The position numbers and the translations under genes are program-made. A stretch of DNA of 64,000 nucleotides, from sequence record PQ850613.1; one strand, given 5' to 3'. The notes under the pieces are model-generated. The model was not told the DNA's origin. It did not search any database and saw only the letters and a program-made list of their open reading frames with translations. Shown here one piece after another: positions 1 through 64,000 of this stretch. Source of the stretch: Escherichia phage KarlSchell_Bas89. The stretch's first letter is position 1; every line of letters starts with the position of its first letter.

Positions 1-517
1 AGAAGGAGGGTACGTAAATACTATTAGTGGAGATTGGTATGACGGAAGTTGGTTACTTGGCGGAGTCAGAAGTGGCTCGACATTATTGGACCGTGCACAG
101 CTTAACGTTTTTGATGGCGTTGGTAGTAGCGCCTCGTTTGCATTTAATTCTAATGGTGTAGCAAGCTGCCAAGAATGGAGAAGCACATCTGATGAACGGG
201 TTAAAAGCAATATTGAGCGTATCAGTGATCCACTCTCCAAGATGAGAAACATCAAGGGGGTTAAATGGGTTCTGGAAACCAATGGATCAATAGGATACGG
301 ATTCATCGCACAGGACGTAGAGAAGGATTTTCCTGAAGCTGTATCAGAAACAAAGGCTTCACCAGTCACTCTGCGAGATGGGTCAGTGTTGGATAACGTA
401 AAGTCAGTTAACACCTCGGGCGTTGCTGCTGCGTTGCACCATGAAGCTATTCTTGAACTTATGAAGCAGGTTGAAGACCTCAAGAAAGAGGTGTCAGAGC
501 TTAAGTCTAGTAAGTAA
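1..517 (+). CDS. tail fibre/tailspike protein, C-terminal fragment (gene begins upstream of window) with peptidase S74-type intramolecular chaperone domain
   Basis: Frame is open from position 2 with no stop before the listed TTG; motifs SDERVKSNIE and GFIAQDVEKDFPEAV match the self-cleaving C-terminal chaperone domain of phage fibres; coiled-coil-like tail KQVEDLKKEVSELK. Confidence 0.7.
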   Translation, partial: EGGYVNTISGDWYDGSWLLGGVRSGSTLLDRAQLNVFDGVGSSASFAFNSNGVASCQEWRSTSDERVKSNIERISDPLSKMRNIKGVKWVLETNGSIGYGFIAQDVEKDFPEAVSETKASPVTLRDGSVLDNVKSVNTSGVAAALHHEAILELMKQVEDLKKEVSELKSSK

Positions 518-523
518 TCTAGT

Positions 524-543
524 AGCCCCTTCGGGGGCTTTAG
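524..543 (+). terminator. putative rho-independent terminator
   Basis: Hairpin AGCCCC-TTCG-GGGGCT followed by short T run, just after the fibre stop codon. Confidence 0.45.
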
Positions 544-611
544 TAGTAAGTATGTTCAAGAAGTAATGAAACTACTATATCACAAAAGGAATACACATAG
601 GAGATACGAAG

Positions 612-830
612 ATGAAAATGATGAAACAAATCAGTTATGGGCTAGCTTGTGTTGCTACCGGTTTTGCTGTGTCAGTGGCTGTTCCTGTTAACGCAGTGCA
701 TCCTCTGGTAACACAACCCGCACCAATTGAGAAGTTAAGTGCATCATGTAAGCAGCGTACAATTCAAAATAATCTTGTAGTTATTTGTCCGGACTCTGAT
801 TCTAGTGCTCTGAGAAACATGCTTCAGTAA
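612..830 (+). CDS. small secreted protein (N-terminal signal peptide)
   Basis: ATG with upstream AGGAG; hydrophobic N-terminus MKMMKQISYGLACVATGFAVSVAVPVNA; sits next to the lysozyme gene. Confidence 0.4.
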   Translation: MKMMKQISYGLACVATGFAVSVAVPVNAVHPLVTQPAPIEKLSASCKQRTIQNNLVVICPDSDSSALRNMLQ

Positions 831-860
831 CTTAGGGCTAACTGGAAAGGGAGGTGAAAA

Positions 861-1352
861 ATGGATAATGTCGCATTGCCACCGATACAACTGAGCTTAA
901 GCCCAGAAGGGATGGAATTCATCATGAAGCATGAAGGTATGAGAACTCGTGCTTACCAAGATTCCGCAGGTATCTGGACGATATGTGTTGGGGCTACGCG
1001 CGATATGAATGGGTATCCAGTTAGACAGGGATTAACGTATTCTATAGAGGATTGTCTAGCTCTGCTAGATAGAGACACACAAGACTCTGTTCGTGCCACT
1101 CAGAAAAATATTAGGGTTCCTTTGTTAACCCACGAGTTTGATGCTCTCACCTCTTTCAACTTTAACGTTGGTGGTGGGGCCTTATCAACTTCTAAACTTA
1201 GGAAAGTTATTAACGGAGATGTGAAGGGTGATGTTTATTCTGAGTTCCTCCGTTGGGATAAAATTACAGTTAAAGGTAAGAAGATTAGCAGTCCGGGATT
1301 GAAGAATCGTAGAACTGCTGAAGCTGACCTTTACACTGAAGGTAAATACTAA
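861..1352 (+). CDS. lysozyme, GH24 (T4 lysozyme-like)
   Basis: E-x8-D-x5-T catalytic spacing in EGMRTRAYQDSAGIWTICVG, as in T4 lysozyme; strong RBS GGAGG. Confidence 0.75.
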   Translation: MDNVALPPIQLSLSPEGMEFIMKHEGMRTRAYQDSAGIWTICVGATRDMNGYPVRQGLTYSIEDCLALLDRDTQDSVRATQKNIRVPLLTHEFDALTSFNFNVGGGALSTSKLRKVINGDVKGDVYSEFLRWDKITVKGKKISSPGLKNRRTAEADLYTEGKY

Positions 1353-1363
1353 AAGGAGTTGTC

Positions 1364-2170
1364 ATGGCAGTAGAAACTAATGCTAACACAATTAATGACC
1401 TCAACCCCCTGTACCCTCGTGACAGGGACTATCTTTACGAAGGGGCGGCTCAGATTCGCCTCGTTAAACAAGTATTGCAGAACACTTTTCCAAATGTAAC
1501 AGAACCAGTTCAATTGGATTCAGATTCTCTCAATATTCTGGCTAGCAAAGTTACCTTCACTGGCGACTCTATGGATGTTGGTGGGTTGATGATCAAGAAT
1601 GCCACTCCGGGCACAGGTGACAGAGATGTTGTCACTAAAGGCCAGATGGAAGCTTTCATGCAGAACTGGATGGCTAACAAAGTATTCAGGATTGGTTCTT
1701 ACTATATCACTGAAGAAGATATTAACCCCGGTGATAGTTCTTCTCTTGGTTTTGGCTCTTGGGCTAAAGTGACTGGTGTTATCATGGGTTCTGGTGTAGT
1801 AAACCCTGATGGTTCTGTTCCTAATGCTCAGCGTGTTGAATTCCAAGCAGGTGGTACAGGAGGTCGTGTGTTCAATACTATCCGTGCTGATAACTTGCCA
1901 CTCACCACAATCAACGGCTCAAGCTTCCAAGTAAGTTCTTATACTCACCGACATAACATGCAATACTCTCGTGGTGATGCTAGCGGTCATAACAGCAATG
2001 ATAACTGGCTATCTCCAGATGGTGCAGAGTTTACGGATTACACCTCGGAAGATACTCACAGCCATACCATTACTGGTACAGCTTCATTTGGTCGTGATGA
2101 TATTTCTCGTCAACCAATCAACACTTTACCACCTTTCCGATCTGCACACATCTGGAGACGTATTAGCTAA
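1364..2170 (+). CDS. hypothetical virion/tail protein
   Basis: ORF with RBS, inside structural module; no recognisable motif. Confidence 0.45.
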   Translation: MAVETNANTINDLNPLYPRDRDYLYEGAAQIRLVKQVLQNTFPNVTEPVQLDSDSLNILASKVTFTGDSMDVGGLMIKNATPGTGDRDVVTKGQMEAFMQNWMANKVFRIGSYYITEEDINPGDSSSLGFGSWAKVTGVIMGSGVVNPDGSVPNAQRVEFQAGGTGGRVFNTIRADNLPLTTINGSSFQVSSYTHRHNMQYSRGDASGHNSNDNWLSPDGAEFTDYTSEDTHSHTITGTASFGRDDISRQPINTLPPFRSAHIWRRIS

Positions 2171-2179
2171 GGAGGCAAT

Positions 2180-5100
2180 ATGGCGCTGTATCCAATAAAA
2201 TCATTAGGGGCTATCGGTGTTATTGCTGATCAGGCACCAACTGATTTAGCACCTAACGCTTTCACCAACGCTATGAATGCTCGGTTTGTTGAGCAGAGAG
2301 TTTTTAAGACGGGGGGCAATGCCCCTCTTTCTTACGTGGAAGAAGACAAAGATCTGACCCCACTCTCTTTTGTCTCCATGCCTTTCGATTATTATAGCGC
2401 AGGAAATAGCTTCCTTGTAGTAGGTACAGATAAGAAGTTATATAAACTGACAGATGAAAGCTTAACCGATATCAGTCGTAAAGTTGCTACGGTAACTAAG
2501 AAAGCTTCTGCTATCATAAAAATTTATCCAGTGGTCTCAAGGATTGTTCCTAAAGAGAGCACTATCACAATGAACTTTAACCAGACAAAAGAGTTAGAAG
2601 TTCAGGTTTTTCCAGAGGATGCTAATAATGCCAATCTGACTTGGGAAGTAAGCAACCCCTCTTATGCCAGTATTGCAGTAAATCCTACAGATTCTAAAAA
2701 AGCCACCCTCACTACATTGTCTACAGAAGGAACACTATCCATTACTGTTTCTACTGAAGACGAATCTGTGACAGCTCAAATCTCTGTTAACATCGTTGAT
2801 GGTGATACCGGTATCTTCTTGAGCCAAGACACAATCACAATTCGAAGAGGTGGTACAACAACTCTTACTGCTATCTCAGGTAAGACTCCTATCACTTGGG
2901 TTAGTAGCAACGGTGGTGCTTTGTCTGTGACACCTAATGCCAATACACTAACTGCTGTTCTTAATGCTATAGGAGAAGGAACTTTTACTGTTACAGCTGA
3001 TAACGGTTCTAAGTCTGCTACATGTACGGTTAATGTGATACCTCAGATTGATTCTATTTCTTTGAGTCAGACAGATGTTCAGATGGATAGAGGAACTCAG
3101 TATGTTCTGACTGCGACAGTCAACCCTGCTGATGCTCCTAATAAAGCAATCACTTGGACTTCTTCTAATCCGAATATTGCTACAGTATCAGGGACAAGCA
3201 CAGAAGCTACAATTACTGGACTTCTGGCTGGGTTTACAGAGATTACAGCAGTAACAGAGGAAGGTAGTCGTTCAGCTGTTTGTACTGTTCGTGTCAACCT
3301 AGCAGGTAGAATGCTAAATACCAGAAGCCTAGCGATGGCTGCTAGTGCATCTCTAGTAGAAGAGTTCAAAGAGGAAGAAGAACCAGTTGTACAGAATGAA
3401 GAAATTGTTTACTTTATGTCTGACTCTATGGGAATTGATACCTCCGGAATGGCTGAAGGCAACAACTTCTTTGACTACTCTAACGTATTCGACATGGAAG
3501 GTTTTGCTCGTGCTGCGGAGAACTCAAGAGCTGCTCCTCTGACCAATGTGACACTAGATATTGTTGAAGCTTCTCTAGACGTAGGTGAAGAAATTGTCAT
3601 AACTGCTACAGCAGCTCCAGAAGGGGATTACTCCTACCAGTGGGTTGTTGATAAAAGTGGTTATGTTTCTACTACCTCTACAACTGGAAGATCTTTGAAA
3701 CTAACAGCTGTTCGTAAAGGTGAGATTAAAGTTACATGTACGGCGAGTCAGATGACTCAAAGAGACTACGACGCTTTTGATGATTACCCTTGGTATCATG
3801 CAGTAATCTCTAACTGTGCAGTAGCGACAACTCACTATGAAACTCCTCAGGTTAAAGAATTCGAATCTGAATACTTTACAGACCTTCCGGGATGGGGTGA
3901 ACAGACAGTTGTTGATGGTGACGGAAACCCTTCTGTTCGTAAGTTTAACTGGAAGTGCGAAAGAGTTAGAGCTTTTAACAACAGGCTATTTGCTCTGAAT
4001 ATGAGAGAGTCTAACGCCTCTGGTGTTACCACTCATTATCCTTTACGTCTTCGCTGGTCTAACTTTGCGAATGAGAACAAGGCTCCTACTTTGTGGGATG
4101 ATTATGCTTACGACCGACTGACAACTTCTGATCTTTCAGCGAATATTGTTGGACAGACTGAAGCTCTTGAGAATGGTTATGCAGGATATATTGATCTGGC
4201 TGACTCTAACGGAAGTTTGATTGATGTTCTCCCTTTGAAAGATTACTTATTTGTTTACACCGAGTTTGAAACCTACATTGGTTCTCCTACCAATAACACA
4301 TACCAGCCTCTGATGTTTAAGAAGCTGTTTAACGATTCAGGTATTCTTGCTCCTGAGTGTGTGGTTGAAGTGGAGGGTGGTCACTTTGTTGTAACACAGA
4401 ACGATGTGATTCTTCATAACGGTGCATCTAAGAAATCTATTGCATCTAATCGTGTCAAGAACATGCTCATTAATGAAGTGTGTTTGGTAAATCCTCTAGC
4501 TACTAGAGTTCACTTGCATCAAGATAAGAAAGAAGTTTGGGTCATGTATGTTGGGCCGGGAGAGCCGAAAGAGAGTTTTGCTTGTACAAAGGCTGCGGTC
4601 TGGAATTACGAGTTTGACACTTGGTCTTTCCGTACTATCCCTTATGCTCAATGTATTGGTCTTGTTGATCCTCCGGTTCTCGAAAGAGGTCCAGTGTGGA
4701 CTGACTTCCAAACTATCACTTGGGATGACCCTGCTATCGATAAACTGGTGTGGAGAAAAGATGCAACTAACTTCCGTCAGAGAATTACTATCGTAGGCTC
4801 TTTCTTAAGAGGTTTCTATCAAGTAGATGTTGGTGCTTTGGATTATTTCTACGATAGAGCTAATGACAGAGTAATAGAACGTCCTCTGGAAATGAGGTTA
4901 GAGAGAACGGGGATTGATTTTGATAACGTCACTAACGAATGGAATCAAAAACATATCAACCGATTCAGACCTCAGACTACAGGTTCTGGTACGTATATCT
5001 TTGAAGCTGGAGGTAGTCAATTCTCTAATGAGTATGGTCACAACCACACAACTAAGAGTTATACGATTGGAGTTGATAGGCACGTAGCTGTGAGACTGAA

Positions 5101-5200
5101 CCATCCATACCTATTCTATAATGTTATAGATAATGATGTTAACAGTAACGCAGCCATAAATGGGCTGACAATAGAGTTTAATGTTGGCGGTCGAAGATAA
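2180..5200 (+). CDS. large virion protein with several bacterial Ig-like (Big_2-type) repeats
   Basis: 1006 aa; repeated segments such as ATVNPADAPNKAITWTSSNPNIATVSG...ITAVTEEGSRSAVCTVRV typical of Big_2 domains; RBS AAGGAGG. Confidence 0.65.
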   Translation: MALYPIKSLGAIGVIADQAPTDLAPNAFTNAMNARFVEQRVFKTGGNAPLSYVEEDKDLTPLSFVSMPFDYYSAGNSFLVVGTDKKLYKLTDESLTDISRKVATVTKKASAIIKIYPVVSRIVPKESTITMNFNQTKELEVQVFPEDANNANLTWEVSNPSYASIAVNPTDSKKATLTTLSTEGTLSITVSTEDESVTAQISVNIVDGDTGIFLSQDTITIRRGGTTTLTAISGKTPITWVSSNGGALSVTPNANTLTAVLNAIGEGTFTVTADNGSKSATCTVNVIPQIDSISLSQTDVQMDRGTQYVLTATVNPADAPNKAITWTSSNPNIATVSGTSTEATITGLLAGFTEITAVTEEGSRSAVCTVRVNLAGRMLNTRSLAMAASASLVEEFKEEEEPVVQNEEIVYFMSDSMGIDTSGMAEGNNFFDYSNVFDMEGFARAAENSRAAPLTNVTLDIVEASLDVGEEIVITATAAPEGDYSYQWVVDKSGYVSTTSTTGRSLKLTAVRKGEIKVTCTASQMTQRDYDAFDDYPWYHAVISNCAVATTHYETPQVKEFESEYFTDLPGWGEQTVVDGDGNPSVRKFNWKCERVRAFNNRLFALNMRESNASGVTTHYPLRLRWSNFANENKAPTLWDDYAYDRLTTSDLSANIVGQTEALENGYAGYIDLADSNGSLIDVLPLKDYLFVYTEFETYIGSPTNNTYQPLMFKKLFNDSGILAPECVVEVEGGHFVVTQNDVILHNGASKKSIASNRVKNMLINEVCLVNPLATRVHLHQDKKEVWVMYVGPGEPKESFACTKAAVWNYEFDTWSFRTIPYAQCIGLVDPPVLERGPVWTDFQTITWDDPAIDKLVWRKDATNFRQRITIVGSFLRGFYQVDVGALDYFYDRANDRVIERPLEMRLERTGIDFDNVTNEWNQKHINRFRPQTTGSGTYIFEAGGSQFSNEYGHNHTTKSYTIGVDRHVAVRLNHPYLFYNVIDNDVNSNAAINGLTIEFNVGGRR

Positions 5201-5206
5201 CAACTA

Positions 5207-5235
5207 AGGGGCTTCGGCCCCTTTTCTTGTTTTTA
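5207..5235 (+). terminator. rho-independent terminator
   Basis: AGGGGC-TTCG-GCCCCT hairpin followed by TTTTCTTGTTTTT. Confidence 0.65.
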
Positions 5236-5251
5236 AACTTTGGAGGTACTT

Positions 5252-6220
5252 ATGGGTGCTGGAGGTTTTCGTAAGAATACTGGACGCAACAACACCACAC
5301 TTCCCTACAACGTTGGGTTTCTCAATAGGGTAGAGGATACGGAAACATATAACACTGCTGTCTATGATGAACTACAGAAAGTCAGTACAGCGACTAACCA
5401 AATGTTCCAAGCAATCGATGAGATTCATGATGAGATTGATGTTCGTATCAAAGCTCTTAACGCAATGAATCTCCAGTTCGATGAGCTTGAGAATCGAATT
5501 ACTACAGAGATTGAAACAGCTATCGCAGATATTCAAACCCAGATGGGCAACCTGTCTACGGAGGACATTTGGGATAACTCAACGAATCCTCCTACTAAGC
5601 TAGATGGTACGGTAGCTGGTATCAAGACTAGCATTGAAGGTAATGATGTAAAGATTCAAACGGTTCAGGGGATTGTTAACGAGCAGGGAGAGGAGATTGC
5701 TTTAGTTCAAACAGAACTTTCTAACATTAATAGCAGTCTTTCTCAGTATATGAAGCTCACTGACTACGAAGCTACTTGGGGTGTTAATTCTAATGTTAAT
5801 GGTCGATATGCTGGAGTTAAGTTAACTAACAACGGGACGAACAGTGCTTTCCAAGTAACTGCTCAGAAGTTTATTGTCGGTGATGGCAGCTCTGGTAACA
5901 CCCCTTTCGTCTTTGAGAATGGTAGGGCTAGAATGGAGTTCGCTGATATAAAGAACGTCAACATCACAACTGCCATGATTGCTAATGCTCGTATCCAGTT
6001 TGCTCAGATTGATAACGTATGGATTCAAGATGGTCAGATTGCTAACCTAACTGCTAACAAGATTACTGCTGGTAGTATGTCCGGCTCTAACTGGAGACTT
6101 ACTGTAGGTGGGGATTTTGTAATGGGCGGAACAGGTGGGGCACAGCTTTGGATGAATGGAAACAGAATTGATTTCTATGATGGGAGTGGTGCTTTGAGAA
6201 TTAGAATAGGGAGTTGGTGA
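5252..6220 (+). CDS. putative tail fibre / receptor-binding protein
   Basis: ATG at 5252 with GGAGG 5 nt upstream (track start 5240 is TTG); coiled-coil N-half, Gly/Asn-rich beta-type C-half. Confidence 0.45.
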   Translation: MGAGGFRKNTGRNNTTLPYNVGFLNRVEDTETYNTAVYDELQKVSTATNQMFQAIDEIHDEIDVRIKALNAMNLQFDELENRITTEIETAIADIQTQMGNLSTEDIWDNSTNPPTKLDGTVAGIKTSIEGNDVKIQTVQGIVNEQGEEIALVQTELSNINSSLSQYMKLTDYEATWGVNSNVNGRYAGVKLTNNGTNSAFQVTAQKFIVGDGSSGNTPFVFENGRARMEFADIKNVNITTAMIANARIQFAQIDNVWIQDGQIANLTANKITAGSMSGSNWRLTVGGDFVMGGTGGAQLWMNGNRIDFYDGSGALRIRIGSW

Positions 6221-6221
6221 T

Positions 6222-7253
6222 ATGGCATATGGAATTTGGGCACAACCTGTAGGGCCGGGGCCAGCTGCCCCTGCTCCTCTCTTTATAGATAGCGGGAGTA
6301 CTTTCCCTCAGATAAAGAACACCATAAGCGGCAGTTTCAACTTTAACGGCGGTGGGAGATCTTTCCCTATTAGTGGGTGGGATGGTTCAGGTCAGATTGT
6401 TATTGTCCCAACAGGATCTCTTTGTTGGCAATGGGAAGTTCCACCTAACCTAGTACCAGATGTTTATTGTGTAAACAATATCTACGTAGAGAACACCACA
6501 TCGTTTCGTGTCAACCTTAATCAGAACCCCGGAAGCAACCCTCTTTTCGATTGCGGTTTTAACGTTTACCAAATCTGGCCCAGAGCTGATAGGAACTACG
6601 GTATAACCTTTTCTAATACAGCGGATTACTTCTCTATCTCTGATGCTGGAGTTGTTGGTCAGTGTGTTTGGGCTTGGCAAGGAACAATAAACAATGCTTT
6701 ACAAATTCCAGATATCGGTGGATTCTATATGCCTAACGCTGTGGTTTTTGCTAACTGGTCTGATGGTGGTTTAGGTCTGTCTTACACTTCTGGTGACAGG
6801 GTTATACGTGTTTATCAAAACCGTCCATATATTAACGGAAACACTAACGAAGGCGGTTCTGTCTTTGCTAGAGTTGCTGTGTTTTGTAATGGTGCTGGAG
6901 TTCCTGAGCACAATGGTGGTTTGAATATTTACTCACCGGGAACTACACAGTGTGTGTTCTCGACAAATAGGACACCTTTTACCATCGACAATTTTATAGG
7001 TTCTGGTGGGGGTAACACTGGAATGGCTTACCCTATGATACCTCTTTCCTCTGGTATTGGGGCTATAAAGGGTCAAGGGAGTGGTTGGAGATATCAGCAG
7101 ATGAGATCTCATACAATGTCCGGTTCTAGTGTAGGAACGGGTTATGGGAGATATCTTTTCCAGTGGGATCAGAATTACGATTTAGGGTCTGATACTGTGG
7201 TCAATTTATCTATACCTGTAATTAATGCAGCTAAAGTTTTTGCTGGTTTATAA
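6222..7253 (+). CDS. hypothetical virion protein (Gly/Asn-rich)
   Basis: ORF with ATG overlapping upstream stop; composition typical of fibre/tip proteins. Confidence 0.45.
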   Translation: MAYGIWAQPVGPGPAAPAPLFIDSGSTFPQIKNTISGSFNFNGGGRSFPISGWDGSGQIVIVPTGSLCWQWEVPPNLVPDVYCVNNIYVENTTSFRVNLNQNPGSNPLFDCGFNVYQIWPRADRNYGITFSNTADYFSISDAGVVGQCVWAWQGTINNALQIPDIGGFYMPNAVVFANWSDGGLGLSYTSGDRVIRVYQNRPYINGNTNEGGSVFARVAVFCNGAGVPEHNGGLNIYSPGTTQCVFSTNRTPFTIDNFIGSGGGNTGMAYPMIPLSSGIGAIKGQGSGWRYQQMRSHTMSGSSVGTGYGRYLFQWDQNYDLGSDTVVNLSIPVINAAKVFAGL

Positions 7254-7265
7254 CAAGGAGAGATT

Positions 7266-8060
7266 ATGGATAAGATTTTAGGAGTTTCAGAACTAGACCC
7301 ACTGGTTCAACAAGCTGCTAAGAAGTATGGTATTCCTGCTGCTCTTGTTCATGCGGTTATTCAGAGGGAGTCTAGTGGCAAACCCTCTGCTGCTTCAGGA
7401 ACAGGTCCGGTAGGGTTAATGCAAATTAGTAAAGGCTTGGCTAAAGATTATGGTTACAAATTAGAAGATCGTCTAGACCCAGCTAAGAATATCGACATGG
7501 GTGCTAGGTATATCAGGGACAACTTAAAAGCTTTTAATGGCGATGTAAGAAAGGCAATGGTAGGTTATTCAGAAGGGACTGGTGGTGCTAAGCAAATGTT
7601 TGCTGGTAAGAGAGGGTTTACTCCTCAAGCATTAGATTCTATGAACAACAAACACTTCCTCCCTTTCTTCAACCCTAACGATGCAGCAAGACAGACAGCA
7701 AACCCTGTAGGAGCTTTACAGGAGGCTCAAGTGGCAGATCAATACAACCCATCAACAATAACTCGTGAGGGTGCTGCAAACGCTCCTACACAGGCTGAGG
7801 TGATGGCTAGTAAGACAGGTGCTCTTGGTGGGAAACCTGCTGAGTTCTACACTGAAGAAGTACAAGGTCAAGACCAACAAAGGCCTCAGAACTTTGGTAA
7901 TGCTGCTCTAGCTGCTGCTGCAATGTTAGCTGGTAAAGTTCCTAACTCACAGACTGTTCAAAGAGCGCATGCACCTACTGGAGCTTCCTCTAATTACAGT
8001 CCTCAAACTCAAGCGGTGCTCAGACGTTTAGCAAGCATCGGTACAGACATTTACAGGTAA
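7266..8060 (+). CDS. lytic transglycosylase (SLT domain), probably virion-associated
   Basis: IQRESSGKPSAAS...GLMQI matches the SLT catalytic E-S motif region. Confidence 0.7.
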   Translation: MDKILGVSELDPLVQQAAKKYGIPAALVHAVIQRESSGKPSAASGTGPVGLMQISKGLAKDYGYKLEDRLDPAKNIDMGARYIRDNLKAFNGDVRKAMVGYSEGTGGAKQMFAGKRGFTPQALDSMNNKHFLPFFNPNDAARQTANPVGALQEAQVADQYNPSTITREGAANAPTQAEVMASKTGALGGKPAEFYTEEVQGQDQQRPQNFGNAALAAAAMLAGKVPNSQTVQRAHAPTGASSNYSPQTQAVLRRLASIGTDIYR

Positions 8061-8069
8061 GGAGGTTCT

Positions 8070-9116
8070 ATGTCTCTCTTCGGTTCTTCGGCTAAATCTA
8101 AAGTTACAGTAGCGCCTTCTTCTCAAGTAGATGCTCTGTTACGTCAGATTGTTTCCAATGCTCAAGGAATGAATAACGGTCAATTTGTTGGTCGTGAAAT
8201 GGCAGGATTCAATCAGAATCAAAGTGCTGCGCTCTCAGGTTTGGCTAACTCTGATGTGCAGAAACAACTAGCTGCTCTTTATACCCCTCGTACTCAGCAA
8301 GGTTTAGACCAAATGAACACTCTGGCCCAGCGGTATCAGAGTATGGCAAACGGTGGTGGTGTTACTGGTCAAGCTGTTAATGATTACAGCAAAGCTCTTA
8401 ATAACTCAGCTCTTGCACAAGCAACAGGTAAAGCTGCTTCTAATGTATCACTTGGTAATGGCTCTGATTCTGGTTCACTCCGTCGTGCTAGTGCTCAAGG
8501 TGCTGCTCTGGCTAGTGCAAACACTAACCTCTCTCGTAGTATAGATGGTAAGAACATGGGGATTAATAACCTCCAGAACAATGAAGCTTTCCAACGTGGA
8601 ATCCTAGGTGCTCAGACAGGTCTAGCTGGTCAGAATCTTAATCTGGGTGCTCAAGGTGTTCAGGCTACTCAACAAGCTATTCAGAATCAGCTCTTGGCTG
8701 GCAATCTGCAACAACAGCAAGATCAGGCTCGAGCTAACCTTAATTGGGAGAATGCTATTGGTAATCAACAGTTCGGTTGGAATCAACTCAACAATCAGCT
8801 TAATGTACTTAACTCAGTAAGTCCTATGGCTGGGTACACAATCAAGAATGCACAGCCCGGTGTTAGCCAAGGACAGCAACTGCTTGGTGCAGGTATGACT
8901 GGACTAGGTATTGCAGGTCGCTTAGGTGCTTTCACTCCTAATACTCAAACTCAGAATGCTTGGAACTCTTACAATGCTTCTGGTGGACAATCCGGTATGG
9001 CTGGTCCTATGATTGGTGGGTCTAACCTTTCTAATCAACAGAGTCAAAACAACTGGCTATCTACCGCAGGTAATAATATTTTAGGTGGTGTTCTTGGAGC
9101 ATTCGGGGCTAACTAA
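8070..9116 (+). CDS. Q/N/G-rich low-complexity virion protein
   Basis: 348 aa rich in Gln/Asn/Gly/Ala; RBS AAGGAGG. Confidence 0.5.
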   Translation: MSLFGSSAKSKVTVAPSSQVDALLRQIVSNAQGMNNGQFVGREMAGFNQNQSAALSGLANSDVQKQLAALYTPRTQQGLDQMNTLAQRYQSMANGGGVTGQAVNDYSKALNNSALAQATGKAASNVSLGNGSDSGSLRRASAQGAALASANTNLSRSIDGKNMGINNLQNNEAFQRGILGAQTGLAGQNLNLGAQGVQATQQAIQNQLLAGNLQQQQDQARANLNWENAIGNQQFGWNQLNNQLNVLNSVSPMAGYTIKNAQPGVSQGQQLLGAGMTGLGIAGRLGAFTPNTQTQNAWNSYNASGGQSGMAGPMIGGSNLSNQQSQNNWLSTAGNNILGGVLGAFGAN

Positions 9117-9128
9117 GGAGAAAACTTT

Positions 9129-10097
9129 ATGGCTTTATTTGGCAGCGGGGGTGGTTCTACTACCTCCAAAATGACAAGACCTGACTACATTCAGAGTTAC
9201 ATTGATCAATTAGTTAATCAAGTAAACAACACTAGTTCAGGCGATTATGTTTATCGAGAGAACGTAGGATTTAATAACAACCAGAACCAAGCTCTTAATG
9301 ATCTTGCTCAATCTGGTGCCCTAGGTGCTCTCTCTTCTCAATATATGGATGCAGCTGGTCAAGGGTTAGGTTATATGGATAACGCCTACCAAGGCTTTAA
9401 TAACCTCTCAGGACAGGGGCCTATCTCAGCAGAACAGGTTGGTGCTCTTGCTGGTGAACTCTACGACGATTCCGCTGTACAAGCAGCTATCAATGCTAAC
9501 AATGAACAAACTCAACAGAGTCTGGCACGTCATGCTCTTCCTCAGCTGGCTCAGCAGTATGCTGGTCAACAAGGTTCTGGTGCTCGTATGGCTAAATCTT
9601 TTGCTCAGGGTGACGCTCTGAATCAGATGCAGAACACAGCAACCAATATTACTAATAGCGCTTATGACTCAGCTCTAGGACAAGCTCAGAACATCCTCTC
9701 TGGAAATAGACAGAACCAAGCAGCTGCTTTAAGTGGACTATCTAACATTGGTAGTAATATGGCTGGCTTAGGTCAACAAGGTGCTCAGCTATCACAACAG
9801 CAACTAGCTAATCAATGGGGTGCTGGTTTGCAGCAACAGCAACAGCAACAAGCTGGTTTGGATAATGCTTATCAGAATGCTCAGAACGCAGCTAATTGGG
9901 GATGGCAAGACATTAATAACCAACTAGGTGCAGCAGGTGTCCTCAATGGCGCTCTCGGAACAACTACAACTACTAAAACAACTGGAGGTGGTGGTGGTTT
10001 CCTTGGTGGAGCAGCAAGCGGTGCAGCAGCTGGTTCAGCGTTTGGCCCTTGGGGTGCATTAGCTGGCGGTGTTATTGGTGGCTTAGCCTCTACCTAA
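9129..10097 (+). CDS. Q/N/G-rich low-complexity virion protein (paralog-like of preceding gene)
   Basis: 322 aa, poly-Q stretch, Gly-rich C-terminus. Confidence 0.5.
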   Translation: MALFGSGGGSTTSKMTRPDYIQSYIDQLVNQVNNTSSGDYVYRENVGFNNNQNQALNDLAQSGALGALSSQYMDAAGQGLGYMDNAYQGFNNLSGQGPISAEQVGALAGELYDDSAVQAAINANNEQTQQSLARHALPQLAQQYAGQQGSGARMAKSFAQGDALNQMQNTATNITNSAYDSALGQAQNILSGNRQNQAAALSGLSNIGSNMAGLGQQGAQLSQQQLANQWGAGLQQQQQQQAGLDNAYQNAQNAANWGWQDINNQLGAAGVLNGALGTTTTTKTTGGGGGFLGGAASGAAAGSAFGPWGALAGGVIGGLAST

Positions 10098-10111
10098 CTA
10101 GGAGATTAATT

Positions 10112-11776
10112 ATGCAACAAACTTCATATGCGTACCTCCGTAGTCGAGACCCACGCAATCAGATTTATGGTGTAAATCAGGGAGGGGTGCAAGCCTCTCC
10201 TTATATTCCTCGTCCTGCTTACCCACAAGCAGATATGTCTGTTTATACCCGTCCTAGTATGGCTCCTGCTGGATTAGCTGGGCTGGTTTCTCAGGCTAAT
10301 GAAGATCAAGAAGCAATGCTTGGTCCAAACAAACAAGTTGTTCAGGGTGCTAACATCCAACCTGATATCCCCAACGAAACTCCTGTAGCAGCCTCTCAGT
10401 CAGCTTCTCCGTTTGTTAACGATGAAAGCATGGTTGCTGCTGGCCTTTCTCCAGAAACTGCTTCTCAAGAGTTCTCAGACCCTCTACCGGTAAGTGCTCC
10501 TCCTAAACCGTTGGAACCTACTGATACAGAGTTTACTCAAGACCAAGTTAAACAGGCACAACAGGTTATGTCAACCCTTTCTTCCGGTTTACCTGAAGCT
10601 GAAGGTATGGCAGGTGCTTCTCGTAGCGCTGACCAAGAACGTGTTAACAAAGATTTAATGGAAGTGGCTAAGGCTAAGAACCCGATGGAAGAGTGGGGTA
10701 AGTTACAGAAACAACCTTTCTATCAGAACTCTAGCTTCTATACAGGTTTGATGGGTGTAGGTCTTTCTATTATGTCAGGTAAGTCTCCTATTGAAGCTTT
10801 CCAGATTGGCTCTGGTATGGCTGCACAGGATGAAACTAAGAATCAGCTTGAAGCTAACCGTGAATCTCTGATTGAACAGGGTTATTCTCCAGACTCAGTT
10901 GCTGCTGCAATTGCTACTGGTGATCCTTCTGCTCTGAAGATGCGTCAGATTAGCCCTCAAGAGAAACTTGCTTTGTCTGCTATTGAAGATGAAAGAGCTA
11001 ACCGTGAATGGGACAGACGCCAACAGATTAGTGAACAGTCTATGAGTCGTAGGATGGATGCAACTCGCCAAGCTGCTGAACAACGTGTACAAGAACAGTT
11101 TGCTCGTCAGAAAGAGTTGATTGGGTATCGTGATCAAGTAAAAGCTGATCGTGCTGAGAAAGCTGCTCAGAGTTTTAATTTTAATCCGAAAGAAGTTCGT
11201 CTTGCTCAGAACACAGCTGAAGGTACAGTTGCTAAGCAGTGGGCAGAGAAAGGTGGTCTGTTTAACCAGTCTCATAAAGACTTGGATTTGGCAGATCAGG
11301 CAGTTAAAGATAAAGACTATCAGACAGCTCGTTCTGCTTACATGCAGGCTATCATGAACTCCGCAAGGGCTGAAATCGGTGCTACTCGTTCTCTGACCGA
11401 AGAAGACTTACGTCACTTTGCAGAAGACCCATCAATCTTTGTTAAGGTTGGTAATACTTGGTCTCTGAAAGGTGGGTATCGTCCTACTGATGCTGCTCTT
11501 GCTTATGCTCGTAAACAGGCAACCGTTGGTGCTACTTCAGCGATGAAGGGTGTTAAGGATGCTAAGAAAGCAACCATCGAAGCTTACGTTGGTTCTGGTA
11601 TGGATAAGAAACGTGCTACTGCACTTGTTAACCGTGCTATACCTTCTGGTGGTTTCTATGACCCATTAGGTACATTTGAATCACAAGCTGAGGAAGAGGT
11701 TGGTGGTGCTGCTACTAATCCACGTCTGAATGGTGCTCTTTCAGCTTCTGAAGACACTAGCTGGTTTACTCAATAA
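10112..11776 (+). CDS. hypothetical virion (internal/ejection?) protein
   Basis: ATG at 10112 with AGGAG upstream (track start 10049 probably too early); 555 aa. Confidence 0.5.
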   Translation: MQQTSYAYLRSRDPRNQIYGVNQGGVQASPYIPRPAYPQADMSVYTRPSMAPAGLAGLVSQANEDQEAMLGPNKQVVQGANIQPDIPNETPVAASQSASPFVNDESMVAAGLSPETASQEFSDPLPVSAPPKPLEPTDTEFTQDQVKQAQQVMSTLSSGLPEAEGMAGASRSADQERVNKDLMEVAKAKNPMEEWGKLQKQPFYQNSSFYTGLMGVGLSIMSGKSPIEAFQIGSGMAAQDETKNQLEANRESLIEQGYSPDSVAAAIATGDPSALKMRQISPQEKLALSAIEDERANREWDRRQQISEQSMSRRMDATRQAAEQRVQEQFARQKELIGYRDQVKADRAEKAAQSFNFNPKEVRLAQNTAEGTVAKQWAEKGGLFNQSHKDLDLADQAVKDKDYQTARSAYMQAIMNSARAEIGATRSLTEEDLRHFAEDPSIFVKVGNTWSLKGGYRPTDAALAYARKQATVGATSAMKGVKDAKKATIEAYVGSGMDKKRATALVNRAIPSGGFYDPLGTFESQAEEEVGGAATNPRLNGALSASEDTSWFTQ

Positions 11777-11796
11777 GACCTAAGTCCTGCCTTCTA

Positions 11797-11805
11797 TAAT
11801 GTATA
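11797..11805 (+). promoter_or_regulatory. TAATGTATA promoter-like element
   Basis: Exact 9-mer 37 nt upstream of the 11842 start codon; same 9-mer and spacing upstream of a minus-strand gene at 29201. Confidence 0.45.
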
Positions 11806-11841
11806 TAGGGGGTAGGACATTTTTATTTATAAGGAGACGTT

Positions 11842-14800
11842 ATGGCTAACATTAAATCTTGGGAAGAAGCATCGAAAAGCCCCAAGTATATGAATGCAAC
11901 TCCTGAGCAACAGGCTCAGTTGAGAGAGCAATACAAAGCGGCAGGTGGTACAATCCCTGAAGATAAGCCAGTACAACCACAACAAGAAGAGCGTGGCTTA
12001 GTTGGTGAGTTCGCTCAGGGCGTATCTAATGCTATCGAATCTGGTGGAGCTAATATTGCAGCTAGTACCGCTCGTGGTTTAGGTGGTCTGGTTGAAATGG
12101 GTGAGAACGTTCTCGGTTCCCAAACAAGCTATGGTAAAAGAATTCAAGATAACGCAAAACAAGTATTAGAAAAGCGTATGGCTGGTATCGAGGATGGCTT
12201 TGGTAAGACTGCTGGGCAGTATGCTGGAGTGGCTGCTGATATCGGTTTGACAGTTGCTAACCCTGCTTTGGCTGCTGGTGTTATTGCGGGACGTGAAGCA
12301 GGGCGTGCTTATGCAGACCAGACTCCAGAAGAGGGAGAAGATAAGTCAGTGTTAGATGCTGCTCTTGTTGGTGGTGCTAACTTTGCAGCTCAGAAGATTC
12401 TTCCGGGTTTCACAGGAACAGCTGAGTCTACTTTAGGTCGTATTGGTCAGAGTGCTGCTTCTAACGCAGTGGCTGGTGCTAAGGGTGGTGCTCTCGTAGG
12501 TGCTGCTGAAGCTCAGAATAAGTATGGTGATGACACTACACTTGCCAATGTACTAGAAGGTGCAATTGATGAAGGTGTTGCTGGTGCTGCTTACGGCGGT
12601 GCTATTGGTGGTGTTCATGGTGCGATCAGTCGTCCTAGTCCTCAAGTATTTGATAAGACTCCTGAGAACGTTAAGACTGATATCTCCGCTGAAGATGAAG
12701 CGATTCGTAATGCTAAAAATGCTGATGAACTCCGTGAAGCTTATTCTCAAGCTGATACTGCTAACACAGCTTCCGCTCTTAACCTGCTAGACCAGAATGA
12801 TTTCCGTATTACAGATGCCGTGGCTATGGATTCTCCTGCTGCTCAACGTATCCTTAATACAGACCAGACTCGTGCTGAGAAAGCTGCTTCCTCTCTTACA
12901 GAGCGTTCTAACATCCCAGGTCTCAATCCTCTTGCTTCTCCAAGTAAGGTTAAGGGTAAAGCTTTTGCAGATAACGAACATAACCAGAAGCAAGCTGTAG
13001 CAATGAAAGATGCAATGGCTGACTACACTAAAGACAACACCAAGGCTCTTAATGATGTTCTTGATAATCTAGACAGAGAGTTGAATGACCTTCGTGTCCG
13101 TGGTGACTTTACTGGTAGCGCTATTGACATTAAGAATCAGACTCGTAATGATCGTGATTTCATTGATGCTTACAAGAACTTCTACACTGAAGCAAACAGA
13201 TTCAAAGCTCGTGATGGTGAAGACTTTAATAACTTTGTAGAGAAAGCTACCGAGCTACAGAAACTTGCTGATAATGTTTCTCCAGAGATGAAGAAAGCTA
13301 TTGGTGGTTTGAAGAAACTGAAAGGTATGCCTGAAGGTTTCAACCCTATCCAAGATGCCTTTACTCTGAATAACACAGCTAAATTAATGAGTAACCAAGA
13401 CCGTGGTTGGACAACCCTGACAGATGATGGTTTCCGTGAAGCCTCTTCTCCAAGTTTTGTTATGAACACCCTTGGTGCTGCTAAGTATGCTCTGAACCGC
13501 TTCTCTTCAGAGAGGGCTAGGTCTCAACGTGCTCGACAGCAGGATTCAAACAGTGAAGCAATTCGCTCTTTGGCTCGTGGTGATTTAGAGGTTGCTCGTG
13601 CTCGAAGTGCAGCAGCAAAAGCACGCGAAGAAATGGAAGCCGAACCGGTTGTTGATGACGTTCAATTTAAGACGCAAGCTGATGACCAAAATCAGGCTGG
13701 TTCTGAACCCTCTTCTCCAGCTACTGTGACGGAAGATTTCTCTCCTTCTCCAGCTCCTTTAACTGCTCGTGATTTGGTTGCTCAAAGACGTGCTATTCGA
13801 CAGGCGGAACAACGCCGTGCAGAGGAGGAAGCACAAGCTGCTCAGAATGCTCCAGTTGAACCAGAAGCTCCAGCAGAAACTTTGCCTACGCGTAACCCTC
13901 TTGAGGAACGTAGAGTGCAAGAAGCTGAGATGGAACAACAGCGTGCAGCAGAAGAGGCTGCTAAAGCTCCTGAGACGTCCGTAGAAGAGCCTACAGCTAA
14001 AGCTGAGCCGTTACCTGCTCGTGCTCCTAAAGCTCCTAAGGAAGCTGCTCCTGAGGTTAAACCGGCTACTGGTGTAGAACGTCTTGCTGCTATGTCAACA
14101 GCTGCTCGTCAGGCTACTAAAAACCGTGCTGAACGTTTTGCTCGTTCTTTGTATACTGCTGGTGCTAAAGCCAAAGCTACTGCGGAAAACTTCTTGGCTT
14201 ATAAAGGAGACCCGAAAGAGCTGATGCGTCGTATCCGTCAGGAAGACCAAGCGAACAATGCTGCTCGTCATGAAGAGATGGCTCGTAACCAACTAGCTTC
14301 TCAGCAAGGTATTGCAGCTGCTAAATCTAACCGAGTTCGTTCTGCATTCTCCGATTGGGTTAAAGAGCGTGGATTACCTTCTGAAATCGCCTCTAAAGCC
14401 CTACGTGCTGAAGAACGTGGATTGGATGGTAACGTATCAAGCCTAGACTCTTTGAAGCGCAGAGCTGAGCGTATGTATCAGAAAGAGCGTGATGATGAGT
14501 TTGATAGGCTGTATCGTGAAGCTCTGGAAGAAAACAAAGCTTTTGATAAGAAAGATGCACCTAAGCTGAAAGATCAGAAGGCTGAGTTCCAGTCAGAGAT
14601 TGATTCTCTACTTGAGAACGAACCTCTCCGTCCTGCTCAGAAAGATGCAATGCGTAAGATGATGAGTGATTTTGTTGATGGGAAGTTTAAAGCGGCTGAG
14701 AAAGCTGGAAGGGAAGAAGCTTTAGAGGTTGGTCAAATGAAGGATTTGTGGGATGGGTTTATTAATACCTACAATCGTGAAGTTGGCATGTTCAATAAAG

Positions 14801-16263
14801 CTAACAAGAACTCTCAGTATGAGGCAGCAGCTAAACATCTACAGGCTCGTGAAGAGCGTCTTACCTCTTTACGTAACAGAGCAGAAGCTCGTGCTCAAGC
14901 GAAAGCTACAGCAGAAGCTGAACGTCAGTCACTCGAAGCTATTGCTGGTCAGAAGACTGAGATAGAGAAGATGTTTGATGAGTTACCTAAACCTGTCCGC
15001 GAGGCTCAGGAAAGCCGTACTCTGAAACAGCTTGCAGCTCACCACGATAAGAACTCCCCTGTTCCTCCAGAACGTTTCCGTAGTATTATCGAACGTATCC
15101 ATAACGCAGAGTCCGACTACCTTGATCGTAAGCGTCGTCTCACTGATGCAGAGGAAGATGCTCGTGAAGCTAAGTGGAACAAGATGTATGAACAAGCAGA
15201 GGAGATGAACCGTAAATTCGATATAGATGCTCGCGTGTCCCGTGATAAGAGCCTCAAAGAAGCTCAGGAGCGACAGAATGATCTCATGGCAGTACAACGC
15301 CAACGTGATGACATTCACAGCCGTCTGGTGCGTTCTATCGAAGATAAGGGCATCCCTAAAGCTGATGCTGAAGCATTTGCTGGTTCTTATATGGATAACC
15401 GTTATGCTCTTCTTGAAAAACCTATGACCCCTACCGAGCATCAGAATGCTCGTGCACGTATTGAGTCCGATGTAGAGAAGTTTGCTAAGAAGTATGAAAG
15501 CTTGTCTCCTATCGAGAAAGACGTGGTTAAGATTACTGGTGATGTGGAAGGTAAACTGGATGGGTTGGATGCTGAGACTATGAAGGCAGTTGAGGAAGCT
15601 AGGAAGGTTGACTCTGATATTAAGAAACTTCAGGATGAAGAGTTGGAAATGGAGAAAGTCCGTTCAGCTTTACCTGATGATGAAAAGTCTCAGGCAAATT
15701 CCGACATTCTGGAAAGCATTAAAAAGCAAGAAGATGAGTTTGCAGGAAAGGTTGAGAAGGCATTCTTGGAAGGCAAGGACTTGAAGGAATTGGCTAGTGT
15801 TGCAGAGGTTCTGGATAGGGTTCATGGTGCTGACAAGGCTGGGAACAACCGTAGATTTGTTCGTGCTCTACAGACTGCTGCTGACAACAAGAATAAGTAT
15901 GGTGATAATCCGGTAGCTTGGTTTAGTGCTGATGATTACTCTGCTATTGCTAAACTTGGTGCTGCATCAGCGGGCGGTAACAAATCGAGAGCGTTGGAGA
16001 AGATCTTTGGTTCTACAGCAGATCAAGCTAAGGCTAAGCTTTTGGGGAGAGATGATGTAGCGAAGATTAGACGTGTGATTGAAGCGAATCCTGAAGTCAA
16101 GATTCCTTCTTACAAGACTACTACTCGTCAAGAGTATTTACAGTTCTTGGAGAAGTATAATGATGAAGGAGTGTTGAAAGTCAAACGTGGTTCTCTGTCT
16201 GACAGATTAGAAAGGAATAAGCGTCAAGCTAAACTCCGTGTTAGAGTTCGCTCGAAAGAGTAA
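11842..16263 (+). CDS. large (1473 aa) coiled-coil-rich virion protein (internal core/ejection-type)
   Basis: Long ORF with RBS AAGGAG; A/E/K/R-rich helical composition; last gene of the plus-strand structural block. Confidence 0.55.
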   Translation: MANIKSWEEASKSPKYMNATPEQQAQLREQYKAAGGTIPEDKPVQPQQEERGLVGEFAQGVSNAIESGGANIAASTARGLGGLVEMGENVLGSQTSYGKRIQDNAKQVLEKRMAGIEDGFGKTAGQYAGVAADIGLTVANPALAAGVIAGREAGRAYADQTPEEGEDKSVLDAALVGGANFAAQKILPGFTGTAESTLGRIGQSAASNAVAGAKGGALVGAAEAQNKYGDDTTLANVLEGAIDEGVAGAAYGGAIGGVHGAISRPSPQVFDKTPENVKTDISAEDEAIRNAKNADELREAYSQADTANTASALNLLDQNDFRITDAVAMDSPAAQRILNTDQTRAEKAASSLTERSNIPGLNPLASPSKVKGKAFADNEHNQKQAVAMKDAMADYTKDNTKALNDVLDNLDRELNDLRVRGDFTGSAIDIKNQTRNDRDFIDAYKNFYTEANRFKARDGEDFNNFVEKATELQKLADNVSPEMKKAIGGLKKLKGMPEGFNPIQDAFTLNNTAKLMSNQDRGWTTLTDDGFREASSPSFVMNTLGAAKYALNRFSSERARSQRARQQDSNSEAIRSLARGDLEVARARSAAAKAREEMEAEPVVDDVQFKTQADDQNQAGSEPSSPATVTEDFSPSPAPLTARDLVAQRRAIRQAEQRRAEEEAQAAQNAPVEPEAPAETLPTRNPLEERRVQEAEMEQQRAAEEAAKAPETSVEEPTAKAEPLPARAPKAPKEAAPEVKPATGVERLAAMSTAARQATKNRAERFARSLYTAGAKAKATAENFLAYKGDPKELMRRIRQEDQANNAARHEEMARNQLASQQGIAAAKSNRVRSAFSDWVKERGLPSEIASKALRAEERGLDGNVSSLDSLKRRAERMYQKERDDEFDRLYREALEENKAFDKKDAPKLKDQKAEFQSEIDSLLENEPLRPAQKDAMRKMMSDFVDGKFKAAEKAGREEALEVGQMKDLWDGFINTYNREVGMFNKANKNSQYEAAAKHLQAREERLTSLRNRAEARAQAKATAEAERQSLEAIAGQKTEIEKMFDELPKPVREAQESRTLKQLAAHHDKNSPVPPERFRSIIERIHNAESDYLDRKRRLTDAEEDAREAKWNKMYEQAEEMNRKFDIDARVSRDKSLKEAQERQNDLMAVQRQRDDIHSRLVRSIEDKGIPKADAEAFAGSYMDNRYALLEKPMTPTEHQNARARIESDVEKFAKKYESLSPIEKDVVKITGDVEGKLDGLDAETMKAVEEARKVDSDIKKLQDEELEMEKVRSALPDDEKSQANSDILESIKKQEDEFAGKVEKAFLEGKDLKELASVAEVLDRVHGADKAGNNRRFVRALQTAADNKNKYGDNPVAWFSADDYSAIAKLGAASAGGNKSRALEKIFGSTADQAKAKLLGRDDVAKIRRVIEANPEVKIPSYKTTTRQEYLQFLEKYNDEGVLKVKRGSLSDRLERNKRQAKLRVRVRSKE

Positions 16264-16271
16264 ACAAGAAA

Positions 16272-16305
16272 AGCCCCAACCGAAAGGAAGGGGCTTTATT
16301 TTTAT
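16272..16305 (+). terminator. rho-independent terminator
   Basis: AGCCCC...GGGGCT hairpin followed by TTTATTTTTAT. Confidence 0.65.
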
Positions 16306-16331
16306 CTAAGTTTTAGAAACCATCAAATTCG

Positions 16332-16835
16332 TCAATCTTTTTTAAACTCTCCATGATATTCCTCTCTTTTACTCTTAAGCCATCTATGTAAATATAAGAT
16401 ATCGTATGAAGATTTCGTGTAAGATTTACCTGATATGTAAATTCGAGCCTGGTAGTATCCCGGATTCTTTCCTCCATGAGAGTTGTCATGAATACCTTTA
16501 GGTAAAGAATCTCTTTTACTGCTCCAACCTCTAGTATTCCTAGCACTTTCCTTCGCATTACAAAGTCTAAGATTTTCTATTGTATTGTTGTCTAGGTTAT
16601 TATCTATGTGGTCTACTAAAAACCCTTCTGGGATAGGTCCATTATGGTACTCCCAAACCAACCGGTGAGCTTTAATTCTTCCAGAGTTTTTGGTGTTGAT
16701 TTCCCAATAACCTTTCTTGTTTTTCGTACCTACCACGCTTCCTATTTTTACAAAAGGGGCTGGTTTACTCTTCCAGAGAAATCCAGAAGGGGATTCAGAG
16801 GAGTATAGAAAATGGGTCCACTTTTCTTCACTCAT
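16332..16835 (-). CDS. HNH homing endonuclease
   Basis: AHRLVWEYHNGPIPEGFLVDHIDNNLDNNTIENLRLCNAKESARN. Confidence 0.8.
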   Translation of the reverse strand: MSEEKWTHFLYSSESPSGFLWKSKPAPFVKIGSVVGTKNKKGYWEINTKNSGRIKAHRLVWEYHNGPIPEGFLVDHIDNNLDNNTIENLRLCNAKESARNTRGWSSKRDSLPKGIHDNSHGGKNPGYYQARIYISGKSYTKSSYDILYLHRWLKSKREEYHGEFKKD

Positions 16836-16843
16836 ACACTCTC

Positions 16844-17212
16844 CTAGATTAAGTCGTAATACTGGATAATACCTTTCAGAGCAAAGTCACGAATCTGGTC
16901 TTTCTCTGTATCATAGGCTGTCATAATCCAGCAAGGATTCCCGTCATTGTGATAAACGGAAACACCAACTGAAGTTCGGATAGGAATAACGGCGCGGTCT
17001 GCAACCTCACCTCTCCAATTACGATAGCGAAAGCGAAGAATTTGTTTCGTAGAGACTGGAGCATCAGTTGTTTCCTTTTTTAAATTGTTTTCTAGCATTA
17101 TTTTCTTCTTGAGTTTTAGTCTTGTGACAAGGTTCTTTACAAAGCACTTGGAATCCATGCTTCTCAACAAGTGCCCTCTGAATAATTTCATCCCAAGTAG
17201 CTTCATGGTCAA
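16844..17212 (-). CDS. hypothetical protein
   Basis: ORF; true start probably an internal Met near 17098; overlaps next ORF. Confidence 0.3.
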   Translation of the reverse strand: MTMKLLGMKLFRGHLLRSMDSKCFVKNLVTRLKLKKKIMLENNLKKETTDAPVSTKQILRFRYRNWRGEVADRAVIPIRTSVGVSVYHNDGNPCWIMTAYDTEKDQIRDFALKGIIQYYDLI

Positions 17213-17465
17213 TAGGAACCAGAGGCTCTATATGGTCAATAGCCATTTCTTTAACAGGGTGATCATTGCCACACATAGCACATTGATAGTGCATTGCCAG
17301 CTTCCCTGTCTTGGGGTTTATCTTTCGTTCTGTTTGAGCATCTTTAAGAGCATCGAACATAGGCTTCCACTTCCTAGTCAGAGAGCGAATCCCTGACTTG
17401 ATGAAGGAGTTATATCGAGCTTCTGTCCAAGTGCCGCTACAGCGAGTCTTCTCAACCTTCGCCAT
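17064..17465 (-). CDS. His-Me finger (HNH-type) nuclease
   Basis: CAMCGNDHPVKEMAIDHIEP ... CKEPCHKTKT. Confidence 0.5.
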   Translation of the reverse strand: MAKVEKTRCSGTWTEARYNSFIKSGIRSLTRKWKPMFDALKDAQTERKINPKTGKLAMHYQCAMCGNDHPVKEMAIDHIEPLVPIDHEATWDEIIQRALVEKHGFQVLCKEPCHKTKTQEENNARKQFKKGNN

Positions 17466-17676
17466 AACCTACATCCATATCATCCTCCTGCCAAACTCTT
17501 TTATTAACACGGTGACTAACCTTGTCAGCTTTAGGGATACGACCAGTGCGTTGATCAAACAGTTGGTGTTTAATCTTCTGATCTTTACGAGTTTCACGGT
17601 TAGGTGCAGTTTCATCATAAGTACGGTAGTTGAATTTATTACCCATTATCAATATCCTTATTCCAAATTTTATCAA
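17452..17676 (-). CDS. hypothetical small protein
   Basis: ORF between two annotated genes; no motif. Confidence 0.25.
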   Translation of the reverse strand: MIKFGIRILIMGNKFNYRTYDETAPNRETRKDQKIKHQLFDQRTGRIPKADKVSHRVNKRVWQEDDMDVGYGEG

Positions 17677-18502
17677 GCCATGACCACTCGAAGAGGTCTT
17701 CTGGTGTTTGACCTACGAATAGGAGACGAGCATTCTCAAGCATCTTTTCTTCCCATTCTGTATCAAACTTCTTATAATATTCCATTCGCACTATATGATA
17801 AAGAGTCCACTTATCACTTACACCTTGTAAAAGGTTAATAGCAGCTTTCTTTCCAATCCCTTGACGACGGAGTTGTAACTTACCTCCCCACATGACTTCT
17901 TCACGCTCGCCACAACCGGGAATGTTGTCTGTGCCATCACCAATAAGCATTTGATAAAAGAAGTTTTGCCAAGCAACCTCATCTGATACGTAGTGAGGAG
18001 GAACCTCTTTCTGCCTTTCTCCACATGCCCACCGATAATGCCATCCGGGGGTTATCAATAAATCTTTGTCTCGTGTGCAGATGATAGTGTTCTTGTCAGT
18101 TCGCTGCCTTTCTGCTAATGCATCGTCAGCCTCTCTTCCATAAACACCTACATACTCGTAGTTATTTTTAATGTAATCACCAACGTTCTGCCAGTGGAAA
18201 GGTCTTTCTCCCGGAGGTCGGTTGGCTTTGTACCCTTGCTGCTTTGCTACATCAAAACGGAAGTTACCGCCTTCGCTGAAGTAGAAGATTGTCTTTCGGC
18301 AACCAGCGCGAGCAATGATTGTATCAATTTTATTTTGAAGTCGTTCAATTAGAAATCCATAATCTACTGGTGTACGTCCTGTATCTAGGAAAGGATGCTC
18401 CTGAGTCAGAGCACCCACTTCGTATCGGAGAACATCAGCATCAACCAAAGCTACTTCAGGATACTTAACATCTTCCATAAACATCATCCCGAGTTTGAGC
18501 AA
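17639..18502 (-). CDS. 5'-3' exonuclease / flap endonuclease (T7 gp6-like)
   Basis: ALVDADVLRY, GREADDALA, TRDKDLL, IGDGTDNIPG acidic-cluster motifs. Confidence 0.75.
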   Translation of the reverse strand: MLKLGMMFMEDVKYPEVALVDADVLRYEVGALTQEHPFLDTGRTPVDYGFLIERLQNKIDTIIARAGCRKTIFYFSEGGNFRFDVAKQQGYKANRPPGERPFHWQNVGDYIKNNYEYVGVYGREADDALAERQRTDKNTIICTRDKDLLITPGWHYRWACGERQKEVPPHYVSDEVAWQNFFYQMLIGDGTDNIPGCGEREEVMWGGKLQLRRQGIGKKAAINLLQGVSDKWTLYHIVRMEYYKKFDTEWEEKMLENARLLFVGQTPEDLFEWSWLDKIWNKDIDNG

Positions 18503-19079
18503 TAATCCAATCCAAATAATATCGAGCTTCCGAAATAGTCCGATTATTATATAATGTGCAAGTTTCTAACTGATTTCCTTCAATATAATTCCTAGAATCT
18601 CCAGAAAAATCACATCCCTCTCTTTTGACTTGAACTACTACTACATTGAAAGACTTCTCTAACTCTCTTACCTCTGCTTCAAACCCACCGTCCGTAAACA
18701 GGATAACATCATTATGATTCCTCCCTTCTGCATTGATGCTGTTTACTGCTTGGATTCCCATATAGTTCTCACCAAACATAGGTTTTAAGTAATCTTCACT
18801 TGTGGAAATCATTAAATCCCTAACAGATCTCCCTCCCCATTCAGGTCTAGCCTTTTCTTTCCAGTCTCGGTCTTTATACAACTCCAGAAAATCCTCCAAC
18901 TGCAAACCTAATGCTGCGGAGGCTACTTTGTACATAGGCTCTTTAAATGATTTAGCATAACGGGAATAAGACGCAATGTGGGATTTTAGTAACCACTCCT
19001 CAGCTATCGTGTCTTTACCACAACCCGGAGGCCCATTGAGAATTACTACTAAAGGTTTAGACTTATCAGTCATTTCCAA
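18465..19079 (-). CDS. P-loop nucleotide kinase (probable dNMP kinase)
   Basis: Walker A ILNGPPGCGKDT near N-terminus, about 200 aa. Confidence 0.5.
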   Translation of the reverse strand: MEMTDKSKPLVVILNGPPGCGKDTIAEEWLLKSHIASYSRYAKSFKEPMYKVASAALGLQLEDFLELYKDRDWKEKARPEWGGRSVRDLMISTSEDYLKPMFGENYMGIQAVNSINAEGRNHNDVILFTDGGFEAEVRELEKSFNVVVVQVKREGCDFSGDSRNYIEGNQLETCTLYNNRTISEARYYLDWIIAQTRDDVYGRC

Positions 19080-19462
19080 TCTCCAATGATTTCCATATCT
19101 AGTTTGTCTCCTTTCTTTGTAAGGAGTATTGCTGGTTTATCTTTACTTTTCATGTACTCAAACATGTGCAGAGAGCCTCTTGACTCTCCATCCCAGAAGA
19201 CTATTGCTGAGTCAGCATATTCTCCCATGTCTACGTTTCTAAGGATACCAGCTTTCTTTCCTAAGGTTGTCCAAGACGGGATAAACCTTTTAATACCAAG
19301 GCCGTTATGCTTAGCAATAACCTCTCCATGAGAGTCTGGCCCTTTTGCTCCCCCTGATACAACTTCAGTGAAGAGCTTAGGTATACCTTTCGGGAGTAAA
19401 TCCCACATCTGAATAAAAGAAGGCCAGTCAATAGACCGGCTTCCTGCTATAATCACTTTCAT
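19070..19462 (-). CDS. SLOG/DUF2493-like Rossmann-fold protein
   Basis: KVIIAGSR ... GGAKGPD ... AGILRN ... VFWDGESRGS pattern. Confidence 0.45.
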   Translation of the reverse strand: MKVIIAGSRSIDWPSFIQMWDLLPKGIPKLFTEVVSGGAKGPDSHGEVIAKHNGLGIKRFIPSWTTLGKKAGILRNVDMGEYADSAIVFWDGESRGSLHMFEYMKSKDKPAILLTKKGDKLDMEIIGDWK

Positions 19463-19463
19463 A

Positions 19464-20105
19464 TTAAGACCCTTGGAATTCTTCCTTGTCGAAGTGCTTC
19501 TCTACCACATACTCATACAGATCTTTATACTCTGCATAACGACGATAGAATGTCCCATGTGAGATGCCTAATTCTTTCTGAATGGAATCGTGAGGGATAC
19601 CTAAGAAGAGCATTGAGAACATGCTTGCAAGCTTCTGTGTATCCATTGTATCACTCAAATCTTGGAAGAAGTAGAAGATACGAGACTCCATGAAAGGGTC
19701 CCCAACTGAGTCATGCTTATTAACTGCATATTCCAGAGGGCCTTCTGAGTAAATGTCAGGGTTGTTAAACATATCTGCTTCTGGAATAGCATAGATACGT
19801 CGATCACCAACTGTCTGTCGATTGGAACGGATAGACCAGATGATATTCTTCACACGATAAGTCATGTGCTCAATCTCTACTTCACCTTCTAGTAGAAGTT
19901 CTTCTTGCTTGGAGTAGATGAAACGCCAAACATTAAGCAACACCTCTTGAGCTACATCCTCTGCTTCATGATAGTCACGAATGTCGTACATAAAGAATTT
20001 GTGAACCACTTTCCAGTTCACCTTATAGAACTCATCGAAGGTTGGGAAGTATTTGATTGGAATACCGTGAATACGATACCGAGTAGGTGTTGTTTTCTTA
20101 GCCAC
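19464..20105 (-). CDS. phage-encoded sigma factor (ECF-like)
   Basis: Region-2-like [17 protein letters not shown] and region-4-like [28 protein letters not shown]. Confidence 0.7.
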
Positions 20106-20135
20106 AAGTTATCCTTAACTTTGTCGGTTTTAATT

Positions 20136-20342
20136 TTATACACTGATCAAGTAAATAGCTGTTTCAGGGTTTGGTGTGTTTTGTTGTGGTGTGCCGGAGA
20201 TACGAATCCACTCATCATTTTCTGGTTCGTAATACAACCAAGCATCTGTGAATTTGAAAGTTCTTCCAAACACTTTATTATCATGTTCCCAAATTACGTG
20301 AACATTCCTAGTATCAGGTAGAACTGATTGCGCTCTAATCAT
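20136..20342 (-). CDS. hypothetical protein
   Basis: ORF only. Confidence 0.3.
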   Translation of the reverse strand: MIRAQSVLPDTRNVHVIWEHDNKVFGRTFKFTDAWLYYEPENDEWIRISGTPQQNTPNPETAIYLISV

Positions 20343-20599
20343 TGAATACCTCTTTCTTTCAGAGCTTCTAACAACCCATTGTGGTTAGCAGCACACTCTG
20401 GGTACTGGTCTTGATACCACTCTAGTGTCGTTAATATTGCAACACCTTGTGGACTTTTTAGCATCGGCAAATCTACACGACACTTAGTTTTTAGATTTGT
20501 TGGTAATGGCATTAACTGCCTGCTGTTGTCGCTCGTTGAACAGCTTGACGTACTCATCACTAGCGCAAACATTATAAAAAACTGGCTTAGTCTTTTCAT
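20339..20599 (-). CDS. candidate o-spanin (lipoprotein) overlapping the 3' end of the next gene
   Basis: Internal Met gives MKRLSQFFIMFALVMSTSSC (signal peptide plus Cys); different frame from the overlapping gene. Confidence 0.3.
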   Translation of the reverse strand: MKRLSQFFIMFALVMSTSSCSTSDNSRQLMPLPTNLKTKCRVDLPMLKSPQGVAILTTLEWYQDQYPECAANHNGLLEALKERGIQ

Positions 20600-20858
20600 A
20601 GTGCATCTCTTTGTAAACTGTCTCAGTGTTCTTCTTCCAGTCTGATAGACCATTGAGAACTCTCATAGCAACATCATCAGCTGCTTTGTTTCTCTCTATC
20701 TCTAATTCTTGCTGATGTTTCTCTTTGTCCAGATTATTACTATCTGTTTGATATTCGTTAAACTTCATACCACCAAAGAATACAAGAGCTGAAAAGATGA
20801 TGAACCCTAAGTTATCACTTAACGTGTTTTGCATATTATCTCCAACGAAAAAAGCCAC
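20484..20858 (-). CDS. candidate i-spanin (N-terminal TM helix plus coiled coil)
   Basis: LGFIIFSALVFFGG hydrophobic helix then charged helical region. Confidence 0.35.
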   Translation of the reverse strand: MAFFVGDNMQNTLSDNLGFIIFSALVFFGGMKFNEYQTDSNNLDKEKHQQELEIERNKAADDVAMRVLNGLSDWKKNTETVYKEMHYEKTKPVFYNVCASDEYVKLFNERQQQAVNAITNKSKN

Positions 20859-20870
20859 CCGAAGGTGGCT
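20846..20870 (-). terminator. rho-independent terminator (minus strand)
   Basis: AGCCACC-CGAA-GGTGGCT hairpin with A run on plus side (T run on minus), downstream of SSB gene. Confidence 0.65.
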
Positions 20871-20892
20871 AAACTGTTACAAGGAGAGATAC

Positions 20893-21633
20893 TTAGAATG
20901 GAGATTCGTCTTCTTCAAAAGTAGACTCAGGCTCACGATCAATAGTAGGGATAGAAGCAACCGGCTCTTTCTGCTCGTTCTCAGAAGCCTTAGTGACTTC
21001 ACGACCAGCGAGAGGAATGTTCTTAGCGTCATTAGCTTGGGTAAGCAGGTTACGCTGGAATGGGAAGATTACCTGATAAGCAGCTACGTTATCATCTGTT
21101 TCAGCATACGGTTCGAAGAAGACCAGAGGACTGCGAGCAGCAGCAACAGCTTCACGATACTTGGTAGGAATCGGAGTAATCTGTTTGATAGAGTTCTTAA
21201 CTTCACCAGCTTTGTTGGTGTAAGAGTTGATTAGAACGTTTACAGGCTGACCTAACAGCATTTCTTTAAACCAAGCCAAATCACCTTTCAGTGCTTGGAT
21301 GCTAGGGTCAACCATCTTAATTAGGTTGAGAATACCAGAGTTCTTAGCTCGTGGGTTTACATCGAAGCTCTTAAACTGACATGCAGGGCGCGGGTCAAGA
21401 GCATTGCCTTCAGAGTCCTTACCGGTTGCATCAACACCAATCAGCTCAAACGCCAAGTCCATACGGAAAGCTGGGTTCTTAGGAGTAACTGCTTTAGTCT
21501 TAGGGTCAACCCAAGGGTCACGATTGTGAACACCAAGACCAACAACACGAACGATACGAGCTTCGTACTCACCATCAGGGATTACGTCGTAGTTGGATTT
21601 ACGGGAAACGGACATAGTTGGGATAGAAGACAT
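20893..21633 (-). CDS. single-stranded DNA-binding protein (T7 gp2.5-like)
   Basis: Acidic C-terminal tail ending EEDESPF; position in replication module. Confidence 0.55.
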   Translation of the reverse strand: MSSIPTMSVSRKSNYDVIPDGEYEARIVRVVGLGVHNRDPWVDPKTKAVTPKNPAFRMDLAFELIGVDATGKDSEGNALDPRPACQFKSFDVNPRAKNSGILNLIKMVDPSIQALKGDLAWFKEMLLGQPVNVLINSYTNKAGEVKNSIKQITPIPTKYREAVAAARSPLVFFEPYAETDDNVAAYQVIFPFQRNLLTQANDAKNIPLAGREVTKASENEQKEPVASIPTIDREPESTFEEDESPF

Positions 21634-21680
21634 ATTTTAATTTCCTTATTTAATTTAAGATTGTTGCTCACTTTGAGCGG

Positions 21681-21699
21681 TTATGTATAGTATACATTA
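21681..21699. promoter_or_regulatory. near-palindromic TTATGTATA-g-TATACATTA element (back-to-back promoter-like 9-mers)
   Basis: Minus-strand TAATGTATA about 58 nt upstream of SSB start; one-mismatch copy on plus strand. Confidence 0.4.
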
Positions 21700-21762
21700 C
21701 ACCTATACCGATAAGGGTGCTATATAGTATAAGCAGTAGTGGTAGTAGATATTGACTACTAG

Positions 21763-21771
21763 TAATGTATA
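21763..21771 (+). promoter_or_regulatory. TAATGTATA promoter-like element facing an ORF-less region
   Basis: Exact 9-mer; downstream 280 nt has hairpins but no plus-strand ORF. Confidence 0.35.
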
Positions 21772-22048
21772 TATTGTATAGATGATAATTCTATTGCAGG
21801 CTTGTATATTGGGCAATTCTCAGAATCCCTTGCAAGTACCGAAGGGCAGGAGACACCTGCGAGATAAAAATAGAGAATTAAGGAATCCTTGATTTAGGTT
21901 GTAGGGACTCCTAGGGACTTTGATTCTCTATTTAAAAGAAATATTAATTACTTACTACCTAAATAGTTAACTAACTTACTTAAAACCTTTTCAATAAGAA
22001 TTGCTAAAAGGATAATTCCTAAGAAAGCTAATAAGAGAAAGGCATAAG

Positions 22049-22300
22049 TTACCATTCCATCATTCCTTTTAATCTAGATTCTTCTACTATTCGCTGATAG
22101 AGTAAGTTAGACTCAGCTTGATCTTTTAACATTTTACTGTATTGATCTCTGAGACTATCTTTATAAACAACAGGTGGTTTAAATAGTGATGATACTTTGT
22201 TCTTTTCTTCTTTCATCAAAAGTCTTCCTAATCTCTTGCAGAGATACAGCTTTAAAGTTGATTTGTTCCATCGAGGTACAGAAGTATCTCCAATCATCAA
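22049..22300 (-). CDS. hypothetical protein
   Basis: ORF, overlaps 3' end of next gene in another frame. Confidence 0.25.
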   Translation of the reverse strand: MMIGDTSVPRWNKSTLKLYLCKRLGRLLMKEEKNKVSSLFKPPVVYKDSLRDQYSKMLKDQAESNLLYQRIVEESRLKGMMEW

Positions 22301-22685
22301 TCACATGATTGTGAGTATGAGCATAGATGTTGAACTTCCCTCTCATTTCATCAGCGTGAATGGGAATGTGAGTCACCCAAAACTCTTTGTACTTGAAGTC
22401 ACCTGATACAGTTCTGAACACTTTCATAATCTGTGGTAACAAATCCAGTCTGTCATGATTCCCTAAGACAAGATGCTTCTCGCCTTTAATCTCATAGATG
22501 ATATCCAGTGCATATGGTTCAAACACCCAATCACCAGTGAAGAAAGTCTTATCTCGTTTAGTCACATGGTCAAACGCTGAAAGAACTGCTTTATCGTGCT
22601 CTTCAATACTACCAAACTGTTTACGAAACTTGCAGATATTACGATGACCTAAGTGACCATCTCCTGCGAAATATACTTCAGCCAT
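22179..22685 (-). CDS. metallophosphoesterase (calcineurin-like)
   Basis: GDGHLGH, GDWV, LGNHD, AHTHNH motifs. Confidence 0.7.
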   Translation of the reverse strand: MAEVYFAGDGHLGHRNICKFRKQFGSIEEHDKAVLSAFDHVTKRDKTFFTGDWVFEPYALDIIYEIKGEKHLVLGNHDRLDLLPQIMKVFRTVSGDFKYKEFWVTHIPIHADEMRGKFNIYAHTHNHVIDDWRYFCTSMEQINFKAVSLQEIRKTFDERRKEQSIITI

Positions 22686-22694
22686 AAAGACCTC

Positions 22695-23177
22695 TTAGAT
22701 AGTTAATTTGTGATCTTCCTCCGCTCTGTTTCTGACAGAGACGGCTTCCTCTAGGGTTGAGAAAGTTCCTAGGTATTTAGTTTTACCTTTAATGTGTATG
22801 TTGGCTATGTACTTCCCTCTTGAATTGAGGTACACACCCTTAGCCCCTGAGGTGTTGTTAGAATTCAAACCCTTATTCCAAGAGTTATTCTCGTTGTTAA
22901 CCTCTCTAAGGTTGCCTATGGAATCATTGGAAGGATTTCGATCAATGTGGTCTATTTGATCTTTAGGTAAAACGCCATTAGCAAAATACCAAATGATATG
23001 GTATCTGTAAATAGCTCTTCCTTTCAATCGAATAAACACTCTTCCATCCTTTTTTGAAGTTCCTGCCTCATCACCTCGCCTGCATTTTGTTCCGTTGTGA
23101 ATTCTCCAGAACACTTTCCCAGATGATAAATCACAAACAAAGAACTCATCCAGAAGATCTTCTATCATATCATGCAA
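22695..23177 (-). CDS. HNH homing endonuclease with AP2-like DNA-binding domain
   Basis: IDHIDRNPSNDSIGNLREVNNENN plus YLGTFSTLEEAVSVRNRA. Confidence 0.75.
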   Translation of the reverse strand: MHDMIEDLLDEFFVCDLSSGKVFWRIHNGTKCRRGDEAGTSKKDGRVFIRLKGRAIYRYHIIWYFANGVLPKDQIDHIDRNPSNDSIGNLREVNNENNSWNKGLNSNNTSGAKGVYLNSRGKYIANIHIKGKTKYLGTFSTLEEAVSVRNRAEEDHKLTI

Positions 23178-23386
23178 CCATCACACACGAAATCCCCACT
23201 CAGGGATTCTTGTAATAAACGACTTTGTTCATCAGAGACTAACTGATTAACAACTTTCTGTAACTCTAACAGTTGATCAAAATCTATATATTGTCCTTCC
23301 TCAAGAACGTTAGTTTCAATCCCCCATAAAGGTGACGGCATGTTTCCACTTGCATTAAAAATCATCGTATGTTTCCTTATGTCCAA
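23165..23386 (-). CDS. hypothetical protein
   Basis: ORF only. Confidence 0.3.
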   Translation of the reverse strand: MDIRKHTMIFNASGNMPSPLWGIETNVLEEGQYIDFDQLLELQKVVNQLVSDEQSRLLQESLSGDFVCDGCMI

Positions 23387-23516
23387 GATTTAGCTTTTAC
23401 TTCAACGTAGGTTTTAACTTCACCTTTCAGAACCTCTTGAGAAGCGATAGCGCTTTCTTCAGAGTGGTGTACAACGGTAATTACTTTCTTTCCAATCTTA
23501 TAAGTATGAACCCAAA

Positions 23517-23723
23517 TCATTTAACTTCCTCAATATCAACTAATTCGAAACTCCCTATTTCTTCAAGCTGGATAATCTTTTCAACCTTCTCAACAGCTTT
23601 AATAGGGTTCTCTTCTTCTACAACCTTACACCCCGACACCACGAGACTGCCTGTCCCACGAAGGTATAGATTTAACTTATAGATCACTTTGTAATATTTC
23701 ACCTTGATAAGACCCTTCCCCAA
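23517..23723 (-). CDS. hypothetical protein
   Basis: ORF only. Confidence 0.3.
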   Translation of the reverse strand: MGKGLIKVKYYKVIYKLNLYLRGTGSLVVSGCKVVEEENPIKAVEKVEKIIQLEEIGSFELVDIEEVK

Positions 23724-23874
23724 TCTTTGATGTAACAGCGACCATCAATCCACTTGGTCTCTGATTTAAATTCTTGAGAGATTCTTGTTTCACAGTCTTC
23801 TTTACTGTAGTCACCAAGCATCTCCATAACACAAATAAACAGAGCTATACCAATGGCCCACAAGATTAACTTCT

Positions 23875-24267
23875 TCATCGAATCACCAAAGGCTCATCAG
23901 AGTACACAGGAGCGGCTATTTCTACAGGAGGTGCTGCTTTAAGGTCATTAAGTCTTACACCCTTTAGCATCCCATCTAGGTGGTCCATTTTAGGGATTCC
24001 AACAGGGAAGTCATCAATCCAGATATCTACAAAGAAACCTAGTTGACGACATACATCATCCTTCTGTACACCATTACAAAAGATAACAGGAATCTGTAAG
24101 GTCTCTGCATCATAGAGAATGTCTACGTTGTCATACCCGTTAGGCTCTGAGAATCGGAAAGTTACAAATCGAACATCGTGCCCATTTGCTTTCATTAAAC
24201 CAATCACGTCTCTCCACAAGCGTCTATCCGCTGTGTATGTATCATCATAATCTAAACCAATGTTCAT
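23875..24267 (-). CDS. HAD-like phosphatase (putative)
   Basis: N-terminal IGLDYDDTY resembles HAD motif I. Confidence 0.4.
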   Translation of the reverse strand: MNIGLDYDDTYTADRRLWRDVIGLMKANGHDVRFVTFRFSEPNGYDNVDILYDAETLQIPVIFCNGVQKDDVCRQLGFFVDIWIDDFPVGIPKMDHLDGMLKGVRLNDLKAAPPVEIAAPVYSDEPLVIR

Positions 24268-24284
24268 ATCTAATCCTTAGACAA

Positions 24285-24312
24285 GAAAAGCCGCCCGAAG
24301 GCAGCTCTTTAT
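24285..24312 (-). terminator. putative terminator hairpin (A/T runs on both sides)
   Basis: GCCGCC-CGAA-GGCAGC imperfect hairpin flanked by AAAA and TTTATTTTAT. Confidence 0.45.
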
Positions 24313-24313
24313 T

Positions 24314-24511
24314 TTATGCTTCTTGTTCTTCTGGCTCTTCAGCGTTCAACTGTTCCAGTCGATCATTCTCAATACTAAGATCAATAACTACACCAGTAAG
24401 TTCTACTACAGCCTGACGCAGTGCGTCTTTACCCATCGAGTTAACTTGGGTCAGGAAGAATGCTTTACCTTCTTCGGTGGATAGGGTTTCTTTAAGTTCA
24501 ATAGGGGTCAT
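24314..24511 (-). CDS. hypothetical protein
   Basis: ORF only. Confidence 0.3.
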   Translation of the reverse strand: MTPIELKETLSTEEGKAFFLTQVNSMGKDALRQAVVELTGVVIDLSIENDRLEQLNAEEPEEQEA

Positions 24512-24858
24512 TTATTATCTCTCATAAATTCGGGTTACTGTACCACCCGCAGCTTCTACTTGAGCTACGAATGAATCACGCTCTTCATCTGTATAAACCA
24601 GCTCATTCAGGAAGATCCCTTCAGAGTCTTGGTACAAGATGTTCCACTTAGGCAGGGGCTTACGAATCAAGTCCATCACTCTTTATCCTCCCGTTCTTTC
24701 CACAGTTGGGCTAGTTCTAAATAATACTCAGCTTCGTCAGTGCGTCCTTGTTCTTTACAGATGCTATGCTGACGGAAGCACCAATCTGAAGGTTGCTCTT
24801 CCACTTCCTTGTCTCCTTGAGAAGTAATCAATAAGACTACTTCATTTGTTTTTCCAAT

Positions 24859-25050
24859 TCACTCTGCCATTTGAGGAATCTCTAGATGCTTTATAGAGAA
24901 GTTTTTATTTGGGAAAGTCTTTATTAGCCAAGCTGCTTCTTGGATAGCTTTGTTTTCTTTCTCGTAAATACAAAGCCGAGCATCCAAGGAAACAATTCTC
25001 CCGGTTTCGCTGACGATTACCCATGTTTTATAGGTATAAGTAGGGGTCAT
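24859..25050 (-). CDS. hypothetical protein
   Basis: ORF only. Confidence 0.3.
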   Translation of the reverse strand: MTPTYTYKTWVIVSETGRIVSLDARLCIYEKENKAIQEAAWLIKTFPNKNFSIKHLEIPQMAE

Positions 25051-25066
25051 TGATAATCCTTTTGAA

Positions 25067-25552
25067 TCAATGTGTGTGATTCCAATTTAATCCAATCTGA
25101 CAGTCAGATGCCAGAGGGCATTCCATCTTGAGATACTCACCAGCTTTCTTAACACAAAGCTCTGTAAGCTCTTTTAGCTTTTGTGCATCATTACGGTGAA
25201 CAGAGAACTGCCCTTCATCGTGCATGTCAATAACCTTCGCACAACGAACACCATCACGCTCAATCCACTTGTTAAGGAAAAGCATGGCATACTTCATAAC
25301 AATCGCACCAGCACTCTGTAAGAGAGTATTCAGTGCTTTATGAACCATTACCTTGCCTGTTGCATCACGTCTCATTGTAATACGACGACCATCAACACCC
25401 AAGATATAACCTTGAGCTGCTTTCTCTGTCATACGCTCAATAAGAATTGCAATACAAGGATTCTCTGCCAAGAAACGTGCTCTCATTACTGCACCTTCTT
25501 CAGAGCCTCCACCAACGATAGAACCGAGCTTAGCATCACCTGCCCCATCAAT
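25067..25552 (-). CDS. DNA polymerase (family A, T7 gp5-like), 3' segment (after the inserted HNH element)
   Basis: Frame open upstream of the listed Met gives IDGAGDAKLGSIVGG...; contains ALNTLLQSAGA and motif C HDE; protein ends in H like T7 gp5 (from memory). Confidence 0.7.
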   Translation of the reverse strand: MDGAGDAKLGSIVGGGSEEGAVMRARFLAENPCIAILIERMTEKAAQGYILGVDGRRITMRRDATGKVMVHKALNTLLQSAGAIVMKYAMLFLNKWIERDGVRCAKVIDMHDEGQFSVHRNDAQKLKELTELCVKKAGEYLKMECPLASDCQIGLNWNHTH

Positions 25553-26332
25553 AGTTCAAGCAAAGGCGCTACTCTTTGCTCCGTTCTCTTATGAACTGCT
25601 TACAGTTTCCTGTAAGATCGGACTATATCTTCATCTCCACCTTTACGTGCTGAGAGACAGGCGCTTCCGTAACACTTGTTACGTACTCCCTTCCGGGATA
25701 GTCTCTGAACTTTCCGTGACACAAACTTTTCTACATAGATCAATGAACTGAGCATCAGATAGTTTACCTTTTGCATTATTCACTTCCCAAGTTACCCATT
25801 GGACATTTCCAATTTCGTAACCTTTCGAATTATCCTTCCTATCTAAAGAAAGTTTATTCGGGTGTCCGCTGACGAAAGATAGTGAATCCCCTGTCAAGGC
25901 ACATTTGTAGTTTTGCTGAGAAAGAAGCTCGAATAAATAGTCTTGAGTAATCGTGAACTCAAAACCCCTTTCTCTAGCTCTGTGATGGGAGTTGTGATAT
26001 CTCTCACGAACCGCTCCACCCCAAGTTTGTCGATATTGTCCCATAGCAGCAGATGCTGCACTTCTGTTTCGACGTCTCCACTCATTTGAAGCAATGCGAG
26101 CACAATTTTTACATTGACATTGCTTTCCATCTTTACTCTTAGATGAATTATGGAAACTGTCGAGTGGCTTTTCTTCGCCACAGCTTGAACATATCTTTGT
26201 CATAAACACCTCCTTGTGTTGATGTTTATGTCACGGCTTAGCTGCTGATTGGCATATCTTTCGACTTAGCTTTCCAGCAATTCACCTGTTTTGCTTCTGC
26301 ACATTTCTATGCAGTGAACCAATTATTTAGTT
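25553..26332 (-). mobile_element. candidate group I intron carrying an HNH endonuclease ORF, inserted in polymerase motif B
   Basis: Upstream piece stops right after TFIYAF, downstream frame resumes at IDGAGD; about 780 nt between, containing an ORF with its own RBS; boundaries approximate. Confidence 0.45.
25679..26209 (-). CDS. HNH homing endonuclease (insertion-encoded)
   Basis: SLDRKDNSKGYEIGNVQWVTWEVN; own RBS AAGGAGG. Confidence 0.8.
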   Translation of the reverse strand: MFMTKICSSCGEEKPLDSFHNSSKSKDGKQCQCKNCARIASNEWRRRNRSAASAAMGQYRQTWGGAVRERYHNSHHRARERGFEFTITQDYLFELLSQQNYKCALTGDSLSFVSGHPNKLSLDRKDNSKGYEIGNVQWVTWEVNNAKGKLSDAQFIDLCRKVCVTESSETIPEGST

Positions 26333-27694
26333 AAAGGCATATATAAATGTCTTCGCATTGTCACGAGTAGGAAGACCAGCAAGTCTCTGGTTGTGGGAGT
26401 GGATATCACCTTCTAATAAAATGTCACGATACATAACAGCAGAAGCTAAACCACGTTCAGCCAATGCTTTCTTACCAGCGTTACCTTCTGCAATGGCTTC
26501 AGCAAGCATGTCTCTACACTCTTTAATGAGGTAGTGAGCAAGCATACGAAGCTCTAATCCAGAACCGTCATAACCTAAGAAGAGTTCTCTACCAGCTGGT
26601 ACATAATATTTATACAGACCTACCGGTTTGTCTTTCTTTCCGGGTTTTCCACGTTCGTAGATAACGTTTGTATTTTTTCGTAAGTAACACCCATCAGGGA
26701 TATTGTTGGTAATGATGAAAGGATAGTTATGACTATCATCTGTGGAGTAGTTAGATTGAAATAAACTCCTACACTCGTGACCAAACAAACCGCGAGAAGG
26801 AATATTAACAACAATGCGATGTTTAAAACGAAATGTCGGAGTAGCGCAGCTATTAGCTTCCGCTGAGAGTTTACCATCTGGACGTTCCTTATCAATCAGT
26901 CCATTAATCAAGCCTAGTCTGTGAGCCGCTACAACACGTCTCTTAAGCAGACTTCCCACTTTACCTAGATCACCCTCAAGACCTTCTTCAAGAGTCTCTT
27001 CGAGGTTTGTAGGAGCTGTGGGCCACTTGTTTGAAGTAGCTAATGCTCTCTTAATTTCATCAAAGGTTACAGGTTTCTTCCTGTTAGGGTTCAAACCTAA
27101 ACCAAAGACATAAGCCTTCATGTAGTTGACAGTTTTGTGACGGAAGTGCTTATCCAAGAACTTCTTGATATCAGCATCAACCATCTGAGCTGTCTGTCGC
27201 TCTTTCTCATTGCCACGCATCCAAGAGTTGTACCATTCTTGATACGTTCCACACTTACGCATGGCTCGCTTAATCTCAAATGTGTTCCAAGGCTTCTTAG
27301 ATGTATTAAATTCTGGAGGAAGAAAACCTTCATCCATCAGTGCTTCTTTAACTCGTGCATCCTTTGATGGGTCAAAGTCAACATACTCAACACAAGTAAA
27401 AGCTCCACCAATATCTTCTCTCTTTAACCCTACTCTGTCGCAATATAATTGAGGCCACTTCTGAAGAGCACCAGTCTTCTTAAAGGGTTTCATGTAAGTA
27501 GAGCCATCAACCCTCATCTTAGGTAACAGAGGAATTAATTCTCTGTCGATGTTAACGATAATCTCTCTGAGAAGGTGAACATACCACCGTGCATTCCTCC
27601 GATTAAAGTTGACACCACTCTTCGCTTGCTTTGAAATTATATCAGCGACAGTCATCTCCGTTAAGAACGGAAGTACATCAGGGTTCTCCATCAC
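26333..27694 (-). CDS. DNA polymerase (family A, T7 gp5-like), 5' segment of polymerase domain
   Basis: GYDGSGLELRMLAHYL (motif A) and LPTRDNAKTFIYAF (start of motif B) closely match T7 gp5 as recalled. Confidence 0.8.
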
Positions 27695-27706
27695 CCTCTC
27701 CTTTTA

Positions 27707-28084
27707 TTATCGGTATAGTAAATCTGTAAATGCTTGATTATCTGCTATTACATCCAAAGCCTCATCCGTGCTAGGAGTTTCAGCTTCTTCTACTTGGTAC
27801 ACAACCTCACGCACACGGAAAGCTCTTGCAGGAACCCTAAAGCCAGCATGTCTCTCCATAACATCTTTCTGAACCTGTGCAAGTTTCATACCCCACACTT
27901 CTTCATAAAGCTCTGGATGTTTATTACTAATAACTACATATTGGCGATGTACGGATTTCGACTCTCTGACCTTAGCTAGTAACTCATTAAACAGGTCTAA
28001 CTCTTCTTCAGAGAGTGCATCCACAATATCTTCCCACTTCTCTACACAGAAGCGGTGGGCATGTCTGATAGGTAATGGCATCAT
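27707..28084 (-). CDS. hypothetical protein
   Basis: ORF directly upstream of polymerase gene. Confidence 0.4.
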   Translation of the reverse strand: MMPLPIRHAHRFCVEKWEDIVDALSEEELDLFNELLAKVRESKSVHRQYVVISNKHPELYEEVWGMKLAQVQKDVMERHAGFRVPARAFRVREVVYQVEEAETPSTDEALDVIADNQAFTDLLYR

Positions 28085-28339
28085 TTACCCCTTAGGGAAA
28101 GGAAGAAGATTTTCTACTGCAACACGATAAACTTTTTCTACGTTTTTGTTTTTATAGGAGATAAACTTGCCATCAGCACCACGAAGAATTACATTAGTGC
28201 GAGCAGTCTTCGGGTTCTGGGAAATCTGACCAGCAATGATAGACGCATTAATCGCATTATCAGCGAAGTTAGCAAACTTCCACTTAACCAGTTTATTGGA
28301 AATTGAATCGATGATAGTTACAGTTTTTACGATAGACAT
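28085..28339 (-). CDS. hypothetical protein
   Basis: ORF only. Confidence 0.35.
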   Translation of the reverse strand: MSIVKTVTIIDSISNKLVKWKFANFADNAINASIIAGQISQNPKTARTNVILRGADGKFISYKNKNVEKVYRVAVENLLPFPKG

Positions 28340-28363
28340 ATTTTATTACCTAAAGGGTTTGTA

Positions 28364-28393
28364 TAAAAGAAAAGGCCACCCAAGCGGGTAGCC
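28364..28393 (-). terminator. putative rho-independent terminator (minus strand)
   Basis: GGCCACCC-AAGC-GGGTAGCC hairpin with A-rich run on plus side. Confidence 0.5.
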
Positions 28394-28398
28394 TCTGA

Positions 28399-28893
28399 TT
28401 AACTAGAGCTTAAAGCGTGTCTGATAGCTGTATGGCTTACACCAAACATCCTACCTAAAGCTCTTGTTCCAAACTGAGCAGAACCTTTGACATAAAGGTT
28501 TTTAACTCTTTTAACATCCTCTGTATTAAGTTTCATTCTAGGGTTTATGTTCCTGTGATGGCCTACATTAAGACCTGTATCAAAAGAATGTTGAACATTC
28601 TCAGAAGCATCTGCCCACTCTAGATTCTCAATACGATTATCACTTTTTACACCATTCTTATGATTTATCTGAGGTTTGTTTTCAGGGTTAGGTATGAAAA
28701 AGGTTGCTATCAACCTATGAGCTTTCCATGACCTCCCTTCAAAATAAACCCTAATATAACCTTTAGTGTCTAAGTGGCCAGCCTCTTTACCCGGATGGCT
28801 CTTATTCCACTTAAAACCTTTTGAAGATGACTCTGTGTAAAACAGACGACCAGAATCTCTATCATAAGAGAGGTAGTCGGATATAGGAATCAC
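28399..28893 (-). CDS. HNH homing endonuclease
   Basis: AHRLIATFFIPNPENKPQINHKNGVKSDNRIENLEWADASEN. Confidence 0.8.
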   Translation of the reverse strand: MIPISDYLSYDRDSGRLFYTESSSKGFKWNKSHPGKEAGHLDTKGYIRVYFEGRSWKAHRLIATFFIPNPENKPQINHKNGVKSDNRIENLEWADASENVQHSFDTGLNVGHHRNINPRMKLNTEDVKRVKNLYVKGSAQFGTRALGRMFGVSHTAIRHALSSS

Positions 28894-29201
28894 TGACTCA
28901 GCGCCCCCTTCCTTCCACCATTTGATTTTCCAGCTCGATCTCCACTTTTGCCGCCAGCTGAACGATTGCTGCTGACTGTCTCAACACGTAAATTGCTTGA
29001 CGCATTAGAGCCTCCTGATTTAATGGCTCGTTTGTGTCCGACATCTTTACCTTTGAGTGCAGATTTTCCAACGCGTTTCTCAACGATGCGACGTGCACGG
29101 TGGCGCTGAGCATCTCCGCTCTTACTTCCAACTCCCGTTTCACCTCTTGCGATGGCTGTACGTCTTTCTTGTGCATAATCTCTTTTAGCCTTATCAGTCA
29201 T
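28890..29201 (-). CDS. basic K/R/G/S-rich small protein (possible nucleic-acid-binding)
   Basis: Good RBS AAGGAG 8 nt upstream; TAATGTATA 37 nt upstream; a second ORF (28898-29176) is open in another frame. Confidence 0.4.
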   Translation of the reverse strand: MTDKAKRDYAQERRTAIARGETGVGSKSGDAQRHRARRIVEKRVGKSALKGKDVGHKRAIKSGGSNASSNLRVETVSSNRSAGGKSGDRAGKSNGGRKGALSQ

Positions 29202-29237
29202 TTACAACTCCTTAATATATCAGTGTACACTAAGGAG

Positions 29238-29246
29238 TATACATTA
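29238..29246 (-). promoter_or_regulatory. TAATGTATA promoter-like element (minus strand)
   Basis: Exact 9-mer on minus strand 37 nt upstream of 29201 start. Confidence 0.45.
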
Positions 29247-29259
29247 TGAGAGGGTAGCT

Positions 29260-30000
29260 TTAGTTGCCACCCTTCTCCATAGCTTTAACGATTGCTTTAC
29301 AGAAACCAGAACGAACAATGTCATCCGAGTCGCCATCAACAATATCAGCGAACTCGTACAGATCATGCTCATCAATGAACTCGGTAGCCCAAGTAAGACC
29401 ACTCTCCCGACCTTTCATATCGTGCTGGTTAGTGTCACCCATGCAGAACAGCTGGGATGTTTCACCCAAGCGGGTCATGATAGAGAATGCTTCATCTTTG
29501 GTTGTATTCTGGAACTCATCCACAATAACAATGGCATCATTGAAAGAGCGACCACGGAGGTATTCCAGAGGCACAAACTCAATATTCCCATTACCAAGCT
29601 GGCATTCATAAAAACCTTTACCATATCGCTGAGTAATCACATCAACAATAGGCATCAGGTATGGTTCGAACTTATCACGAAGCCCACCCGGAAGTAACCC
29701 AAGAGAATTACCCATGCCAACAGAGGGTCGGCTAATGATAATCTTTTGAATCTTACCACTCTTCAGTGCATCAATGACAGTAGAGGTGATGACGAATGTC
29801 TTACCACAGCCCGCAGGAGCGTCTGTGAACACCACTTGTTTAGTCTTGATAGCATTGAGTAGCTCAGATTGAAACTGATTCTGAGGGACCACTGGCTTCG
29901 CTAAAACAACCTCTTCATACTCACGCTTACCTTTCTTGGTGACTAAGGCTTCACGACGTAAATCTTTACGAGATTCTCTACGGGACTGTCTACGGCTCAT
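29260..30000 (-). CDS. phoH: PhoH-like ATPase
   Basis: Walker A DAPAGCGKTF and PhoH-like length/architecture. Confidence 0.8.
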   Translation of the reverse strand: MSRRQSRRESRKDLRREALVTKKGKREYEEVVLAKPVVPQNQFQSELLNAIKTKQVVFTDAPAGCGKTFVITSTVIDALKSGKIQKIIISRPSVGMGNSLGLLPGGLRDKFEPYLMPIVDVITQRYGKGFYECQLGNGNIEFVPLEYLRGRSFNDAIVIVDEFQNTTKDEAFSIMTRLGETSQLFCMGDTNQHDMKGRESGLTWATEFIDEHDLYEFADIVDGDSDDIVRSGFCKAIVKAMEKGGN

Positions 30001-30182
30001 TTGCGCTCTCCTAGCTCTTCGTAATTAAATACAGAGGTTCGACAATCTTTACATATTGTTGTATAGACTCGAACATTAATGAACTTCTTGTTCTTCCCTT
30101 TGGTGGGTGAGCCTTTAGCAAGCTCACTGATAACTTTAGAACTTAAGTTTAGGTTTGTGCCTTCACATTTAGAGCACTTCAC
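29997..30182 (-). CDS. small zinc-ribbon protein
   Basis: CSKCEG ... CKDCR cysteine pairs. Confidence 0.35.
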   Translation of the reverse strand: MKCSKCEGTNLNLSSKVISELAKGSPTKGKNKKFINVRVYTTICKDCRTSVFNYEELGERK

Positions 30183-30345
30183 TCAGGCTCACCAACAGTA
30201 ACTTCCAAAACAACTTGAGAGATGATGTTGTTGATCTGTTTGATTTGCTCATAAGTCAGTTGCATACCTTTCATTTTCCGAGGGGCATTACTTCGTGCTC
30301 TTCGCTGACGATAAAAATTGTTCTTTTTGACAGAGTGTAAGCTAC

Positions 30346-30576
30346 TCATTTTAAATCCACCAACTCAAGATTCCACCAAACATCTTCCATTCTCGGCGAA
30401 CGCCCACCGAATGAGTCGTCGCAGTTCTTGTTGTTTAGGGTGTAATCGATAGAGTAACAAGGCACACCTTCATCTTCTAGCTGCTTTCGAGTCGGTTTAT
30501 CTTGGAACACAGCTTCGAAGTATGAACCATCTTGATCATATTCATTTATTTCACGAGTTAGAACCCATACTTTCAT
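30346..30576 (-). CDS. hypothetical protein
   Basis: ORF only. Confidence 0.3.
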   Translation of the reverse strand: MKVWVLTREINEYDQDGSYFEAVFQDKPTRKQLEDEGVPCYSIDYTLNNKNCDDSFGGRSPRMEDVWWNLELVDLK

Positions 30577-30794
30577 TTCACAACCTTAAACTTAAATGTT
30601 GTTGGGTGGTAGTAGTGTAACCTGTTTATTGTGTGCTTAGTCTCATGATACAGAACACAAGAGTGGCACATTGAATGGTGCAAACAGGTTACTGGATTAC
30701 GTTTGAAATTGGCAATAAGCTTCCGCTTGTTACAGAAGCTACATGTTTTGTGTAAGTCCATTAACTCTCCAGAGTTTTCCTTAGAGCTGACCAA
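30573..30794 (-). CDS. Cys/His-rich small protein
   Basis: CSFC ... CLHHSMCHSC. Confidence 0.35.
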   Translation of the reverse strand: MVSSKENSGELMDLHKTCSFCNKRKLIANFKRNPVTCLHHSMCHSCVLYHETKHTINRLHYYHPTTFKFKVVK

Positions 30795-31417
30795 GAAATT
30801 GGGTAGAGTTTAGCCATCTCTTCATCTAATGACTGAGCAAACAGTCGAACTTCATACTGAGCATGGGATGATAGTCGTTGACGACACAATTCAAACCAGC
30901 CATACAAGCTACCAGTCCAGACCCACTCAGTAATCATTCCCTGAGGAAGAACAAAGCGAGCTTGCTCTGGTGCAATAAATTCAATTAGCTTATCATACGC
31001 TGCCAGTGAAGCTTCGTATGCATTATTGATCAGCATTAATGCTTCGGCTCGTTCTCCGTTGACAAGCTGTGTCCCTGAACCTGCATGGAGGTCCGAAGGT
31101 CTCGCAAAAATCTCTTTAGGGATGAAGACTTCAACTGCTCCATCTTTATACCGCCGGGACATTTCGTTCCACGAGAACCCAATTTGGTGTTTTCCAAGCT
31201 GTCTCGCAATTGCGATAGGTGCTTTGCATCGGAAACTGACTTGTGGGTGTCGGAATGGCGTAACATGCTTCTCTCTTGCGAGAAAGTTGATGAGACGTTC
31301 ATCGCGATCATTTAAATCACCTTCGCGGGTTACGCCAAAGGAAACTCGAGCTGCGTTTACTACGCTACGATCACTTCCCATAGCTTCGATTAATGTTGCT
31401 TGTAATTGTTCATTCAT
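30761..31417 (-). CDS. thyX: flavin-dependent thymidylate synthase ThyX-like
   Basis: KAPIAIARQ ... SWNEMSRRY and LSSHAQYE match ThyX signature regions as recalled; canonical RHR appears as KHQ. Confidence 0.75.
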   Translation of the reverse strand: MNEQLQATLIEAMGSDRSVVNAARVSFGVTREGDLNDRDERLINFLAREKHVTPFRHPQVSFRCKAPIAIARQLGKHQIGFSWNEMSRRYKDGAVEVFIPKEIFARPSDLHAGSGTQLVNGERAEALMLINNAYEASLAAYDKLIEFIAPEQARFVLPQGMITEWVWTGSLYGWFELCRQRLSSHAQYEVRLFAQSLDEEMAKLYPISWSALRKTLES

Positions 31418-31436
31418 CCGTGAATTTCCTTATTTC

Positions 31437-31712
31437 TTATTTAATATCCAAAGCTGTTACTAAGAAAGCTTTCAGGTTTGCTTCAGTCTGCATACCAGAT
31501 AAGCTATAATGTGCTCCGCTGTTACGATTAGGCACAATGAAAGCAGGAATGCTTCGTACACCGTACTCGATAGCTCGCTCACGACCGTTGCCTTCGAGGA
31601 TATTAACCTCTTCAACTTCTAGGTTAAGCTCTTCAGCTAATTTGTTGAGGGTAGGAGCCATTGCTTTGCAAGGGGCACATTGATTACTATAAAACTTAAT
31701 AATTTTGTTCAT
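31437..31712 (-). CDS. thioredoxin/glutaredoxin-like protein
   Basis: CAPC active-site-like motif near N-terminus, about 90 aa. Confidence 0.55.
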   Translation of the reverse strand: MNKIIKFYSNQCAPCKAMAPTLNKLAEELNLEVEEVNILEGNGRERAIEYGVRSIPAFIVPNRNSGAHYSLSGMQTEANLKAFLVTALDIK

Positions 31713-31719
31713 AAAAACC

Positions 31720-31974
31720 TTAAGCAGTGATCAGGTGGAGGGTAAATGGGATGACCACAGAGATAATAACCCAAGCAACAGATGCGATTTGGATTTCATT
31801 CTTCTTGTCCGGTGTCTCTTCAATAAGTTTCTTGCTGCCATAATAAACACCGCCGCCAATGAGAAGTGCCCAAATACTCCAAATGGTTGCTGATAACATA
31901 TTCAATTCCTTATAAACAAGTTCGCCCCACCTCGGATTAGGAGACAGGGCGGAGGTTTTAGTATGAGACGTCAC
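31720..31974 (-). CDS. small membrane protein (two predicted TM helices; holin-like)
   Basis: Hydrophobic segments IWSIWALLIGGGVYY and VAWVIISVVIPFTLHLI. Confidence 0.3.
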   Translation of the reverse strand: MTSHTKTSALSPNPRWGELVYKELNMLSATIWSIWALLIGGGVYYGSKKLIEETPDKKNEIQIASVAWVIISVVIPFTLHLITA

Positions 31975-32545
31975 TGGAGTGTGACATGTTACTTTTAACG
32001 AAGTAGCAATACTTGCCTAACCCTTCGTTGATTTCTTGGAGCATGCTCTGGTCAACTGGATACTCGCTCAAACATCCATCGAACTCATCCATTTTGTCAA
32101 TCATGCACATTAAAGACATGCACATATCAGAGAGCATACCATCCATATCTAGGTCTGCATTTCCTTCAGAGAACCAAGAGTGTGACAAGTAGTTAGAAGC
32201 AGTTGCATCCACCTTAATACAGTGGAAACGCATACGTTCAGCTATCCGATCACCTGTCTCACGAGCATAATCTTCCAGCTCATCAAACATTCCATGAACA
32301 CCCTGAAACCCTGCACCAGATACGTTCCAGTGATAATTCTTAGCTTTGATATGCAAGAGTTCTAAGTTAGCTTGAATACCGCATAGAATGTGTTCTAGGC
32401 TGTTTCCACTAATCATCCCTTGCATACGCTCTAAACGGGAGATAGAAGAGTCTGTTTCACGTAATACATCACGGAAAGAAGTCTCTTTTGTTAGAGTTGG
32501 TAAGTCGAAAACATTGTGATTAGACATTAGGATTTTCTCCATCAA
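31958..32545 (-). CDS. Dps/ferritin-like protein
   Basis: KNYHWNVSGAGFQGVHGMFDELEDYARETGDRIAERM resembles the Dps signature region. Confidence 0.5.
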   Translation of the reverse strand: MMEKILMSNHNVFDLPTLTKETSFRDVLRETDSSISRLERMQGMISGNSLEHILCGIQANLELLHIKAKNYHWNVSGAGFQGVHGMFDELEDYARETGDRIAERMRFHCIKVDATASNYLSHSWFSEGNADLDMDGMLSDMCMSLMCMIDKMDEFDGCLSEYPVDQSMLQEINEGLGKYCYFVKSNMSHSSDVSY

Positions 32546-32849
32546 GTTCTACTGAGTTCGCAACATTGCGTTCCAGATTTGAGATTACCTGTTGGGTGAT
32601 AACGATGCAGTTCTGTGGGTCAACTGACTTAGAACGTCCCATCTCAGGGTCATACACCTTAACACGTTTTGCTGTAGAACCAGTTACCTGTAACACCTTG
32701 AGAAGATAACCCTGATTCCCGATAGACCATGCAACAACATCACGATTCTTGATGAATCGACCAAGCATATCACGATGGTAGAACTGCTGCATAACCTTTG
32801 ATTTATTAATCTCTTCGGCTGGCGGAGCCACTTTACTCAAATCTAACAT
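32520..32849 (-). CDS. hypothetical protein
   Basis: ORF; TATACATTT (one-mismatch promoter-like 9-mer on minus) about 40 nt upstream. Confidence 0.35.
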   Translation of the reverse strand: MLDLSKVAPPAEEINKSKVMQQFYHRDMLGRFIKNRDVVAWSIGNQGYLLKVLQVTGSTAKRVKVYDPEMGRSKSVDPQNCIVITQQVISNLERNVANSVELDGENPNV

Positions 32850-32921
32850 TTCACTCTCTCCTGTTTAATACAATATTCTTATACTGTATATACATTTGAG
32901 AGTGATCATATCTACTACCAA

Positions 32922-33134
32922 TTAGTAGTAAACATATCCAGAGATATATGAGCCTTTATCCCCACTAAACTCAAACCATCGATGCATGTCAGCACGTTTA
33001 ACCGTACCGACTAGAGCTTTCATATTCTTCTTAGCAATACGAGCCTCTTTACGAGTGTTAAACAGTTTGATATTATCTTTACCTAGATGGTGTCCATCTT
33101 CCCAAACAACACGAACAGCCCACATCTTTTTCAT
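32922..33134 (-). CDS. small basic protein, member of tandem paralog trio
   Basis: MKKMWAVRVVWEDG ... YISGYVYY shared pattern with two neighbours. Confidence 0.45.
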   Translation of the reverse strand: MKKMWAVRVVWEDGHHLGKDNIKLFNTRKEARIAKKNMKALVGTVKRADMHRWFEFSGDKGSYISGYVYY

Positions 33135-33349
33135 TAGTAATGCACCTTTCCGCTGATATAAATACGGCCTGAGGTATACTCATAGCCCTTGAGAATCTTG
33201 ACAGAGGTAAGATATCCAGTGTGTAATTCACTGAACGATTTCTTAAGCCTACGTGCGCCTTCTCGTGTTTTCTGGTAGGTCATGGTCACACCCCCACTTG
33301 TCCACTCTGTTCTAACTAACCAAACTCTTTTCATAAGACCTGCTCTCAT
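33134..33349 (-). CDS. small basic protein, member of tandem paralog trio
   Basis: MKRVWLVRTEW ... IYISGKVHY. Confidence 0.45.
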   Translation of the reverse strand: MRAGLMKRVWLVRTEWTSGGVTMTYQKTREGARRLKKSFSELHTGYLTSVKILKGYEYTSGRIYISGKVHY

Positions 33350-33546
33350 TAGTAGTACACCTTGCTGCCAGCCATGAAAGCCCCTGTCGAGCTTATAATA
33401 ACCTTACTGATAGTAACTTTCTTATGCCGGAAGTATGTCTTCCAGCCCTTTTTACAGATTCGAGCTTCTTGTCGAGTCTTACAAAAGTCAGCCAAAGACA
33501 GCTCTTGGGTTTTGTTATCATAAACACGAACACACCACTTTTTCAT
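33349..33546 (-). CDS. small basic protein, member of tandem paralog trio
   Basis: MKKWCVRVYDNKT ... GSKVYY. Confidence 0.45.
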   Translation of the reverse strand: MKKWCVRVYDNKTQELSLADFCKTRQEARICKKGWKTYFRHKKVTISKVIISSTGAFMAGSKVYY

Positions 33547-34071
33547 TTATCTTTCATCCACATTAAAGGAGAGATGGAGTCTGCTTCTCATAGACTTAGC
33601 TAAAAGTTTTGCCTCTTCGAGAGTTTTCACTCCATATACAGACTCACGTTTACCATCTTTTTGAACAGAGACACAGAACGTCCCACCTTTCTCTTGGTAG
33701 ACATTCTTAATCCCTAGCTTGTTATCAACTCTGGTCTTAGCATTCTGACTATTTTCAGAGTGAGAACACTTTCTCAGGTTAATTTCTTCTAGATTCCCTC
33801 TGTTACCATCAGCGTGATCTATTTGATATTCATCCGATAAATCCTCACCAGTATAAAGAACAAAAAGAATCCTATGATTATGGACACGAACTCCTCCTAA
33901 GGGAATTTGGTAATATCCATCTTTTGTGAGTTTTCCAGCAGGTTTCCCTGCTATATCATTAGCAAATTTACTAGGCTTCCTTTTCCAAGAAAGCCCTGAC
34001 GGGGATGACATGTCTATGTTAAAAAGATCAAACACTTCATCATAGCATATCAGCATGGTTTGTTCCACCAA
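33547..34071 (-). CDS. HNH homing endonuclease with AP2-like domain
   Basis: YQIDHADGNRGNLEEINLRKCSHSENSQN. Confidence 0.75.
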   Translation of the reverse strand: MVEQTMLICYDEVFDLFNIDMSSPSGLSWKRKPSKFANDIAGKPAGKLTKDGYYQIPLGGVRVHNHRILFVLYTGEDLSDEYQIDHADGNRGNLEEINLRKCSHSENSQNAKTRVDNKLGIKNVYQEKGGTFCVSVQKDGKRESVYGVKTLEEAKLLAKSMRSRLHLSFNVDER

Positions 34072-34594
34072 AAGCTTTTGTTGGCCCTTGTTGGTTATTG
34101 TATGAACCTTTAGTTGCGTAACTATCTTCTTCAGAGGAGGAGTGTTTAAAGAACTCCATTTGACCGATACGCATTCCCGGCTTAATTAGCAAAGAGTGAT
34201 GCTGTAGGACGTTCTTGAATTCCATAGTAAGTTGGCTCCCATGCCACCCACCGTCAGCATGACCAGCGTGCATGTGCTCTAAGAAGCAACGACCAACAGT
34301 GGACCGTAACATGAAGTCACAACTAATATTATCTGGCAGGTTGAATGTCTCCACTGTATGAGCCAAGAAGCACTCACCCGGTTTGATAACTAAACCTTCT
34401 TCTGGAATCATAACCTCGTTGAAGTTAGGAGACTCTTTAGCGGAGATATCAACAACCCCATTAGCTGCTCCTTCCATCAGAACACGGTCTCCAATACGAA
34501 CATCAATACTGGAGGAGTTAACAGCTGAGTGAGGTGCATCAATAACACCATCATCGATTAGTTTATGTAATTCCGGACTTCCTAATAAACTCAT
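34040..34594 (-). CDS. dcd: dCTP deaminase-like (dUTPase superfamily)
   Basis: N-terminus and length resemble Dcd; beta-rich, Gly-rich loops. Confidence 0.6.
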   Translation of the reverse strand: MSLLGSPELHKLIDDGVIDAPHSAVNSSSIDVRIGDRVLMEGAANGVVDISAKESPNFNEVMIPEEGLVIKPGECFLAHTVETFNLPDNISCDFMLRSTVGRCFLEHMHAGHADGGWHGSQLTMEFKNVLQHHSLLIKPGMRIGQMEFFKHSSSEEDSYATKGSYNNQQGPTKAFGGTNHADML

Positions 34595-34608
34595 TCTTAT
34601 TCCTTGTA

Positions 34609-35889
34609 TTAATCTGCGATACTATCGCTTTCATCAACCCAGACTGTACCATTAACCTGTCTTAGACGACGAGCTGACGCTTCGTTAATAGAGTTAACCC
34701 CTGCTGTGCGAGGGTTTGTGTACCAAGGTCGAGCTATGGTGCCCTCTCGAATCACTTGGTTCGTTTCGACATGCCATCTGTTTGATACCATGTTGGCTTC
34801 AAAGTTACCACCCGCTCCACCACTGATAGGCACAGCTTGAGCTGGTTGGTTTACTCGGTTAGTTCCTGCCCCAAAGGATGCTGCAAATTCAGACATACGT
34901 GCATCAAATGCAGAACGAACACGCTGAGTAGGTGATATATCATTTCGTGTATCTACTGCACGAGGCATAGCCCAAGTATCATCTGTTGAGATATCAGGGG
35001 TAGGCTCTTGCTCTAGAGGTTGAAGATTAGCTGTCCATTGACTGTTCAGTATACGATAGAAATCTGCACCATAACCACTTCGGATAACATCTTCTCTGAT
35101 ACCAAAAAAGCGACTAATATCTCCACCGATTCGGGCCAACTTATCGTTGTATGTAGATACAGATACCCCACTTTCTGTTACTAAGTCAGAAACACGACTT
35201 GTTGTAAGTGGTGAGTTATTCCAACAATAATAGTCAGTAATGTGGCCGTCATACCCAAAGTATGCAACCTCTGCATCAGGCCATTTCTTGTGGACATATG
35301 CCACTTCGCGAGTAGAACAAACAGGGATTGCGCCTGTTTCAGTCATTGCATAGAAGCCGTCAGAAGAGAACCAAAGTGAGTCTAGTGCTAAGAATCCACG
35401 ACACACACTTGGGAAAGTAGCAGCCAGCGCCCCAAGTGAGGTGGGTTCGTTGAACATTAACTGAACCTTTGCACCCTGATAATCAATCTCTAGGATATCT
35501 ACAAAATTCAAAGAAGACCCAGGGGCATATTGACTATTACTTCGTCCAATATCCTGCTCAACAAGAAGAGATCTTGTTTCAACACCATGAGCCTCTGCCC
35601 ACTCTTTGAAATCTTCAAGGAACAAGCGAGCCTTAGCTCGCCACATCGACCGATCAGTTACGGATTGTCTCGGCAATCCGCCCTCTGTAGTGATGAGGAA
35701 GATATCAATGTCATGGGGCTCACGCGTCTGGAAGATTGCATCCCTAACAGCACCACCTGCAATGATAGGGTACACACCATCAGGGATTAAACGGTTTGCA
35801 ATCAACTCGTTAATTAACGTAAGACCAGACATAAGCTGCGGACTGTCATCAATCCGACGACGAATTAGTGCATTAGGGATATTATACAT
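34609..35889 (-). CDS. nucleotidyltransferase with Pol-beta/CCA-adding-type head motif
   Basis: IIAGGAVRDAIFQTREPHDIDIF matches GGxVRD...DxD; start ATG directly abuts the stop of the exonuclease gene. Confidence 0.45.
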   Translation of the reverse strand: MYNIPNALIRRRIDDSPQLMSGLTLINELIANRLIPDGVYPIIAGGAVRDAIFQTREPHDIDIFLITTEGGLPRQSVTDRSMWRAKARLFLEDFKEWAEAHGVETRSLLVEQDIGRSNSQYAPGSSLNFVDILEIDYQGAKVQLMFNEPTSLGALAATFPSVCRGFLALDSLWFSSDGFYAMTETGAIPVCSTREVAYVHKKWPDAEVAYFGYDGHITDYYCWNNSPLTTSRVSDLVTESGVSVSTYNDKLARIGGDISRFFGIREDVIRSGYGADFYRILNSQWTANLQPLEQEPTPDISTDDTWAMPRAVDTRNDISPTQRVRSAFDARMSEFAASFGAGTNRVNQPAQAVPISGGAGGNFEANMVSNRWHVETNQVIREGTIARPWYTNPRTAGVNSINEASARRLRQVNGTVWVDESDSIAD

Positions 35890-36438
35890 TTACATTTTCC
35901 AATATAAAGATGGGGGGTCATTTGGGTCAAAGTTTGCAATATGACAAAGATATTTATAAACCTTAACCGTTAAGTTTACATCCTGTTCACAATAAGTAAA
36001 CATGTCCTCTGTAAAGGCATCCCATGCTTCTTCCTGTTCACCGTAATCACCCTTAAGCTCTTCTAAGAACTCACCCCATTGCTTTAAGCCATGACCTCTT
36101 GGGCCATGTCTAGGGTCGCCTTTCGGATACTCAGGACTGTCACCAATACGGTCAGGTTTAAGATACCGACTCAGACATAAAGTGTCTAGGACGTTGAATT
36201 TGTAATCAATCAAATCAGGGTACATCTTCTTCAGAGCACATAAGTCGAAGTCAATAACGTTATGACCTACAACAACATCAGCCTCTGTAAGTTTCTTGAT
36301 ACCCTCTTCAATCTGGTGAGGACGAAATCCCCACCGTTCACCAGTTGCTATATCAAAGATAAAGATACACCATACGTTTGTGATATCGTCGTACAGTGCA
36401 TCACTCTCAATATCAAATGCGTAGACTTTCTTTACCAC
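35890..36438 (-). CDS. DNA polymerase 3'-5' exonuclease domain protein (T7 gp5 N-terminal-domain-like), separate gene
   Basis: [11 protein letters not shown] (Exo I), [14 protein letters not shown] (Exo II), YCEQDVNLT (Exo III) align with the T7 gp5 N-terminus as recalled. Confidence 0.75.
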
Positions 36439-38222
36439 GGGCTTTTCTCTCCATCTTGAGCAAGAAGTGATGCTGCATCCTCTCCATTTGTCAGCGAGAA
36501 TGGATTTTCTTCATCAATTTCATGTTCTTCACGCTCAAGCAGTCGTCCCGTCTCTCCTACATATTTCGTATAGCACACCCCTGTTTGTCCATAGTTACGC
36601 TCTTTGAGGAGTCGTATAATGGAGAGGTTCTTAGCCAGACCATCTGCTTGTTTGTCACGTTCAAAACCGATGATACATTGACACCAACGCATAAGAGAAC
36701 GAGAGCCAGTAAACTGTACCTCTCGAACCTGACCACCTTCTTCATGAGGTGCACCACCTGCCGGAGCATTGAGGTGAGATAATACGAATGCTGTGAAGTT
36801 TAATTCTTGACACATACCAGCAAGCTCGGAAGCAATCTTACTGATTTCAGTGTTAATCTCTGAAGGTGTTAAATGAGACACCAGAGCGGTAATATTATCA
36901 AGGATGATAAACTTACACTGGTTTTCAACAACCCAGAAACGGATACACTGTTTAATGTCGGCCCATTCATTCTGACCAAAGTTATCATAGAGGAAGAATT
37001 TATCTGCATATCGAAGAGCTTCGTTACGCAATGTATCTTCATCATACTCAACATCAGGTCTGTGGAAAGGGATAGATGCTGACTTACCTGCAATGTTCTT
37101 AACGGACATTCCGACCTTCTCTTCCAAGAAGAATCCACCACCATTAAAACCATGCTCAAGACAAAGCCAAGCAACCAGTTCATGTGCAATCAGTGTTTTA
37201 CCAGAGCCTACACCGCCACCAATTGCTACCATCTCTCCCCAACGAATACCGTAGGTCATCTCATTAAGAGTCTTCCACGGATATGGGATACCCCACTCTG
37301 CTTTCTTCAGAGCATCATCTAAGCAATCAAAAACAGTTACAGCACCAGCTGGAGATTCACGCTTCGCTGAATATTTAAGAATGTTAAACAACTCCTGACC
37401 ACGACCAGAGAGAAGCATATCATTCGCATCTTTAAGTTCTTTCTCAACACCATTGTACTGGAAAGAACCTTTAGGAATACGAGCAAACTTCACATGTGGG
37501 AACAGAGCACGCCCTTTGGTAAGAGCAATCTCACCAGCATCATCGTTGTCCATACAGAGGACAACCTCTTCAAAACCATTCAAGAACTCACGGTTGCGAG
37601 ATAGAACGGAAGAGATTGACCCTGCACCGAATGGTAAAGAGACACACGCTGGTTTAATGTTTGTTGCATTTGTAAAAGCTGTAAGAACGTGGAAGCCAGA
37701 CATACAAGACAAGGGGTCTTCAAAGATGAAGAGCTTCTTATTGTACACATCTCCACGTTTAGCCTGTGCCATACCAAACAAATCAGCTTCTTTCACACTA
37801 CCGATGTAATAAAACTTTTTACTATCGAGCAGTTTAACCTCATAACCGACAATGTTTCCATCACGTTCACGAGGGAAGAAGTAACTATCCGGTGTCTGAC
37901 CATCAGTTTGACTGAGACCTATACGACACTCAAAACGCTCTGATACAGCTTTAGGGATTAATCGACGAGTGAGTTCTCCTTGAGGTAACTCCAAGCAATC
38001 ATCCAAGACTTCTCGAAGTTCTTCAGGGGACAGCTCTTTCTTTTCATTTGGTGTAGGTGTCGTGCCTTTCTCAAAGACTTCGTAATTACCACACCGGTTG
38101 CAACTTCCAAAAGTTTCTTCAGTTTCTTCGTTATGAAACAGAATCATATGATTGCCGGTCTTGTCCCTACCATGTGACTGGCATTCTTTACAAGCGCAAT
38201 CTCCAATAATCTTTTTAGACAT
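36432..38222 (-). CDS. DNA primase/helicase (T7 gp4-like)
   Basis: Zinc ribbon CACKEC...[23 protein letters not shown], Walker [20 protein letters not shown]; start at internal Met 38222 with GGAG upstream. Confidence 0.85.
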
Positions 38223-38706
38223 ATAATCTCCATCCGTGAGTTTGTTTATATTCTCCGCTATATAACCTGTAAAGGGCGGCAGAATCAACACCAGAAAGCC
38301 TTGAAAGCTGTCTTATACTATCACCTGAAACAATTTCCCCATTACTAGAGACGATCGACATACTCTTACCAAAAGAATATATCTGATTGTACTCAGAAGT
38401 GCACCACTCTAGATTCTCTACCAGATTATTATCTGGCTGTTCATCTATATGATTAACTTGAGGTAAGTTTTCAGGGTTAGGAAGGAAAGCTATAGCTACT
38501 AATCTGTGTACACTTCTAGTACATTTAACACCTTCAGAGTTTGTCATTCTCACGTAAAGATATTTACGACTATAATGTAGAGACTTGATAGCTGGCTCTG
38601 TGGGAGGTTTTCTCCCACGTCCAGTAATTCTCCAAGATCTTATACGTCCAAAGGATGAAACCTCATACCCCGGAAAATCTGTAATTGGTTTCCATTCTTC
38701 TGACAT
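38215..38706 (-). CDS. HNH homing endonuclease
   Basis: VHRLVAIAFLPNPENLPQVNHIDEQPDNNLVENLEW. Confidence 0.8.
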   Translation of the reverse strand: MSEEWKPITDFPGYEVSSFGRIRSWRITGRGRKPPTEPAIKSLHYSRKYLYVRMTNSEGVKCTRSVHRLVAIAFLPNPENLPQVNHIDEQPDNNLVENLEWCTSEYNQIYSFGKSMSIVSSNGEIVSGDSIRQLSRLSGVDSAALYRLYSGEYKQTHGWRLYV

Positions 38707-38743
38707 GCTCTATCCTCCTTGGATTCTCCTTGAGCAAACTACC

Positions 38744-38953
38744 TTACTTATAAAAACTTCGAATCATGTCCCAGATTTCTTCCTGCTGGACCCTAAAGAA
38801 AGCTAAACGTGTCGATGTACGTTCAATAAATTCTTCACTATGCTTTTCTCTATCTAGCATACTGACAAGCTTTTCATATTTATTGATCTTCCATCGCATT
38901 TTTAAATAGTCTGATTCTAGTGTCCTTAACCTCTGACACTCAATCAAATCCAT
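38744..38953 (-). CDS. hypothetical protein
   Basis: ORF only. Confidence 0.3.
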   Translation of the reverse strand: MDLIECQRLRTLESDYLKMRWKINKYEKLVSMLDREKHSEEFIERTSTRLAFFRVQQEEIWDMIRSFYK

Positions 38954-39372
38954 CAGTTATCCTCTGACAGATAAAGAGACCAGTCACCAGATTCAACCAG
39001 TTCATCTTGCTCTTCATCAATGTGATAAATCCAAGCAGTGACAGTTTCACCACTATCCAGAACCACTTCGATAGGTGTACGCTTATAGAAAGTGTGTGGG
39101 TTGTCATTACCACGATGCCCTTCCAGCATGTCATAAGCACCCTCAACACCGTCCATGTCAGTTTTAAACACTTCAACACGAACAGGTTTACCGTTACTGC
39201 TGTGTTCCAGAGAAACACTTGGGAAGTATGAACCACCGTAGCGGTACAGGTTGTAGTTTTCTTTAGTGAAACCTTCACCAATCGATTCAGCACCTGCACG
39301 AGCATTCACTCGGAAGTTAGCCTGACCAGTACGAAGAGAACCATAAGTTGCTACATAAATTACTTCTGACAT
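38953..39372 (-). CDS. gamma-glutamyl cyclotransferase-like (AIG2/GGCT family) protein
   Basis: N-terminal YVATYGSLRTG ... RYGGSYFPSV pattern. Confidence 0.45.
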   Translation of the reverse strand: MSEVIYVATYGSLRTGQANFRVNARAGAESIGEGFTKENYNLYRYGGSYFPSVSLEHSSNGKPVRVEVFKTDMDGVEGAYDMLEGHRGNDNPHTFYKRTPIEVVLDSGETVTAWIYHIDEEQDELVESGDWSLYLSEDN

Positions 39373-39443
39373 TTTAAATACCTTTGTTCATTGTTTAGTT
39401 AATCCGAACTAGCCTCCTCTTTCGAAGAAGCTAGAGCAGATTG

Positions 39444-39626
39444 CTATGCTGTGAAGTTTTTGATTACACCGCAAATAACATCTGTTTCAAACGTACCCAC
39501 CAGAACATCGTCTCGGTAGAAGTTAATCGCCTTACCATCTCGGTTAAAGTGATCTGCTTCAATGAGCATAGATTGTACCTGACCATCTGGAGTGGAGGTT
39601 CGAAAGATGACGTTATACTGACTCAT
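39444..39626 (-). CDS. hypothetical small protein
   Basis: ORF only. Confidence 0.25.
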   Translation of the reverse strand: MSQYNVIFRTSTPDGQVQSMLIEADHFNRDGKAINFYRDDVLVGTFETDVICGVIKNFTA

Positions 39627-39865
39627 AAAGAAGTTACTCCCTTATCTTCTTGGGCGATAGAGATGATACGACTCACACACTGCATTGAGTACTCATCACC
39701 ACGCTTTAGGAACGTTACGATAGCAGAGAATTGATTACCAATCATCCGCTCATTTGTAATACCGAACTCTTTGCAGAGTTCTTTCAGTTTGCTACGAGAA
39801 CCAATAATCAGAGGTTCTTTTTCTTCAGTCATTCCACGACTAATCAAATCTTCAATAGACAACAT
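39623..39865 (-). CDS. hypothetical small protein
   Basis: ORF only. Confidence 0.3.
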   Translation of the reverse strand: MLSIEDLISRGMTEEKEPLIIGSRSKLKELCKEFGITNERMIGNQFSAIVTFLKRGDEYSMQCVSRIISIAQEDKGVTSL

Positions 39866-39888
39866 AATTCCATTCCTTGGGGGTTTAA

Positions 39889-41106
39889 TTAAAAGTTTAC
39901 TGCTTCACCATCAACGGTAGTTACTGATGCAAGACGACGAACACGGCCAATCTGTTCACGACTGATTGGAGTATTCCAACCAGAGCGATAGAAGTTGCGA
40001 CCACAGAAGAACACAACAACATTAGAAGCAATCCGTCCGTAGTTACGATCAGGGTGATTGATGTTAGCAAGATAATAACCACGGGTCAAGTTTGCATTTT
40101 CGTTGATATGCCGAGCATTTGGTGCAGTTGTTTCAGCTTGCATCATTTCAGGAACATCTTCTACGATAGGCTCAACCGTAGGTTCATCACCAGCTAAAGC
40201 AAAGTTCTCATCAGCAGCCTCTTCTGCATCATCTTCCAGCTCCACAGTTTCCTGAATAACTGGCAGAGGGTATGCTACACGATACTCAGGGTTTTGACCA
40301 CGGAGAGATTCAACATACTGCAAGAAGTTGTGCTGGTAAGTTTCCAGAGTTGTACCAGTCAGGCCCGGAGCGGTATTAACTTCTAACACCCACGCTTCCT
40401 CACCTTTACTGATAAGATCAACAGCACCAAAGTTAAGACCGAGTGCTTGTACTGCTTTGTGCGCTTGAATTAGAACCTGATCAGGTGGTGAATCATTAAA
40501 AGAGTTGGAATAAACCCAACCAGTGTGGTGATTACGAACATCTTCACGATAGTCAGGGTTATCACGATACCCATTACGACGAATCTTCTTCTGGACGTAA
40601 GTAATAACACCTTCAAAAACATGCACACGCCATTCACGACGTGGACCAGTGATTGCTTTTGTATACAGAGGAGCCTCAGCAACACCCTCACGAGGAAGAC
40701 GAACAGTGATGCCTTCACCAGAGTGACCATTAAGTACACCACGTTCGTAAACAATACTGTTTTGGTTCCAGTTAAGTGCTTCATCTCGGTTAGTGGTATA
40801 CTCAACAGTCTTGACTTCCGCAAGACGCATGGCATTGAAAGCTGCAACCTTGTTAGCCGCACGATTCAATGCTGCTACGTTGTTCAGAACCGTTGCACCT
40901 TCGAAGAAGGATTCTTGATAACGACGGTTTCCATAGTTGATAATCACGTCACCAGAACGAGCACGGAATCGGCTGGTTCCATCAGACAGAAGAGTCATTG
41001 CGTTGGCATTGATTCGGTTGTCACGGAGATGTTGATTCAAGCTGGATACCAGAGCATTAACAGAATCAGAAGGGCCATAAGGGAGAACACGGATACGAGT
41101 AGTCAT
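39889..41106 (-). CDS. ATP-grasp family ligase
   Basis: GAVDLISKGEEAWVLEVNTAPGLTG matches the ATP-grasp E-x-N...PG signature. Confidence 0.6.
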   Translation of the reverse strand: MTTRIRVLPYGPSDSVNALVSSLNQHLRDNRINANAMTLLSDGTSRFRARSGDVIINYGNRRYQESFFEGATVLNNVAALNRAANKVAAFNAMRLAEVKTVEYTTNRDEALNWNQNSIVYERGVLNGHSGEGITVRLPREGVAEAPLYTKAITGPRREWRVHVFEGVITYVQKKIRRNGYRDNPDYREDVRNHHTGWVYSNSFNDSPPDQVLIQAHKAVQALGLNFGAVDLISKGEEAWVLEVNTAPGLTGTTLETYQHNFLQYVESLRGQNPEYRVAYPLPVIQETVELEDDAEEAADENFALAGDEPTVEPIVEDVPEMMQAETTAPNARHINENANLTRGYYLANINHPDRNYGRIASNVVVFFCGRNFYRSGWNTPISREQIGRVRRLASVTTVDGEAVNF

Positions 41107-41108
41107 TT

Positions 41109-41342
41109 TTAGATACCTTTAAGTTTAAGAATTTCGTTGCGAGTACGTTGGATACGTTCTTCAAGAGTGTGATAATCAAAGATGCACATCTCTTCTGCTT
41201 CATCAGAAGGTGCATCCATTAAACCCATAGCAATCGGATACACCTTTCGCTGTTCCGTTGTCATGCCCTGTAGCCGGAGTCGTTGATACTCCAGCAGGGT
41301 AATTTTCGGCTTGTTAGTTTCCTTGCTTGACATGAGGCTCAA
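41109..41342 (-). CDS. hypothetical small protein
   Basis: ORF only. Confidence 0.3.
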   Translation of the reverse strand: MSLMSSKETNKPKITLLEYQRLRLQGMTTEQRKVYPIAMGLMDAPSDEAEEMCIFDYHTLEERIQRTRNEILKLKGI

Positions 41343-41547
41343 CCTTGATACCTTTCAGTTTCACATAGTCAGCCAGCACGTTGTTAATAACTGTTGGGAA
41401 AGGAATCTCAACAGGTGCATTAACTAACCCACCAATACCCTCTTGCATCCACTTCTGGATTGCACGAAGGTTATCACATCCTGTGCTTGTCATTGGAATA
41501 CGGCGAGTGGTTACAACGTTATCCAACATCATCTTACGAATTTCCAA
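41314..41547 (-). CDS. hypothetical small protein
   Basis: ORF only. Confidence 0.3.
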   Translation of the reverse strand: MEIRKMMLDNVVTTRRIPMTSTGCDNLRAIQKWMQEGIGGLVNAPVEIPFPTVINNVLADYVKLKGIKVEPHVKQGN

Positions 41548-42043
41548 GGTACACCTCTACATTTTCATTTAGTTTAGCAAAAGATTTGTGATGAATAGGA
41601 GCTGCTTTATTGTAAGCATTTGCTGCATCTTCCTCGGTAGAAAACCTACCAAGATACAGAAGCTTACCATCAACTCGAATCCTCGCTTCCCATTTACCAG
41701 AATTGAAGTATATTCCTTTATACTTGGTATTTTTACCATTCATAACAGAACAGTTTCTACTATTTCCTGCTGCATCAGCTTCTCTAAGATTTTCGGGATG
41801 CTGATCATCTCGGATACCATTGATATGGTCTACATATTTAGGAAGGTATCCATTATACATAAAGAAAGCTACCCTATGTGCTAGGTATGTCTTTCTTTTG
41901 AATCCGATTTGAATATACCCGCTATCTTTGTTTAGGCTTCCAGCAAAATCTCCAACTTGTTTCATCGGGGTAGGTTGTTTCCAATAGAGACTCCCCTCTT
42001 TATGTTCCAACCTAGATGCAAGCTCTATTAGTGTTTCATCCAC
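41534..42043 (-). CDS. HNH homing endonuclease with AP2-like domain
   Basis: AHRVAFFMYNGYLPKYVDHINGIRDDQHPENLREA plus YLGRFSTEEDAANAYNKA. Confidence 0.75.
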   Translation of the reverse strand: MDETLIELASRLEHKEGSLYWKQPTPMKQVGDFAGSLNKDSGYIQIGFKRKTYLAHRVAFFMYNGYLPKYVDHINGIRDDQHPENLREADAAGNSRNCSVMNGKNTKYKGIYFNSGKWEARIRVDGKLLYLGRFSTEEDAANAYNKAAPIHHKSFAKLNENVEVYLGNS

Positions 42044-42053
42044 TCTACACCTC

Positions 42054-44072
42054 TTAATTATGACCTTTACAGTGCACTGAATCGCACACCACTTGATTGG
42101 TATTGTTTAGTGTGCAGAGTTCTGCATCACGCCACGGAATCTTTTTAAAACAGACTGCACAAAACCCAAGAGTAGACCAGAGGGCTTTTGTGAAGGTTGC
42201 TGATCGGTTTCCATCGAAGGACGCAACTGTTCTGGTAATTGAGACTTTTGACTCACGAAAGGTTTCCGCTGCTGGAGCGGGTTCCTCCTTTGGGGTAGTC
42301 ACTGCAATAGCATAAACACCACCCCAACGCTTCTCAATGTAAGCACCGAACACATCTTCCAGAGTGATTTCACTCTTACGTTTGGTTGAGGATTCCATGA
42401 CAATCATGTTGTCCAGAATCTTTTGATCAACACGAAGAGCTACTTCAGGACGTCGAGCACTTGTTGTATCAACATACTTGGTCCAAACATAACCCTCTTT
42501 CAGAGTGACTTGAGTTGCTTGCTTCTTTGCTTTATTAGCACAGATTTTACAAACATCGTCACTACGAAGTTTACTGAACTCTTCATCAAATTCAAAGTCA
42601 GACTTCACTTCGCCGCACACTGAACAAACGCCGATAGGAATCTCATCCTCTTCAACGTCTTCCACTTGCTTCTGGATAGAGTCAAAACAAGCTTTATGCC
42701 AATATGCTTGGTATGCGAAGATCGCACTTGGTGCTTCTTTCCAGTCGATGTGCTTATCACAGCCACCACAATCACCGTGGGAATGGGCTTCCCAGAACTT
42801 ACGAGTGATAGTCACCCCATTCTTGCTGACAAAACTATCCTCTGCGTCAAAAGGGATATCATCATCGAAATCAGCAGTAGTGCTTTCCGGCTCCTTTTTC
42901 GACAAATCAAAGAAGTGACCAGAGATTAACACCAGACGAATCATGCTATTAACTTCAGAGATACAGCCAACCGTACCACGGTAAACCATATGCTTGTTCT
43001 TAAGAGCAGCTTCATAATCAGTTTGCAGGATGTTATGAACATCACCCTCAATATACTCTTGAGCTTTGTCATCATAAATATAACCAACCATCTTACCGCG
43101 ATCGGTATCTTTATAACAAACAAACTCATGAGGAATAATATCAACCTGCATATCACGACGGATATCAACACCTTTGTCAGAGGCGATCTTGTTTTGTTTC
43201 AAGATTGCTTCACGACGACGTACATCACCTGCGGTTACGCCGGGCTTTCTTTGCTCGTCGCTGTTCCCGTTTAAGTAACTTTTTACTACGCTTGAGTGGT
43301 TGTTGCTGTAGCTGTTCGAGTAATAACTGCCCCAACGCGTTGCTACCGTAAAAACCGGGAGTTCATGTACGACCTCCTCTACCAAAGTCATCTTGTTGTC
43401 AGAAACATCAAAGATGTACTCTGTACCGACCTTACACTCAAAGTGCTCATCAATTCGGTTCTTGTGGCTCTTAGAACGCTGAAGAATCCACATCAACATC
43501 GCTTCTTCTGAAGCACCAAACCATGAAGTTCCCAGACGGGCCAGATGGAATGGACGCTCATCGTTGCGAATGATGTGAAGACGGTTATCACTTGCATCAT
43601 GCCAGATCAGAGTGAATGCACCATCCAACTTCTGAATAGTCTCTGCTGCACCAATCTTGTTAATAGAGTGGCAGATATTCTCACTATCAACTTCAAAAGC
43701 CTTACTGTCAGGCAGGAGGTCTTGATCAACTAGGGTTCCGTTATGAACCAGAGTGATGTTTCCGTGAGAGAATGGGTGAGCGTTACGTGAGTTAATAGCG
43801 CCTTTCGTAGCATGTCGGCTGTGACCAACAATCCATGAAGGAGGCACTGTGTAATTAGTAAGGCCAGTTGTCAGCTCGGTGTACTCTTTCTGTAACATGA
43901 AAGCATAGGAAGGCAGTGCTTCTTTATAAGAGAACACAGATCTTTCGCTTTTACGCTGACCGAAAATACCAGTTGAGTGTTGACCACGAAATACACCAGC
44001 GTAGAGAAGCTGGTTGTAAATATCTAAGTCATAACTTGAGAGGCTTCCACCTGCTAATACGATACCACAAAT
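42054..44072 (-). CDS. class II (Ntn) glutamine amidotransferase fused to a Cys-rich C-terminal domain; probable non-AUG (ATT) start
   Basis: Frame upstream of the track start reads stop-K-I-CGIVLAGGSLSSYDLDIYNQLLYAGVFRGQHSTGIF, the classic MCGIV N-terminus; GAFTLIWHDASDNRLHIIRND downstream. Confidence 0.7.
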   Translation of the reverse strand: MCGIVLAGGSLSSYDLDIYNQLLYAGVFRGQHSTGIFGQRKSERSVFSYKEALPSYAFMLQKEYTELTTGLTNYTVPPSWIVGHSRHATKGAINSRNAHPFSHGNITLVHNGTLVDQDLLPDSKAFEVDSENICHSINKIGAAETIQKLDGAFTLIWHDASDNRLHIIRNDERPFHLARLGTSWFGASEEAMLMWILQRSKSHKNRIDEHFECKVGTEYIFDVSDNKMTLVEEVVHELPVFTVATRWGSYYSNSYSNNHSSVVKSYLNGNSDEQRKPGVTAGDVRRREAILKQNKIASDKGVDIRRDMQVDIIPHEFVCYKDTDRGKMVGYIYDDKAQEYIEGDVHNILQTDYEAALKNKHMVYRGTVGCISEVNSMIRLVLISGHFFDLSKKEPESTTADFDDDIPFDAEDSFVSKNGVTITRKFWEAHSHGDCGGCDKHIDWKEAPSAIFAYQAYWHKACFDSIQKQVEDVEEDEIPIGVCSVCGEVKSDFEFDEEFSKLRSDDVCKICANKAKKQATQVTLKEGYVWTKYVDTTSARRPEVALRVDQKILDNMIVMESSTKRKSEITLEDVFGAYIEKRWGGVYAIAVTTPKEEPAPAAETFRESKVSITRTVASFDGNRSATFTKALWSTLGFCAVCFKKIPWRDAELCTLNNTNQVVCDSVHCKGHN

Positions 44073-44146
44073 TTTCTAATCCACCTGAAGGGTAAACCCT
44101 TTCATCTAATTAACCTTTAGTTGTGCCCCTTTCGAGGCACCCATTG

Positions 44147-45247
44147 TTACAGCAGTCGTTCTAACTGAATTTCCAAGTGATCTGGAATATACTCAGTGAC
44201 GTTGTTATCGGAGACGCCAGATTCACGCATCATGTTGAGCATGTTACGAATCTGCCCTTCTGTTGCTTCACGAGCTTCGCTGATCTCTGATTCATAGAGG
44301 GACATAATCTCGTCATGAACATCTGGAGCGTTACCTCGAACATATCCGAGGAAGCCGTAGAAGTCAGACATATCACGAAGAGATACAACTACGGACCCAC
44401 TATTATCAAGAGTTTGTAAACGAATACGCCCAACCTGACGTACAGAACGGTTACGACAGAACAGGATATCACGAGCCAGACGATAACCACTATCAAGATC
44501 TTCGTGTCTTGGTGAATAATCCAGAGGTAGGTGAGGTAGCATAGGTTCAAAACGAACCCTGTTAAGCATCTCAACAAACTCTTCATTGTCAAGCTCTGCA
44601 TTCTCAACTGCTAATTTCTTGAGAACCAAGAAGCGATTTACCAGATTTAACAGCTGACCTTTCTTCCACTTAGGCTCTGAGATACGGAACTCAACAGAAC
44701 CGAACTGAGCCAGAGGAAGTAGATTAAGTGATGTATACTTATCCCAACGATCAACAATATGTCGGAAGAAGTTCTCACCTTCGTAGTTAAACGCTTCAGA
44801 GGCATTCATTACTTGAGCCTGAACCACTGCAAACGCAGGACAGAAATTACTACGGTAACGGTGATAACCAGAGCACTTAAACATCAATGCTTCATAGAAA
44901 GTCCACCCAAGGATAACTTTCTTAACGATGTTGCTATCAGCATCTCGCATATCCATATGAACGTGAGTGGAACAGCGCCAAGTCCCTTCTGCTTCGGACT
45001 CCATCACTGCCTCACTCAGATTGTTGATAGCGTCAAACAGTTCTACACCATTGTAAGGGCGAGAACAGACCATTTCACATCCGTTGCGAAGCGAGCCGTC
45101 CTCTGTACATTCCCACATATCTGCTTCGATATGATCGTCACCTTCAAGCTCCAGCTCAATACCAATACCACATTGGAATGCGATACTCGGATGTTCTTCA
45201 CTCAGACGATTACTACGGTATCCAAAAGCTTGCGCTACAGTTGTCAT
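44147..45247 (-). CDS. amidoligase (glutamine-synthetase-like carboxylate-amine ligase)
   Basis: GIGIELELEG and CSTHVHMDM resemble amidoligase/GS-like metal-binding motifs. Confidence 0.55.
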   Translation of the reverse strand: MTTVAQAFGYRSNRLSEEHPSIAFQCGIGIELELEGDDHIEADMWECTEDGSLRNGCEMVCSRPYNGVELFDAINNLSEAVMESEAEGTWRCSTHVHMDMRDADSNIVKKVILGWTFYEALMFKCSGYHRYRSNFCPAFAVVQAQVMNASEAFNYEGENFFRHIVDRWDKYTSLNLLPLAQFGSVEFRISEPKWKKGQLLNLVNRFLVLKKLAVENAELDNEEFVEMLNRVRFEPMLPHLPLDYSPRHEDLDSGYRLARDILFCRNRSVRQVGRIRLQTLDNSGSVVVSLRDMSDFYGFLGYVRGNAPDVHDEIMSLYESEISEAREATEGQIRNMLNMMRESGVSDNNVTEYIPDHLEIQLERLL

Positions 45248-45858
45248 AACGACTCCACTAACTCCACAGTGTATTGGTTAAAATCACTTTCAATATGCTT
45301 GAACTTGTCAAGCAGTTGTACGGTCTGACGACCACGGCTGTCATATCCAGCCCTAAGAAGCACACGACCAACATGTGCACCTTTATAATAAATAAGACCA
45401 TCAGAAGGGTTGATGAAGATGAATCGAGTCAACAAACCTTCAAAGGATGGATTAAACAGGTTATAAACCATCTCACCGGAGATGTTACGACCCAGAGAAG
45501 TTACACCACGGAGTTTGTTACCCATTAGACCCTTAGCTCGCTGACGAACTGGATTGATATGGGTCCAACTTACCATGTTACGACCGTGTTGAAGATAACC
45601 AACATCAGGGGATTCCAGAATCAGGTTAGGGTTGAACACCCCAATCTGAACTGTTGTACGGTTAAACCCTGAGTCTGTTTTAATCCAACGCTCTGCTTCG
45701 AACATCAAAGCCATCTCTGCTTCATGAGAGAAGTCATCACGAGAGAACTCACCTTGTTGGAATACGTTCATAACAAACAGTGGGATATTTAGGTTCCCAC
45801 GTCTTTCAGCAATCCATGTCCCACAATAGTAATGAGAGAAGTCAGTTACTAAGCTCAC
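45244..45858 (-). CDS. hypothetical protein (cluster member)
   Basis: ORF with 4-nt overlap to neighbour, suggesting co-translation. Confidence 0.4.
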   Translation of the reverse strand: MSLVTDFSHYYCGTWIAERRGNLNIPLFVMNVFQQGEFSRDDFSHEAEMALMFEAERWIKTDSGFNRTTVQIGVFNPNLILESPDVGYLQHGRNMVSWTHINPVRQRAKGLMGNKLRGVTSLGRNISGEMVYNLFNPSFEGLLTRFIFINPSDGLIYYKGAHVGRVLLRAGYDSRGRQTVQLLDKFKHIESDFNQYTVELVESL

Positions 45859-45867
45859 GATAACCCC

Positions 45868-46677
45868 TTACGCTACCTGTAAACGTTTCAAGAACACACC
45901 TGCTTCACGAACATCATTGGTGTTGATGATCTGGTGCAGCTTTTCAATCGGAAGGCGAGAGTGGAGGCTCATCAAGAACTCCATGTCGCTGTTTTGTACA
46001 ACCTTGTCAACTTGATCATACACAAATTGACGATCTTCTTTCTTGCCAATCCAGAAGTTCGACAGAGATCGATACTCAATACCGTAAGGTTTGTAACGGA
46101 TTGCGGATGCTTTACCGTACAGCTCTTTACGACGAGTATCACCGTCCATCAGAACAGCAGGCAATGACAGGAAGTAATCACACAGAACGCCCAGCATCAT
46201 CTGAACCTTCTTATTCACATCCAGAGAGCCAGTGACACCAATGTGCACATGACCACCTGCTGTACGCAAGCCCTTGTTCTCTGAAGTTGGAGAAGCATTC
46301 TTTTGACCGGTGAATGCGTTGAAGTCTGGAGTACAACCAAACACGAAAGCGGACGGATGGAATGATTCCAATTCTTCTTTAGAGAAGATATGAGAGCTTA
46401 CACCCAGAGCCGCTTCCATGTCCTGTTTCTTCAGCACTTCATTGGTAAGATCAATACCGCGCTGAACGTTGTCATTAAACGCTTCAAAACCTTGTTGTGG
46501 GTTGATATCAAACTCAGCCAGCACGTTGTCTTCTTGGAGACGTACATCCTTAGCCAGATCGATTTTATTTTCTTTAGAACAACCCAGCTTGCCAGCAACA
46601 GAGGTGATGATGCCAGAAGAAGTACGAACAAACATCTCTGGGTCCGTCCCAATTAAAAATACACGTTTAGTAGTCAT
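45868..46677 (-). CDS. second glutamine-synthetase-like ligase (putative)
   Basis: LIGTDPEMF and GGHVHIGV resemble GS/GCS2-type motifs. Confidence 0.45.
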   Translation of the reverse strand: MTTKRVFLIGTDPEMFVRTSSGIITSVAGKLGCSKENKIDLAKDVRLQEDNVLAEFDINPQQGFEAFNDNVQRGIDLTNEVLKKQDMEAALGVSSHIFSKEELESFHPSAFVFGCTPDFNAFTGQKNASPTSENKGLRTAGGHVHIGVTGSLDVNKKVQMMLGVLCDYFLSLPAVLMDGDTRRKELYGKASAIRYKPYGIEYRSLSNFWIGKKEDRQFVYDQVDKVVQNSDMEFLMSLHSRLPIEKLHQIINTNDVREAGVFLKRLQVA

Positions 46678-47144
46678 GCTTTAGTCCAACCTTTATGAGA
46701 TAGATAGTTTTTAAACCTGCCACTGTGAACAGCTCCCATGTGGCCGGGATGTAAGTTGTTATTTCTACAGAAGTCTTTGAGGTTATATATTTTAACAACC
46801 CTTCCTTCTGGAGATTTAAACTTCCAAAATCTAGCATTCCCTTTCACAGCATTATCTTTGCTGGATAGAAGTTGGAAATTGGTGAGACGGTTATTAGTTT
46901 TATCACCATCTATGTGGTCAACTGTCATGCCCTCAGGTATCGGGCCTATAAACAACTCCCACAAGAGCCTGTGTACCAGAAAATTTCTTGTAATCTTTTC
47001 CGGAGCTTGAATGGCAACAAACCTTAAATAGCCATCTTTATCAGGGAATGTTTTCCTACATTTCCCTGTTTTTGCATTAATGATTCTACCGTTTTCAAAT
47101 ACCCGAAAAGTAGAAACACCAACTACTAACTCTCTGTAGTCCAT
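46674..47144 (-). CDS. HNH homing endonuclease
   Basis: VHRLLWELFIGPIPEGMTVDHIDGDKTNNRLTNFQLL. Confidence 0.8.
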   Translation of the reverse strand: MDYRELVVGVSTFRVFENGRIINAKTGKCRKTFPDKDGYLRFVAIQAPEKITRNFLVHRLLWELFIGPIPEGMTVDHIDGDKTNNRLTNFQLLSSKDNAVKGNARFWKFKSPEGRVVKIYNLKDFCRNNNLHPGHMGAVHSGRFKNYLSHKGWTKA

Positions 47145-47171
47145 AAGAAACTGCCAATTAAAAAGATGCGC

Positions 47172-48101
47172 TTAGTCATTATAGTATTCCACCAATTCTT
47201 TAAAGAGGGATATGATTGTTTCTTTGTTGCTCTCCATATTAGAGCCGCAACGACTTTCAATACGTTCTAAGAAACCATTTACATTGATGTTAGAAATCTT
47301 TTCATCAAGAGATGAACGTTTCCAACCAGTGCTCATAGACCAAACTCTCAAAAAGGTACTCATTGAAGAGTACATCTCTGCGTTTTGGTTTCGACGACGA
47401 GCAATACGACGAAGGGCTGCACGGTCATGGTTTCGGATATACCCTGATGTGTTATCACCTTCTCCGACTTTGTTTTGCAACCAAACGTCGGTTGAAAACT
47501 CATCTGTATCGCAAATGATCGGAAGAAATGCAAATGCTGGTAAATCATGCGGTAAATAGATAGATGTTGATTCGTCAGTGGAGTCATTAACTCTGTCAAA
47601 GTTAAGCTCCCCAAAGAAATCCTTACTTACCCCAGCAAGAGCTAGAGCTAATCCAACACGACGACGGAATAGCCATTCTTCTCTATCATCAACTCCCTCT
47701 GAAAGAAAATCCATAGATTCGTACTCGCAATCGAGATAACTACGGAAAGTCATTAGTCCTGTAAAAACTTTATCTGCTGCGTGTTCGCGAAGATCAACCT
47801 CTACGCTATTAGCAGAAGTGATCGTGAACATGTCTTTGTACATAGAACAAGAGTTCAGTACGTCAGCAGTATCCAACAAATGGGACTCAATCTCATCCAT
47901 GTTGCAGTGGGGCCAGTAGTTAATCTTACCCATGTGCGCTGTGAAGTTATCCAAGCTGGTTCGAGTACTTAGGCCGTTAACATCACGAGTGCTGAAGTTG
48001 TGCATAGAGTTGTGGATACCAAAACAAACTCGGCTCGTAAAACTCTGCTCACCCACCATGTCACTAACTTCTACAGGAGCTAATGTTGTGGAAATTGCCA
48101 T
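47172..48101 (-). CDS. hypothetical protein (cluster member)
   Basis: 309-aa ORF, no recognisable motif. Confidence 0.45.
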   Translation of the reverse strand: MAISTTLAPVEVSDMVGEQSFTSRVCFGIHNSMHNFSTRDVNGLSTRTSLDNFTAHMGKINYWPHCNMDEIESHLLDTADVLNSCSMYKDMFTITSANSVEVDLREHAADKVFTGLMTFRSYLDCEYESMDFLSEGVDDREEWLFRRRVGLALALAGVSKDFFGELNFDRVNDSTDESTSIYLPHDLPAFAFLPIICDTDEFSTDVWLQNKVGEGDNTSGYIRNHDRAALRRIARRRNQNAEMYSSMSTFLRVWSMSTGWKRSSLDEKISNINVNGFLERIESRCGSNMESNKETIISLFKELVEYYND

Positions 48102-48113
48102 TGTCTTTAACCT

Positions 48114-56865: not shown

Positions 56866-57086
56866 GATGCTTGATACCTTTGAATGTGTTCAATACGAGT
56901 GGATTGAGCAAAAGACGCTTTAACAGCCATTTCTTTAACTTCTTCTTTCCGCTGATTAACGTGTACAGTATCCCAATGTTTATGGTCACGACGTCGCTGT
57001 AATATCTTACTACACTTGCGATGGTTTCCAGTGCTGCGATGTTTCTCACAAATAGGACACTTGCCAAAATTATTACTAAATATCAT
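56862..57086 (-). CDS. small Cys/His-rich protein
   Basis: GKCPICEKHRSTGNHRKC. Confidence 0.35.
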   Translation of the reverse strand: MIFSNNFGKCPICEKHRSTGNHRKCSKILQRRRDHKHWDTVHVNQRKEEVKEMAVKASFAQSTRIEHIQRYQAS

Positions 57087-57310
57087 TTTCTAAATCCTAG
57101 CTTACGCAATACACGGCCTAGCGTTGTTTCTTGTGTGATAATATAGCTGATCGCCTCACGTTCCAACGTGTCAATCTTCATTGGCGACGGATACCATTCA
57201 CCAGTAAGCACACATTTACACTCGACACCATATTTTTTAGATAGGCGGTAATGTTGACCGTTGCGAAGGTTTCTATAAACCGTGGTATGTGTAGTTAACA
57301 TAATCGTCAC
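57083..57310 (-). CDS. hypothetical small protein
   Basis: ORF only. Confidence 0.3.
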   Translation of the reverse strand: MTIMLTTHTTVYRNLRNGQHYRLSKKYGVECKCVLTGEWYPSPMKIDTLEREAISYIITQETTLGRVLRKLGFRK

Positions 57311-57354
57311 CTTTGATTAGATTCTTTGATTAGCACACTGAATCAATGCACTGA

Positions 57355-57392
57355 TAAAAGAAAAGGCGCTGCCCGTTAAGATAGCGCCTTAT
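57355..57392 (-). terminator. rho-independent terminator (minus strand; hairpin flanked by A and T runs)
   Basis: AAGGCGCT...AGCGCCTT 8-bp stem. Confidence 0.55.
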
Positions 57393-57410
57393 GTTGTTTA
57401 TATTGTGGTG

Positions 57411-58322
57411 TTATGCTGCATTTTGACGTGCTGCCATAATCTCAGCCGCTTTCCGCAAGATCTCTTCTTGCTCAGCCGCCGCCGCTTGTTCTGTACGGAT
57501 TGCAACCGTTGAAGAGATACGACCGCGCAGATTATCTAACTTCTCCTGCATTTTTGCGATGGTTGATTCCATTTCATCGGCATAAGAATCCAGTGATTCC
57601 AATTCCTTGCTTGATGCGTTCATCAAGTAGTCATCAGAGATCGCTACGGTTGAAGCCGTTACTTTCTTAATCAGGGAGTCAAAGGACTTCTTAACCTTGC
57701 CCACTTCTTCACTAAGGGCAATAGTGTTATCACTGGTAGCGCCGTTACGCTCATCCGCCAACAGTTTAGCTTCAATACGGATTGCATTCAAGCGTTCAAC
57801 CAGAGCGTAAATATCTTGATTAAAATCTTCCTTTACTTTCGCCGGAATTTGCAGGTGTGCCGCTACGTTATCGTTGCAACCTTTGAAGAAGTTAGGATTA
57901 TCTACTTCGATTTCATCACCTTTGGCGAATTTTTCGAAAGAGTTAGACCAACGAGCGCGGTTTTGTTCCATTTTCGCCTTAATTTGCGCTTCTTTCGCAT
58001 CTTCTTTCGCTTTCGCTTCACCTTCTAAAGTAATCCACTTCTTACGACCATTTGCCGCCTCAGTGTTATATTTGATAGGAGTTAAGAAAGTGATCGCGGT
58101 AGCAATTACATCAAAATCGCGAAAACGTTCAGTTAACAGGAAATCAACCGCCGTCTGCAATACGTCCAACTTCTTACCGTTGCTACGGAAGTGCTGCAAA
58201 TGACCTAACAAGAAGTTAGAAACATCTTGCTTAATTGCCGCGTTGTTGCTACGGATATTGTTAGCCAGTGCATTAAAACCAGATTCGTTAACCAGATTAA
58301 AAACTTTAGCCATGATATTCAC
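57411..58322 (-). CDS. hypothetical early protein (helical)
   Basis: 303-aa ORF directly downstream (minus sense) of the large non-coding region. Confidence 0.45.
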   Translation of the reverse strand: MNIMAKVFNLVNESGFNALANNIRSNNAAIKQDVSNFLLGHLQHFRSNGKKLDVLQTAVDFLLTERFRDFDVIATAITFLTPIKYNTEAANGRKKWITLEGEAKAKEDAKEAQIKAKMEQNRARWSNSFEKFAKGDEIEVDNPNFFKGCNDNVAAHLQIPAKVKEDFNQDIYALVERLNAIRIEAKLLADERNGATSDNTIALSEEVGKVKKSFDSLIKKVTASTVAISDDYLMNASSKELESLDSYADEMESTIAKMQEKLDNLRGRISSTVAIRTEQAAAAEQEEILRKAAEIMAARQNAA

Positions 58323-59134
58323 CTTTCAATTGTAAGGGCGCTATTGCCCCGCTCTCTATGAGCTTGTTTAAGCCACTATTGACTTATCGATAACCACTCA
58401 TTTTTAAGTAGTTATTGATAAGTAAGGGAGTCTTATCAGGAATTAACCTTGCTCCCTTATTATCTGCGATGTTTCATCCGGTATCTTTAATTAGTCGCTA
58501 TAAACTAAGCCGACCTGATAGCGATGATCAATCATCACAATAAGGCAGTGTGCCCGACTCTAATTAGTTACTTTATTGTAACCGTCGGTAATATCGTTTA
58601 CTCTGTTTTCGCTCCCGCCTATCCTTTTGTACCAACTCTCAATCGCTAACCATCGCCCACTACGGGAGGTTATTGCGAAAAAGTCATTAGCCGTCTGATA
58701 CATTGACGTTTGATTATCTTTCAGCAGGTTTACTACATAAACTGATTATGTACGCCATCAATAGTGGCCTCAAATCATTCACTTCGTAAACGTTCACACT
58801 AAACCTTATTGTTAAATAGCAATTTGCTACTCTTTAACCACTCCCCGCCGCTCGCAATTGAGCGTTAATTCTTCGGATTTGCCTACCCTGATTAACTTCT
58901 TTCACCGTAGCGCCTTGTTAGCGATGACCGCCGCTACCCTTAACCGTGGGCGATTAGCTTAAGTCTTTGCGTGCACTCGATGAATCTGCTTATCAGTGGT
59001 GACGTTTCCAGTAAGGGATTGTAAGATTGTTTACTCTGATAACTTAGAGAATCTTACACCGTTTTATCTGGTATGCTATCCGATGGTTATTATCATCTAG
59101 CATATTCAACCGATATAGAAGAATGTTTAAATTG

Positions 59135-59613
59135 TTAAAGAGCGGTAAATCTATCAGTGTGCTTTCTCACACTATGCAACTGTTAGCCGTTGTTACGCTG
59201 TTCACTTCGCGGTGATTTGCTTAGTGAGTGCTCATTATGAATCATGTTGTTTTAGCTGTCAACCACTTTTTTAATCTTTTTTCGTCGTTCCCGCTGTTGG
59301 GAGGATATATCAATCAGCTTTATTTGATTGAAGATTAAGCGGTAAGGCTTAACTTATGATTCATATTTTTAAAGAGCGGTGAAGCATTTACAGCTTAACA
59401 CATCGTGTTAGCTTGTCAACTCTTTTTATCATCTTCTTTTAATTCTTTTCCCTTATCTCGCGTGAATCTTTGCGAAAGGGCAAGATGATAAATTTTTAAA
59501 GAGCGGGATGTTTCAAGTCATCGCTGACTGTGCTCATTATGTATCAGGCTTTTTCCGGTGTCAATACTCTTTTTCAAGTATTTTCACTTTCTAGCCTGAT
59601 TTTTAAAGAGCGG
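59135..59613. repeat. array of four TTTTTAAAGAGCGG repeats plus three TGTCAAnnACTnTTTTT motifs within a 1.6 kb non-coding region
   Basis: Copies at about 59135, 59366, 59493, 59600; no ORF of 60 aa or more apart from one weak 68-aa ORF. Confidence 0.55.
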
Positions 59614-59948
59614 GGCAATTTCTTGCCTTGTATGTTTTACATCGTACCCGATGAAATGAAGTATACGCTAATCGGACGGGTATGCAATAGGGATAAGCAA
59701 ATTATTTTAAACTTTTTTGAAAGGTGGGAAGTGTAAGAGAGTGCGCGCGGGATAACATACGCAAAACAGGCTGTAAATCACTTTCTAACGTCCTGTAAGC
59801 CATCCTAACGAGCTAATCAGGGATAAGGCATACAATCACCCCAGAAACGAGAAAAGCCTCACTAGGAGGCTTATAGGAAGGATTTAGAGCATCAGATAGA
59901 TTATGACCATAGGCATGACTACGGCACAATACAGGAGAAAGATTAGCC

Positions 59949-60314
59949 CTATGGATTTACACATTGACCGTTACCGGATGCTACTTCATTCATAGACTCA
60001 TCGAACAAGGTTAGGGATGAGCGTAACAGGTGATCGATCATGATTTGCTTGCCAGTGGTTTCATTTACCAACTGGATAGTTTTATCGAATGATTGTACCC
60101 GATTGAAATCACTAACGTGTAAAATAATAACCTTCGGTGACTTTTTACCAGTGTCATAATTCTCAATCAAATAGGTGCACTGTAAACCGTCAACCGTAGC
60201 AGGGGAGAACGTTACAGCCTTAACATTACCCATAGACGAGAAGAATAGCGCCACCGTAGCAACGAACAAGCCACGCCAAAAATAATCACGAATCACTATT
60301 GCTATCCTCGCCAA
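59949..60314 (-). CDS. secreted/membrane protein (N-terminal hydrophobic segment)
   Basis: FWRGLFVATVALFFSSMGNVKA. Confidence 0.35.
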   Translation of the reverse strand: MARIAIVIRDYFWRGLFVATVALFFSSMGNVKAVTFSPATVDGLQCTYLIENYDTGKKSPKVIILHVSDFNRVQSFDKTIQLVNETTGKQIMIDHLLRSSLTLFDESMNEVASGNGQCVNP

Positions 60315-60568
60315 AAAAATGCTACGCTAATCTGTTCCACTTCTTCCAGCGATAGAAGAATCCCACGTTGGGCTAAATACTTCCCAACAGTTAGATAGTC
60401 CTGCACTAAACAGACAACAGGAAAGCGGATAGTTTGTATCTCACCCTTAGAAAGAAAGGATAAATATCCAACGTCACTTGACTCATCAAAGGATAGTGTA
60501 ACTCCACCGTAATTGTGCGTATCAATTAGCGCAATAGTTTCATTTCCCATAATATTTCCAATCCTCAT
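60302..60568 (-). CDS. hypothetical small protein
   Basis: ORF only. Confidence 0.3.
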   Translation of the reverse strand: MRIGNIMGNETIALIDTHNYGGVTLSFDESSDVGYLSFLSKGEIQTIRFPVVCLVQDYLTVGKYLAQRGILLSLEEVEQISVAFFWRG

Positions 60569-61116
60569 TATTGTTTAGCACTGATACAATCAGCCAGATT
60601 AATATGAATGGTGTACATCGCATTATCTTCGCTATTGTAAACCGTGGTAGCAAGTATTGATTCATTTATCGGGCCATAGCTGACCAGATTAGTGACAGCT
60701 TTCGCATGGCTGTAACGTTGTACAGTGCCATATGTAACTAGTTCGGGATCGTTATCAGTACGCTTTAATAACAGATCTTCATTGCCCTGATTATCTAGTG
60801 TTTTGGTACTAACGACCAGACCATCACGGGAAACATTACTAAGTTTAACTTTTAAAACGACCTGATTGGTGTCACTATCCGCACCATTACAGATTAGCCA
60901 TTGCTTCGGTGCAGTCTTAACGAATAGACTAGCGGCATCATTAGCAACAGGAGCAGGACTAGCAACAGCGTTGTCAGAGATAGCACCAACGGCAGCACTG
61001 ACACCGATAGCTGCAACCAGTGCATAACTTGCAAGGTTAATAGATTGCATAACTCTGATACGTGTATTCATAATCCTACCCTTATAAAATAGATTTAATT
61101 TGATTGTATGTTTCAC
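60568..61116 (-). CDS. secreted protein (signal peptide)
   Basis: MQSINLASYALVAAIGVSAAVGAIS. Confidence 0.4.
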   Translation of the reverse strand: MKHTIKLNLFYKGRIMNTRIRVMQSINLASYALVAAIGVSAAVGAISDNAVASPAPVANDAASLFVKTAPKQWLICNGADSDTNQVVLKVKLSNVSRDGLVVSTKTLDNQGNEDLLLKRTDNDPELVTYGTVQRYSHAKAVTNLVSYGPINESILATTVYNSEDNAMYTIHINLADCISAKQ

Positions 61117-61479
61117 AAAGTAGCACGTATATCTTATTCATACGTAGGGCCATTGCTCAGTTGACCGCTTCACTGACCTGATAGTGTTCTGGCTTGCGCC
61201 AGTCAATCACGGAGTCCTTACTTTTAAACATTCTCACTTACTTAAGCTGATTAGCCTTCGGTGAGCTTACTACGTTAAGAAGCTACTTTGCATCACTGCT
61301 TTACTTCCTAACTACAAACTACACTCGCAACTATATATTAAAGGAAAAGATTGTCAACCATTTATTTTCTGACTTTCTCATAACTTATTGGATTATAAAG
61401 GAATTTAATTTACTAAACTTTCTCATTCAGGGCATAGATTACTACTTCTATTGTTACACTATCACATAACGCCAGACAT

Positions 61480-62016
61480 ACGGGGAGAACAGGCCGCATA
61501 AACAGACATACGGGGCAACGGTACAACGCAACCAGCACGGGGGAAGGATAAACGGGTAACATATAATGTATGTTGTTACATGATGCTATGGTTAGCGGCT
61601 TGCGGAAGTAATATACCAATCAAATAATTCACTCATCAAACTATCACGCACTGCGTGCAACGCTGAAAAAGAAAGAGATTAAAAGAATAACATAAAGAAA
61701 CAATTAAAAGAATAATAATAACATCAATTATCAATACCAATCTAACTATTACATACATCATTAATCCACTCATAATTATCACTCATAGAATCATTTACAT
61801 TCAAACTATGGGGCGATGTGATGGTTACTATCCTATACTATTCTACCTGCAATAATGTGCCCTTTACTAGTTCCTATACAGTGCTAGCCTCTCATACCCT
61901 CCCAATTAATGAATGAAATAAACGGGGCAAAAGTAATGCCTACTATATTACACGGGGTAACAACCTCAAGGGATAGGACACGGGGAAGACTGGAACGTTC
62001 AGGCATGTTCACGGGG
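61480..62016. repeat. eight (C)ACGGGG repeats in two clusters flanking an AT-rich spacer (iteron-like)
   Basis: Copies at 61480, 61510, 61537, 61552 (degenerate), 61922, 61952, 61980, 62011, spaced about 27-31 bp within clusters; AT-rich 61620-61900 between. Confidence 0.55.
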
Positions 62017-62150
62017 AAAGGAGGAAGCGAGGGAATAGCCATAATTTAAATGAGGACTCCCCCTTTTTAGGAAACGCGCTCGGAGGGGCTAGGTCCACTC
62101 GGTCAAATCAGAATTTTAAACTGTTATATATAAGGTTGAGAGAGGAATTA

Positions 62151-62312
62151 ATGAATCTAATTAAAGTGTTTAGACGGATGAAATGTAAACACAATTACTA
62201 CCTTCTTCGTAAAGCTTACGGGGATGAAAGAGTACACGGGCTATACCTATCAACATGGAAATGTAAGGATTGTGGTAAGCTACGGTTTAGTGAATGGATA
62301 GACAGACCGTAA
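62151..62312 (+). CDS. small zinc-ribbon protein (53 aa, below track cutoff)
   Basis: ATG with GAGAGAGG upstream; CKH...CKDCG cysteine pairs. Confidence 0.35.
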   Translation: MNLIKVFRRMKCKHNYYLLRKAYGDERVHGLYLSTWKCKDCGKLRFSEWIDRP

Positions 62313-62593
62313 TGGAATGGATATTCTGGTTAGTAATAATCTTCTGTTTGTTCATCTGCTTCTCTATAGCAAGATGTATCAAATATGACTAAGCCTTAAC
62401 ATGACATGGCCTTTATGTGAGGTCCCCTTTATATCAGAGGATATAGTAAATATGACAGAAGATGAATACGGTAGCTTCTCTGAAGAAGACTACGAAATAG
62501 AATACAGATATACTCACGGGGTGGCCTTAATATGAGTGAGTCATCAAAGATGACGACCCCTTTATGTCTTCCCTTTTTCAGAGGAGAATTAAT

Positions 62594-62851
62594 ATGGATT
62601 TTATCTTAGACTTTTTATCAGAGGTGATTCCTCGGTTTCGCACTGAAAGATGTGCATTCACATTTGAAGATATGGGTGACGGGGAGTTAATCCTCACTTG
62701 TATTGGTCGCTTAGTAGACCTAGATGATGACGAAGACTTCGATGCCACAATGGATGTAAGCTCCTTGAGTTGGCTTTACATGAGAGCTTTCCTGTCATTC
62801 AAAACAAACACATTTACTGATTATAGAAAAGAGGACACTGATAATGAATAA
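62594..62851 (+). CDS. hypothetical acidic protein
   Basis: Internal ATG with AGAGGAG upstream. Confidence 0.35.
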   Translation: MDFILDFLSEVIPRFRTERCAFTFEDMGDGELILTCIGRLVDLDDDEDFDATMDVSSLSWLYMRAFLSFKTNTFTDYRKEDTDNE

Positions 62852-63362
62852 CACAACAATCATCGCAGCACAGGCTATGGACTTAAACGATTATAACTCT
62901 GCCCTGTGTGGCTCAGGTACTACAACCAAGCTATTCAATGGAGAAGTGGTTACAATGAATGGCCTTTGCTCTCCGGATCTTTATAGTGGCTCTATCCTCA
63001 AGCCAGAACACAAGAACCCTTCTACATTGGAAGTTATTCAGTATGAATCTACCAAACACAAAAACTTGCCGGAACATGCACGACAGATGATCGAATGGAT
63101 TGAAGAAGCAGAATATGAAATGTTGTATAACTATATGAACTCAAAAGATGAGTGGACTCGATTGGTAAGCATTAACGAAGATGGCACAGAAAAGATTACG
63201 TGGATTCATAAAGACGAAGTGGTTAACGACGTGGTAGAAGATTACGAAAAATTTTTGGTCGGAGGGTTGGCTGAAGTTGAGAAGGGGTATGCAGTTCCTG
63301 TAGAATATGAAGGTGAACTTGTTGCTCTGAAGAAGATGTTTAACCTAAGCATCGATTGCTAA
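62844..63362 (+). CDS. hypothetical protein
   Basis: 172-aa ORF followed by a terminator. Confidence 0.45.
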   Translation: MNNTTIIAAQAMDLNDYNSALCGSGTTTKLFNGEVVTMNGLCSPDLYSGSILKPEHKNPSTLEVIQYESTKHKNLPEHARQMIEWIEEAEYEMLYNYMNSKDEWTRLVSINEDGTEKITWIHKDEVVNDVVEDYEKFLVGGLAEVEKGYAVPVEYEGELVALKKMFNLSIDC

Positions 63363-63371
63363 TTTTGGTAT

Positions 63372-63396
63372 GCCTCTCGTAGTGGGAGGCTTTTTG
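63372..63396 (+). terminator. rho-independent terminator
   Basis: GCCTCTC-GTAGT-GGGAGGC hairpin followed by TTTTTG. Confidence 0.6.
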
Positions 63397-63426
63397 TTAT
63401 AGTGGTAATGTAAGAAGGAGAGAAAC

Positions 63427-63897
63427 ATGTTTGGTGAAAAAGGAGAACTCACGCCTCTACAGGTAGCTGAGATTACAGGAAGATTACCCGGAGTAACGGA
63501 AGAACTTGAATCCAAGGGTATGAACCCAAGCAATGGAAAGTTTCAAAAAGGAAATAAGTTTGGTAGACCAAAAGGTAGTAGAGGTAAACTTACTCAGCTT
63601 ATGTTAGACCGAGTAGCTTCTAGTCATTTGTCTCCTGATGAAGTGTTAATTCAAATTTACGAAGACCCTAATATTCCGCCTGATCTTAGATTCAAGGCTG
63701 CATCAAAAGTCGCAGATCTAGTTTATCCTAAGGCAGCTTCTGTTGAAATTAAGATGGAGGATGAGAATGCAATTAATGAGGAAACGTTGAATGCACAAAT
63801 CAAGGACTTCTTGACCGGAGCTTTAGGTATTGATGTTATGCCTCCAGAAGACTCTGAGGACGCTGAAAAGGAGGAGGAAGCGGACGAGAGTAAATAA
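63427..63897 (+). CDS. hypothetical protein with GRPK motif and acidic C-terminus (possible small terminase/DNA-binding)
   Basis: KGNKFGRPKGSRGKLT; lies where a packaging module would be expected. Confidence 0.3.
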   Translation: MFGEKGELTPLQVAEITGRLPGVTEELESKGMNPSNGKFQKGNKFGRPKGSRGKLTQLMLDRVASSHLSPDEVLIQIYEDPNIPPDLRFKAASKVADLVYPKAASVEIKMEDENAINEETLNAQIKDFLTGALGIDVMPPEDSEDAEKEEEADESK

Positions 63898-63965
63898 AGG
63901 AAACGGGGAGCTGTCGAAGATTCTTTTACAGTGTACCTCAGTATAGAGGGGAGGGTTCTTTTCGC

Positions 63966-63986
63966 GAGGGATCTCTCCCTTTTTTA
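63966..63986 (+). terminator. rho-independent terminator
   Basis: AGGGA-TCTC-TCCCT hairpin followed by TTTTTTAATTTT. Confidence 0.55.
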
Positions 63987-64000
63987 ATTTTGGAGGAAGT

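Follow-up and report, generated by a model that had tools for sequence, protein, structure and literature searches.

What do two groups of short direct repeats do in the large intergenic region of a coliphage genome, where the direction of the genes changes? The window, a stretch of 64,000 nucleotides from Escherichia phage KarlSchell_Bas89 (sequence record PQ850613.1), raises this question between a block of minus-strand genes and a plus-strand gene starting at 62151. An earlier note on this DNA counted eight copies of ACGGGG here, one of them degenerate, in two groups around an AT-rich stretch, and suggested either a replication origin or a protein-binding array that controls early transcription. 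Our recount agrees with the description. There are seven exact copies of ACGGGG and one ACGGGT, all on the plus strand and divided between two groups, and no minus-strand ACGGGG is present between 61440 and 62040. The location between the two gene blocks is correct as described, and the stretch between the groups is indeed AT-rich, with a GC content of 0.31 at 61620-61885 and 0.21 at 61680-61800, compared with 0.42 for the window. The two groups are the following.

61480..61557, plus strand: cluster 1, with ACGGGG at 61480, 61510 and 61537 and a degenerate ACGGGT at 61552.
61922..62016, plus strand: cluster 2, with ACGGGG at 61922, 61952, 61980 and 62011, located within the direct terminal repeat (DTR).

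Successive copies are separated by 30, 27 and 15 bp in cluster 1 and by 30, 28 and 31 bp in cluster 2, which also contains a decayed half-copy of the motif near 61968. The spacing of roughly 27-31 bp that had been noted before is thus found for most steps, but its reading as three helical turns does not hold. Relatives have copies at offsets of 36, 65, 79 and 92, including steps of 13-15 bp, and the repeating unit is therefore about 14.5 or 29 bp. With such spacings, successive sites would face different sides of the helix.

The clustering is not expected from composition. ACGGGG occurs 17 times in the whole window, compared with 8.4 +/- 2.8 in dinucleotide-preserving shuffles. When all hexamers on both strands were each scored by their densest 600-bp interval, plus-strand ACGGGG emerged as the most locally clustered (7 copies in 600 bp, Poisson 3e-10).

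The position of the clusters becomes informative once the ends of the genome are located. The window DNA matches only phiEco32-like coliphages (Kuravirus group, subfamily Gordonclarkvirinae), and the closest relatives, KBNP1711 and EP335, are approximately 90% identical. The records of phiEco32, SU10 and YF01 all stop at the base aligned with position 62090 of the window, and the phiEco32 record opens with AGCCTTTC... / AGCCTTTCTC..., which aligns to position 61886. In 4E8, a direct terminal repeat of 206 bp is annotated, and its two boundaries coincide with these positions. Experimental mapping gave DTRs of 192-193 bp in phiEco32, SU10, Paul and YF01 (PMC4281155, PMC9965538), and the ends of SU10 are blunt (PMC4281155). 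Taken together, the ends of the related records, the 4E8 annotation and the mapped repeats indicate that the window is an assembly that runs through a concatemer junction. By homology, the predicted physical ends are 61885|61886 and 62090|62091, which puts the left end of the genome at 61886 and its right end at 62090. The context GCT|AG is found at each of the two boundaries (left agtGCT|AGCCTC, right gggGCT|AGGTCC). Applied to phiEco32 and 4E8, a boundary rule based on this context returns 193 and 206 bp, respectively. Three elements of the junction follow from these comparisons.

61886..62090, plus strand: DTR of 205 bp, placed by homology to mapped ends and collapsed to a single copy at the concatemer junction.
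62049..62079, plus strand: near-invariant core AATGAGGACTCCCCCTTTTTAGGAAACGCGC in the 3' part of the DTR, identified by alignment, 11-41 bp from the right cut.
62099..62121, plus strand: invariant 23-mer TCGGTCAAATCAGAATTTTAAAC, just past the right boundary of the DTR and ahead of gene 1, with 0-1 mismatches in 18 of 19 junctions.

The AATGAGGACTCCCCCTTTTTAGGAAACGCGC core corresponds to a conserved region described at nt 130-170 (PMC9965538) and is kept even in the distant relatives L049-L054. Cluster 2 is part of the DTR, and cluster 1 belongs to the unique sequence of the right end, approximately 330 bp upstream of the right-hand DTR copy. The 700 bp downstream of the DTR show a sparse enrichment, with 4 copies of ACGGG compared with 0.25 expected. 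We also considered a genome-wide directional signal and rejected it, as the motif is at background outside the junction (5 copies, compared with a mean of 5.7 for hexamers of the same composition).

The distance between the DTR array and the left cut is constant. In 24 of 24 loci, exactly 36 bp separate the left cut from the start of the first DTR copy, and the second copy follows at 65-66 bp; in the window, the offsets of cluster 2 are 36, 66, 94 and 125. This is observed across predicted DTR lengths of 192-194, 205-206 and 249-250 bp, the last in the lineage of TH34 and Bas87, and only about half of the 36-bp interval itself is identical between lineages. Other distances are variable: the last copy is 74, 95 or 135 bp from the right cut, and cluster 1 is 254-369 bp from the cut. 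The last copy of cluster 1 lies at a fixed distance of 20-22 bp from the conserved block TGCGGnAnTAATATACC... in Kuravirus-type phages, and the distance of the cluster to the leftward promoter region is fairly constant (131-169 bp).

To follow the arrays among relatives, we used 19 assembled junctions and then further ones from metagenomes, approximately 25 in all; scans of IMG/VR added few. Position, number, strand and spacing of the repeats are all kept, and the loss among relatives that the earlier note had named as speaking against its proposal was not seen. Nearly all of the 19 junctions carry ACGGG copies at the same two places, on the plus strand only and with similar spacing. Cluster 1 is represented by 3-4 same-strand copies, 27-31 bp apart, in about 20 relatives. 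It is retained in NJ01, 172-1, O18-011 and MN03, where the left flank with the leftward promoter-gene block has been replaced. In the complete phiEco32 genome, clusters of at least three ACGGG[GT] in 150 bp are found only in the two DTR copies and in cluster 1. Copies have been gained or lost through lineage-specific insertions, as at 61552 and 62011 in the lineage of the window, and Bas92 and Bas94 have a reduced cluster 1.

Conservation is concentrated in the motif. In an alignment of 15 sequences, where the window is 60-69% identical to Kuravirus-type phages, the ACGGG core columns have an identity of 0.83 compared with 0.52 elsewhere, a value reached by 86 of 20,000 random block sets. The copies resemble each other in the core only and do not share flanks, so they are not simple or tandem duplications.

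A change of the motif itself is observed in the lineage of TH34, Bas87 and ECBP2, where both clusters contain ATGGGTA or ACGGGTA, i.e. A(T/C)GGGTA. The 4+4 architecture is kept, with four copies upstream at distances of 28-30 bp and DTR copies at offsets of 36, 65, 93 and 108. In the complete Bas87 genome, clusters of this variant are found only at these two loci. Two separate arrays have thus switched motif together, which implies one shared, sequence-specific reader. More distant relatives, whose gp6 is 70-85% identical, retain the DTR core AATGAGGACTCCCCCTTTT as well as upstream copies of AACGGG(G/T), and the motif family is therefore old in the group.

Two further readings of the motif were rejected. 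A G-quadruplex would need loops of about 25 nt, and the variant lineage has runs of GGG only. Primase recognition sites of the T7 type are GTC-based and dissimilar to the motif.

We are confident in proposing, from comparative sequence analysis, that the arrays are cis-acting protein-binding arrays of a genome-terminus, or concatemer-junction, module. A conserved array resembling protein-binding sites in a regulatory intergenic region, as seen in the earlier note, is thus upheld; its origin reading is less likely, as the array is locked 36 bp from the left cut, has a parallel in T7 and lacks iteron features. The same three points favor a role in terminus formation or packaging over an origin. 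A narrower interpretation, in which the arrays would form a cosB-like recognition array for the terminase, is in our judgment evenly poised between right and wrong. A candidate reader is encoded close by.

63427..63897, plus strand: gp6 homologue of 156 aa, putative small terminase, directly upstream of the large terminase gene in relatives.

To the right of the DTR, the gp6 gene is found at a distance of about 1.3 kb and the gene of the large terminase (TerL) at about 2.1 kb. The homologue of gp6 in YF01 was assigned as small terminase (TerS) by an HMM-based approach (PMC9965538). Neither gp6 nor its neighboring genes contain a Pfam domain above threshold, and a single-sequence phmmer search of gp6 against the PDB found nothing. 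A profile built from 34 homologues gave 7JOQ (E = 0.0027) and 6W7T, the PaP3 TerS (E = 0.061), as its best PDB matches, which cover the oligomerisation core only. The N-terminal basic arm has sub-threshold matches to DUF5681 in 32 of the 34 homologues. A structural route to TerS was given up: the AF2 monomer model, based on the 34-sequence alignment, is poor (pLDDT 65, pTM 0.29), and a Foldseek search of the PDB with this model returned no match with E < 1. The TerS of PaP3 is a nonamer with N-terminal HTH motifs and binds DNA sequence-specifically (PMC7672466).

In a packaging mechanism of this kind, the gp6 homologue would act as an oligomeric small terminase akin to the ring-forming TerS of the PaP3 type; it would bind the head-to-tail sites and thereby mark the junction on replicating concatemers. 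Bound gp6 would then place the large terminase for cleavage at the GCT|AG boundaries, with the left cut 36 bp from the array. Cluster 1 could serve as an upstream partner site, either by looping or by signalling, as a packaging run finishes, that the junction is near. The presence of all copies on one strand fits such a directional process. The variable distance of cluster 1 from the cut counts against this mechanism, as does the similarity of gp6 across motif types.

More tentatively, a ring-shaped TerS could read sites of 6-8 bp, and the change from ACGGGG to ATGGGTA could be matched by a change in gp6 and represent a switch of packaging specificity; we regard this as possible but doubtful. 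Residues 33-36 of gp6 are NPSN in 5 loci with ACGGGG and EPST in 11 loci with ATGGGTA, a correlation confounded by ancestry and linkage. The four residues adjoin the basic arm GKFxKGNKFGRPKGSRGK, and gp6 is approximately 92% identical across motif types. Because no more than 1.7 kb separate gp6 from the DTR and the examined genomes are co-linear with lineage, the pairing of gp6 and motif is consistent with coupling and does not constitute evidence for it. A search for mosaic genomes that would separate gp6 from the DTR provided no independent contrast, as L040 is Bas87-like throughout except for gene 1. A comparison of whole proteomes for covariation, which covered phiEco32, Bas87 and the window, did not discriminate, since a large number of early genes are different in Bas87. 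The proteins gp126, gp122 and gp95 are also lineage-specific among these three phages.

Among the alternatives, a replication origin survives best, although we consider it unlikely. The repeats would be iteron-like sites bound by an initiator of the phage or the host, the AT-rich spacer would unwind, and initiation would take place at the concatemer junction or genome end. The two groups flank a 265-bp stretch with a GC content of 0.31 and a core of 0.21, and several invariant blocks within it have no assigned role. The spacer and its neighborhood contain the following elements.

61601..61629, no strand assigned: conserved block TGCGGnAnTAATATACCAnTnAAATAATT, identified by alignment.
61660..61813, no strand assigned: AT-rich spacer with invariant blocks, identified by alignment, GC content 0.21-0.31.
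61660-61675: invariant block ACGCTGAAAAAGAAAG in the AT-rich spacer.
61737-61776: invariant block CCAnTnTAAnTAnTACATAnATCATTAnTnCACTCATAAT in the AT-rich spacer.
61803-61813: invariant block AAACTATGGGG in the AT-rich spacer.

The ATGGGG at 61808, within the AAACTATGGGG block, may be a further copy of the motif. Intrinsic bending of the spacer was rejected: the A-tracts lack a 10-11-bp periodicity or helical phasing, and we therefore claim no bending.

Further points speak for an origin at this locus. The secondary origins of T7 at phiOL and phiOR are located beside its terminal repeats, and the phiOL and phiOR promoters are annotated in the T7 record. In addition, hypothetical genes make up more than 60% of the gene content of these phages and leave room for an unrecognised initiator. 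The minimum of the cumulative GC skew also falls here, although the switch in gene orientation explains it as well. Against these stand the properties of the repeats. Their conserved core is 6-8 bp with variable flanks, and spacings of 27-31 or 13-15 bp differ from the 11/22-bp phasing of iterons. No initiator of the Rep, lambda-O or DnaA type is annotated in complete phiEco32 or Bas87, and the replisome is T7-like, with a primase-helicase and a family-A polymerase. The length and content of the spacer vary widely among relatives, up to a tandem amplification in Bas92. Finally, an origin does not predict a cluster that is duplicated at both ends within the DTR and locked to the cut.

Control of transcription is less probable still, and we give it little weight. 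A factor of the phage or the host, bound to the arrays, would regulate divergent early promoters, leftward at 61357-61330 and rightward at about 62100-62145. The elements that bear on this possibility are the leftward promoter and a promoter-like sequence next to cluster 1.

61330..61357, minus strand: strong early promoter of the sigma-70 type, TTGACA-16-TATAGT, found by promoter scan, leading into the leftward early operon (gp128 homologue).
61562..61572, plus strand: TATAATGTATG, pointing to the DTR, within a lineage-restricted insertion of about 42 bp, resembling a sigma-70 -10 element and the gp36-sigma element.

A promoter upstream of the equivalent gene of SU10 has been described (PMC4281155). 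The promoter scan additionally predicted an extended -10-like promoter at 61639-61610, on the minus strand of the TGCGGnAnTAATATACCAnTnAAATAATT region (TTGATG-18-TATATT after TG). The insertion with TATAATGTATG is present in the window, 4E8, EP335, TH34 and Bas87. The gp36-sigma element has the consensus tAATGTAtA (PMC4281155, PMC8948821), and the mapped gp36 promoters are found only upstream of genes 6, 13, 26, 40, 58 and 68 (PMC8948821). We rejected TATAATGTATG as a gp36-sigma promoter, since the element is absent from phiEco32.

Each cluster is located upstream of one early promoter, at 123-200 bp for the leftward and about 90-180 bp for the rightward direction (PMC4281155), and the near-constant distance of cluster 1 from the leftward promoter would be in line with a regulatory role. 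However, distances of 90-200 bp are long for classical activators or repressors, and the copies have a single orientation that is not mirrored about the divergent promoters. Cluster 1 also persists in the four phages mentioned above in which the leftward promoter block is replaced. The switch from early to middle transcription in phiEco32 is brought about by gp79 acting on RNA polymerase and not by DNA sites (PMC8948821, PMC12276001), and the exact 36-bp tie to the cut would not be expected from a promoter model.

It is similarly improbable that the sites act on mature linear DNA, to hold or pause the end that is ejected first, to recruit a factor for protection of the ends or to promote recombination between the terminal repeats. 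Cluster 2 is present at both ends of every virion DNA, as would suit such a role, and the right-end DTR, the spacer and cluster 1 fill the approximately 735 bp that separate the terminus from the first early promoter. In T7, the terminal repeat and the CCTAAAG array fill the equivalent stretch from the left end to promoters A1-A3. On the other hand, the array keeps its distance from the left boundary of the DTR, and at the right end of mature DNA this boundary is internal. The identity of the first-entering end is inferred, and no protein presents itself as a candidate.

That the repeats have no function, as a relic of local duplication or a compositional artefact, is barely credible: the lineage-specific gains and losses of copies and the reduced cluster 1 of Bas92 and Bas94 would suit it, but the cores are invariant while the flanks drift, the copies share the motif and not the flanks, the motif switch is concerted over both clusters, the 36-bp offset is exact, and neither a coding nor an RNA explanation is at hand, as lineages disagree in the strand and frame of the stop-free stretches that cover the arrays, leaving no conserved ORF, and Rfam gave no RNA family in 58000-62400.

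Our preferred reading, a terminus module used in packaging, bears on packaging in phages with exact DTRs. According to a 2026 review, the initiation and termination of packaging are less understood in phages with exact DTRs (T3/T7 and T5 types) than in those with cos or headful packaging (PMC13595956). The DTR, the conserved region in its 3' part and a CCCTTTTTTA repeat have already been described for these phages. The ACGGGG arrays are not mentioned in the literature that we searched; the phiEco32 papers of Savalia 2008 and Pavlova 2012 lie outside that search and may mention repeats. The phiEco32-like phages represent a natural experiment: the distance to the cut is fixed at 36 bp, the motif exists in the two variants ACGGGG and ATGGGTA, and the small protein proposed as reader shows differences at a few clustered positions. 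Given this natural switch of the motif, array-swap and residue-swap experiments would be straightforward. If the specificity switch is real, it would isolate co-infecting Kuravirus lineages from one another. There are also practical consequences. Most deposited genomes of the group are arbitrarily permuted, and the DTR boundaries together with the GCT|AG context allow them to be re-oriented. Any engineering or rebooting of these coliphages, which are candidates for therapy, would have to leave the cis elements intact.

Comparison with known systems places the arrays among terminal sites. The iteron origins of lambda (ori) and of plasmids with Rep share with them direct repeats beside an AT-rich stretch in a large intergenic region. 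Their repeats, however, are 17-22 bp long, whereas the core here is 6-8 bp, 11/22-bp phasing is absent and there is no recognisable initiator gene. In addition, one of the arrays is here part of a terminal repeat and locked to a cut site. LUZ24, which has a homologous TerS of the PaP3 type, carries assorted short repeats in its DTR and no clean phased array.

In the pac region of SPP1, the repeat boxes pacL and pacR are bound by the small terminase G1P on either side of the cleavage site pacC. The likeness is in two separate repeat groups, one on each side of the cleavage region, an arrangement suggestive of looping or wrapping of the DNA in a complex with an oligomeric TerS (for context on SPP1 pac, see PMC7672466 and PMC13595956). 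SPP1 differs in packaging by the headful, with a single initiation cut and circularly permuted genomes, while both ends are exact here. The repeats of pacL and pacR also differ from each other, while one motif is used in both of our clusters.

In the cos region of lambda, cosN is flanked by cosB, with the sites R3, R2 and R1 bound by the small terminase gpNu1, and by the upstream elements R4 and cosQ. As in our arrangement, several short sites are found within about 40-130 bp on a single side of the cut, followed by the TerS gene and then the TerL gene, and a further element is located upstream of the cut. In contrast, lambda introduces staggered nicks at one site and produces cohesive ends, whereas two blunt cuts 205 bp apart would be needed here. 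The R sites are 16 bp long, have mixed orientation and need bending by IHF, and gp6 is only a putative reader.

The closest parallel in architecture is found in T7. Its motif CCTAAAG is present at positions 17, 41 and 60 within the 160-bp terminal repeat, in eight copies at 175-332, and at 39671 and 39700 to the left of the right terminal repeat. These 13 copies at the two ends of the genome are all on one strand. The flanking repeat regions of T7 were reportedly named SRL and SRR by Dunn and Studier in 1983, and we know of no established function for the CCTAAAG repeats. Both systems have a short motif of 6-7 bp in many same-strand copies, close to the left boundary inside the terminal repeat as well as in the flanks, and in both, exact short DTRs are cut from concatemers. 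The main array of T7 directly adjoins the terminal repeat on its right, whereas the second array here is about 330 bp to the left and the right side is sparse, and the T7 spacing is 13-25 bp compared with about 29 or 14.5 bp. The motifs (ACGGGG and CCTAAAG) are unrelated, as are the proteins, and the junction DNA matched only phiEco32-like phages, so the likeness is one of architecture only. With these comparisons in mind, the arrays most likely belong with the repeat arrays that are associated with terminal repeats or terminase sites.

The same sequence context, GCT|AG(C/G)C, is found at both ends of the direct terminal repeat (DTR), and is kept across all relatives compared. The features of this region, and one distant cluster of repeats, are located as follows.

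Window 13529-13762 (approximate), plus strand: TGCTCG/GCTCGT/CTGCTC cluster within the large gp26-homologue gene (11842-16260)
Window 61558-61600: lineage-specific insertion of ~42 bp, directly 3' of the first ACGGGG cluster (cluster 1)
Window 61883-61889 and 62088-62094: DTR boundary contexts
Window 62218, 62236, 62516 and 62679, for example, plus strand: sparse ACGGG copies in the first genes right of the DTR

The conserved context may represent a signature of the terminase cleavage site. DTR lengths predicted from it fall into three values, one per lineage: 192–194, 205–206 and 249–250 bp. For the lineage of TH34, Bas87 and ECBP2, the prediction is a DTR of 249–250 bp, compared to the ~193 bp assumed for the group.

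The core of the array motif, ACGGG, continues to the right of the DTR. In the 700 bp of window 62091-62790, the plus strand contains 4 copies, where 0.25 would be expected, and the minus strand contains none. At 62218, inside gene 1, the copy is retained in the DNA of both phiEco32 and 4E8, despite a protein identity of only ~44%. With 6 copies in 600 bp, TGCTCG/GCTCGT/CTGCTC is the second most clustered hexamer family of the window; since it is located inside the gp26-homologue gene, it probably reflects repetition in the coding sequence.

Gene 1 is also the site of a small mosaic patch in the metagenomic relative L040, where positions 2707-2901, corresponding to window 62150-62340, carry a window-type gene 1. 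The identity of the patch is 0.82–0.87 to the window, but 0.54–0.62 to Bas87. Otherwise L040, in common with ECBP2, is Bas87-like over the whole junction and the gp4–gp6 region. The L040 patch shows recombination directly right of the DTR.

The flank of cluster 1 differs between lineages. The ~42-bp insertion is carried by the window, 4E8, EP335, TH34 and Bas87, and is absent from phiEco32-type phages. It contains an additional ACGGGT copy and, oriented toward the DTR, TATAATGTATGTTGTTACATGATGC, which is similar to a -10 element as well as to the gp36-sigma promoter element tAATGTAtA. In Bas92 (L027), the A-rich spacer unit AAAAGAATAAAAGAAACGCTGAAAAAGA is amplified in tandem between -460 and -360 from the anchor, and cluster 1 retains a single copy. 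Even large differences in spacer length and copy number are therefore tolerated.

The early leftward operon contains the following features.

Window 58322-59949: gene-free stretch of ~1.6 kb
Window 59262-59234, minus strand: near-consensus sigma-70 promoter, TTGACA-17-CATAAT, in the gene-free stretch
Window 59564-59536, minus strand: second promoter of the same description, in the same stretch
Window 59872-59854: terminator-like hairpin, in the same stretch
Window 59949-60314, minus strand: ORF of 121 aa, matching PHROG 13168, labelled 'terminase'
Window 60568-61230, minus strand: gp128 homologue, 182 aa

Homologues of the 121-aa ORF carry the terminase annotation in 4E8 and Bas87. The ORF has no Pfam match and sits in the host-takeover region, distant from the packaging genes; the label looks doubtful. 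Still, its product, as a small putative DNA-binding protein whose gene lies four genes away from the terminus, could be a reader of the arrays, alternative to the gp6 homologue, a putative small terminase.

The adjacent gene-free stretch, which has no Rfam matches, is unusually large given the compactness of the phage. In phiEco32, gp124 and gp125 are separated by an equivalent gap of 1.9 kb. The N-terminus of the gp128 homologue appears, from sequence comparison, to be shortened or replaced: the protein covers only 55% of phiEco32 gp128 (tblastn), which has 290 aa, as in EP335. The 4E8 homologue, at 164 aa, is short as well.
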